Assembly: GCF_036321535.1 (NCBI RefSeq)
Contig: NC_087436.1
Span: 68,512,001-68,576,000 of the forward strand
Length of the DNA: 64,000 bases
From: Camelus dromedarius
Lineage: Eukaryota
Direction of reading: 5' to 3'
Within the stretch, counting starts at the first letter, position 1. Each line of letters opens with the position of its first letter. A program made the position numbers and the translations under genes. Below the pieces are notes generated by a model that searched no databases, was not told where the DNA came from, and worked only from the letters and a program-made list of their open reading frames with translations. Of this stretch, positions 1 to 64,000 are shown piece by piece.

Positions 1-29
1 ACTGGATTATAAACCAAAGTATAAAAATA

Positions 30-1080
30 AAAAATTCTACCTCAAAAATTTTAAAAAAAGAACAAAATAAAACTAAACCAATGACAAGAATAGAAAAAAT
101 AAGAGCAGAAATCAATGAAAACAGGAACACAATACAGAAAACTACTGAAACAAGAAGCTAGCTCTTTTTAAAAAGTGAATAAAAATGATAAACCTCTAAC
201 AAAATTAGCAAAGATAAAAAGACAAGACACAAACCACCAATATCCGGAATAAAATGGTATATCACGACAGATCCTGCAGCCATTAAAAAAATAACAGGGT
301 AATACTGCTGCAACTTTAAGTTCATAAACTCAACAACTTAGAAGAAATGGATCAATTCTTCAAAAACCATAGACTATCAAAATTGTGCCAAGATTAAATA
401 AATAACCTAAACAGTCCTATATAACTATTAAAGAATTGAATTTGTAACTTAAAAGTTCTTGAAAAAGAAATCCCACAGACCAGATGATATCACTGAGAAA
501 CATTATACCAAAAATTTAAAGAATTAAAACCAATTTTATATAATCCCTTTCAGAAATTAGAAGGGGGAATAAAATCTAACTCATTTTATAAGGTTGATGA
601 GCATTACCTTAATACTAAAACCACACAAATAGAGCATAAGAAAGAAAACTACAAATCACTCTCTCTCATTAACTTAGATGAAAAAAATTCTCAACAAAAG
701 TTTAGCAAATTACATCTAACAATGTAAAAATTAGTAATACACCATAATTGATATTTATGGTCAACTACACTCAACAACAAAATACATATTTTTAAGTGCC
801 CATGAAATATTCATAAAGATAAAATAAACCTTCACAAATTTAAAAGAATTGAAATCACATAGCATATGCTATGCCATAAAGAAATCAAGAAATCACTAAG
901 GGAAAAACCTTAAACACTTTGATTAACACACTCCTAAATAATCAATGGGTTATAGAGAAAGTCTCAAAGGATTTTTAAAAAATACACAGAAATAAAAATG
1001 AACAGAACACACAACATATCAAAGTCTGTGGGATGCAGCTACAGCAGTAGGTAGGGAAATTTATGTCACTAAATGAATAT
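30..1080 (+). mobile_element. Degenerate LINE-1 ORF2 fragments
   Basis: A-rich L1 ORF2-like motifs (agagcagaaatcaatgaaa; acaacatatcaaagtctgtgggatgcagct); no intact reading frame. Confidence 0.8.
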
Positions 1081-1084
1081 ATTT

Positions 1085-2150
1085 CTCAAGCACAATGATT
1101 CTAAGGTTCTTCCATGTTGCAGCATACATCAGAATTTCATTCTTTCATGGCTGAATAATATTCCACTCCACACATGTACCACATTGCTTGTCCATTCACT
1201 GGTAAATGGTACACTTTGGTTGTTTCCACCTTTCAAGTATTGTGAATAATACTGTTACAAACACTAGGGTACAAGTGTCTGTTTGAGTCCCTATTTTCAA
1301 TTTTTTTGAATATACACCTAGAAGTAGAAATATTACTTCATATTTAGTTTCCTGAGGAACCACCAAACTGTTTCCACTGTGGCTGCACATTCAGCAATGC
1401 ACAATTTATTCACATCCTTGTCAACATTTGTTATTTTCATTTTTAAAAAAAATAACAGCCATCCTAATATGTACAAAGCATTATCTCACCGGGGTTTTGA
1501 TTTGCACTTCTCTTGCACTCTCTCTGTTGACTAATATGCTAAACAACTCTTCATGCAGTTGCTAACCACTTGTCAGTCACATAGCAAGTCAAAATGCTGA
1601 GACACCGAGTTTTGCAGCAAAGAGATTTACTAACAAGACAGCCAAGCTGGGAGACTAAAGTGTGGGAGCTTGGGGAAAGGTAATTAAAAAGAAGTTGCAA
1701 TAATCGTCATTCTGCGCAGGACTCTAATAAACGGTCAAATGGTCACCAAGTGGACCTTCAAGCCCATCCAGCTGAAGGGCCAGTGGTCCTATATAGTCTT
1801 AACCAGCTCAGCTCAAACTAAATGCAGCTGATCTCACCTTCCTAAAAAACAACTCAGGCAAACATCTTGTTATTCAGGCTACATGTCACTTGGAGGACTT
1901 AAATGACCTCAATTAGTCAATGCAAATAAAATGGATTTAACCCACTGTTTCACATTCATTGGCCAATTGGAGAAATGTCTATTCAAGTCCTTTGTCCCCT
2001 TTTTAACTGGGTTGTTTACTTTTGTTGTTGTTGAATTGCCGGAATTTTTTATATATTCTGGATATAAAGCTCTTATTAGGTATACTATATGCAAATATTT
2101 TCCCCCATTCTGTGGGTTATCCTTTCATGCTATTGATAGTGCCCTTCATA
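1085..2150 (-). mobile_element. LINE-1 3' region, antisense, interrupted by an LTR-like insert
   Basis: ggctgaataatattccact, gtttccactgtggctgcac and ggagaaatgtctattcaagtcc are typical antisense L1 text. Confidence 0.8.
1571..1960 (-). mobile_element. ERV1-class solo-LTR-like insert nested in the L1
   Basis: About 390-bp non-L1 block splitting colinear L1 sequence; gctgagacaccgagttttgcagcaaagagattt...cagccaagc resembles ERV1 LTRs. Confidence 0.5.
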
Positions 2151-3205
2151 CACTTTTGAAGGACATAAATACCTATGTATATGTTCTTATGTAGAAAACT
2201 TAAATAACACAAAAAGATCAATTTTCACAAAATTACTATACAAATTAAATGTAATTTTTTAGTTAAAAACCCAATAAAATTTTATCAGAAATTAGATAAA
2301 ACTGAAAGTTTATAAGAAGAAAAAAGGTCTGAGAATGAAAGAATAGTGAATATCAATACCTTTATATCAGCACATATTATAAAACTACTAGTAAAGCAGT
2401 ACTGTGTTGACATCAAGAATAAAGAAATAAAACAAAATTCGAAAGTATATTGAATGATATGTGAGATTTAATACATGATGAAAGTAGCACATTCAAAGAG
2501 AATGAATTATTTAATTAATAAATAGACCTGGCACAACTGACCACCTGGGAAAAAAATTAAATTATAATATTATGTCACATTATATACCAAAACACATTCC
2601 AGATGGATTAAAAATTTAAATTAAAAAGAAAAAAAGATGTTAAGATGAAAATCTAAGATATTACATATACACTTAGGATAAAAAAGATCTTTTAACCAAA
2701 ACAGTAAACTCAAAAGCTGTAAAAGAAAAAAGCCACATATTTGACAATTAAAGTAAACTTATAAAAAGGTGTTCAAACTCAGTTATAATCACAGAAACAG
2801 ACACTAAAGTAACAATGAGATCATTTAATACTGATCAAACTGGCAAAAAAGTAGAATCATAAATAGCCTAGTAGGTAAGATTCTTACACTGCTGATATAA
2901 AAGAAAATTGGGAAAGCCTCTTCTGAAAGCGTGCACATGTACATACACATTTATATTTATTTATATATATATATGTTTTCACTCAGGAGAACCAATGAAG
3001 ATATGGAAGGATTCAAAAGCTATCTCAGCAGGATGAGGACAGTAACGATAAGTATCTTTTTCTTTTAAATCTTTGACTCTTACCTCAAATGAAGGACTTT
3101 TCTAATTTGAAAAAAATGCAAATAAAACTTTAAAAAGGAGCAGCACATATAACTGACTAAAAGAAACTGAACAAAATGGAGAAGAGAGAAAAAGAATACT
3201 GACCA

Positions 3206-3742
3206 CATATATGCAACTATCAAATCATTTATGTTGTATTACTGAAACTAATATAATGTTATATCAATTATACCTCAGTTAAAAAAAAACAAAAAACTGC
3301 TCAAGAAGCCACTGGAGAGGCCCACCTGGGAGGGAAGAAAGGCTTCCTGCCAGCAACCAGCCCCACATGAGTGAGACATCCTGGAAATATAGCCTTAGGC
3401 CCAGTCAAGCCTTCGGATGACTGCAACCCTGGCCAACATCTTGACTACCACCTCTTAAGAGATTACAAGCCAGAACCATCTAACTAAAGCTGCTTCTAAA
3501 TTCCTGACCCACAGAAACTGTGTGAGACAATAAATATTTATTGTTGTTCTGGAAAAAAAAAAAAAAAAACAGAAAAAAGAAATCTATTTTAAAACTCTTG
3601 AAGTTATGATCTCTGTAATAATTATTAGTTAATGTCTCTCACTACATCCTAATAAGCAACATTCCTACCACTAAAACAAAGAAAGAGATAATAGATAAAA
3701 CTTATTTCTCATGTCTAAAAAAACAAAAAAAAACAAAAAAAA
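3206..3742 (+). mobile_element. Composite retroposed insertion: L1 3' end + MLT1 LTR fragment + unique segment, with three A-tails
   Basis: Flanked by 15/17-identical direct repeats (3189-3205 and 3735-3751); see findings. Confidence 0.75.
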
Positions 3743-3907
3743 CACTGACCATGGATGTGAAAGGGAATCAAAAATAACTTCATCCATTCACAATTCTGCC
3801 CAGGCTGACCCTGACCTTGTCATTTAAGCGAGCATACATGTTACCTTCAGCATTTCTACCTTTCTAAATATATGTAGGCAAATATCACCCATGGAGGTGC
3901 TACAAAC

Positions 3908-4007
3908 CTGATTTGTTGACAACTTCACTTGGTTCTATAATTAACTGTAGGGAAGCTTCATTCTTTCTTGAAGAAACTGGGTCTGACTTTGAATGTGATT
4001 TCTGGCA
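3908..4007 (-). CDS. CENPC: CENP-C coding exon 5 (CQKSHSKSDPVSSRKNEASLQLIIEPSEVVNKS); gene continues left of the window
   Basis: actcag|TGC CAG...TCA G|gtttgt, 100 nt; matches recalled human CQKSHPKSVPVSSKKKEASLQFVVEPSEATNRS. An alternative acceptor would extend the exon to 4013. Confidence 0.9.
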
Positions 4008-4471
4008 CTGAGTCTAAAAAGAGATACAACATTAGATCTGCTCTATTAAATTACCAATTCTGATAAAACACATTTGCTTTTAAACTGAAAAAAAACAGTA
4101 TTTAAAAACAACAGATCAGCTGTTAAAGATGCAAGCTTAAATAACTACTTAGAAAACAATTTCACATTGTTTAGTAACACTGAAATTTCATATAAGCTAT
4201 CATAAAAACATTATTCTAATAGCTTTTAAAAACCTATTCTGACAGAAGATTGGATAAATTATGATATAGTCATATAACATAAAATTACAAATACAACAGT
4301 GAAATGAATAAACTACAGCAATATGAATGATTTAGCTAAACAACAAACAAGTTGCAGAAGTATATAATCTCATTTATGTAAAGCTCAGAACAGACACAAA
4401 AACATGAAAAACTATATATATACACACATATATAGTATTTAGAGATTCATTCTATGCAGAAGAAGTGTCAA

Positions 4472-5002
4472 TGTAGCAGGCCTGATCACTTAAAAACCTG
4501 CTTACAGGACTAGTCTTTGGCTGGCACCTAGGGACCTGGCTTTCAAAATATTTCCTCCATTACCAACTGGTAAGGTTGTACCTGCTATGCCAGCCTGTCT
4601 GTATAAACAATGTGATTTATGGTAAACACCTGCTTTTTTTTCCCCTCAGGGAATACAGAACTTTGGTGAGCAGAGGGTTATATTTAACCAGCCCCCAATA
4701 AAATGGGCCAAGTCTCAAAAGGCTTCCCAGAGTAGAAAGACTGTACATGTTTTATGGCATTTCACTGGTGGATGCAATGAGTGTATTCTTTGTGGCCCCT
4801 CTAGAGAACATAGGAAGCCTGGTATGGATTCCTCCAGACTCTGCCTGATGCATCTTTTTCTCTAACTGAAGTGGCTTTGTATCCTGACTGTATGCCTATA
4901 ATACATCTTAGTCATGAGTACACCTAACTACATGCAGAGACTCATGAGTCCTATCTAGTGAAGCACACAACATGTGGATGGATGGCAGTAGGACCTCTGT
5001 CA
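4472..5002 (+). mobile_element. ERVL-class solo LTR (MER77/MER68-like) inserted in an old L1 3' end
   Basis: Starts tgtagcaggcctga; contains aaacaatgtgatttatggtaaacacctgc and accagcccccaataaaa; ends in ...tgtca. Confidence 0.65.
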
Positions 5003-7084
5003 TAAGTAGTGGAAGAAATGCTGACATAAATGTCAGCACACATCCATATGTGGTAAAACTATAAAACAAAGGATGAGAATGATGAACATGAAATTTAAGA
5101 CAGTGGTTACCTCTACACAGGGAGGAGAGGCAAAAGAATAGGATCAAAAAGGGGCACATAGATGCTTCAAAGGTTTTGGTTATTTTTTACACTGAGGAAT
5201 GGTCACATGGGTTTTCATTTGTTATTTTTAATACCTTATGTACATATATTTTTTCTTTTGAAAATCTGAAATACATAGTTATAAATTTTAAAAATATAGA
5301 AAAGAGAAATCTCAATACACAGCAGGCAGGAAAAAAAAACAAGTGAACAATTTTGCAGAAAAAATTGACAATATTTAACAAGTGCAGTTCAAATGTGCAT
5401 ATCCTAGAGAAATTCAGTTTACAACATGTATACAAGGAGGTATAAACAAAAGTGTTCACTATATCACTGTGATATAGAGGGAAAACAACTTAAAAATCTG
5501 CCAACAGGGGAATACATAAATAATGGAGCCACTACACTGCTAGCAGTGGATACACTATGGAACTCAATGACAAAAGTAACAAAAGTAAGTTTTCACAATA
5601 TTCTGCTCCTTCCTGAGACATCACTAAGGATTTTTTAACATGTGTAAACCCAGAAGGATGAAGAGAAAAAAAAGTGTAGATGAGAGATGTCAATAAACTT
5701 TTTGAGGTTGGAAAGCAGATCAGCAGCAACTAACCAGCCCAGAAAGAGCAGAAATATGCTAGCAATGGAGAAAGCCCAGAAGCACACAGATTTATGTTTA
5801 TGGAAAAAACCCGTAAGATCAAGGTACAAGGCACCTCTAAAAGAGGGGGTCCAGGTATGGCCTGCAAAGAGAAGAGTTGTTAAAAATATGTATACGAAGC
5901 AGTCAGTCACGGAGTCCCTCCTCTCCCAACTCTAACAGAAGATTAGATGTTTACTGTCTTGAGTTTCAAATCAGAGAGACTCTGAGCTCAGTGACATGAG
6001 ACACAGTTGAAGATAAGAACACACTGAAAACAGAGATATTAAGTGGAAGTATTCAAATTGCACCTCTTTCCTCTTGCCCCATCTGGCTGAGAACACCTGT
6101 AGTTAGAATCAGATCCCCCAAGCAGGAGAGATTTTTTTGTCAGAGAAACTTATCAAGCCAAAAGAAAAAAAAACCTATAGATATTAGCATCTGGACATCC
6201 ACAATGACATGATCCAGACAGATCACACCACAGCAAAATCTACCAATGTAAAATTCTAACTATGAAAGTAGAGTTTCCAATCACCATTTTAGTTTTACAC
6301 TCTTAAAAGTGAGGAGACCACTAAGGATCACTGTACATCTGACCAAAGGCTCTAGTGTAAAAGGCAATGAGCAAAGTAAGCAAAAAAGTTACCTGCAGGA
6401 AATAGAACTGTACCAAAAAATCCTAATACAAAAAGTTAGAAGAACCTAACAACAAGAAATATCATGAAATTTCAGATCACTAAAGACAGATGAAAAGATT
6501 CTAAAAGCTTATAAATGTGAAAAAATAGTGACTCACAAAGGATCAAGGAGTCAAAACAGCATTCTCAACAACACGAGAAGCTTTATTAAAAAAAAAAGAG
6601 CACGTCTTTAAGGAATCTGACGGAAAATCATTTCCAACCTAGAATTTTATACCTGTAATTATCCATCATGAGGGTAAAGTTATGCTATTTTCAAACATTT
6701 AAGGTCTTAAATTCTCAGGAAGCTACTAAAGGATCAGTCCACCAAACAAAAAAAAGAAAAGATTTGGGATCCAAGAAATATGAGCTGCAGTACAGGAGAA
6801 AAGACAAGGAACTTCCCTGGATGATAAAGGGAAGTCACACAGCAACACCTATGTGACAAGCCTATGGGTGGACAGAAGCAAAAATCAGAGTAGAGAAATC
6901 TACAAAGGATATCTCCAGAAAAAAATTGAAAATGATAAATTACTTGATGGGTCTACATACACTGAGAATACATTCACCATTCTGTCAGAAAAACTGGTGA
7001 CAAATTAGTCAGAGGTGCACAGAAAATCAACAAATTTTAAAACCATGATAATTAAATCGAGAAAACTAAGAGATAAGGGAGTGG

Positions 7085-7552
7085 CTAAGCAAACTGTGGT
7101 GTATCTATATCATGAGATACCACTTAGCAATAAAAAGAAATGAATTATTGATATACACAAAATCCTGGATGAATCACCAAAGAATTATACTAAGTGAAAA
7201 AGACAAGTCCAAAAAGTTATATACTATATGACTCCATTTAAATAACATTCTTGAAATAACAAAATTGTAGAAATGGAGAACAGATTAGGGGTTTCAGGAG
7301 CTGAGTGGGTGAGGGTGAGAGAGAAGTAAGTACTGCTATAAAAGGATAAAAGGGATCCTGTAGTGGTGGAATTGTTCTATATCCTGTCTGCATCAGTGTC
7401 AGTACGCTACTTGTGATGTTGTACTATAGTTTTTGCAAGAAGGTACCTTTACAGGAAACTAGGTAAAGCCTACAGGGTCTTCCAGTCTACTATTTCTTAT
7501 AGCTGCTTGTAAATCTACAATTATCTCAAAGCAAAAGGTTTTATTTAAAAAA
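7085..7552 (+). mobile_element. L1M (L1MB/L1MC-like) 3' UTR
   Basis: aaactgtggtgtatc...gcaataaaaagaaatgaattattgatata...tgtaaatctacaattatctcaaa plus A-rich end. Confidence 0.75.
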
Positions 7553-8669
7553 AGTAGAAGTGCCCAATAATATCTTTCTATATAGTAGGTTCTCCTTTTC
7601 TACTTTTAAGCAGACTGGATTGAAATGATTAGGTCCTCACTCTCAAGGATTGAGCTGGATCTGACATAAAATTTTAGTAAGACCCAGGCCACTTGTAACC
7701 TGCCCTGTGTCCTTCAGAATGAGTTCTTCTGGGTGACTGAGAACCTGGTGAGCCTGTTTAGCCCTTAAAGATTGCAATGTATTCAGTTCAGTCCTTTGGA
7801 GGTTTTTGTTTAACATGTTTTTAGCCTCTGTCCCAGACTGCTTCAAAATGTGGCAAATGTCTATTTGTAGTGGGCTCCTTTCCTGCAACAGGATTTTGCC
7901 TTGTTAGCATACCAAGACTACATGTTTCACTCTACCTTTCCGGCCCAAGGTTCCTGACTACCTCAGAACTTACAAATGTTCTTTAAGGAAAAGTGACTAT
8001 CCACCTGGGGTGCCTCCAGGATTTCAATTTGTCATGCCATCCCTGTACTAGTAACAAAAGCCCTACTTTCCCACAGTAGACTCCCTCTGCCTGGGCCAAT
8101 CCAAAACCCTCAGCTTTTGCCCAAAATTAGTAAATACTCTCAGGGAAGAAAATGATTAACAACATCAACTCATCTTCTAAGGATTCTTCTCTCTTTGGAA
8201 TTTTAGTTCAACTAGCCCTTATTGCTTCCACAACTCCCAATGTCTCTAAAAATATTATGTTTGCATTTCATTCTCTTTTTTAACTAGCAATTGCACCAAG
8301 GGTGTTGACCTACTGCAATCTTGCAATCTATTACATCCCACCTAAAAGTGGAACCTCTAGCATAACCTTGATACCTTGATACCAAAGCCCTACAAGAACA
8401 TTTTGAGAAAAAAGACAATATTGTTCATGAACATAGATGCAAGCATCTTAAATATTAGCAAACCAAATCAAATAAGGTTATTACTTTATGACCAAGTCAT
8501 GATTATCCCAGGAAATTTAGCTGATTTAACTTTCAAAAATCAATTTATCACATTAAAGGTCTCTCAATTCTGACAGGATGGATCTGTCTTCATTCCTTGT
8601 AACCAAAAGGCTATATATGTTTAATTATTTGTTTACACAAGTTTTTAATGAATGTTATTTCCAGCACTA

Positions 8670-9172
8670 GAGGCATACCTGGGAGATACTGTGAGTTCAG
8701 TTCCAGACCACCTCAATAAAATGAGTATTGCAATAAAGCAAGTCACATGAATTTTTTAATTTCCCAGTGCATACAAAAGTTATGTTTACACTATACTGTA
8801 GTATATTAATATTAATATACCATATTATCTAAAAAAGCAATAGCATTGTCTAAAAAAAGTACATACCTTAATTTTAAAATATTTATTGCTAAAAAATGCT
8901 GATCATCTAAGCCTTCTAAATATCAATTTTTTGCAACAGTAACATCAAAGATCGCTGATCACAAATCATCATTAACAAATATGATTATAATGACAACATC
9001 TGAAATATTGTGAGAATTACCAAAATATGACAAAGAGACACGAAGTGAGCAAATACTGTCAGAAAAATGGTACTGACAGACTTGCTTGACATAGGGTTGC
9101 CACTAACCTCCAATTTGTAAATAATGCACTATCTGTGAAGGGCAATAAAGCAAATAAAACAAGGTTTGTCTA
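8670..9172. mobile_element. Internally deleted Tigger1-derived DNA transposon (Tigger1a-like)
   Basis: Both Tigger1 termini (aggcatacctgggagatactg...; ...aataaaacaaggtttgtct) within about 500 bp, with TA at both flanks. Confidence 0.85.
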
Positions 9173-9580
9173 TATCCAATTCTTCTCTCCAATTAGTGTT
9201 GTTCTTTTGAATAACTGGTCTTCAATTATAAGCTTCAAAAACTCTATTCCAAAGTGCTATTTTACAGAGTTACGTCAACCTATCCTCTTAAGATATATAT
9301 AATCAATAAAAGATTGAGTCCCCTGTATAGCAATAAATTGCCTTCCGTTTTCAGAAAACAACCAAACTTGACAACCTGGATTAGGAACTTTAATAGTTGC
9401 CCACTTTCCTAAAAACCTAATTTAAGCATTATTTTAGGAAGAGTGAAAAGTGATTGTATTACATTTGATAATTCTAACTCCCAGACCTCCAATTTCAAAC
9501 ACAGGAAATGTCAGGCCAAAATTTTCAAAAAATACCTCTACATTTTATATAAACTCAATGGGAATATAGGATTTCCTTTT

Positions 9581-9607
9581 AAGAATAAGAATAAGAATAA
9601 GAATAAG
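9581..9607. repeat. (AAGAAT)n microsatellite
   Basis: About 4.5 perfect units seen directly. Confidence 0.85.
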
Positions 9608-9699
9608 ACAAACAACCAAAATGTATCTAACTATATATATTGTGTACTGCTTCATTCATTAAAATATTAAACCTATACCAGTTCTCTTTTTTCACTTAC

Positions 9700-9794
9700 C
9701 TCTTTGCTTGGTGACTGAATACAAATGTCTTTTATTTTAGGTGTTGAATAAAGCACTGATTTTGTAGAATTTGTGCTAAAATCATTGGCAAGAC
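9700..9794 (-). CDS. CENPC: CENP-C coding exon 4 (LANDFSTNSTKSVLYSTPKIKDICIQSPSKE)
   Basis: ttttag|GT CTT GCC...AAA GAG|gtaagt, 95 nt; matches recalled human LANDFSTNSTKSVPNSTRKIKDTCIQSPSKE. Confidence 0.95.
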
Positions 9795-10479
9795 CTAAAA
9801 AAAGTTAAAAATTTTTAAAAACAAAATATGTATAAAATCTTTCGGTTACAATTAAAAGAAGTCTGAAGAATTCTGTTGATTCTTTTAAATGCAATTAGTT
9901 TAACTGAAGTACAGGCATCAATTCGATAGTCAAAAGTCAAAATTCGATAGTTCCTAAAAGGCATCTGGAACTAAAAAAGACAAACAAGGTTCCTGGAAAA
10001 ACATGTGCCAGTTCTTCTTTCAGAGCTTATAAAAAGATGCATCTGTTTTTCTCTGGTTGGCCTATTCTTTTATTCCAATACCTTCTAATGCTGACCCACA
10101 CTTGGAAAAGTTTTTGCCATAATTCATCTTTTCTTTAGGAAATCACCAAACAGTATCTCAAGCTCTCCAGTGAGCCCAAGAATTCTGCACATTTATTTCC
10201 ATTACATGAAATACTTTCTCCTGTGTATGATAATTAAATTTATGACTTCTAGACTATAGGAATCTAGTACGACTGAAGGGAATAATAAATTATTCTCATT
10301 TTTGCCAGTATTGTCTTCAGTGGACCAGAAGGTACAAGAACTGTACGTGTACTCAAAATTCCTAGGAAAATATTTTACATATATTTAAATACTATAGTTG
10401 CTGAATTTGATATTAATAGGAAAAATTTATATTTTCATCCAACCCAACCCTCAAAGTCCATGTAGAAATGAAACCTTAC

Positions 10480-10550
10480 TTTTTTCTTCAAAACAGTCTA
10501 GTAAGGTTTTCAGTATATTCTGGCCTTGCTCCGTATTAATGTCAGGTGCC
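10480..10550 (-). CDS. CENPC: CENP-C coding exon 3 (APDINTEQGQNILKTLLDCFEEK-S)
   Basis: ttttag|G GCA CCT...AAA A|gtaagg, 71 nt, phase 2 to phase 1; matches recalled human ARDINTEQGQNVLEILQDCFEEKS. Confidence 0.95.
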
Positions 10551-11009
10551 CTAAAAAAAGCAGGAAAGAAGGGAAAATGTCAACGTATCATTTCCAAAAG
10601 ATATTTGCTACCTATTAACATCTACTTTGACAATCCCTTATCTGCTTACTATAAAATGTTAATTTACTTAATAGGAAAAATATCACCATTACTATCTGAG
10701 GACAAAACAAGTATTTGGGAGTCCAAGAGTTCCTAGAAAAGGATGTTTAGTAATACATCATTGTCTACATTAACAATAAAATTACTTGACTGAATAGCCA
10801 TGACTAAAGCTGTTTTAGACCACTGCTATACCTAAACAAGAACATAAACTCTTTTGAGCAAATTCAAACAACCCTGAAATGCTTCTTTAATTCTCTATGG
10901 TCAGAAGTCCTAACAGCTCCAAGTAACACAGTTTTCCCCACAAGATTTCAAATGCACTTTTGATTCAGTATCTTTACTCTTAACAGGAGCTTATGAATCA
11001 GTATACATT

Positions 11010-11365
11010 TTTACTTAGAAGTTGTATTGACACAATTGTAGATTCAAGTACAATTGTAAGAAATAACATAGAAGAGATCCCTCTTTGACTTTATCCAGTT
11101 TCCTGCAAAGGTAACATTTTACAAAACTATAGTTTACTGTCACAATCAGGATACTGATATTGATAGAATCTACCAATTTTATTTAGATTTCTCCAGTTCT
11201 ACATGTACTCATTTGTGTGTTTATGTTTGTGTGTGTATTTAGTTCTGTGTAGTTTATCACATTTGAAGGTTCAGATATGGCCACCACAGTTAAGATACTG
11301 AGCAGTTCCATCACCACAAAGATCCTTCTATTGCCCTTTTAGAACCACATCCACCTTTTCTTTTA
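11010..11365 (-). mobile_element. L1 3' end, antisense (old L1M subfamily)
   Basis: caattgtaagaaataacatagaagagatccc...ggtaacattttacaaaactatag...ttccatcaccacaaagatcc. Confidence 0.7.
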
Positions 11366-11696
11366 GCTCCATGGAATAAACTACATCTTTCTATTATTAC
11401 CATTCAATCGACTTTAGAGTGTTTCCCCATAGCTGTCATTTAGTCAGAACTGAAACTGCTTCTTCCTGGTCCACCATTTAACAGGTGAATTTCTTTTCTC
11501 ACTTCCATTAAGTCACTGCACTGCTTGCATTAATAGTCTTCTGTTAATATAAAATAACTAAGATGACTACACAATCAGTGGGCATAGAAATTATTATTTT
11601 AGTTAGAGATAACAGTTTTTCCTTTCTTCATTTAAAAATTCTACTTTCTGAAGATGGCAATAAAAATCATCTTAAAAGCTTAAGTATATAAATCAC

Positions 11697-11743
11697 CTGG
11701 AAGATCGGCAGAATCTTCTCCTATAGTCATTTTTAAGATGATC
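11697..11743 (-). CDS. CENPC: CENP-C coding exon 2 (DHLKNDYRRRFCRSS-R), part of the MIS12-binding motif
   Basis: ctttcag|GATCAT...TCCAG|gtgatt, 47 nt; matches recalled human DHLKNGYRRRFCRPSR. Confidence 0.95.
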
Positions 11744-14325
11744 CTGAAAGAAAAGTAAATCATCAATCTGGTGAAAATTTAAGTTCTTCATTTATTCATT
11801 CAGCAAGTATTTAGTGATTGTGTATTATAATACTATAAAGAGGAATTCTTCTGGATCAAGTGAAAAAGAACTTGCCTCATATCTACTGTTTCCAAAACTT
11901 TGTTTACACTATTTCCTTACCCTGGGATTTATTACATTCTCTTCCACTTCCTCCCCCTCCTCCCATACCTTTTCCATTAAAATCATATTATCTGGGCTTC
12001 CAATAATTCAAGTTGGTTAACTAATAATATCTACTTACCACCTTTCCCTACAGGGAGATCCCTCTGAAGTAGTAAAATAATAAACTGACATAAAATGACA
12101 ATGAGAAAGAGAATGGAAGAGAGGACTATCTGTGGACACACAAATTTAACTTCTGGAAGATGGAAAACAAATGAAAACGTGGTAACTGATGAAACAGAGT
12201 AAAAGCAGAAGCGGCCTAAAGTAAGCTCACAAGATACTGTCCTGGATGAGGAGTGAAGCTGTTATGCCAGGAGAAAGCCCTAACTATGCAGAACTAGGAA
12301 ACTCGAGATCTGAAGGAGCTAAAGAGACAGGAAATAAAAACAGAGCAATTCAAAGAAAATTTATATTTTCTGAGAACAGTAGATGCCCTCCCCCCACTTT
12401 CCCTATCCCCATAAATGCAGAGCTCAAAAACAGTATTCCATTGTCGCAGTTTTAAACATTACCAGCATCTATGGATAACCAGACACTAAGTTTCTAAAAT
12501 AAAAGAGGAAGATCAAGATATAAATTTTAAAAAATGAAAAAGAAAAAGGCCCAAGAGGAAACTAATAGCAAGGATGAGGAAGATAATTCCAAAAAAAAAA
12601 AAAAGAAAACACACACAAAAAAGAAAATGCTAATTAGCACCTTCAAGAGAGATTTGAGGTAATAATGGGCTCACAAATCAGAAATGGTATACTATAAGCA
12701 CAAGACAGAGAGTGAGAAAAATTCTTAATAATTAAAAACATGATTACCTAAAATAATGCAGTAATTATGAAACAGCTAAGGATACTTCTAGAGAGAAAAA
12801 AAAAACAGAACAAAAGTCAAAGAGATGGAAAATGGGAGGAAAATAAAACAAAGATCTAAGAAATCAGAGAGTCCAACTTCTGACCAATAGTTATTCCAGA
12901 CAGAACAAAAAGGCAAGAGATAAAAATCTAAAAGATATACAATCAAATTCCCCAAATCTGTAGGACATAAGTGGTCAGTATAATGAAAATTCAAGAAGAT
13001 CCATACTTAGGAATATGAGTGAAATATTAGAAAAATTGAGTATAAAAAGATGCTAGAATGTTTCAAAAAAGAGAAAATAGGTAACGCCAGTAAAGAAGCA
13101 GTCCCCATCAATGGAAACAACAGGAAAAATAAAAAACACAGACATGCTGAAATTACAGATGGAGAGTAATACTGTGATACTCTGGGTCCTATAGTCTAAT
13201 TGTAAAATCTACAAAGTTAAATTTTCTATTTGAAAATTGGACAGTAATAGATGAATAGTATGCTTTTAAAAGTAAGTATATTATTATCACAAAATGCTTA
13301 GTAAGCTTCACTTTTACTTGGCCCAATGGAATATAAATGACCCCATCTCATGTAGACATTCTCTTTACCCTACTCATGCTCTAACATCCTGAGCTGGTCC
13401 ACCCTTCTGACTCAACTAAGGCTCCTACACACTCCTCTGGGTCACAGTAGCTTCCCATCCATAGGGACTGCTACCTTGCTTGGCCCCACCTAACGGTTTT
13501 TGGATTGAATTATCCTGGAAGCTGAAGACCTCTACTACATTTTAAGAAATTTCGAGAGCAGAGATTGTGTCTTAAGCTAGTTTACAGTCTTCCCAGAGCC
13601 TTGCCTAGTGCATTGTATATCACATAAACACCATTTTTTGTTATCTTTTTGACATGCCAAATACATAAGACCAAAAACTTTTGAGATAAAAATGTCTTTC
13701 TTTAAAGAAGGTGAGAGTGTTTCACATAGCCTCTATCTTCAGGAGGTATCTAAGGAGCAAAAGATTACGTCTATTTTATAGGTAGCAAACTAAGGAACAA
13801 AAACATCTAACAAGATTGCTTTTCATCACAAGTCATTTGATGGAAACTTAACTGAAGCACTAAGGTCTCTCATCAGTACTCAGCGTTCTGAAATACTTAA
13901 GTAAACCCCTGAGAATGTTGGTTAACTACCTTCCAAGGGCTAATTTAAGGTCTCCCTTCTATTTTCACACAATAAATTGAAAGAATCAAATTTGTACAAT
14001 GAATGTTTCTGAATATTAAATAACCCCTGTAAAGTATTCTGTTCCTCTTTTAAATAGAAAAATTTTAAGGCTAAGATAGCTCATTCATTCAGCAAATACA
14101 AATCGAGCACCGCTAAATGTTATTTAGGCTTGCTAGAAAACAAGTGGAGAACAAGACAAACGAGGTCTCTTAATTCTAAATTAAAAGTTAGAATAGAGAA
14201 AATTTTAATTTTCAAAATACACATTCAAAAACTTCTACTTCAACTCATTTTTCATTCAATTTCAATTTTAGTTTCTTCCATTCACTGTGAGATTATGTTT
14301 CTCAAAGAAAGTAATACACAACACA

Positions 14326-14549
14326 GCAGAGCTTCTTAATCCCAGCACCACTGACATTTTGGGCTGGATAACTTTTGTTGTGAGGGCCTGCCCTGTGCAT
14401 TTTAGAATGTTTAGCGGCATCCCTGGCCTCCACTCATTAGGTGCTCTTAGCACCCCCTCATCTATGCCCTCTCAAGACAACCAGAAATTTTTGCAGACAT
14501 CTCCAAATGTCTCCTACAGGACAAAATCACACCAGGTTAGAAACCACCG
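14326..14549. mobile_element. MER20 (hAT-Charlie) DNA transposon
   Basis: gacattttgggctggataacttttgttgtg...gtttagcggcatccctggcctccac...ccaaatgtctcc...gaaaccac matches the MER20 consensus. Confidence 0.88.
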
Positions 14550-15099
14550 AAGTCCAGGACTGAGTGAGGATAATCTCTCAACTCCTCTCTCCCCTCATCT
14601 TTTAAACGAATTATGACACAAAGTCAGATATTAGAACTAAAAGGCTCAAAGCAGTTCTAAGTTTATGATAGACATTTTAAAAGCAAACCTATGGTCAAAA
14701 GAATGAGAAGACAGCAGGATGGACCAGCAGCTGCTCTTCCAAGTTCCGTTTTGTCTATCTCTTTCTTCCTCAGTCTCAGAATCTAAGTGCAGTCCCCTAG
14801 GAAGCCCATTACACAGAGAAGGAAAGAGAACTTTGAAAGAGGGAGACAAGGGCAATGATTACAGAAGGCTGACGGGAGGCATGGAAAGCAGGAAAAGCAG
14901 TTTAGCGCGAGAACTACGACAAGCTTCAACCAGTCTAAGCTTCCCACATTCTGAAGGACATCATCCTAGAAGTAGGAGAAATTCGTTAACAGAAAGGCAG
15001 AGACCACAGTGAGAAAATAAACTGTTAATAATATCATTGATATTATGATTATTGATCACAGATTTTAAATGAATGTCAACACTGATACAAATAAAATAC

Positions 15100-15530
15100 T
15101 GATCATGGTATTAAAGAAAGAGAGAAAGAATGAGAAGACAAGCCACAGAACACAGGCTGGGAGAAAACATTTACAAAAGGCAAATCTGATAAGGACTGTT
15201 ATCCAAAATATACAGAGAACTCTTAAAACTCAATAATAAGAAAACAACCCAATTAAAAAATAAGACCTTAACAGACACCTCACCTAAGAAGATGTACAGA
15301 TGGCAAATAAGCATTTGAAAAGATGTTCCACACATGTCAAAGGGAAATGCAAATTAAAATGAGATACCATTACACACCTATAAAAATGACCAAAATCTAG
15401 AAGAACAACTCCAAATGTGGAACAATGGAAATTCTCACTCATATTGCAATGCAAAATGGCACAGCCACTTTGGAAGACACTTTCATGGCTTATCACAAAA
15501 GTAAACATACTCTTACCATATGATCCATCA
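15100..15530 (+). mobile_element. LINE-1 ORF2 3' fragment
   Basis: acagacacctcacctaagaagatgtacagatggcaaataagcat...atgagataccattacacacct. Confidence 0.8.
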
Positions 15531-15617
15531 TTTTTTTCCTCAATCAACAGTATCAAAGGGTGGTATAGAGAATACTTTTTACCATAAGCACGTACATTGT
15601 TTACATTATATATAATG

Positions 15618-16075
15618 GTTAACTGAAAAAAAAAATGCACAAGTTAATATCTGCAAGTTAAGTTTTACTTGGGGACCTTACTGAGAACTATAGGCCGTAT
15701 CTAAGGTCTCTCAGATAACTGAGGAATGGTTCCAAAGAGGTAAGGGAGGAGTCAGGACATACAGGAGTTTTTTGGGGGACGGGGGTGGGGGGACAGATAG
15801 TCAAACATCAAAAGATTACTGCTGATTATAAAAAACGGACACCTCAAGTTCATTATTTTAGTGTTTCCCTAATATGGGAAGCTGCAAGAGTCTGGACTCA
15901 TTGAAATTATTCCTCAAATAAGTATCTTATCTATCTAGGTCCATTATCCTGTTTTTCTCTGTTCTGACTTCCCCTCAGGCACATGACACCGAGGCGGGCA
16001 GCTGCAGTTGCGGGTGGTTTGAAGGTGGGCACTACGAAATGTTTACCGAAATGGCAGGCAATATTCTTAGTCCAT
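15618..16075 (-). mobile_element. ERV1-class solo LTR (MER41-like) in CENPC intron 1
   Basis: agttttacttggggaccttactgag...ctctcagataactgagg...ccaaagaggtaaggg...caaaagattactgct, typical of artiodactyl ERV1 LTRs. Confidence 0.6.
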
Positions 16076-16479
16076 AATACAGGCCTCTATGCATACAAGC
16101 ACACATACATATCTCTATTACAAATGCGAGTTAATCGATACTGAATTTTCTTAAAAGGAATGATAAAGTAGAAAATACAAGTTAATCAGTTGTATAAAAT
16201 ACAGTAACTACAAACGAAGTCTGAAATACAGAATAGTGAGTACCAAGGGAGTCCAGAAACATGCAAACAAAAAATGAGTTCCCGCCCCCTTCAGCCATTC
16301 ACAGCTGGCACTTTTAAGTTGCAGCTGCCTTTCAGAAAACTTTATCTGTCAATAGCAGATGTCCGCCTCTCCAGACCAACAAGTCTGAAGCAAAGGCACA
16401 TTTTCAAGGCGTTTCAATACTTCTCTGGCCAGAAACTTCTATGGAGGACTGGGAAATAGAGTTAGGCAAAAAAGTAGAA

Positions 16480-17110
16480 ACCACAAGAGAAAGATGCCGT
16501 CACACCCGGGACTACAAGACGCCTTGAGGAAACAATACAAGTAAATTAACTCTGGCAATCCGCACACGATCACTCCCACTTCAAATAATTGGCGCGGCTG
16601 TCCCAGTGAAACCCCCCACAAGCCACAACACCTGTTAACGCTTCATTCTTCCCCGCCTCAGCGCGGGCGCCGGGCCTGCACTTACCAGACCCCAGGCAGC
16701 CATGTTCGGGCCCGGCAGTGCCCGCGGAGGTGGTTGGGGCGGAAGTCCACACGGTCCGTAGCTCCAAGCAGCCCGGTAAGGACCCAGCCACTCGGGTAGC
16801 AGCCAAAGTGGGAGCCCAGCAGCGCCCTGAGGCGAGAGCGGGCGGGAGGTACCGGGAACTCGGGAGCTACGACGCGGCGAGCGCGCCGACCCGCGCACCG
16901 CGCCCTACGCAATTTAAAACCAGCTGCACATGCGCAAAGCGGGTCGTACGCCTCCAGACGGAGAAAGCCGTTACGGGCCCTCCCCCTCACTTGTACTCTC
17001 CCTCAGGACGGCCTTACGTAACTCCGCCCTTCATTCTTCCAGTAGCCCCGCCCATCATCTCGTAGTCCTACCCTCATCCTCCTGTCGCGCCTTCGTCACC
17101 TCCTCCTCTT
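16480..17110. promoter_or_regulatory. CpG island / CENPC promoter and 5' UTR
   Basis: Only GC- and CpG-rich stretch in the window; spans CENPC exon 1; contains NRF1-like TGCACATGCGCA (16925-16936), GC boxes (17024-17029, 17046-17053) and TTTAAA (16913-16918). Confidence 0.9.
16686..16703 (-). CDS. CENPC: Centromere protein C, coding exon 1 (MAAWGL)
   Basis: Minus strand reads ATGGCTGCCTGGGGTCTG|gtaagt inside the CpG island; matches the recalled human start MAASGL and splices in phase to exon 2. Confidence 0.93.
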
Positions 17111-17664
17111 CCCCCTTCCCCTTTTCCACTCGGACTCTGCCCTTCATGTGGAGGTGTAAAACTTCTCGACAATTCTATCATATAGTGAAAAGTCAAACTT
17201 GGAAGGCTAAGAGGTACAAATTGCAGAAGTCGTTTGAAGAGAAATATTTCACTGTGAAGCCTTGTCAGTCACACCCAGCCCTTTTATGTATCATCTCTGA
17301 AAGCAATAATGGTATAATAATAATAATAATGAAGATGGATGATGTATTCTTTTTTCAAATATGTGGATAATATTTTCTTGAGGTATTGGCAACAAAATTA
17401 TTCTATGTAAGTAACCAATTAAGTATGATGTCCTGAAAGGAGTCGTAAATCGGGAGTTTTGAAACCTGCTCACTGGACTAGCTATGTCATCTAGGACAAG
17501 CTGTGGCACGCTTCTGGCTGTTTCCTTAATGACATAATGGGAAAGTTAAGTTAGAGGCTCTGAAGACTTGACCTCACCATTTTATGATTCTGTGAAACTA
17601 TGTCCTATTTTTTTAATGATTTAATGAAAAATTGCAAGGGAATTTTCATCAGAAAATACATTAC

Positions 17665-18648
17665 CATCTCAGACAAAGGAAACAAAAGCAAAAATAAACA
17701 AATGGGACTATGTCAAGCTAAAAAGCTTTTGCACAGTGAAGGAAATTATCATCTAGATGAAAAGGCCACCTGCTGAATAGAAGTGATATATGTGATAAGG
17801 GGTAAATATCCAAAATGTACGAAGAACTCACACAATGCAACTTCCAAAAGGCAAACAACCCAGTTAAAAAATGAGTAGAGGATCTGAATAGACATTTTTC
17901 CAAAGAAGATATACAGATGGCTAACAGGCACATGAAAATATGTTCAACATCATTAATCAACAGGTAAATGTAAATCAAAACCACAAGCAGATGTCACCAA
18001 CAAATAACAAGTGTTGGCAAAGATGTGGAGAAAAGGGAACCCTTGTGTACTGTTGGTGGGAATGTAAACTGGTGCAGCCACCATGGAAAACAGTATGGAG
18101 ATTCCACAAAAAAATTAAAAATAAAACTACCATATGATCCATCAATTCCACGCCTGGGTATTTATCCAAGGAAAACAAAAACACTAATTCAAAAAGATTC
18201 ACGCTCCCCAATATTCAGAGTAGTATATTTACAATGGCCAAGATATAGAAGCAACTTAAGTGCCTATTGACAGAAGAATGAAGATGTGGGATATATATAT
18301 ATACAATAAAGTATTATTCTACCATAAAAAGAATGAAATCCTGCTGTTTGTGACAACATGGAGGAACCTAGAGAGTATTCACTACATGAAATAAGTCAGA
18401 CAGAGAAAGACAAATACTACATGATTTTACTTATATGTGAAATCTAAAAAAAAAATGAACAAACTTAACAAAACAGAGATGGTTATAGATACAGAGAACA
18501 AACAGGTGGTTGCCAGAGGGTAGGGGTATGAGAGGAGGAGAGAAATAGGTGAGGGAGATTAAGAGTTACAAACTTCCAGTTGCAAAATAAATCAGTCACA
18601 GGTATGAAATACACAGTGTGGGGAGTATAGTCAATAACTATGTAATAA
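17665..18648 (+). mobile_element. LINE-1 (L1MA-like) ORF2 end + 3' UTR with 12-bp TSD
   Basis: Canonical L1 3' text; TSD aaaatacattac at 17653-17664 and 18649-18660. Confidence 0.9.
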
Positions 18649-19065
18649 AAAATACATTACTTATTGAATACATTCATTAATCAAGAGTTGAGCTAATAAA
18701 TGTTTAAAACTTGTAATGCTTTAATAAATGTTATCACCTGCTAAGACCCTTTTTTGGTAGGGAAGAGGGGTTAAAAATTAACTCTGAAATCAGATAAGTC
18801 CGGGTTCCACTCTAATCCACTAATTCTGCCATCATGCGCAAGTTAATTAAACTATATATTTCTCAATTCTCTTGTCTGTGAAATGGGAATAATGTTAAAG
18901 CTGTTGAGATATGGATTAATTCCTTTTTAGATCTAGTTGAAATGCCTTGAACATACCAAGATTTCAATCGATCATGCTATTGAAATTATTATAGAGCTTT
19001 TTTAACTTGGTCTAGCAGAAATTTTGCCAACAAGACTACATTATATAATTCTGTCTCACATTTGG

Positions 19066-19157
19066 TAATTTTTTTCCCTTAACAAAGGCACCGGGGATTG
19101 AACCCAGGACCTCATGAATGCCAAGCATACACTCTACCACTGAGCTATCCCTTGACC
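19066..19157 (-). mobile_element. tRNA-Ala-derived SINE (camelid Vic-1-like)
   Basis: ggggattgaacccaggacctc...ctctaccactgagctat; TSD ctcacatttgg at 19055-19065 and 19158-19168. Confidence 0.85.
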
Positions 19158-19179
19158 CTCACATTTGGAATAGATAACA

Positions 19180-19425
19180 ATGTACACTACCATTTATTGA
19201 GTGCACACTGTATGGCAAGTTCTATCCCAAATGCTTTCCATGCAGTAACTTATTTAATTCTTAGAACATTTCTATGAGAAAAGATAATTAATAAGCATAT
19301 TTTATAAACAACAGAACTGAGACACACTTTAAGTAACTTTCTCAAGATCACACTACCATTAAAGGCAGAGCTGGGGATAAACATTAGTATTCTGACTCCA
19401 GAACTTGGCACTTAGTTACTATACT
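19180..19425 (-). mobile_element. MIR SINE
   Basis: catttattgagtgcac...gaactgagacac...aagtaactttctcaagatcacac...ggcagagctggg...tctgactccag. Confidence 0.7.
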
Positions 19426-20371
19426 CTTTTTACCTTCAGTGAGAAATTTTAGCAAGCACAATGATAGATATACATTTCACATGTAAAATTATATCCTCTA
19501 GCTTCCACTGGAAACTAACTCTCAGAGGTATTTTGAGGAACCTGAAATGTAATGACATACTCGTGTAGAATGCAGGGGTTGTTGGCAAGGAACCGGTCTG
19601 TTCTAGAAAGTAAATGGAACAGTATCCTTATGAAAACAAAAAGTTATGGAGACACCACAGTTCCCAAACTTTTCGGTTCCCTCTGCATGTGTCCTAGTAT
19701 TTAATCGCCTCAGCACAGTTTGAGCATCCTAAAATAGGGCTGCTAGTTGATGGAGTAATGTTTATAAAACCCAGATCTGTCATTACAAACGTCCCCCTAC
19801 CAAAAAAAAAATTAAGATCAGTCCTTATGAACTTCTATGACAACTGACTAAAATCTTGAGGTTTTCCACCACAACTACTTACCTGGGTAAGTGGTATATG
19901 TGTGTGTATTTATGTATCTGTCTGTGGAACTATGTGTATTAAATACGTATATAGAGAAAAAGGTGTACAGAAATTTAACTTGAAAGAGAAGTAGAAACTT
20001 TTAGTTACTTATGATCTTATGTTGTAGATAATTTCAAATTTATAATTGTTAAAACTATTTTAGAGAATATTTTAACCTTAAAAATGACACTCCAAAAATC
20101 AATTTTTCTAGAAATTATGACATAGTTTCAATTACAACTTGAAATTCACTTTATTCATAATAGACTCAACTGGCAATCTTCCCATCAACTGGTGAATGAA
20201 TAAGCAAATTGTAGTGCATCCATTCTGAGGAATCAGCAATAAAAATAAACTAATGAGACAGGCAATAACATAGATGAATCTCAAAATGCTGTACTAAGTG
20301 AAAAAAGCCAGACATCAAAGTCTATCCACTGTATGAGTCCATGTAGGTGACTACATAAAACTAGAGGAACA

Positions 20372-20796
20372 CCATTTGCAGCAACATGGATGCTCCTGGA
20401 GAATGTCATTCTAAGTGAAGTAAGCCAGAAAGAGAAAGAAAAATACCATATGAGATCGCTCATATGTGGAATCTAAAAAACAAAAACAAACAAACAAACA
20501 AAAACAAAGCGTAAATAAAGGACAGAAATAGACTCACAGACAGAGAATACAGACTTGTGGTTACCAGGGGGGTGGAGGGTGGGAAGGGATAGACTGGGAT
20601 TTCAAAATTGTAGAATAGACTACACTGTATAGCATAGGGAAATATACACAAAATGTTATGATAACTCACAGAGAAAAAAATGTGACAATGAGTGTGTATA
20701 TGTCCATGAATGACTGAAAAATTGTGCTGAACACTGGAATTTGACACAACATTGTAAAATGATTATAAATCAATAAAAAATGTTAAAAAAAAAAAA
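20372..20796 (+). mobile_element. Young lineage-specific L1 3' end nested in an older L1 3' UTR (about 20180-21020)
   Basis: ccatttgcagcaacatggatg...aataaa plus uninterrupted A-tail; TSD aaaacta(g/t)aggaaca at 20357-20371 and 20797-20811. Confidence 0.88.
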
Positions 20797-21078
20797 AAAA
20801 CTATAGGAACAGAAATGAGATCAGTGATTGTCAGGGGATGAGGTCAGGGGGAAGGAGCCAGGAAGGAACTTTTTATGGTGGTGAAAATAATTCAAGTCTT
20901 GATTATGGTGGTAGTTACATGACTATACATATTTGTCAAAACTCCTGTAACTGTGCTTCTAGAAAAAAAAAAGATGACTTTTGCTGTAAATTATATCTCA
21001 ATAAACTTTACTTGAAAAATTAAGAACATGAGAGAGAGAAAAAAAAAAGCATATCAACCAAATGCAATGTGTGAATTT

Positions 21079-21178
21079 CAGTTTTACTAATTTTTTTAGT
21101 GGAGGTACTGGTGATTGAACCCAGGACCTCATGCAGGCTAAGCACACACTCTATCACTGAACTATACCCTACTCACCA
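21079..21178 (-). mobile_element. tRNA-Ala-derived SINE (Vic-1-like)
   Basis: ggaggtactggtgattgaacccaggacctc...actgaactataccct; TSD aatgtgtgaattt at 21066-21078 and 21179-21191. Confidence 0.85.
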
Positions 21179-22489
21179 AATGTGTGAATTTTGATCCAAG
21201 TCTGGTTGAGAACAAAGAAGCTATACAGAGCATTAAGCAACAGTAGAAAACTAAAGTATTGATTATTGAATGACAGGGAATTGTACATTTTTTTAAGATA
21301 GTATAATGCTATCTTGCTGCTGGAAGAGAATGTCCTTACTCTTTCATATTCTTTTCCCATCTACATACATTCACTTTAGTAGCCTTTTCTGACAAAATTA
21401 TCCTCAGATACAAAGGCTCTACAGGACTGTAATTGCCGAGTTAATAAAGTGTGCTTGTAATATGCACACAATAGGTGGCAGCAGCGTTCACCAAAAGCAA
21501 AACAAAGCAAAACAAAACCCCCCAAAACAAAGAACAATATTATGCACTGGATCTTAGAGGTCTGCGTGGAGTCCGTACGTTTAAAGTGCTGTATTACAAA
21601 CTGACTGAGCTTTATGTTTCCTAAATTACTTTTGTGTCAACTGTTTGAGTCTTAGTTGCAATTATATTTTATTATATATACACTGTTTCTCTTAACAAGA
21701 ACACAACAAATCTCTATCCTGTAGCCAATAGTTTACTTCTCTTCAGTGTAATTCTTACCTCATACAAAGGAGCTTTTGTCGTTTAAAACACACTTCAACT
21801 TTCAACACTTTAATAATGTAGTTCTGCGTTATAATTTTAACCTTGCAAAGACAAATTACTTTGCTGGTACTAAGCAAAAATTTAAATAATGTACATTCAT
21901 ATTTTTGACATGGAAATGTGCTCTGGATACATTATTTGAAAAATGCAGTTTATCAAACAGCATGTACATTATTTACCTGATTACATAAATATATACAAGT
22001 AGAGAAAAAGTGCCGGAAAAGTGCCAAAAAAGTGATGATACATATCCAAACAGTGCTAATGGTATGGATAGTAGAATAAGATGTGATTTTTTTTAAATAT
22101 ATGATTTTCATTCCCTTCTTTATGCTTTTCTTTTGCTTAAACTTATATAATTTTTCTACTTATAATAAAAAATAAGACATTATTTAAGTTAATTGTGTAT
22201 AGGACATGATATGTAAGATGTTTGTAAATTCAAGTGCCTACAGAAATTTGTAAACAATAAAATGCCAAAACTAGAGCTTATTGGCAACCCCTACCAGTAA
22301 GAGATTTATGAGGTAAATGAAATAGGTAGGTAAACTGCAAAGACATGAGGTAGAAATGATGTGCTGTTGACATAAAGAAAATTTGTCAGATATTGAAAAA
22401 CTGTTCATGTTTGCAAAATGCAACTAAATGGTGGAGTACCTCCAATGTTAGGATAACTTTGCACTTGTTCCTATAGACATTAAGGAACT

Positions 22490-23160
22490 GTATTGATCTG
22501 AGGTCAGTTACATAAGTTTATGATAGCTAATTTAAGCATTTATCAGCTTGCGGAATTGTTGGGAGGGATGGGGAAATAACAAATTTTGGGCTTTCAGAAA
22601 TAATTTCCAAAGATACACAGCAGAACTGAACCACCAAGAGCCAGCCGCTACATGTACAGTCAAGAAGCAATCTGGAAACTGGGAAGCTGATGCCAATGCT
22701 GGAGTCTCCAGAGCCATGCTGATACTGCGTAAGCAGAAAATGACCATAATTACAAAACTGCCATTTCAAGGAAGCCACCACAAATAAGAAGCCTCTACGA
22801 GCAGGAAGCATCCTTACCACTCCTGGCTTCAGAAACACACCATACCATACCATATCTAATTGTTATCAGAAAACCAATGTTCCATGCCTTGACTATCAAC
22901 ACTCATGAAACTAGTGATCAGACACTGAGACTTCTGATAACATTGCTATCAAAAAGTCAGATGCCTAACCATGCTGGCCCCTAGAAAAACCAAAGGCAGT
23001 GATAGAATGAATTCTGTCTGTTCTGCCTTCCCAGCATTAAATGCATGACCACTCTAGCTGCAAAGAGGTCTGGGAAATGTAATTTTCAGCTTTTCAGCCT
23101 CTGCAGTAAAGAATGGCACACTAGAAAGGGTTGGAACAGATGGAAGGCACCAACCTGCGA
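22490..23160 (-). mobile_element. Old ERVL-class LTR (LTR33-like)
   Basis: ctctagctgcaaagaggtctgggaaatgtaattttcagcttttcagcctctg motif; boundaries uncertain. Confidence 0.45.
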
Positions 23161-25868
23161 TTAATATGGTTAACAAATTAAATCACTCTGACAGAGCTAC
23201 CTTGTCTTTTTTTCTCCCAAAAGACCTAGAAGAAACATTTTCTGAGTAATAATGACTGTGGCACAAAGTTTTCATATAATCATTAAAATTAAAGCTGTGT
23301 TTTTCAGTTACAGATTGTAAACGTAAATGTATTCAGCTCACCTATCTTCAAAATTTACTACAATTAATTGTGATGCCAATGGTACTAAATCATCAATAAA
23401 CATTAAGTAAAACAAAAATCAAAAATTAGAAGTACCGGAGGGAGACTGGGTCCAGATTTATTGATTGAATCAATTCCCATCACTGGATAGTATTTTAGAG
23501 AGGCCTTAGATATTGTAAAGATGTGCATTCATTCACTTGAATAGTATTATAACATAGATGACTCAGAGCATTAAAATTTTGGTTTTATTTGAGTTACTCC
23601 ATTATACTCCACTCAAAGTTGTTGAGTTGTATTTGCCATATATCTTGATTTATAGCAAATTCCTGTGACACAGATACTGATGATGACTATAATAGTTGGA
23701 CTTTGGTGTATTTTCAAAAGTTTCATAGTAGCATAATTGTTCTACATGGCAACAGAAGAATCATATGTTAAACAATGTTCACACTTGTCAGAAAAAATCT
23801 CCTGTCTCGGTGGAGGCTAACTCTTCAAAATAGAATCATATTTTTCAGCTATTTAATAAATAGTTACTGCAATCTACTTCTTATCAACTGTGATTTCAAC
23901 ATAATCCCTGTATTTGAAAAACTCAATTTTCTGTTGATATAGAAGCTATACCTGTAACTAAAATATAATGGTACAAATATTGCAATAAAAATGTGCAAAA
24001 TACTACTGGAATGCAGGGTGAGAGAGATAAACGTTCCCCTTGGGGATGGGGAAGGCTTCAGGAAATCTTCACGGATAAGAATATATTCAATCTAGGTCTT
24101 CAAGGATAAGTAGGGAGTTATCATATTAACAAGAGGAAAGCAGGGCATCCAAGCAAGGTGCACAGTGATTGGAAAGAAAGAGAAGATAGGAAAGACCATA
24201 AATTATTGAGACAACTGAGAGTAACCAAAGTTACTAGGTGAGAGAGTATTTTTTAAGGAGTTTTGATTTAAAAGGGCCCTTTAATGAAGGATCTGTGTGC
24301 CATGTTTGAGCACATAATTGGTGGTCAGTAAATATTTACTGCCAAATTTAAAAAAAAAAAAAGAATGAATCTGAAAGCACTTAGAATCCATTAAAATGTT
24401 TGAAGCAGGGGAATGGCTTGATTACATTGCATTTTAAATGAATCAGAGAGAAAAAGGATGGAAAGTAGGAGGGTCCTTAAAAGCCAGTTGCAGCTCTTCA
24501 GACAGGAAGTGAAGAAACAGTTATCTCAGAGAAGTTCACTGGCTTGTTCAAGGTCTCAGCTGGTTAGTAGCAAAACTGGCTTCTTGCCCTCTGCCCAAAC
24601 ACTTTTTCTATGGTATTTTCTTACCTACAAATGTATTATTCACCACCTAAAACTTGGGAGGAGGAGAGACATAATTTGAACATTGGTATATTAAGGATTA
24701 ATTTGCCTTGCAAATTGTCAAACCAAAGCAATTTTGAGAGGCTTTTGAACTGGTTTTTCTTTAATTTGGTTTAGTTTTTTAAAAGATAAGAAAGACATAA
24801 TCAACAAGATACATTATTTCTCAGAAAGATTCCTATCTTTACATTTTTCTAGAGACATTCTTTTTTTCCCATGAAACTCTCTGGCTATAAAGCCAGTGAC
24901 TACTTTTCTCCTATTCCAACCACTGATGTTTCCCAGCGTCCTGTCTCCCATGTCCCTTCTTTTCATTTCTCAGCTCTCATCCCTCCTTTCACTTCCCGCT
25001 GTGTGACACCAGCTACCAGCTGCCAAGGAGGTTGATTAGGTCATTTATCAAATCAGGAGGTTTTCCTCTGTCATTCAAGTCACTTTCTTAAAATACTGAA
25101 ACTAAAAATTAGTTATGGTTTTTGTCTCCAAAAAATTAACTTGGACTTATAGTCTATCATTTGAAGTCTGGGATCACAGGAAGTAGGTCTCAATGTAATA
25201 TAAAGACAAGGCAGTAATTTTGAATCTTCAACTCTAATTTCAGTTTCAAACTATTTTCATTTAATTAATGTACCTCAACACGCTTCTCTAGTTTACTGAT
25301 ATTCAGTCTGTATTGTTCTACCTGAGCAGAATTTACTTAATGATTGTAATGGGGTTCCCTGTAGGATCACTACATGTCACAAGGATTAATTAAGCCTCAG
25401 ACACTTCCACTAGGTTCTCAGTCACCTTAGAACACCTTGTAGCCAGAAGGAGCAAATGTCCCCTGTTCTTTGGAGCCAAATAATTCAGTCTCTCATTTCG
25501 CCAGCAAAAGTTTTGTTCAGATCATATATCAACTTTTTTTTTTCAATTTAAGCTAAATTTAACAAAAACCAAGCCACCCATGTTTCCCTGGGCATCCTGC
25601 CCAGATCCCCCAAAGTCCCTGCTGTGGAAATGTACTGGTGCCCCTTCAGACTCCAAGCCTTAAATAAAAACAGCTCAAATGAAATTTTTAGGATCATCAC
25701 TTGAAAGCAATGAGATCTGGATATCCAGAGAATTCATTGGAACACCTGAAGGGCACCAAGAAACCAGTGGGGTTCAATAGGTTGATGCTTGTACTGAGCA
25801 ACAGTTCAGGGTAGACTCCAGGTGTCCTCTGCTGGGTATCTCTGATGTCCTGCCAACTACATCATGAA

Positions 25869-26268
25869 TGTGCACAAAAAATTAATCAATAATCCATCTA
25901 AGAGAAAAATAGAAAAAGTTATTTGAGCCAACCTGAGGATTATAATCTGGGAGACAGTCTTTCAGAAAGCTCTGAGGCCTGTTCTGCATGTTACAAGTCA
26001 AAGCACAGTTATATAAGTTTTTGAGACAAAGAGTTATACATCTTTGTATGCATTGACAGTTTACACAATTCAGATCTGCACATACAAAGTGAGTAGTGAG
26101 CCATCATGCCCCTTCCAAGATTAAGAAGGAAGGGGATATCCTAGGGAGGTCTGGTTAAGCAGAGGTACAATATATACTAAAGGCAAGGGAAGAGGCCCAA
26201 ATGGACAGAGAAGAATTTTATGTTTACATTTTTCTTGTCTTGACATAAAATATAAATTTTATTTCATC
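25869..26268 (-). mobile_element. ERV1-class solo LTR about 1.6 kb upstream of STAP1
   Basis: tg...ca ends; ttatttgagccaacctgaggattataatctgggagacagtctttcagaaagctctgagg resembles the LTR at 15.6 kb. Confidence 0.55.
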
Positions 26269-26379
26269 ATACCTCACTCTGTACACAGTTTGACTCCTCA
26301 CATCTACAGTTGCAGCTCCAATGGAACCCCTATTGTTGGGGGAAACCATGTGGTCTCTCCATTAAGAAAGGAGTTTCAT

Positions 26380-26520
26380 AGGAGAGGGTATAGCTCAGTA
26401 GCAGAGTACGTGCCTAGCATGCACAAGGTCCTGGGTTCAATCCCCAGTACCTCCATTAAGAAACAATTAAATAAATAAACCTGATTACCTCCCCCTAAAC
26501 CCCCCCAACCCCCCAAAAAA
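26380..26520 (+). mobile_element. tRNA-Ala-derived SINE (Vic-1-like), full length
   Basis: gggtatagctcagtagcagagtacgtgcctagcatgcacaaggtcctgggttcaatccccagtacctcc (A and B boxes), then taaataaataaacctgattacctcccc and an A-tail. Confidence 0.9.
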
Positions 26521-27061
26521 AGTGTCAGACTGGAAATCCCTGGCTTGCTTTAATTTGTGAGAATAGGCTAGCCTAACGGGGGGTGGGGGGGATGCTCAGG
26601 CTTCAGGCCTGGCTTATAAACCTAGAGTAATTCTGAAATATTGAAGATGAAATAGCAAATGGTGGAACCTCTCAGGTCCCCTGCAAAACAAACCAGAATT
26701 CCTGCAATTTTCCCTTCCCTCATCGTTCTTTATACAATACTGGGCCAAATCCAGTCTCTCAAGGACCACATGCCCCAGTGTAGCTCTATAAATCTCACTA
26801 GATAGCTGTAGGGACCCAATCTATGCAACACAGCATCAGTGATTCACTGCTTAGAAAGCATACAAGAACAAAATGAAAGTTTGAAAATTTACAGCTTTCT
26901 CTGCCAGACATATTTTGCCAAATATCCACTGGTAGTTCACCAACTCAAAATCCTGACAAAAGAGTAAAAAAACCTTACGTTCTCATAACTGTGGCTTAGA
27001 TTTAGTGGGCCACCAAAATGTGCATGAAATAAATAGCTCCATTTTTCTCAACTCTGAAATA

Positions 27062-27377
27062 TAGTCATTCCTCAGTATCAGCAGGGGATCAATTCCAGGA
27101 CCCTTGCAGATATCAAATCCTTGAACGCTCAAGTCCCTTATATAAAATGGCATAGTATTTGCATATAGCCTGTGTCACATTGTCCCATGTACTCTAAATC
27201 ACCTCTAGATTACTTATTATACCTAATACAATGTAAATGCTATGAAAATAGTTGCCAGTGCATGGCAAATTCAAGTTTTGCTCTTTGGAACTTTCTGAAT
27301 TTTTTTTTCTATTATTTTCTATCTGTAGTTGGTTGAATCCACAGATGTGGAATCTGTCAATACAGAGGGCCAACTAT
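27062..27377. mobile_element. MER2 (TcMar-Tigger) DNA transposon
   Basis: gctcaagtcccttatataaaatggcatagtatttgcatat...tctagattactta...gttggttgaatccacagatgtggaa...gagggccaact. Confidence 0.88.
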
Positions 27378-27688
27378 ACTTAGAAATAGTTTTAACAAAA
27401 TTATCCTATGAAGTAATTTTTAATGAAATGGAGTTAATTCAAATCATGTCTTCTGAGGATAAAAATGAACAGCAATAAACAAAAAAAAGTGGAAGAAAAC
27501 AAATGTGACCTTGATGTTTCCTTGAAAAGTCCATAATCTCCACATCTGTTCCTTTTATCCTCTGATGATGTTAATCTTCTGTTTATTTTGCTATTGTAAT
27601 TCTAAACACATGTAGTTTTCTCAGAGACAACCCTCTCAGAGTTGACCTATGCCTGTTCTTTCTTACCTCACAAAAAGAAAAAAAAAAA

Positions 27689-27960
<272 letters not shown>

Positions 27961-29804
27961 TAGATGACAATGTTGAACTAGAAGCTTCTGTCTTAATATA
28001 AAATTTATTTCATAGTGATATGATGTGACTAGGGCCTTCTTGTTTCTGCTGGGATTAAACCCTCTTCCTTGAGGGCAGAAACAGGTTTTCAGTTTTCATA
28101 ATTTAAATACAATGTATGGCTTAAACACATTTGTGTATATATGTGTGTATTATGTATAATAATATAAGGTTCTAATGTTAAGCCACTAATGTAAAAAATC
28201 CTAAATTTCCAAGGAATTTATTTAAATATCACAAGAATTTAGCTTGTAAGATAAAATCTTTCCTATATATTTTTCTCTGCAGTTTACTACTGTGCTTCCA
28301 CGATGACATGTACCATTAAGATAAAATACTATGATTGAAATTAAACCTTCTGCTACTATTGTCAGTTGATTAAAGTTTACATATGATGATCAGATTATTT
28401 TTTATGATAAACTTGAAAAAAATTATAGAAGTGATAAAATTGATACTGTTTAACATTATGTATAGTTATATGTTCTAAGACTGTTCAAGACAGTGATTTT
28501 AAAAGATAATACTTTGATTGCTCTATGCATAGTATATACACTAAACTACATAAGTATATTCACTAAGGAAACTCACAAGGCATTTTGTATTTTATAAACG
28601 TAAAAATGAAAACTTATACTTAGTTAAAAATCAGTGCTTTTGAAATACTAACTGTGGATAATTTGAAATTAATTGGAGAAACATGAAAGTGTTACTAAAG
28701 AAAAAAGAAATCATAAACTTAGGCCAAATTTTGTAAAATTTTAATATTAATTGAAACTAGAAAAATTTAAGTGTTTTGAGGAATGCCATAAGAAATGTTT
28801 AATAATGACAAAAACATTTTCTGAGGATTAATTAATGCTTAGAAAAAATTATGTAGGTAAAAATATCTATAATAACATATTCATATTTCTTGCATATATA
28901 ATCAGATCATTTACTATTGGAGAGTAAAGACATGGTAATTTGTACTGTTATGTGTGTTAAACATAAAAATATATAACATAGTAATATTTGTCAGTTACAC
29001 TGGAGTATTTTTTGATTGATCCTATGTGCTTTTTAAAATGAGTTCAATCTTGTTACCATGGGTTAGCTACATTATTACATTTTGCCAGGAAAGGGGAGTA
29101 GGGAGAAAGAAATTTCTAAATTATAATTTAAATTTGATTATTCATTGAATTTTTTCCCCAAAGTATTTACAATAACTGTTTCTGATACTGGGCTCCTCTT
29201 AGTGTTTAAAAAAGGCATTCCACTGGTACGGTTAGCAGAAAAAACAAAATTTCAGAGTGTCAATAAAATATGTCTTTACCTGATGGCTTGGCCATTTACA
29301 GACTGTGATCTTATACAAGTTACTCAATCTTCTTGAGGCACAATTTCCTCAACTGTAAAATGAAGAGAATATGACTTACCTCCAATGTATAATGCCTGGG
29401 ATACAGTAGATGTTTAATGAATTTCTTCATTTAAGGAGTGTTATAATGTGCCTCTTGTGCACCAAGCATCACACTCAGTTCTGTAAAATATGAGTAAAAC
29501 TCAAAGATCCTACCTTCATGAGGCTTGGCTTAGTAAGGAGTAATGACTCACCTGAATGCTACTCTAACTTTTCTTAGAAAGTATGCTTTGAAATGGAAGG
29601 AATAAACAATAGGTGTAAATATTTCTCATGAAATTAACTTGTGTTTCCACTTGAATTCATAGCAAAGTATCTTTTACTTATATGTCAGGGAAAAGAACAA
29701 GAGAACAACAGTAATGTCTACTAACAGGGTGGTTTCAAGGATTGAAGGGATAATATATGTAAAACACCCAGTTCACACTAAAGATTAGATTCATTCTCCT
29801 TCCA

Positions 29805-30047
29805 TTTTATTATTTATTACATTTTTTATTATAATAAAATCAGTTTATAATGTATTAATTTCTGGTGTATAGCATAGTGATTTAGTTATACATATATATT
29901 CCTTTTCATATTCTTTTTCATTATAGCCTATTATAAGAAATTGAATATAGTTCCCTGTGCTATACAGTAGGACCTTGTTGTTTATCTATTTTATATATAG
30001 TAGTATCTGCAAATTCTGAACTCCTAATTTATTCCTCCATCCCTCTA
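29805..30047 (-). mobile_element. Artiodactyl-type L1 3' end, antisense
   Basis: ggtgtatagcatagtgatttagttatac...gaatatagttccctgtgctatacagtaggaccttgttgtttatct. Confidence 0.8.
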
Positions 30048-30909
30048 TTTCTATCACATTCTTATTAACATACAAAAATCAGTTTTGAATCCACAAGTAA
30101 CACAGCTCAAAGGAGAGCTACAGTGATGAGTAGAGTGCTTGAAAGTAGAAGTGATGAGAAAAAGTGAAGGAAAATAGTGGGCCAGGGAATCTTTGAAATG
30201 GAGGTGAGCCGACGGTATAAAGAAGGTCACCTTTCCAGCTTATGGGCTAGAAGAAGCTGGGAGGCTCTGCAGAATTGTTCGGTGAGTTCTCTGCTGAAGG
30301 AATTCAGGACATTTAAGCTAGAAAAAATAAAACTGGGGAATAATCTGTTCTACAGGAAGATTACACGGTGAGAGGTATTTCTTAGCTGTTTTTGCGCACT
30401 TTTAAGAACTAAGGAGCTTTGCCCCCAGGAAAAAGAGCTAACATACACCATTTTACATGCAGAGCCAAAAGGTCCATGGATTCCAGGTCAAGAACTCATT
30501 AAAAGTACACAATCTTCATGGAAAAGATAATGTGCAAAGATTTACTTAAACCACAACACTAGAATTCTAGATTGATTGGGAAGGTTTATTCAATAATAAA
30601 AGCTATTAAATTCCACACTGGGATACCAATGGCATCACAGTTCTTCCAAATGGAGAAAATTCTCATTTTTTGTGGAACTATTTGAAAAGAAGAGAGTTTG
30701 GGCAACATCTCATAGTTTCTTCAATCTGTGATGTGCTAACATTAAAAACATTGTGTGTAATAAGTCCTCTTATTAGTCTGGACACAGAATACAGTCATCA
30801 CAATAACACCAAAAGAACATTTCTCTGACTAGTCTTCTAATTGCCACTAATTCTATTTGAAACATTTCAGGGCTATTTCTATTGTGCTCTCAAACATAGT
30901 TCTCTATGC

Positions 30910-31175
30910 TAGTAATCTCCAATTTTTTAAAATAAGACACTCCTTTCAAGAAAACATTTTTGAGCACAGACCTCTAATACAAGAATATTAATTTATTTAG
31001 AAATTATATGTGAGTTTTTTATACTAATCCTCCAAACAAATTATTAACTATATGCAAAAAAGGAATTAAAAAGATGAAATAAATGAAATATAATGAGACA
31101 TTCTAAAAGTTTCTTCCCCAATGGGATCACCTTGTATGCCTCTGGGGTTTATGTGCTCCACTTTGGAGACCACTA
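30910..31175. mobile_element. hAT DNA transposon (MER96B-like); a second similar copy at about 44095-44322
   Basis: Inverted ends tagtaatctccaa / ttggagaccacta with AT-rich interior. Confidence 0.55.
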
Positions 31176-34100
31176 TACAACATTCGTCCTTAAGCAAAGG
31201 CACTTTACTCACAAGAAAAAGAATGGGAGCTTTTTACTGGGGCAAGGAGACAGAAGTATCAGTCTTACTGCAGAACTTGGGCAATTCCTTCAAATCTTTT
31301 AATATGTTTCCTGTTTTGTAAAATGGATACACTTTTGAGTAACTGAAGGGGTTGCTGTAGTGATCAAATGGACTACATAAAAAGGGGTATATTTTCTTGA
31401 GGTGTTGACGTATGGAAGATACCATGCTAAGCTCTTAATGTCCTGTCACTCTGATCTCACAGTAACTCTTCCAGGTAGAAATTATTTTATACACTTCACA
31501 GATGAGTGAGTTGTTGCTCACAGAATTTATGTTCAAGATTTCTCATCATTAAAGAGTCTAGCTTGGATTTTATTGCAAAGACTTTGACATCATGCTGCCT
31601 TTCAAACTAAAGTCTAATTTCATTTTGATGGTCGGTTTCCAAACGTTAGGAATGTCTAGTCACTAGATTCTTTATCACATTGAGCTCAACAGTGAGCTCA
31701 GCAGACTTTGAAAAATTCTTGTTTAATTGAAGAAAAATGAGATTATGACCTTAAAGTCAAAATACAAAGTCATCTAATGATTACAAAGCTAGTGATAAAT
31801 CCAAAAGTCCCATTTCAGTGTTTTTCTTACTTCAGCAACTGAACACAAATGACTGCTTAAAAGTAAGAAACTTTATGTTAAATGTATTTCATTCAAAAAT
31901 GTGTCCTTCAAAGTTAATTTTTAAAATATTTATGTATCTCTGTAGATATAAATATATACCTAGATGTTGATCATTGAGTTTGATATTTATAGATGACTCA
32001 GATTATACTGGTTTTCAGGAGCACTTATCAGAAACTAAATCAAGACTGTGACTGGCAGGTCTCTGCACACTGAACGTAAGTTTGATCTATTGTTAGGTTT
32101 GTGGCTGTGGTTGGCGTTCACAGGGCCTACTGATATTTTTAATCTTACTTTACTTCCACGCTGCCTTTTTCTCAGCTTAATGCCTTTCTTCTTGCTTCTT
32201 TCCCAATCTAATAAACCCTCCTTATTCTTTTCTATGAATCTATATATTTGTTTACCATAAAACTCCTTTTTGCCTCATTAATTCTACCCAATTCATAGAA
32301 TTCTCTCATGACTGAACACCTCTATAATTTATCTCAAGAGTACAGATGCACGTCTGCATGTACACACAGAGGGAATGCAATAAACCTTGACTGCTGTTAG
32401 TGATTTTAGTTTTTCTGTCTTATGGCAAGTTATTACTAGTGAGGCTATTTAAGAAGATGAACAGAGTGGTAGACTTTAACTGTAGAGCTTTCTCTTGCTT
32501 TCTTTTCCTTCAAGAATCATAGACTCTCAGGTTTGGACTTGATCTTGGATGTCATACTTCAGTAAAACCACAAAACCTGTGATTAAGTTCTCTAATCAAT
32601 ATGCCTACATTCCAATCTCCTTCCCACTCTCTCTCATCCCATCCTAGTTCCAAAATACAGTGTAGCCTTGACTTCCTCCTTGCATTCAGAGACTTACCTC
32701 TAGAGCAGGATGTGAAAGCCTGAAAGAGAGAGTCATGTTTTTTAAAAAGCTCCAAGATAAATTTGAATTATTTTATTATTTAATCTCAAGTCATTCTGAG
32801 AAAGTTCATGTATTTTTCAGAGTGACTAGACACTTTCATGGTTTTTCCAGAACACCTGCTTGTTCTGTAAACAAACAGTATAGGTTAACAACTTTTCAAG
32901 CCAACTTTCTCAATGCAGTTTTCAATATATTAAGACAATAATGAAAGGGTGATTTTATATAGAAGTGACAATGGATTTCACTATTCTGGTTTACAAAATA
33001 TCTTCTCCTTCTTGTACATAATCTCACTGAAAGAGATCTGCTTTAGAGATTTTTAGATGCCACCATTGTCACATACACATACAAATCACCATGTGGAAAG
33101 AGTACTATTATATGGATAATAAAAAACGTGAAGCATCTGTCAATAATGTGAGTGATGAGGCCATGCTTTCCCCACCCTCCACTGGTCAACATTTATGGAA
33201 CCCTTGCTATGTCACTGGTCCTATGTACTTTCCATACATGACTATTCAATTCAATCTTCAACAGCAACTCTATGAGGCAATAGCAGGAGGCTGGTTTCCC
33301 TACTTCTATTCTTGGTCCCTTAACATTGAACTTATTCTTACAATTCAGTGGCTTTTAATATATTCATAAAGTTGTGCAGCCATCACCACTATCTGGTTCT
33401 AGATCATTTCCATCATTCTAAAAAGAAACTCTATTAGCAGTTACACACATGTCCCCTGCCCTATACATTTTTATACCCATTTGTTGGGATTTTTCCTCTC
33501 CCTAGTTTGAAAGCAGGTGAAAATCAAGACATAGGAATCACACAAATGAAGATCAATTCATTACTTTTATTATTAATAAAATCTATCAATATATGGTTTA
33601 GATTTAAGGCCAAAACTGTGCTAATACTTTACCTCAGATTTAGGTAACATTGAGTCACTTAGGTAGTACTTTGAATCACTGACTCAGTTTAAGAGCCACA
33701 GCCTGCCTCTCTTGGAGGTCCTTTGCCACATGGCAGGGAACAGAGCAGAATGCCCACTCTGTCCTGGTAGGCTGAACAGGACAGGAAGGGATTGATCTGA
33801 GCATACTGCCTTCTAAACTCACACATTTCTCAGCCCTACTCTCTGTGGAGGAGATAATTCCCTCGAGGAGTACTGTGTGGAATAAAGTGGGGTGAAAGAA
33901 AGCAGCGGAGAAACCAGGAAAAGGGCTATTTTAATGCTGTTAACACTATGCATTCCATATGAAAATAAAAGGGAAAAAAGACTTCTGATGGGGTTGAAAT
34001 TAAGGTTTGTTCTCTTGCCTTATTAAACTGCTTGACTCCGAGAGGTGTCAGGTATATATTGGCATCTGGATTTCAGACAAGAGGAAGAAACTCTGCCCAG

Positions 34101-34324
34101 TTTTATAATTGCTTCTTTGGGGACCATCTATGTCCAATCCTTTAATCCTATGCCCTTTTAAATTGTCCTTTTCTTCGGTAATCTGTAATTGGTTCAGGAG
34201 GCATCAGCAGGTTCATTACATTACATTATCGCCAGCTCTCTGTTGGGAGGTAGGATGAAGTGGAACGACCACAGGGCTTGGACAGGGAAACCTTACCCCA
34301 AGTTCCAACTCTGTCCCTGAGGTA

Positions 34325-35527
34325 GATTGCTGCAGGACTACTATCAATTTGTTCAAGGCTTGCTGTATGCACTTGGAAATGTGACTTTTCTGCTCTTTCC
34401 ATAAAGAAGTTGTGTCTATTGTTCTGCCCCTTGAATTTGGACTGGGTCATGCTTTGGCAAATGTGACAAAAGCAGAGGATTATACAGTGCTTGCACAGTG
34501 GGTTTTGCCCTGTTTTGCTCCTTGGCATCCTTCTGCCAGCACGTGAACAAGTCTAGGTCAGCTGACTGGAAGGTGAAACCACACGGAGTACGACTCCAGT
34601 TGTCTCACTGGGGTGTTTTCCATCAATTCTCTGATTCTCTGGACATCAACTGGGTATTCAACAATTCAGTTTAATTTTGATACTAACTACCTACCCAAAT
34701 TTAGGGCAGACCCCACAGCTTAGTTAAGAGCTGAGTCCACAAGACTGCCCACTACTTCAGTCACTAGTCACAAGTCCCAGACCTCCTGTGCTTCTGACTG
34801 ACTGGCGATAAATCAGGGGTTCCCATGACTCCCTCGTAAGATTTGATAATTTACTAGAATGGTTCACAGAACTCAGGAAGACACTTTGCTTACATCTACT
34901 GGTAAGGGGTACAATTGAACAGCCAGATGAAGAGGGCAAGGTCTGGAAGGGTCTCGAGCCCAGGTGTTTCTGTCTCTGTGGAGATGGGCTACACCACCCT
35001 TTTGGCATGTGGAAGCTCATCAAATCTTGCTGTTCAAGGTTTTTATAAAGCTTAATCTTCAGGCCCACTCCCTCCTTCTTCCTGAAGGTTGATGGGTGGG
35101 GCTGACAGTTCCAACCCTTTAATCATTTGTTCTTTTGGTGACCAGACCTATCCTGAAGCTATTTAGGGATCCCATCCTAAGTTACATCATTAGTATAAAT
35201 TCAAGTATGATGTAACGGGGCTCATTGTGAATAATAAAGACACTCCTATCACTTAGAAAATTCTAAGTGTTTTAGGATCTCTATGCCAGGAACTTGGGGA
35301 CTAAGACTAAATATACTTTTTATTATACTACACACACTCACTCTCCATTCCCAGCTGAAACCCCAATCAAGTGAGTGAGGGCACCCTAGACCATTCAGCC
35401 ACAGCCAAATATACCCAGATCCAGAGAATCATCAGCCAGCCACAGAATGATGAGAAATAGGTAATATTTGCTGTTTTACTCCACATGCTTTAGGGTGGCT
35501 TGTTACACCACAAAAACTAACTAATAT
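34325..35527 (+). mobile_element. MLT1-family (MaLR) LTR interrupted by a MER21 LTR
   Basis: gccccttgaatttggactggg...gctttggcaaatg; 3' end gctgttttact...tttagggtggcttgttacacc...aactaactaata. Confidence 0.7.
34609..35332 (-). mobile_element. MER21-family LTR
   Basis: aactgggtattcaacaattcagtttaattttgatactaactacc...ggggttcccatgactccctc...ctagaatggttcacagaactcagg. Confidence 0.8.
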
Positions 35528-36737
35528 AGCACCTTATCCACCATGAAAACAAAAGAAGGAAATAGTTCTATTAAGAACATGAGAAAGATGCTTGCTATAA
35601 TTCAGAGTGAATTTAATCTTGGGCTTCATGAGAGCCAAGGAAAATAAAAGTAAGACGGGTTATAGAATTCCCATTATTTGAGAAAATAAATATATAAATT
35701 CTGAAGAGGTGACAAATATTTTGCTGGTCAAAAGAAGGATAAATGATATGACAGTATTAAAAAAACACAAAATATCATAATATATAAGTGTCTTCATATT
35801 TATAAGCAAAAGAAAAACATTTCTTATGATTTTCTTACATTAATCGTCAATGTAAGTCAAGACAACCCAACATGTTACGAAAATTCAGCTTATTAAACTC
35901 TAAAGGAAGGAATGATCAACATTTCTATGAAACTGACTGGAGGTTTTTAAAACATACTTTTGCAAAGAGCTGAGTATGATGGTAAGTCTTTATATGTGGA
36001 AGAATTTTCTTGTATTCTTAAAATCCGCTTACCCTTCTTTTGTAATACAGCCAATCTTCATAGAATGTAAGTTCTTATCTAGGTAGCCTTTCACTTGAGT
36101 GAGTGTCTGACTGGGTAATTTAAATATTTTAAACTTAAAAAATTGTATTTCTATAGAACTCATAATAATGTGAATGTATTAATAATGAAATGTTCACCAC
36201 ATGAATGAAATTTGAACTTCAAAGTTCAGTTTTGATTGTTATTTTTATCATTATCAATTGCTCATATTTCTTTGACCTATATAAATATATATTCTGTTTA
36301 TTAAACCTAAACTATGAACCATGTACTGTGCTAAGTGATTTATGTGTATTTCACTCAGTCCTTTCAACTGTCTTGGAAGGAAGATACTAAATGCTTGTCT
36401 TAACCTGGCCCCTTATACAGGCCCCTCTTACAGGTGCAAGGTTCCACTGAAACTGCATAAAAAGTCAAGCATCTTAATGAGGAAAGTTTTGGAAAATGAT
36501 CTACTTAAACACAGATCAAATTACAACCCCACATCACACCTCATACTAAAATACATTTGTGAAGGATTTAACCAAGAATTAAATGTTACATTAAGCCATA
36601 AAAAGTGGGTGATTTATCTTACAGTAAAAAGGAAACTTATACCACACAGCAATTAAGAAAGTTACAAAGGGAAGTATCAAGAGGAAAATAGTTGAATGTA
36701 CACTAAGGAAATAATGCTTATAATTTCTTTCCTGCAG

Positions 36738-36809
36738 GAGTATAAACATTATTGGACAGAGTTGAGAGGAACTACACTTTTCTTTTATACCGACAAAAAA
36801 AGTACAATA
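36738..36809 (+). CDS. STAP1: STAP1 exon 2 ([24 protein letters not shown]), PH domain
   Basis: cctgcag|GAG...ATA|gtaagt, 72 nt, phase 0. Confidence 0.96.
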
Positions 36810-39374
36810 GTAAGTAGACATGTTCAGCTGATTTAATTTTTTCCCTATACACAACTTGTCGTATAGTTTATTATTCACTGTCTTCCAAGAGTAAAGATGT
36901 TCCAGTATACCAACTTAAGTAAGAAATTTGCCTCCCTCCCCCCAAAAGATTTTTTTAAAACTTTCAAAAATGTACAATGGGTAGATTTTTTTTTTTAAAT
37001 TTGTATCTGTGAGGGATATCAATTCCAAGACCCATGGTAAAATCTCCTGGGTAACTCAGAAGAAGGCATTAATTCATGTTTTTAATTTTGCATTCTTCCC
37101 TTGCTGATCCTGTTAATAAAAACTTAGTTGAAAAGTGAAAACTTTAGCAGGACATCTGGATTCATATTGCCTAATACCAGGTGATAGCTTTAATTTTCCC
37201 TACTTTTAATCTTGCTGTAGCATGCAGTTATAATCTGAAGGGAACTAGATGATCCCCAAAGCTTATAACATACAATATGTCACAATTTAATTTTTCTAGA
37301 AAGATACAAACATACCCCATGAAACGACTTCTAAGAGCTCAAGCATGAGTGTAACAATAAAGAGATTGAGATAATTTATTTGTATTAATTTTAAAAAATT
37401 GATTTATATCTCAATTTGTCCAAAAAAAATTGAAAACTATGTATTTCTTTTTTCTTTTGTACAAATAAAATGTAGCATTTTAGTAGCAAATGCATGCCTA
37501 GCTTGGAATGCTATGCTTTTAAGAGATTTTATGATTCAGTAACCTGTTGAAATATAAACACTTTAGACCATGGATGCAGTAGCCTACACATCTTAGGACA
37601 TCTTTATTACTTGATCAGATCTAATGAAAGATACAGCAAAAGAGCCTGTATGATGTGTTCACCTGCAGGCATTTCAGCACCATTATTGGTAAACTAACCA
37701 GAAGTCATTTACGAAAACAAACAGAAAACAAAGTTAAAATGGTCATCTTTCATCAGAGTTCTGGATAGACAAGATTTATATAAAGGTGGTTTCAAATACC
37801 ATAAGAAATTTTAACAAAATTAATTTCTTTGTTGTGCCTTCCAGCTTCCCACTGATGTCAGCGAAAATATAAAAGACCTTAGTCTAAACCTTGTAAAATA
37901 CACACATGTGAGAGAGTTAATGGTAATTATTCACCCAGTACATGGCAAGAGGAGGTGCAGCTTAGTGACTGAGAGCCTGGTCTTTAGGCAGACTGTGAGT
38001 TCCATGTTGTTCAAGATGTTCCAGTATAGGCTGGATGACTGCATGAAGGGATACCCTGGGGGAGATTCAAGCAACAGAAGGCAGCTAGATTAGACAGATG
38101 ACCTTTAAGGCTCTTTCAGCACTACAATTAAAAACACAAAGATATGACTTCCTTTCTTCTAATCAACAGATCAGCTTATGGCACCCTATCTAACTCCTCC
38201 ACTTCTTCCTTTGTTGCTTCCTCCTTTATCTTAGAAAAATTCACTTAGCTTAACCTAGACAATTTATCAGAAAAAGATTCTTGTGTAATTTAAAATTTTG
38301 TCCCCTTTCCCTTATATCTCTCTTTCCATTTTTAATTGCTTTTTGTTATTGAAGAAATATTTTTAAAGAAAAAAATATTTAAAGGCAGGGAGAGTATTAA
38401 AAAAAAAGAAATAGGTCAACTCAAACTTACCCTCAGCCTCACCAATATAGGAATTGCTCTGGAAACAAAATTATTTACTTATTTTTTATGCCTTACCTTA
38501 TTCAGAAAATAAAAGAATCATATTCACAAGAATAGAGTAAATAGGTTATATTGGGCATAATAGAGAGTAAAATGAAAGGAGATAAAAAGAAGTCAAGAAA
38601 GAGGCTGATTTAGCAAAAAATTACACCATAAAAACCCTACTACATTTACTAGAGATGGTCCTAATCTTTCTATACTACAGAGCAAGTCTGACCAGTTGCA
38701 TACAGACCAATTCATATAGGCCAATTGCTCAAAAGAAATATTTTTATTATACTGGAATAATATAGGAATTTCTTAATAGGATCCTCATAACCCGTGGCAT
38801 ATGGTAAACGATGAACAATGACTTTCTGAAAAAATGTATGAATATATACACATATATACATATTATTATATGTATATTATAATATTATTATAAATATTAC
38901 TGATATAAAGAATGTATAGTATACAGTTTAAAAAATAAAATACACAATATTCTTTACTGTAATTTCCATGCAGGCAATTAATTCTTACAGAATACTTCTG
39001 CTGATTTTTCTAAACCTGTATCTGTAGCCAACTATGACTGCAATTCATCATGATTTGATAAATGGAGTTGTTTTCCAATCTGCTGTTTCCCTACTAACAT
39101 TATTGTATTGTCATTAAACATATTTGACATGAAGTTTGGCCAATGGTTTTGTTTACATTAATGAAAGTAAAGCAACAATTATGTATGTCAGAATGTCACC
39201 TATTTGTAATGATATGAGCAACTTCTTCGCTAAATGAGATAATTTTTGAATTATGGAAGAATATTTTATCATTTTTATGTTCTGTTTACAATTAAAAAGC
39301 TTCAGACACAACAAACTTTAAAATTTCATCTGCATTATTAATATTTTCCTCTTTACTTCCTAGAGTCCAGACCG

Positions 39375-39579
39375 CAGGCCAGCAAAATGTAGCCCTTGGG
39401 CCAAATTTAGCCTGCCGCCTGATTTTATACAGTCTGTGAGCTCAGAATGTTTTTCTTTTACATTTTTAAAGTGTTGTTAAAGAAAAAAAGGAACAAGAAT
39501 TTGCAACAAGACTGCATGTGGTCCTCAAAGCCTAACACATTTACTGTTTAGCCTTTGCAGAAAAGTTTGCTGGCCCCTT
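39375..39579. mobile_element. MER58A-like hAT-Charlie element
   Basis: gggccaaatttagcctgccgcctg...tgtggtcctcaaagcctaa...tttgcagaaaagtttgctggcccct. Confidence 0.8.
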
Positions 39580-39624
39580 GGACACTTAACAAAACAATAA
39601 ATCAAGCCCTAATTTGTAATTTGT

Positions 39625-39986
39625 AAGATTTGTCATTTTCCATGGTGTAAATACTCCCACCATGGCCAATTTCAACCTATCAATGTTACCTCACTGAACA
39701 TGGGGTTGGAAAGACAGGTACAGAAGCACAGTATTCTAGTGTATAATATTTTCACAGAAATGAAGACATAAATAAACACAAGAGCTTAGAGAGTGCTATG
39801 CAGTAATATAACCAGAAAATGATGTTTTGAATTCTAATTACCTGTTGTTAATATAATTTATTTACTTGTATGTTTATTTAATTTAATTTTTAATAATGGC
39901 CATGTTTAACAAGCATCTTTCAAAACTGCTGAAAATTTAACAATTGGCTTTTGCAAACCTGTATGAGCTAATCAAACCCACCACCG
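39625..39986. mobile_element. MER63-like hAT element
   Basis: ttccatggtgtaaatactcccaccatggccaatttcaa...ctgaaaatttaacaattggct. Confidence 0.7.
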
Positions 39987-40161
39987 CAAAATACATTTCC
40001 AAATGCCCTCTGGATTGGGAAGGGGTGTGATGCCCAGCTGCAAACCAGGGTATCACACCAGGTACAAGTAACTTGAAAGGAAGATATTACCAATTGTCCT
40101 TCCTGCTAGAACTAACGTATGTTACCCATGAAATAATTGAGATTTCCCTGTATCTTTGCAG

Positions 40162-40275
40162 TATATTGACAAGTTAGACATAATAGACCTCACATGCCTT
40201 GCTGACCAGAATTCAACTGAAAAGAATTGTGCAAAATTCACCCTTGTTTTGCCAAAAGAGGAAGTGCACTTGAAG
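40162..40275 (+). CDS. STAP1: STAP1 exon 3 ([38 protein letters not shown]), PH domain
   Basis: tttgcag|TAT...AAG|gtgagt, 114 nt, phase 0. Confidence 0.96.
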
Positions 40276-41339
40276 GTGAGTGAGAAGCAGAAATTAGTCT
40301 GAAACAAGTTCCGGTTATAAATAGCATTCACCTTTTCTAAACCTGGTGGCTGAGGTAAAGAGGAATTATAAGAGGAGCAGCCAAGGCTTATACTTTGTTA
40401 ATATTTCCTGCCTTTGCCAAGAACTATAGTTTCCTAAACAGAGATTTGAAAAAGCATGTTCACTTGTTTAGTAGACAAGCACTTTGAAACCATATACTGC
40501 TGTCCTCTGAGAAAGTCAGAGATCCCACCTGGTGTTTTTAGAAAGTTGTTCTTGAATTGGCACTCAGGGACTTGGCATTCACTGAGTTCCCAGATGATTC
40601 TGAGACCTATCCAACATGATATATGTGTGGAACCATTGAATCAGACAAATTCACATTTCAACAAATTGAGAGACATTCTGCAAGGCAATTGGCCTAAGCT
40701 CTTCAAAAATACCAGTGTAACGAAAGCCAAAGAAAGACTGGACACCTGTTCCTATTTATGGAGATTATGGAGTCATGACAGCTAAATGCAGTGTGTGATC
40801 CTGGATTGGATACTGGATCAGAAAACAGAACAAAAGCTATAGAGAGCATTTCAAGACAATTAGAAAATTTGAATGAGAACTGCATATTAGGTGTACACAA
40901 TTTGTGATATATGAAATAAATCTCATAAAACTCTAATCTCCAAATAGGCAGAGATCTGTTTGTTAAACTCACTGCTATATACTCAGCACCTACATAGAAA
41001 AAAAAATTTTTTTTGAATTGGCATTGAAAGTGAGCCATTTAAAGTCAACCCACAACTACAACAGAAAGAGAATAACTTGCCATTAAATAGGGTATAGTTG
41101 GAGTTGACCTTGAAAGCATTGGTCATTAAGCTTTCATCTACCAGGAATCTACTAAGGCCCCACTCCTAACCTGGGCCTCAGAATCTGCATTTTAGTCAAG
41201 CTCTCTAGATGATTCTGATGTGCTGGTTTAGAGCACAAGATTGGGGTCAGAGACCTAAGTTTGCGTGACTATTTTATTTGTTAGTGTATAATCATAGGCA
41301 ACCTACTTAATCTCTTTATTGCCTTGGATTCTTCCCTCT

Positions 41340-41652
41340 GAAGTCTTTACTGAGATGTAACCCTCTGACTGAGGCCTACATGGACCACTTCATAAAAACT
41401 GCAATTCTTTTCCCCTCCCATGAGCCCGAATGGCATTCCTAATCTCTCTTAACCCTGCTCTATATTTTAATTTCTTTTATTTCCATCTGACACCGTAACA
41501 TGTACTCACGGTTATGTTTATAATTTATTGTTCCTTGCTAGACTCTAACCCCTATGAGAATTAGGATTTTTGTTTTGTTCTCTAGTGTAAACCAGTACAT
41601 GGAATAGTGACCAGCACATAAAGGCACTCAATAAGTATCTGTTAAATGAACA
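41340..41652 (-). mobile_element. LINE-2 3' fragment
   Basis: gactctaacccctatgag...ttttgttttgttc...cagcacataaaggcactcaataagtatctgttaaatgaa. Confidence 0.7.
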
Positions 41653-42345
41653 CTGTAAAAATTCTTTTTAAAAAGTAACTTTTGTGTAGTTGCCATGAAG
41701 ATTGAATCAGTTAATACGTATGAAATACTTAGAACAGTAGCTGCCACTTATAAGCACTTAATAAATGTTGGTTGTATTAGTAGTATTTAGAGCTATGAAT
41801 TGAAAGCTTCTAAGGTAACTTACTAACTAATAAGGTAATTGGAAGTAACTGTATTGGTCCTACCTGGTTGCCCCAAACTTAAAGCCAGTCAGGGTTAAAT
41901 ACCAGTGGGGGAGTAACTATGAATTGAAATACTGCAGAAATAAGTGTGCTAACATTTAAATCTTTTTGAGTTAAGTAAATTTGTACAATAAGCAAATACA
42001 CTAAAGCTATGTACTTCTGTCTTCTGATAAAAGAAAACAGTATTGAAATATTTCACAACAAATACACATTAATAATTCAAAGCCAAAAGGAAAATGAATT
42101 GTTTCTTCCTTTTAACTGATTTTAAGTGGTTTAAAAATACAACTGTTTTCTTAAAGCAATGTGCTTCAATAGAAGAACATGCATTTTGTCAATCTTGCTG
42201 GGTTTTGATGGCTTACGTATTTTGAGTTTTATAAAACAATCATATGAAATTCTAAAGTTATTTGAAGTCAATAAATGTATTAATGCTAACAGTCATTCAT
42301 GACTTTTCTTTTCTTTTTTGTTTTTGTTTTTGTCTTCATCTTTAG

Positions 42346-42402
42346 ACAGAGAACACAGAAAGTGGGGAAGAATGGAGAGGTTTCATTCTCACAGTAACAG
42401 AA
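42346..42402 (+). CDS. STAP1: STAP1 exon 4 (TENTESGEEWRGFILTVTE), PH C-terminal helix
   Basis: Long polypyrimidine tract then tttag|ACA...GAA|gtaaga, 57 nt. Confidence 0.96.
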
Positions 42403-43789
42403 GTAAGAAGGACATTATTTTTGATTAATTCACTTATTCAACAAATACTGACTGAGTAACTACTATGAACCATCCAGAGTGAAAGGGACTGAAGTTATAG
42501 TAATTGAAAAGGACAGATATAAACCCTTACACTTACTCATGAAATTTATATTTTTATTGGGTGAGTGGAAAGAGGAAAGAAAATAAACAAGAGAACAAAC
42601 AAGATAGTTTAAAATTGTGATAACTGTTATGAAGAAAATCAACAGGAGAATGATTCTAGCTAGTAAATCACAGGTGGTCAGGGAGACCTTTTGATCTTAT
42701 CCCTTTGACACAGTGGTCCTTTGTATATTATGATATTTGTAGCTTACATAGCATCTGCTAAAATACTTCCCAGTTCCTTTCTTATTCATATAATATATAT
42801 GTATAAAATGCTAACTGAGATAGATTTTATGAATTACATAGACAATATAACAGGGAGAGACCATCAAAATGAAAAGTCATCTTTCAACATTTGTTTAGCG
42901 AGTCTTAAGAGAAAGGGATGCTTATCTGTTCAACTCTGTGGCATCTTATCTGAGACAAATAGTAAGATCTACTGCTTAGAGTTAACTGTTGGCAAAATAA
43001 TTACCATTATTTTAAATAAAGCCACAGTAGCAACTGTCTAAGAAAGATGAGGTACTTTGATAACCAGCTCCCCAAAGAGCAACGTATTTTCTAATACTCT
43101 TAGGGGATATGAAAGCGTCCTATGTTTGTTAGGGTCAGTTAAATACAGACTTTATCCAAAGCTAGTTTCTAAGCAAAGCCTTTGCAGTCACAATAAAATA
43201 AGCACTGCACTTTACCAAGATGTTGGATGCTGGTCCTTTGTCTTAGACAAAAGCCAGTAAAAGTTGGAAGTTCAACTACCATGTAGGAAAGTCATAGGAA
43301 GCTAGAAGAGTGGACCAGTTAGGTATGTGAAAGATATATTGATTTGCGGGGAGAGAGAAACTCTTTGGGGAACTGTATTTCCTCCCTCTGTTGTGGAAAG
43401 GCATTCGTGTGTGGCCTCGCACTTCTTATACTGGGGTACAAGTATAGGTGTCAAGGAGTACACTAAAACCACTGGAAAAAACATGGGGTGCCTCTTCCTG
43501 GAACACTAATTATGCTTGACATTTTGGCCCCAAAATTTTGTTTTTAGTTTTTTTCCTTGAGGTAAGGTTAAAAGCACTATTTTTTTAAGTTAAAATGTAC
43601 ATAGGCATATTAAAGAATTAAAATAAAATTCACATGAATTTTCAAAAGATGACAAGTTACCTCAAATATTGTGCTCTATAAATGTTGTTTTTACTATGTT
43701 CCCAGGTCACTCTGTTATATACATTCATACCATGCTGTTGTTAGGAGAACTTTAGTAGAAGTCTGAGAAACACAGACTATAATTGAAAG

Positions 43790-44000
43790 TGCAGAGAGGT
43801 TGCTTTTGAATTAATTAAATTGGAGTTTGAGTCCTGGTTCCACAACTTTCTAGCTATCTGACCCTGGACTAGTTATTTAATCTTTCTGAGTCTGTCATTT
43901 TCCTTTGTAAAGTAGGGATAACAATACCTATCTTGTAGCATTGCTGTGAGGATTTGCAATAGCTCAAAGCTTGGGACATAATAAGCAATTAATAAGGAAT
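43790..44000 (+). mobile_element. MIR SINE
   Basis: gagtttgagtcctggttccac...tgaccctggactagttatttaatctttctgagtctg...tgtaaagtagggataacaatacct. Confidence 0.8.
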
Positions 44001-45003
44001 AGCAGTTTCACTAGTTTTTCCTCAGTCTATTATTTTTTCTGCATTAGTATAAAAGGGAATAGTCTTATTGATTATTAGTAGCTTAATTATCCAGAAGAAT
44101 CTTCTCTAAATATTTTTGATTATGTACCCTTATTAATAAGTTTTTATTTCAAATTTCATATATATATTTGGATATATACACATATATGTTTAAAATATAA
44201 TCAAAAATAGGAATTAACAACATAATATATAAATGGAAAATGAAGTTCTAGTATTTTCATCCCACACTCCAAAGGACTTTCTTACACACCCCCTGGAAGG
44301 CATGGACCCCACTCTAGAGATCAAGATGACAATCAGACATGGCTGGCTCAAAATATAGGCTAGGTATTGCCACATAAAGAAAAATATTCTACTATTCAGA
44401 TTATAACTTCAAAGAGTACATAGCTGGTCATAATGAGGTCTCAATGAGAGGTATGAAAACCTAGGAGACTAAATCCAAGCACACTCTAGAAAAGACTTTC
44501 TAAAAAACCTAATGTGTGAGTGAAAATTCAAAATAGAAACACAAACATACCAAAATATAGACCATCTGTTGCTGACTCTCAGTCATCTAATAACTGGTTC
44601 CATCTCAACCCCATGTTGCCATATGGTTGGTGGAGCTCGTTCCAGGTTACCTGTGGGACAACTTGCAGGTGCGCTAGCACTTCCCTGACAGTGAGATCTT
44701 GTGAGCTCAGAGTGAAAAATGAGAGGTTTGTTGTTACTTGAATCAGCTTATGGTGCCAGGTGGGCATACTTTGCTTTGGGCCCAAAAGGAGAATTTCTTG
44801 GAAGATCAGGTATCCTGTGCAGGTTCTAATTGGTTAAGAAGCAACTTAATTCTAAGACACTAAGATTTTCTATTCATGATCCTATCCACCTATTTCTGTC
44901 AAGTAACTGAAGCTCCTTAGGACTAGAACAGGCTCATCGTTGCTAAAATCAGTTAGTTATTCTGCTGTCTTTCTTGTTTGCCTACTGCTTTAATTGGTTT
45001 CAG

Positions 45004-45176
45004 CTGTCAGTTCCCCTACATGTGTCACTCCTTCCTGGGCAAGTAATTAGACTGCATGAAGTCCTAGAGAGAGAAAAGAAAAGGAGGACTGAGACAGAAC
45101 AGTTACCGTGTTCATCCCCGGAAAAAGAGAAGGAGCCAATTGAAGATTATGTGGATGTACTGAACCCTATGCCAGC
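45004..45176 (+). CDS. STAP1: STAP1 exon 5 ([58 protein letters not shown])
   Basis: tttcag|CTG...CCA GC|gtaagt, 173 nt; lies within ORF 44974..45180; retains the EDYVDV tyrosine motif. Confidence 0.96.
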
Positions 45177-46645
45177 GTAAGTGCACCACAAACTCCAGTT
45201 TACTTATTAGATTACTAAAATTATTTTCTAATTATCAAAGAGAGCTAGTCATTGGACTCATTAAAGCAAGGACAATAAGCTGCCTTGTGGACACACAGTG
45301 TATCTCTGCGTACATGCTATATTTCCTCTTCTAAGTCATATCAACAAAATGCAGATTTGAACCAAGCCTCTTACCACAAAGGAAATCCCCTTCCCCCCAC
45401 ACCTTTAGACTAAATAGATATTTTTTTCCAAAGAACAAACCTAAATAAAAACTTCTGTGCAGAAGGAAGGAAAAGGATGTTTTTTTCACCATGCAACTCT
45501 ATGATTGACTGATTTTCTAACAGGAAATTATACAGAAGACTTAACATACCTGAAAGTTTCATTCAATTGATCAGTCAGTGAGTAGTTTTGAGCTTGTACT
45601 TTGAGGAAGTCACTGTGTCAAGTGTGTAAGGTGTTGGGAAAGAAGAGGCACAGAACATGCTGAAGTCAGTAACATCCTACATTTGTCTTTTAACCCTTAT
45701 ATTGCTGAAAAGTGTGGCTAAGAGTGTGAACCCTGGAATCTTGGTCTTCTTGTCAGTGAAACTTGTCCTGGTATCATTTTTGACATCAGGTTCTGATGCG
45801 TATTCTACCTGTACCACACTCACTGAAAACTGCCAATCATCTCTCTTAGCTGAAACTTGTGACAGCTGATGGACTGATAGGTTAAAATTCACACAGACTG
45901 CTTCTTTTTCTTTTTACTCAATAAGACAAACAATACATGTTTATTACAGTTAAATAAAAAGAAGATTAAAATCAGCCTTTGTCTCACCAGAGATATTCTC
46001 TTTCAACATCCTTGGTGTATTGCATATCCTGCCAAATTTTTTTTTCTGTTGAAAAAACAGGCTTTTCATTGACCACAATATTTACTATAGAAATAAGTTG
46101 AAAAAAATGAGAAGCACTTTAACAGTTTTACACATTAAAAATGCCACCAATGCCATTAGAAAGTCATATTATACCAAAAGGGGTGAATTCAGACATACCC
46201 TCAAATATAAATTATTTAAGACAGAGACCATACAAGAAGCATGTCTAGAGATTTTTTGTATTTCTGAAAAGAAACCACCAATAAATATTATTTATCCAAG
46301 AGCTTATTATAGACTGAGTCTGGGGATATATTGTTAATCCTTATCTTAGATTTTCAAGTGGTAATGGTAAATATATACTTTTCAGGTGATAACTTTTCAG
46401 GTCTTTCTTGTTTAAAGAGAAAGAGGCTTTGGAGGGATGAGGGAAAGAGGGCCTTAAGTATAAGCATACTCACTGTGGCACAGGCTTGTAATAATAGTAA
46501 TTATATCACTGTCATTGTAATAATAAAGCTGGGAAATTTAAGAAAATTTAATAACTGCAGCTCTTAGAGTTATTTCAGTACCATTTTTTTCAGGTAATGA
46601 TCTTCAGCAGTTAAAAAAAATCTGTTTTTTATCTCACCTCTGTAG

Positions 46646-46774
46646 ATGTTTTTATGCAGTGTCCCGGAAGGAAGCAACTGAGATGCTTGAGAAGAATCCT
46701 TCCTTGGGAAATATGATCCTGAGGCCTGGTAGTGACAGTAGAAACTATTCGATCACCATCCGGCAGGAGATAGA
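46646..46774 (+). CDS. STAP1: STAP1 exon 6 ([43 protein letters not shown]), SH2 domain
   Basis: tgtag|A TGT...ATA GA|gtacgt, 129 nt; atypical SH2 core MILRPGS. Confidence 0.96.
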
Positions 46775-47009
46775 GTACGTTTAATTAAAAAAAAAAAAAG
46801 CATGGAATTATTAAAAGCATGGTATCACTTTAGAAAGCAAAGTCACACAAGTCATATCAGCACCTGTTCTGTGTTTTGTTGGGGCTAAAAATGTGAATAT
46901 AAGAATGAGGAGGGAATGTTATACAAACAGTGCTAAAGACAGGGTTAATATTTGTAATAGGGAAGAAGAAAAATGAGCAAATTACTTTGGTTCTGGATAT
47001 AGTTCTGTT

Positions 47010-47818
47010 GTTCATTCACTCATTTCAACAAATGTTTATTGAGCCAAGTAATATTTGAGGTAGATGTACATGAGCAAACAAAGTAATATCCCTGGTGTAT
47101 AGTGTCTACATTCTTTAAAAAAATTTTTTTTGTTTGTTTGGGGAGGGGGATATTAATTTTTTATTATTTATTTATTTATTTATTCATTCATTCATTCATT
47201 CATTCATTTATTCATTTATTTAATGGAAGTACTGGGAATCAGACCCAGGACCTTGTGCATGCTAAGCATGTACTCTACCATTGAGTTATACCTTCCCCCA
47301 AGAGTCTACATTTTTGTAGGGAGACATAGACCATAAAAAAATACATAACTAAAAATATCATGGATATGATAATAAGTTTTATGGAAGTAAAATAAAGCAG
47401 GATGGGAGAGAGGAGAACTCTCAGAGGTGATACAGAGAGAAAGTGTTTCTGGTTGCTGTTGTTGTTTTAATACAGGGTGGTCAAGGAAGGCCTACTTTAT
47501 TAACCTACACTTAAGCAGAGACCTCAAGGAAGTTAGAGAATATAGCGTGTAAATATTTAGGATAAGAGCATTCCAGGCAAGAATCATAGATGCCTAGAGG
47601 TAGGAGAAGGCTTGGATTGTTCAAAAACAAGAAGATGCAGTGGACTGAGCAAGGAGAAAGAGGTAGATGAGATTCCAGAGGTGATGTAGGGGCTGATGGC
47701 TCTAAGCCATTCAGCTTATTGTGGAGAAAAGGGTTATGCTCTGAAGGACATGAGAGGCCCCTGGACTGTGATGAATAAAGAAGTGACATACTCTGACTTA
47801 ACCATAAAAAGAATCACT
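47010..47818 (+). mobile_element. LINE-2 fragment interrupted by a SINE
   Basis: ttcattcactcatttcaacaaatgtttattgag...gggtggtcaaggaaggcct...aagagcattccaggca...gtgacatactctgactta. Confidence 0.75.
47113..47300 (-). mobile_element. tRNA-Ala-derived SINE (Vic-1-like) with (ATTT)/(ATTC) microsatellite tail
   Basis: cccaggaccttgtgcatgctaagcatgtactctaccattgagttatacc; TSD ag(t/a)gtctacatt at 47101-47112 and 47301-47312. Confidence 0.85.
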
Positions 47819-50800
47819 TAGGAGTCTTTTGTCAAAGTTAAGAATTCCTTTCTAGTGAAATGGTTTACCTTTGATAAAGTCAGTAACATTTACATGCAAA
47901 AGTTGATTTTTCTGTATAGTAAGGGTCATTGTATTTTTTAAAGTCCATGCCAGCTCTCAGAGTCTATAAAAACTTGCATTTCAGTAGGGACTCTGCCTTA
48001 CTTAACATTTTTACAACTGATAATATAATTAAAATATAGAGTTTTTGTCCTAAATGGAAATATTCAGTACATGATTATTTTTCATAAAAGAGCTTAAACA
48101 GAAGTTTGATTCTTGAATTTGCTATTCTTTCTTTCTTTCTTTCTGGGGATAATATTCTGGGGTTTTTTTTTATGGTTTTTTTTTTGGCCATATCTATCAA
48201 TGAATCTCTCTACTGATCCATATGTAAATATCAATAATTCTAAACATATTAAATATGAAGAAACTGACAAGTGAATAAAGACAGTAAAAAGAAAATAATC
48301 ATTACAGGGCAAAATTAAAATTATGGCATATGGCTGCAATGCTAGTATAAGCCACAGCCCAATAAGCTTCATTCACTTGCCAACTACTTCATATAAACTA
48401 AGACTTGTCTTTATACACTAGCCATGTGCACTGAATAGATGGCAAGAATGTTAGATGGTAAATCAAATCCTGGTTCTGTGTATGAAGTAAGAGTATCTAT
48501 GGGTGTGTGTGTGTGTATTTTTCCACAGTGACTATCTATGTCAACTATCTTGTGGTTTCATTATTTTCTGTTTATTATAGACTAATATTTGCTATATTGG
48601 ATTTTCAACTAATACGGTAGAATATCATGGATTACTCACTTTTAACTTGAATTTTAATTTAACTGGCTATCTTGAAACAAATCCAAAAGAAATAAAAGTT
48701 ATGACTGCCATTAAATATCAGTGAGCTTAGAAGAACTGGGAGAAAAGTGAATTTTTCTTTTTAGTATAGCCTGGTCAAGGAGCTTGTCTTTTTTCAGGGT
48801 TTAGGATACTGAATATCACTTAAAATATAAAATGCTTTTAACTGCTTACTTCCACCTTTAAAAATAAAAGTATGTAAAACTGAGTTAGAATTTATCTTGC
48901 AGATTTTTAAAAAGAAATCTAACTGCTTGAAAGTTAAATTAGATACACAAAAAAGTGATTAACTTTTTTCCTTCATACTGTTCTTTTCTTGGTTGGATTG
49001 AGCGATCTATTTGCATGTGAACTCTGTGCTTATTGTTCTGCATGAAACGAACAAATTCATGAGATCTAACAGCTCTTTTAAGACTAAATATACAGTCTTT
49101 ATATATTTCCTGCACAACAGCAGCAAGATCTATTTTAACGTGTTCTAAATTAGTCCAACTTATGATTTGCATTTTCCGTACAAGTGAGCTATGATAAATA
49201 ACCTTTTTTGCTGCAAATGTGAGTTGTGACCAAATGCAATGAGTGTCTATATTTAGAATATGAATTTAACATCATAGTTTTATTTGTATTGTGTTTAAGT
49301 TATATTTAATCTCATAAGAGTCTGGCAAAGGAGTTCATATCAAAGTTACATAATTCTAATTTTAGAAAACACATTTCCAGTTTAAATTCATAGAAATTCA
49401 TGCTTTTGTACAGCTGATGGTCACAAAAATGCATAACACTTCATAAAACTGACCATTCCCCCCACCAAAAGTTTTTATTTAGGAAGCAATGAGTGACAGA
49501 ATGGTCAAACTAGAGCATTCTAACACTGGAATATGTGCTTATTTAGGCTTGGGGGAATAATTTATACCTGAAAGTGGCTGAGAAAAATTTTAACTGGTTT
49601 TGCACAAATATTCCTTATGAGCCAGATATATCTATGATGTTACAGATTGTTATATATGTTCTTTAATGCCTCAACATAGGTCTTTTAGAATGCCTGAATT
49701 TAATATCCTCTATTTAACAGGTCACTTAATTTTGAAGAATAGGAATTGTAGAGAGCAGAGGAAATTAAGCTTGTTAGACTGTAGCACTTAATGTAAAGAC
49801 TTTGGCAGAAATCTAGACTATCAGTGTTACCCACAAAACCAAGTCATTCTTTTCCAGGTTGTAGGAGAAATGTTCAGCCATGCAAGTTTAGACCAGTGTG
49901 TCTGGTAAAACACTAGCTGAAAAGGACAAGTTGGTTTACAAAGCAGTACTTGAAAGTAAAGTTATCTCCATCTGTTAACAAGTCAACTGTGGGAGGGAAG
50001 ATCACAGTTTTCAGGAAGAGGCAAAAGTCATTCAATGTCAAATTATCAGGTAGCTCCTCTCATGATGCAAAATGTCATCCAACTTTACCCAGCCCAGTGG
50101 TGCATGAATTCATAAGACATAAAGCTATTCTTACAACAAACTTCATAATGTGGTTTTGCTTTCTTAAAATTGTTATGAGTACAGTGTAAGCTAGAAGAAC
50201 AAACACTGTGGAAAGCCATTAGCCAAGAAAGCAATAGAAAATACTGACCCCAAATTCATTCCTCTGCAAAAATTGGGGTCAGAAGCTAAGAACAGTATTT
50301 ATAACCACATTTAAGGCCACAGTTTTTTTTAAAAAGATAAGTTACTTCTTTTTTGAGGTCATAGTCAGGAAACCTCAATATAACAAATGTTATCAATCTA
50401 AGTTTTTATTCCCCTCTTCATTCCTTTGGAAAAACAAAATATGAAAGCAAAACACAGGTTTTTACAGAGAGTCAAAATTTAAGTGACTTCAATGGAATTT
50501 TTTTCTACCTTACTTTCTGCCTCAGAACTTAGTCCTGTTAATCAAAGTTCCAAGAGAGCCTGTTAACTTTTGCTGCTTTTCCTCCCACAGCTTTACCATG
50601 AATGATGATGATGATATGATGGCTGCTACTAACAACTCATTGTCCACACTTATGGGGTACATTTGTGTGCACTCTGTTGAGTGCCTGACAAACATTTCTT
50701 TCAGACACAATTAAAAACTAAAACAGTATTTTCCATGTTTTACAAGTGAAGAGGCTGAGGTTTACAGAAGCTACTAAGATAAAAACAATACATTTGAAAA

Positions 50801-52363
50801 CTATTAAAAAGTAGTTATAAATTACTGAGGGTCTATATATGACAGACATTTTACTAAGGACTTTTCAAACATTAATTCACAATAGCCCTGTGAGAAAGGC
50901 TTTACCATCTCCATTTTATAGATGAAGACATGAATGCTCAGAGAGTTCAAATAACAGAATTAGAATTTGAACCTAGATCTTTCTGGTTATAGAGGCCATA
51001 CCTTTCAAGCTTTCTATCAGTCTTCCAAGGAAAAATAATCACTTATTTCATAGAAGTATAAGAATTCTAATTGGAATTGGTGAGAATTTTCAAAGGTAAC
51101 TGTATGATTATAAAGCTCTTTTCACATAGGGATAAAGATAAGCCAGAGCCAATCAACCCAGAAGAGGGTACTTGTAAGATCTCTTATGTCCCAAAGTTTC
51201 CTTCACCAGTCTGTGACTGATTCCTGAAGGCTTACAATTAAGGGGTACCTTTTTTCTCTTTTTTTTTTTTTTTTAAAGAAAGGAAGAGAGTTGGTTAGGT
51301 TTTATCCTATGTTTTGAGAGTGAAGCTCTAGAATAAGAAAGCCATTGGAAAAAATTATTAGCTGTTTTCCAACATGCTGTCCTACTAAGAGATTTGGATA
51401 TTACATTAGATAAGAGAGTCCTTAAACAGAATTGTAGTTCTGTCCTAGAGGAATGTAATCTGGAAATGGCAAGAGTGATGAAAAAGAACACGGGAAGCCC
51501 TGTAGACAAACTTTACCTCACAGACAATTTTGCTTAGGCAGCTTCTGTAAATTGGACAGATGTTGAATTAGTTTGTTTTTCAAGCAAATAAAAGCGTAAT
51601 AAATGCCGTTAATTTTTCAACATTAGAAAGTCTTGGTCCTGATACTGTTGCTGTATGAATCAAGGAAATTTAAGGCAAACATACCAACTGCTCTCAGTAT
51701 AAATTAGTTCTAGCAAATAGCACTGTGAGATGGGTTCCCAATATTCTGAAAGTTCAATTTCATAAATATTTATTGTGTGCCCAATGCTGGAGTACAAAAG
51801 TGAATAGAATATATTTTGTTCTAAAGCAGTTATAGTCAATAAAGTACTATGCATTTAGGATGGTAATACTTTAGAGTGCCATGTGACTACAGAAGAGGAA
51901 TACATTAGGATTCATTTACTGTACTTACATTCTCACCTGTGTGTTCATTTAGTACCTAACACCTAGCATTTTCCATATCTCTAAAGCATCCCTGAAGTTA
52001 GAAGATATCCAGGGTGGTATATGGCTAGCAGGAAGAACAGCCATTGAGGGCATTCTGATGGGAATATTGATGAGGTGAAGAAGAAAGTAATTTGCTTTCA
52101 GAATTTCTTTCTACTTCCCTTTTAATATAGAGAATATATATTTGATTTTTATATACCTACATAGGATTTTATATTGTCTACTTTGTAAATTACTAGCATT
52201 TAAAAAATAGTTTCTGCCTGAAAGATTTTAGTTCTTGGTTTCTTTTTTCATCTGTTATTCTTCTCATTCATCTACTCAGTGACCCAGGTTTCCTATATCC
52301 CTAGTGTATAACCCTATAAAAAGAGACATAGGAAAAAAGTAAATAGTAAAACAAACAAAAAAC

Positions 52364-52391
52364 GTGTGTGTGTGTGTGTTTGTGTGTGTGT
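52364..52391. repeat. Interrupted (GT)n microsatellite about 130 bp upstream of STAP1 exon 7
   Basis: gtgtgtgtgtgtgtgtttgtgtgtgtgt seen directly. Confidence 0.85.
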
Positions 52392-52518
52392 TTTGCCAAA
52401 CTGAAATCATGGGAGTATAGTTTTACTATACAGGTGATATTTTATAATCACTTTAGTTTGATTCACCCAATAGTATACTCAAATGGAGATGAACCTTTTT
52501 TTTTTCTTTTCATTTTAG

Positions 52519-52588
52519 CCTTCCAAGAATCAAGCACTACAAAGTGATGAGTGTAGGACATAACTATACTATTGAATTGGAAAAACCT
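52519..52588 (+). CDS. STAP1: STAP1 exon 7 ([23 protein letters not shown]), SH2 domain
   Basis: ttttag|C CTT...CCT|gtaagt, 70 nt. Confidence 0.96.
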
Positions 52589-54517
52589 GTAAGTAGCTAT
52601 TTCCTTATTGTTGATTAATTTTCTCCTGCTTCCTCCCAAAACTATCTTATAGAATACAAAGTAAGGTGGAAACGCATATTCCTTACCTAAGAAAATAGTG
52701 TTGGCAAAAACAGCCACGTTAGGAGGCCCCGAAGGTGGCAGACATACAGGGTGAGAAATGAGATGCGACAGCAGGTGAATGAGGCAGAGTAGAAGATAAT
52801 TTGCTAACAATTCTTTCCACTTCTCTGAAAATCTTCATCAAACAGTTGCCTCAGAGAGAGAAAAATATTTCTGTTAAGTATCTGTTTTACATCCTCTAAG
52901 TAGAAGTAATATTTCAATGTGTTTATCTCTAATGGGAAAAAATCTTTGAATGCCTAGTCCTCTAATACAGCAGTTGTATTATGTATCACACTATGCAGTT
53001 GTTCAGAAATTCCCCTCTTAATAGTGACAAAATAGTGAAGAAAGAATTTCTTCCTCATCTTCAACCCCTTTCCTATCCCAACCAACTTATCATAGGGCTA
53101 ATGATAAAATATCATAACCACTGCATACTGTTAGGCACAGAGCTAAATACTTTACACCATCTAATTTAATTTTTATCATTACCCTGAGGTAACACCTATT
53201 ACACAGGTGGAAAAACTGGTATTTACAGTGGTCTGTATTCTAGGGAAAGGGAATATAGCTCTGTGATCTTAGGCTGCAGTGGTGGGAAGATAGGGCCAGG
53301 GAAGTGACACCATTTAAATGGAAGCAATGGATCTTGAAGATATTCATGGTATCTTCTCTAAAACTGAGCTCCTAGTGCCTCTGCCTCCCCAGGCCCACTG
53401 TGTTGGTCAGAGAAAGGGAGTGTAGTGTTGAATTTCTTATGTTCTGACTATAACCCTCAGAGTGCAGTGTGACCTTTGCCAAGAGCCAGACAGCTGCTAC
53501 TTCATATACCCCACTTAGGTCTCTGCCATGTTTCCTAGAGCTTTTTAGTTCTCATGTCCATGCCTGAATGGGCTTTTCCATAAATTCTAATGAAGGAAAC
53601 AGAATTAGAATGCAGAAGGATAATCCAAATAACCAAGTGACTGGAAGCAATGGTCAGGGAAGACTGTCTCTGCAGCTGGTGAACTGGGGCTCATTCATCT
53701 GTCATTAGCCCAACAGCCCCCAGTGTAAGGAAAGCTAACACCCTGGATTGCTCTTTTACCTTTCATACTCCCCAACCGGGTTGTCATTTTGTGAATTCTT
53801 TTTTCTCTTCAAGTTTTCCAGGGATATTCAAGTTTAACCTGATTTTCCTTGCATAAAAATATTGGTTTACAGAGCAGCAAGACAATTCAGTTACTCCTAG
53901 CCAAGTAAATTATCCTGTTACAATGAGATATTAAAATGCTAAGTTTGCTGGCTTTAAAGGATTCTTCTGTTTCAAGCAGAAGAAACCAATTATGGCTAAC
54001 TGAAGCAAAAAAAAAAAAAAAGGACTTATTTTAGGAACACAGGAAGCACAAAGAATGACTGAAAGGCTTGAAAGCCTTCAGACACTAGGAAGTATTTACT
54101 GATACTAAGTATCATCTGATTAGGAGTCTGCTATCCTTTCTTGGTTCTCTATCAAGTTCAAATTTCTTGAAGGGTTTTTTTTTTGTTTGTTTGTTTTTTG
54201 TTTTTTTGGCCTAACTTGAGTCACATTCTCATGTAATAACAGGAAAATAGCAGGGTATCTAATTATTGTCCATCAAAATGTATCCAATGCGAAAGGTGTA
54301 ATTTCTCAACAGGGAATTAGATATGGCTATAAAGGAGAAATAAAATGCATGGGTAGGCAAAACCTTGGCCATTCAGTAACCCACTGAAGTGAGGAACTGA
54401 CACAATTTTCTGGAGATCAGGAAATACACAGTAATCTCCATTAACTTTCAGTTTAGTTTTCTCTTACTCTGTCTTTACACAGGTGACACCGAGTCTTCTC
54501 TCACTCTCTTTATACAG

Positions 54518-54614
54518 GTAACACTCCCAAATCTTTTCAGTGTCATTGATTATTTTGTGAAGGAGACTCGAGGAAATTTACGACCATTTATATATTCAAC
54601 TGATGAAACCCCTG
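54518..54614 (+). CDS. STAP1: STAP1 exon 8 ([33 protein letters not shown]), SH2 C-terminal part
   Basis: tatacag|GTA ACA...CCT G|gtatgt, 97 nt. Confidence 0.95.
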
Positions 54615-56149
54615 GTATGTTCTTCATTTCACTGCTGTATTAAGAAAAGCAAAAGAAAACAAAACAAAATCGTATATGATTTGTAATACTAACCAGGTAG
54701 AACTATAGTTCAGATTTTAAATTTATCCATTTGGAAATCATTTTATCACTGATCTGTGAAATAAGGGAGTACCAATAAATTCTGATGGATAGAACATGGG
54801 CCCATTCTAGAGAAAAAACCCTGAGGCACGTTTATCAAACAAGTTCAGAGATAAGAAAACCACATTCATATAGAGTCATAGAAACCAAACAGGGAATTTA
54901 AAGGTATGGCCTGCCAGCAATGTCAGATGCTCTAGACAGATGAAAATGGATGAGGATTTCAGGGGAGACAATAGGAACTGGCCATTAGGCAACAGATGAC
55001 TTGAGAGGTCTTATTCCACTGTAAAGGCAGAAGGCAGAGGGCAAGATAACAAGGTGAGGAACTACAACTAAAAGACTGTAGAGTTAGGATTGGCTACAAA
55101 ATTTGTGGGGCCTCTTGTTCATAAATTAAGAATTTCAAAATAGTGGTAGTGAACCATTAAGCCAAGCATGGGACCCAGTGCAACTGCACAGTTCATATGA
55201 CTATGAAACTGGCCCTGTTTGTAGTCCAGCTTTTGGCAAAGCAGGGCAGGCTGGATGTGACAGTTTCTCTCCATCCTTTGAAACAATCCCTGGTACACAT
55301 GGTCACTTGACAAACTGTAAGTAGGAGAGAAAAAATACCTCCAGCTTGTTTGTTTTCAGTTATCAAAACAAGTCTCTGTTCCTACAAATTATGAGGGAAA
55401 ACAACTTGTTTTGGCTACCTGCAGCACGGCATATCTGAAAAGTCTAATTCAAAGAACAGCAAGTTTAAAAGTCCAAGTTTTAAAACATGGCTATGAATCT
55501 CGTGATGACAAATAATTTTAAAAGACTCAGAGTCTGAAGGAACTTTAGAAAATTATCCAGTATATTGTCTCAGTTTGTATAGGAATCACCTGCATACTCA
55601 GTACAGAAAACATCTTTAAAATGTGACCATTCAGCTTGTTTGCAAATTCCTAATGATAGCTGCCTCACTGATTTTTGAGGCAGCATAATTCACTGTTAGT
55701 CAGCTTTCATATTAGAGAATTCTTCCTTACCATTGAGTCAGAAACATTCTTCCTTTATCTTATAAATAGTAATCCAATTTCTGGCTTTGAAACAACATGG
55801 GGTTTTAAAAAGCCCATCAAATATTTAAAAACAGCCACCATGTCCCCTCTTAGTCTCTCTCTTTGTCGTCTATAATTATTAGTGCCTTCAACTTCTCCCT
55901 CTCATCGTTGAACTTCTCTGTCTTAAAATATAACCACAAAGGATGAACATGTTATTATAGATATTTCAGCACAATACATTACCTGGGCTTTATGCAGGAA
56001 AATACCACTTAATAGAAATCTCTGGGAATGTCCTATTAATATAAGCTTTTCTTTTCTTTTCCCTCAGAGACGAGAGGATTTCTTGTAACATCTCTCAAAT
56101 GACTTTTTAAAAATGGGCGTGGGGAATCCAATATAATTTGGCTTCTCCA

Positions 56150-56450
56150 TGGATGATAGTATACATTATCTAATGCTGTGTAACAAATCACCCCTAAAAC
56201 ATGGTGGTTAAATCAACCACCATTTTATTTGCTTACGATTCTGCACATCAGCAATTTGAATTGGATTCAGTTGTATAGTTCTTTTGCTAGTCTCACTTGG
56301 TATCACTTACAGGACTATAACCAGTTGGTGGCTTGACGAGCTGGATGGTCCAAGTTGGCCTCATTCACACATCTAGTGCTGCTGGTCAGCTGGGGCTGGC
56401 TGATCCACCTTCATGTGCTCTCTAATCCTCTGAAGTTAGCCCAAGCTCTT
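56150..56450 (-). mobile_element. MLT1-family LTR fragment
   Basis: gctgtgtaacaaatcacccctaaaac...ttttatttgcttacgattctg...ctggatggtccaagttggcctcattcac. Confidence 0.7.
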
Positions 56451-56599
56451 TCACGTTAAGGAGAGAAGGGTTGGTGCACATCCTTGGGCTACAAATTCTT
56501 AGTGTTGAGAATAAAGTATGGCCTTCTTGGAACTTTTAGTAAAGGAGAAACTGAATTGAATAAATAATTCCAAGTGTGATTTGTCTTATGTACAGGGGC

Positions 56600-59140
56600 T
56601 ATTTTTTCTTTCTTTAAAAATGTTATTTAGTTTGCATACAATAAAATTTACTTTTTGGTGCATAGTTCTTTGAGTTTTGACAACCATCACCACAATCACG
56701 ACATAGAAAGTTGTCACCTTAAAAACGCTGTAATGTTCTTTCTTTTCAGTCAACCCTCTTACATATAATCCCTGGCAACCACTGATCTATTTTCCACTCC
56801 TATAGTTTAGCATTTTCCAGAATGTCATATAAATGGAATTACAGTATGGAGTCTTTTGACATTGATTTCTTTCACTCATAATGTCTAGATTCACACAAGT
56901 GTTGTGCGTATTATATAGCTCACTTTTTTAAAAAAAAATTACTGAATAGTAGTATTTCACTGTAGGGAGGTACCAGTTTGTTTATCCATTTACCAACTTA
57001 AACATATTAGGGTTGTTTCCAGTTTGGGGCAATTATTAAGTTACATGGACATTCATATACACACCTTTGTGTGAATTTAAGTCTTCACCTCATTTTGGTA
57101 AAATATCTAGGAATGAGATTGCTGAGTCATATAATAAGTGTATATGTAACTTTATAAGAAACTGTCAAACTTCTCACAAGTGGTCCTACCTTTTTGCATG
57201 TCTACCATCAATGTCTGAGAATTTCAGTTGCATCCTTGCCAGCACTTTATATTGTCATTAAAGTTATTTTAGTAAGTGTATAGTGGTATCTCTAGTTTTA
57301 AAATGCATTTCCCTAATGATTAATGATGTTGAGTATCTTTTTATGGGCTATTTGCCATTCATATATCTAATTTGGCAAAATATAGGGTTAAATATTTTGC
57401 CCATATTTTTAATTGAGTTGTTTTCTTATGGTGGAGTTTTGACAGTTCTGTTCATATTCTGAATACAAGTCCTTTGTCAGATGCAAGATATAAAAATGTT
57501 TTTTTTTCCCAATGGCATCTTTTGCAAAGCATAAATTTTAAATTTTGATGAAGTACAAATTGTCAATTTTTGCTTCTATGGATTGAACTTTTGGTGTTGT
57601 ATCTGAGGACTCTCCCTAACAAGAGATCACAAAGATTTTTTTTACCTATGTTTTCTTCTAGAAGTGTTACAGTTTTCTATTTTACATTTAGGTCTATGAT
57701 CCACTTGGAATATGTTTAAGGTAAGAGGGATGAGTCAAAATTCATTTTATTTGTATTTACATATGTAATTGTTTTAGCACCATTTATTTAAAAAGATCAT
57801 CCTTTCTTCATTAAATAGCCTGTGCACCTTTGTAAAAAATCAGTTGAGTATATTTTTGTGTATCAATTTCCACGGATGTATGTTCCCACCCTTTTGCCAA
57901 TAGCACACTATCTTGATTACTGGAGCTTTACAGTAATTCTTGAAATCAAGAGGTGTAAGTCCAACTTTGTTCTTTTCAAAATTTTTTGGATCAATCTAGT
58001 TTCTTTGCCTTTTAGTATAAGTTTTAGAATTATATCAATGTTATCACAGAAAAATATTCTTGGGTTTTGATTTGGATTTTGTTGAATCTATAAATCAACT
58101 CAGAAAAACTTGAGAATACTGAGTGTTCCAACTGAGAAAGACATATATCCCTCCATTTATTTAGGTTGTCTTTGATTTCTTTTATAGTGCTTTTTCAGTA
58201 TACAGATCCCACACACGTTTTGTTAAATACCTATGTATTTAATTTTTGAGTGCTATTGTTAAAATAGTAGTTTTTGAAAGTTTGAATTCCAACTGTGCAA
58301 TGGTAATATACAGAAATATAACTTTTGTATGTTGATCTTGTATTCCAATATTTTGCTGATATCACTTATTCATTTAAAAACTTTTTTTGGGTAGATTCCT
58401 TGGAATTTTCTATATAGAAACCCTGTTATCTGTGAATACAAGTAGTTTCAGTTCACATAATCCAACCTGGATACCTTTTAATTATTTTTCTTGTATTATT
58501 GCACTGGTTGGGATGTCTAGAACAATGATGAAATGTTAAGGGTGGACTTTCTTGCATTGCTCCCAGTTTTAAAGGAATAACATTCTGTCTTTCACTAAGT
58601 ATGACATTGGCTGTAGTTTATTATTTTTAATGCCCTTTATCAGACTGAAAAATTTCCCTTAATTCCTGGTTTGCTGAGAGGTGTTTTATTTTTTTTTTTA
58701 ATGATGAAAGGATACTGAATTATGTCCAATTATTTTTCTGCACCTATTGAGATGATCATTTTTCCTTTTACTTAATATGGTGGATCAACTGATAGATTTT
58801 CCATTTTTGAACCAGCCTTGTGTGTATACCCACTTGATCATATGTATTATCTGTTTAAAATAATTATTTTGTCTAGTTTTGGTATTAATGTTATGCTGGA
58901 ATCAAAAAAATGAGCTGAAAAGTATTGTTTTCTTTTATAGTCTGAAAATGTGTGTAGAATTGGTATTATTTCTTCCTTAAATACTTGGTGGAATTCACTA
59001 TATGGGCTGGAAGATTACTTTGGTGGAAGGTTTTAAACTATGAATTCAATTTCTTTAATTGAATTTAGATGCAGGTAAATTCAGGTTATATTATTTTTTT
59101 CTTGAGAGAATTTTGGTAGTCTTTCAAGGAGTTGGTTCAT
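56600..59140 (-). mobile_element. Degenerate LINE-1 (about 2.5 kb), antisense, in STAP1 intron 8
   Basis: Continuous T-rich antisense L1 text (ttccagaatgtcatataaatggaat; ggtctatgatccact; tagaattggtattatttcttccttaaat). Confidence 0.85.
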
Positions 59141-59587
59141 TTTAGCCTTAATCTTTGAATTAATCTTCTGACCCAGGGTCTGGCACAGAGTGGATGATGT
59201 TGGTATAATAAATTGGTGAATCCCCAAGCATAGTATTGGAGGAGGAAGCAACATTCTCTGCTTCCTAGAGGAAAAATGTCACTCCCAGAAACACAAAAGG
59301 ACCATCGCAAGTAACTATTCACCTACTACATTCTTGGCATTATGTGAAGTCCCAGGATTACATCATCTCATTTTATTGCTCCCAACAATCTTACAAGGAA
59401 GATACTATTATTTCTATTTTATGATCAAAAAAAGCAACACTTCAGTTTTCACACAAAGCTAGTAAATGAAGCTGAAACCCAAACCCATGTTTATTTTTGA
59501 ACTTTTTAAAAAAAACCTTCTCAGTGGTTCTGCATCTCCAGTGATAGATATTCATATTCTCTCTCCCCTCACTTCATCCTTTCCTGT

Positions 59588-59905
59588 GTCTGTGGGTTAA
59601 GAGTCTGGGCCTGACTTAGTTGGGTCTTTCGCAAATTTGCAATCAAGGTGTTGGCTAGGCTGGGTTGTCACCTGAGACTTCAGCAAGAAGGATCTACTCA
59701 CTCAGGTTGTTTGGAGAATTCACTTCCTTGCAGTTCTAGGATTCATAGCAGCTGGCTTCTTCAAAGATAGCAATGAAGTAGGTGGAGGTGGGCGTGAAGG
59801 AAGGAGGGACTACTAAGTAAATCTACTGGTAAGGAGGAGTCTTACATAATGTAACATAACCATGGTACTGACATCCCATCACTTTTGCATATTCTGTCAG
59901 TTACA
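59588..59905 (-). mobile_element. MLT1-family LTR fragment
   Basis: gcaatcaaggtgttggctaggctggg...ctcactcaggttgttggagaattcacttccttgcagtt...catcccatcacttttgcatattct. Confidence 0.65.
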
Positions 59906-61675
59906 TGATTCTCATTTCCTGGTATTCATGCATTGTGTAAACCCTGTATCTTGAAGGTAGACTGACCTGTAACATGTTTCTAACCAATAGTGACTTGCAA
60001 CCATATAGGTCCCTTTACTTCCGCCTCCTTGTTACAGCTGTCACATGTACTACATCTATATAACATTGAAAATTCCACCAAATGATCTAATTTTTGCTTT
60101 CAATTGCTATAAATGTATTAAAGAATTTGAGAAAAATAGTCTATTATTACCTAGATATCTCCTATTCCTGTTCTCTTTTTCCTGTGGAATCATTTCTCTT
60201 CAACTTGAAGAACTTCTGAATCCAACCAGTGGATCTTTTTTTTCAGATATTTTTTTCACTTTGAAAATTTCTGCTTGGTTTTTATAATCTTCTTTTCTTT
60301 GTTAAGAATATCTATCCTTCCATTTGTTTCAAGAGTGCTTATCACCACCTCATGGAGCATAGCTCTTTAACATCTTTGATAATTTCAACATCATGGTTAT
60401 TTTAGTGTTGGCATCTGTTGTCTTTTCCCTTGAGAACTGGTCACATTTTTCTGACTCTGTCTACCAAGTAATGTGAATTGTAATCTTGGGTATTTTATTT
60501 TGAATACTATGTCATGGGCCTCTGGATCCTATTAAAACCCTCTGGGGCTCTTTTCTTTTTTTCTTTTTTTTTTAAGCAGGCAACCATCCTGACTAGATTG
60601 AACCAGTTCTGCCTTACTGTTTCTGTGGGAAGTGTTCCAGTTTCAAAGCCTTTGGTATTTTGCTTTGGGGCTGCCTCACACATGTATATCTCAGGAATTA
60701 GCCTGGGACTTTGACAGTGATTTATTTCTTAGTTTATTGTCAAAGTCTTCGCTATTACTATTTTCTGGTGGCTGAACTGATTTTTTGCTTTGTGATCAGG
60801 AACAAATTACTCAACCTTTTTGCATTTTAGATTCCCTTATTATATGGATTAGGGAATGATAGATGAACAGACAGAACTAGAAGGGAACATGAAGAGAGAC
60901 TTCAAATAATCACACTATCTTCTGTAGAGTAATATATTTTCTTTCAAAAGCAGAAAGATGATGGAAAAGTAAACTGGAAGAGTAAATGAGAGTGGAAATA
61001 GGACTAAGAAATACTACAAAAAGGTCAAAACTGGTCTTGACAAATAGTGCTGAAATTTTAAGGAAACTTTGGGGGAAGCCTATAACTGTTTCAGGAGTGT
61101 GGACTCACAGCTGATTAGCTGAAAAGGGGCACAGTGGGAATGCCAGAGCCCTTATCTTTAATTTCGGAGTTGTAGAGCACCTAAAGGTTAATATCTGGAG
61201 ACTTAAGAGAAAGTGAAGGTGTTTCCAATAAAATACTACCAAAGAAAGATTTTCTTTGAGCCTTGTTAAACCCATGTCAGCAATCAGCTTTCTCTTTGAC
61301 ACCAGAAGCAAGAGCACTGATGGAACCAATAGTCAAAGATATTTCCTCAATTTATTTTTCCCAACTTCAGAAATTATCAGTATAAACTAAAAGCAATGTC
61401 AAAATACGGTAGGATAGATAAATAACATTAAATTAGCTAGGAAGAAAAAAATGCTAGAGAAAAACTTATGAGGAAACAAGTTACAGGTCTAGGATAAAAT
61501 ACAAATTAAAAAGGCATCTGAATATTCAGTATTTAGTTACCTAACATTTATTAAACACACCAGCAATGCTTCATATACAAGCAGGAAAATCAACTGATGT
61601 TGAAAAGAATGAACTGTCCTGCTCTTCAATACTGGTTCTTTATTAAAATCAAGCTTTTCTACCCACAATTATCAG

Positions 61676-61737
61676 GCCAAGAATCCACCACAGAAGGCAG
61701 AAGAGAGAGGTTGAAGAAAAATCTACATATTGCATGA
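61676..61737 (+). CDS. STAP1: STAP1 last coding exon (GQESTTEGRRERLKKNLHIA*)
   Basis: atcag|GC CAA...GCA TGA, 62 nt; matches recalled human [20 protein letters not shown]. Joined CDS is 894 nt (297 aa) with no frameshift. Confidence 0.94.
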
Positions 61738-61743
61738 AATAAA
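61738..61743 (+). terminator. Candidate STAP1 polyadenylation signal AATAAA
   Basis: Directly follows the TGA stop; further ATTAAA hexamers at 61867-61872 and 62039-62044. Confidence 0.45.
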
Positions 61744-62704
61744 ATGGAAAAACTACTTTCATGTATCTTGGTAATTTCTTATTTTCAGAAGGAAGATCAT
61801 ACTTTTAAAGAAAGCTATCTCTATCTTCCTGATTCTGACTACCAAGTTACTTACCTGGACATCAGAATTAAACACTGCAGCATACAATTTCATTATCATA
61901 TCAGAATGAAAACAATTCACTAGGAAATCATAGTATATGGCTGGGAGGGTAACTTACAGATAATGCATTCCCATGCAATTATATAAGTTGAAAGCATGTG
62001 GTCCTTTCTAAATAGAGCTTTTATTTCCCTAGGATCCAATTAAATATATTTCCCTTTCCATAATCTCCACAGCAGATTCTCTAGTTCTAAATTCTAGCAA
62101 TTCCAATGAAGCTTCAATAGATTTTGTTAAAATCTAATTTGACCAATTTATCAAACAGAAGTCTTTTTAATTATCTAGTTAAAAACCAGAGATATGAAAT
62201 GTACTATAAGTCCTTTTCCAATGGAAATTTTCTACATTACATTTTTTTTGTTACTGGAAATAAGTGAAGTTTATCCATTTTTATGTTTCTCTCAAGTTGT
62301 CTTTTTGCTGGCTCAAACTCAACCCATACCTCCTTTTGTAAAAATACATTAACTTACAAGGATGGTAAAAGGCTATATATATCACCCATTTCACAAGTAA
62401 AACACAGTATGAGACTGATTATAATCACTCAGAATTCCTTAAAAATACTAATTCTTCAGTCCCACACTATATCCACTGAATCAAAACCTCAGGGACATTT
62501 CTTCATAATTCTTTTTCTTGAAAAGAGTTCTAAATTGATTTTGATGGTCTTTCAAATTGGGAATCACTTGTGCAATCAACCAAGAATCAAAAGATATAGC
62601 TATAGTCTACTCCTAGTTCTAATTATTTGGATGTTTGGTTCCTCATCTGAAAAAATGAAGACGTCAGAATATACTCCTAAGGTCTACTTATTTCCAACAT
62701 CTTA

Positions 62705-62939
62705 TAAAGATGTGTCTTTATAAGAGGAGAGAAGGACACACACACAGAGGAAAGACCATGTGAGACAGAGGGAGAAGACAACCATCAACAAAGCCAATGA
62801 GAAAGGCCTCAGAAGAAATCAGCTCTACTGACACATTGATCTTAGACTTACAGCTTCTGGAACTGTAAGAAATAAATTTCTGTTGTTTAAGCCACTAAGT
62901 CTATGCTATTTGTTATGGCAGTCCTAGCAAACAAATTCA
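62705..62939 (+). mobile_element. MLT1A-like MaLR LTR downstream of STAP1
   Basis: gaaaggcctcagaagaaatc...ttgatcttagacttacagcttctggaactgtaagaaataaatttctgttgtttaagccac...ttgttatggcagtcctagcaaac. Confidence 0.82.
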
Positions 62940-63399
62940 ATGAGTTATCTGGGATACCTGAATATATGCAGAATCCTAAGATGCCCTCAGACTTCCTGAA
63001 TTAATTCTGGGGGCTGGTCCAGAAACCTGCTCTTTTAAAACACACCACAATAAAGTTTGTGAAATACTTCTTTAAAATCTACTGTAATACTAGTGTGTTA
63101 ACTGATGTGTAGATTACAAAAGATCTATTCTCTTATTCCCAACGGCCTCACAATTAAGTTAGTCCAAATACAGATAAGCAACAAGAGACTTAAGAGTGCC
63201 AATTTGTTACCATCTCTAAATGTTAAAGGTGAATTCCTGCAATCTAAAAGAAATGCAGTTCTTAACACAGAACGTTTGGAAAAAAAAAAAAAAAGGACTC
63301 CTAAAGATGGTGAGGCAATGTGGTTGATTGAAATAAAGTAAAAAGAAATGGACAAGGGAGACAGAGATCAAAGCCCAGGGCCTGTCCAAGGTGGAGAAT

Positions 63400-64000
63400 C
63401 TAATAGAAGACCACCAACACATTTAGCTGGGAGAAACAACAGGAAAAGAGCCACAAAAACTGGAGAAACTGAAATTGGCAGACCATAAAATGGCCCTCAC
63501 AATTTAAATAAAAGATGTTAGAAAATATCTGCAGAATATAGGGAACTATAAAAAGTCATCTAGCAGTTTTAAAAGAGAGAACCAAACAGAACTACTAAAT
63601 ATAGAACTACTGAAAAATATAACCAAAATTATAGAAGAAAGGGTAATAAACATAGAAGGCAGAGTAAGTCTACAATGCTTGATGAGAATCATCATAGAAG
63701 AGAATGGGTGAAGAGGCATAGCTGAAGGAGTAATAGACCTGAGACTTTCTCAGAACTAACAAAAGGTACAAATCTAGATTCAAAGAGTTGAACAAACCCT
63801 AAACAGGATTAATAAAAGAAATCCATACCCAGACACATAATAACTACACTGCATAAAATGAAAGCAGATAAATATATTTTTAAAAAGATGCAGTATTTAG
63901 TTGACAGCTGACTCAACAGCCACAGGGGAAGGTCATAAGAGAGTAAAAAATATCTCCAATATGTTGAAAGATAATAAAAGTCGGATTAGAATTTTACCAT
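63400..64000 (+). mobile_element. Old L1 ORF1-region remnant
   Basis: gagactttctcagaactaacaaaagg...caaaccctaaacaggattaataaaagaaatccatacccagacacataat resembles the L1 ORF1 3' half. Confidence 0.6.

Follow-up and report, generated by a model that had tools for sequence, protein, structure and literature searches.

Multigenerational L1 3' transduction has been described in humans, where a cascade that ran from chrX to chr15 to chr11 gave rise to a product with tags from two earlier loci, and orphan transductions that end at a downstream signal have been described as well (PMC13009371). L1 transduction families with internal tails are also on record (PMC6425141, PMC5668948), and traceable 3' transductions were found in 121 of 4,118 L1 insertions (PMC5668948). 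The confirmation rule for a transduction is that a source locus lies 3' of an L1 and is without the tail (PMC3024322), and the sequential versus simultaneous arrival of neighbouring insertions can be distinguished by cross-species alignment (PMC13174262). Plus-strand LTR poly(A) sites, foremost those of the MaLR elements, are used by human transcripts (PMC2553571). For camelids, the accessible text of a repeat survey mentions transduction once, in general terms (PMC8605555), and no study of transduction in camelids was found in our literature search, which had most subscription journals outside its coverage.

The block analysed here is about 560 bases long, lies in a 64-kb window (the whole stretch of DNA that was analysed, 64,000 nucleotides) and consists of three modules, each followed by an A-rich tail, inside one pair of direct repeats. 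It is a real but dead stack, probably produced by L1 machinery in more than one round, and its events can be placed in more than one order. Based on the anatomy of this one locus, the block appears to work like an L1 3' transduction, and its membership of the serial partnered class, for which the donors and a single arrival are the defining points, is plausible. The features that it has in common with the human cascade are an L1 end (presumed in the block), internal tails and two non-L1 tags in one duplication; however, source, intermediate and product were all mapped in that cascade, whereas the block is known from one locus alone, is old, germline and camelid, and has an LTR piece as its first tag (PMC13009371). 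It likewise resembles the L1 transduction families in that an internal poly(A) tract stands before the flank, a second tail follows and the duplication is of 9–18 nt, but those families are young human elements with sequenced members, and no family member in a legible context was found for the block (PMC6425141, PMC5668948). As in transcripts that use the poly(A) sites of MaLR/MLT1 LTRs, cleavage took place at a plus-strand LTR signal, the difference being that the record in the block is a genomic tail rather than a live mRNA end (PMC2553571). If serial transduction is the true history, the block would preserve two ancestral loci in compact form and be a case of multigenerational transduction in camelids. 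It might be of use as a presence/absence marker, and it changes no mechanism.

Host gene and anatomy of the block

On its − strand the window contains the 5' half of CENPC; its + strand has STAP1-like exons, which we take to be those of STAP1. Five CENPC exons were found in order. The exon 4 and exon 5 peptides of the window are identical to those of a Camelus CENPC protein (P0004), the alpaca CENPC record (P0043) has one different residue in exon 4, and a search with a 43-aa frame over exon 4 identified 85 proteins among 87 candidates, nearly all of which are named CENP-C. Judged by these peptides, the host gene is the CENPC of a camelid. The distance from the start of intron 5 to the block is 156 nt, and the block is antisense to the gene. 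A degenerate exon-5 pattern, which matches the window once, had 0 matches in metagenome contigs. Two minor observations were made on the gene itself. In exon 5, at 4007–4013 (−), there are tandem acceptors 6 nt apart, and mammalian records vary in keeping the two extra residues. In addition, the dromedary CENPC model P0001 reads through the exon 4 donor and takes upstream promoter sequence as coding, and two residues there differ from the window; it is probably a mis-predicted gene model.

Table 1. Features of the block and of the adjacent CENPC exon, in positions of the window.
Feature	Position	Strand	Description
Outer repeat, left copy AAAAAGAATACTGACCA	3189..3205	+	Probable target-site duplication; GAGAG precedes
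Module 1	3206..3280	+	75-nt AT-rich piece; no AATAAA
Tail 1	3281..3297	+	A9 C A6 C, with TT before (canonical L1 endonuclease site); candidate left inner-repeat copy
Module 2	3298..3552	+	3' part of MLT1-type (MaLR) LTR (family name presumed), 48% GC; AATAAA 3529–3534, cut 18 nt later
Perfect palindrome	3527..3544	.	AATAAA on both strands: 3529–3534 (+), 3542–3537 (−)
Tail 2	3553..3579	+	A17 (3553–3569), then CAGAAAAAAG
Module 3	3580..3716	+	137 nt, 26% GC; AATAGA at 3690, GATAAA at 3694
Tail 3	3717..3734	+	A7 C A9 C
Candidate right inner-repeat copy	3725..3743	+	A9 C A8 C
Outer repeat, right copy AAAAAAAACACTGACCA	3735..3751	+	15/17 versus left copy
CENPC exon 5	3908..4013	−	Host gene; block antisense in the following intron

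The coordinates given in the original prediction for the outer repeat, the tails and the signals (Table 1) were all correct when the sequence was rechecked. All three tails have the same orientation, and the two segments that follow module 1 are separated by internal tails and share that orientation. Under every model considered here, the three tails are three poly(A)-primed events. Module 1 is presumably the 3' end of an L1 from an older laurasiatherian family, and we take it to be unlike the younger-looking L1 end at 20560–20800. When it was compared with nine in-window stretches taken for L1 ends, the best p value, uncorrected, was 0.024. The frame over module 1 had no match in a protein search, motif scans of viral contigs and prokaryote genome contigs gave 0 matches, and a self-search revealed no second copy of either module 1 or module 3 within the window.

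Module 2 had been described as an MLT1-type LTR piece that was cut shortly after its AATAAA and had lost the normal LTR end, and this description was borne out by comparison with LTRs in the window, the family being presumed to be MLT1. In comparisons with the LTRs at 56150–56460(−) and 59560–59900(−), module 2 in each case scored above 300 of 300 shuffles; two further in-window LTR-like stretches gave weaker matches (p = 0.023 and 0.080) and a fifth stretch did not match (p = 0.80). Three in-window LTR ends (62860–62945 +, 35440–35535 +, and 56150–56250 −) were alignable for ~60 nt beyond the position of the signal, whereas module 2 was alignable for only 18 nt. The complete LTR 3' end is thus not present in module 2, ~45 nt that these three LTR ends share being missing. 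The sole + strand AATAAA in the block, at 3529, is 18 nt before tail 2. Only five runs of at least 15 A or T are present in the window (~0.0008 per 21-nt slot), and given this rarity the position of the A17 tail after the LTR signal is not a matter of chance. Since the tail starts 18 nt after the AATAAA while other LTR ends run on, at least one RNA ended at the LTR poly(A) site, and we infer, with good support, that an RNA ending at this site was once reverse-transcribed. When plasmid, phage and E. coli sequences were searched by blastn with the block or with module 2, one 33-nt chance match was the only result.

Module 3 has no similar sequence elsewhere in the window and no canonical poly(A) signal. 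In the 10–35 nt before the two later tails, a signal was present for tail 2, and for tail 3 there were variants only. These variants, the AATAGA/GATAAA at 3690–3699, had been put forward as the signals of tail 3; they are indeed present, but as evidence of polyadenylation they are no better than chance, given that one of 12 variant hexamers is present in 30% of the window's 2,284 AT-rich slots of 26 nt. The possibility that module 3 is a displaced or inverted LTR end was rejected (best p 0.04 among 10 comparisons).

Direct repeats and the order of insertion

The 15/17 direct repeat predicted to surround the three A-tailed modules was confirmed in the sequence and is beyond chance, with a full match of this kind obtained in 30 of 20,000 simulated flanks (0.0015) and a match to its 8-base core in 0.052 of them (second-order Markov null, upstream 940 nt). 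On the two strands together, 185 A-run ends were tested (runs of at least 6 A whose next 9 bases were not A-rich, with a partner sought 60–1000 nt upstream), and the sole one with such an upstream partner was that of the outer repeat of the block. Tail 3 is situated directly before the right copy, as expected of an L1 insertion by target-primed reverse transcription (TPRT), and the outer repeat, whose length is within the ~7–20 nt typical of such insertions, has the behaviour of a target-site duplication. The left copy does not have a canonical TT/AAAA nick site, as GAGAG stands before 3189, and the canonical TT/AAAA is instead found at tail 1. TT/AAAA is a preference of the endonuclease and not an absolute rule, and the outer site is old, which is a caveat on the missing motif. 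A view in which there is no single unit at all, but old independent pieces with A-rich decay and an outer repeat that arose by chance, could appeal to the choice of that repeat after the fact from 64 kb, to the occurrence of its core by chance in 5% of simulated flanks and to the identity of module 1, which is presumed. It is at odds, however, with the rarity of the full outer match, the A17 at poly(A)-site distance and the missing LTR end, and we regard it as improbable.

A two-round history in some form, in which the MLT1 piece was copied beside module 3 at another locus beforehand, is fairly probable. The form proposed in the original prediction was serial transduction. In round 1, the transcript of an L1 whose poly(A) signal was weak would have entered a neighbouring, sense-oriented MLT1 LTR, with cleavage at the poly(A) site of that LTR, and the resulting copy (L1, tail 1, MLT1 piece and tail 2) would have been placed at a second locus. 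In round 2, transcription of the second-locus copy would have gone on beyond tail 2 and taken in 137 nt of new flank, with polyadenylation giving tail 3. A copy of this RNA would then have been inserted in CENPC intron 5, with reverse transcription ending after 75 nt of the L1 and the 17-nt duplication as the mark of the insertion. Such a history would comprise a single insertion event at this locus, with the L1 stub as the driver and with two donor loci. The proposal was supported by the TSD-like repeat, by the LTR piece at poly(A)-site distance and by the evidence for several poly(A)-primed events, but it had overlooked a close rival with two layers of insertion, which is built on an inner repeat (3281–3297 / 3725–3743). 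In addition, it is a requirement of serial transduction that the daughter read through a canonical AATAAA and a 17-A tail, and this was counted against it, as was the absence of a canonical signal from module 3. We consider a single insertion by serial partnered L1 3' transduction to be a substantial possibility, with a chance somewhat below even.

The inner repeat was apparent from a comparison of the tails. Positions 3281–3296 of tail 1 are identical to 3725–3740 at 16 of 16 bases and both sequences continue to a C after the second A-run, this pair of tail 1 and tail 3 having been chosen after several tail pairs were compared; tail 1 (3281–3296) also matches the end of tail 2 (3561–3576) at 15 of 16 bases. 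Runs of at least 8 A that are followed by C and four A made up 3 of 4 inside the block versus 0 of 47 outside it, which favours a nested insertion. The looser pattern A6+ C A5+ C was found three times inside the block and twice among the other 212 A-runs of the window, one of these two being in the unrelated tail at 54193–54207(−). These data are no more than suggestive of a real duplication. If the inner repeat is real, a short L1 stub may have arrived first and modules 2 and 3 (427 nt) later, into the tail of the stub.

Retrocopies are known to be nested in older poly(A) tails. The likeness of the block to such copies and to orphan transductions (PMC13009371) is an A-rich inner repeat, with TT before it, around modules 2 and 3, although the candidate inner repeat is low in complexity. 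Under a history of this type, a 75-nt L1 stub with a short tail would have made the outer duplication, and an orphan two-tailed unit (3298–3724) would later have entered the TT/AAAA of the stub's tail, duplicating 3281–3297 as 3725–3743. The orphan unit would be made up of the MLT1 piece, tail 2, module 3 and a short tail, and would still record two rounds, with the stub as a bystander. Supporting such a history are the identity of the two inner copies at 16 of 16 bases and their common final C, the canonical TT before the left inner copy that is absent at the outer site, and the excess of the looser pattern in the block. Conversely, the inner repeat is almost all A, and the occurrence of the same pattern in an unrelated tail and the near match of tail 2 indicate that matches arise easily; furthermore, a second insertion would have to have hit a 17-nt tail. 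This two-layer history fits about as well as serial transduction, and we rate it as possible but on the unlikely side. Three tails in one duplication are no proof of serial transduction, as an A-rich inner duplication gives the same picture. Our ranking of these histories is a matter of judgement, in which the higher prior of serial transduction was weighed against the inner repeat.

The 15/16 match between tail 1 and the end of tail 2, together with the TT before tail 1, would also allow an ordinary single transduction (stub, tail, module 3 and tail 3) that was afterwards interrupted by the 5'-truncated retrocopy of an RNA ending at an MLT1 poly(A) site, in which case tail 1 and the tail 2 end would be the duplication and no serial transduction would have occurred. 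That match is weaker than the one between tail 1 and tail 3, which would be left unexplained, and it depends on one C, so this splitting is, in our view, very unlikely. Host RNAs are also copied in trans by L1 machinery. If a host transcript that was not driven by an L1 already had the stub, the tailed MLT1 piece and module 3 at its 3' end, its retrocopy would yield the same anatomy in one insertion; such a retrocopy shifts the assembly to the donor without explaining it, and we deem it quite unlikely.

Related copies of the LTR piece

In a HMMER search with the 38-codon frame of module 2 there were six matches, of which P0087 (2753 aa, a repetitive match) was left out of the comparisons. The translated matches to module 2 are P0086, P0088–P0091 and P0093, the last of which is a more distant copy and was the sole addition from a profile search. 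P0086 is a spurious 57-aa frame on a 2370-nt contig. It has the same residue as module 2 at 40 of 54 codons, the match being spread over two frames that a single small indel separates, and by simulation its DNA divergence is ~13% (12–15%; edges 8% and 20%), a divergence of 25% having reached the match in 0.002 of trials. In the shared 26-codon core P0086 scores 21 and the other four copies 17–19, and among the compared copies it is the only one to have both DYHL and RDYKP in common with module 2; P0086 was the best of a very large search and its closeness is consequently biased upward. For comparison, P0002, an orthologous read-through frame of another mammal, has an intron-only segment that is 60% identical over 43 residues. 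For the same locus in another camelid, P0086 is too diverged, yet it is closer than the other copies, and it therefore probably carries the same LTR insertion, whether this is a donor, a sibling or, in another mammal, an orthologue. Indeed, it may be the same CENPC intron in another mammal and not a donor. As far as translated similarity can tell, a closely related copy of this LTR piece is present elsewhere. Scans of viral contigs for L1 ORF2 and for P0086 identified nothing real, L002 being an 8-residue chance match.

The two mismatches in the 17-nt outer repeat, together with the distance to P0086, suggest that the block is tens of millions of years old, with a wide error. We speculate that the block could belong to an old L1 transduction family of camelids, in which an MLT1 poly(A) module was passed on through several generations, with P0086 as a donor or sibling, but this is unlikely.

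Module 2 was additionally compared with the end of the contig L001, and 99 of 130 aligned bases were identical. This contig was chosen by an exact 20-mer LTR motif, which was found at one contig end, and it stops at the signal, so that it is uninformative on the LTR end. L001 is a bacterial-looking metagenome contig that ends, at 1415–1529, in ~115 nt of mammalian LTR-type sequence, and is likely to be a chimeric join with host DNA.

CENPC transcripts and other repeats in the window

The block has no evident function, and only an effect on CENPC transcripts would lift it above the ordinary. On the CENPC sense strand, the tails are U-rich tracts before AG (3550–3549 and 3716–3715), and the AATAAA of the palindrome is 6 nt after the first of these. 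At 3527–3569 (−), tail 2 accordingly reads as a long U tract that is followed by CCAG and then by the palindrome AATAAA, an arrangement that could amount to a cryptic acceptor together with a poly(A) signal in the intron. Exonisation in annotated proteins was rejected, as 0 of 85 CENPC proteins match 3150–3900. It is highly improbable that the block is both a member of a transduction family of the type speculated on above and, through its palindromic signal, an intronic terminal exon from which camelids make a short N-terminal CENP-C.

Other repeats in the window were noted as well. Between 20355 and 20800 (+) a young-looking L1 3' piece with a 16-A tail is situated inside an older L1 3' region, with a candidate A-rich duplication (ACTACATAAAA / ACTATAGGAA). 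An MLT1-type LTR at 34360–35530 is apparently split by an inserted repeat (~34610–35330), the families of both being presumed. At 1070–2160 an old + strand L1 is broken by inverted L1 pieces and an LTR-like stretch (~1575–1925). Short tRNA-like SINE copies, which we take to belong to a camelid family, are present at 19080–19160, 21090–21175, 26380–26500 and 47140–47300.
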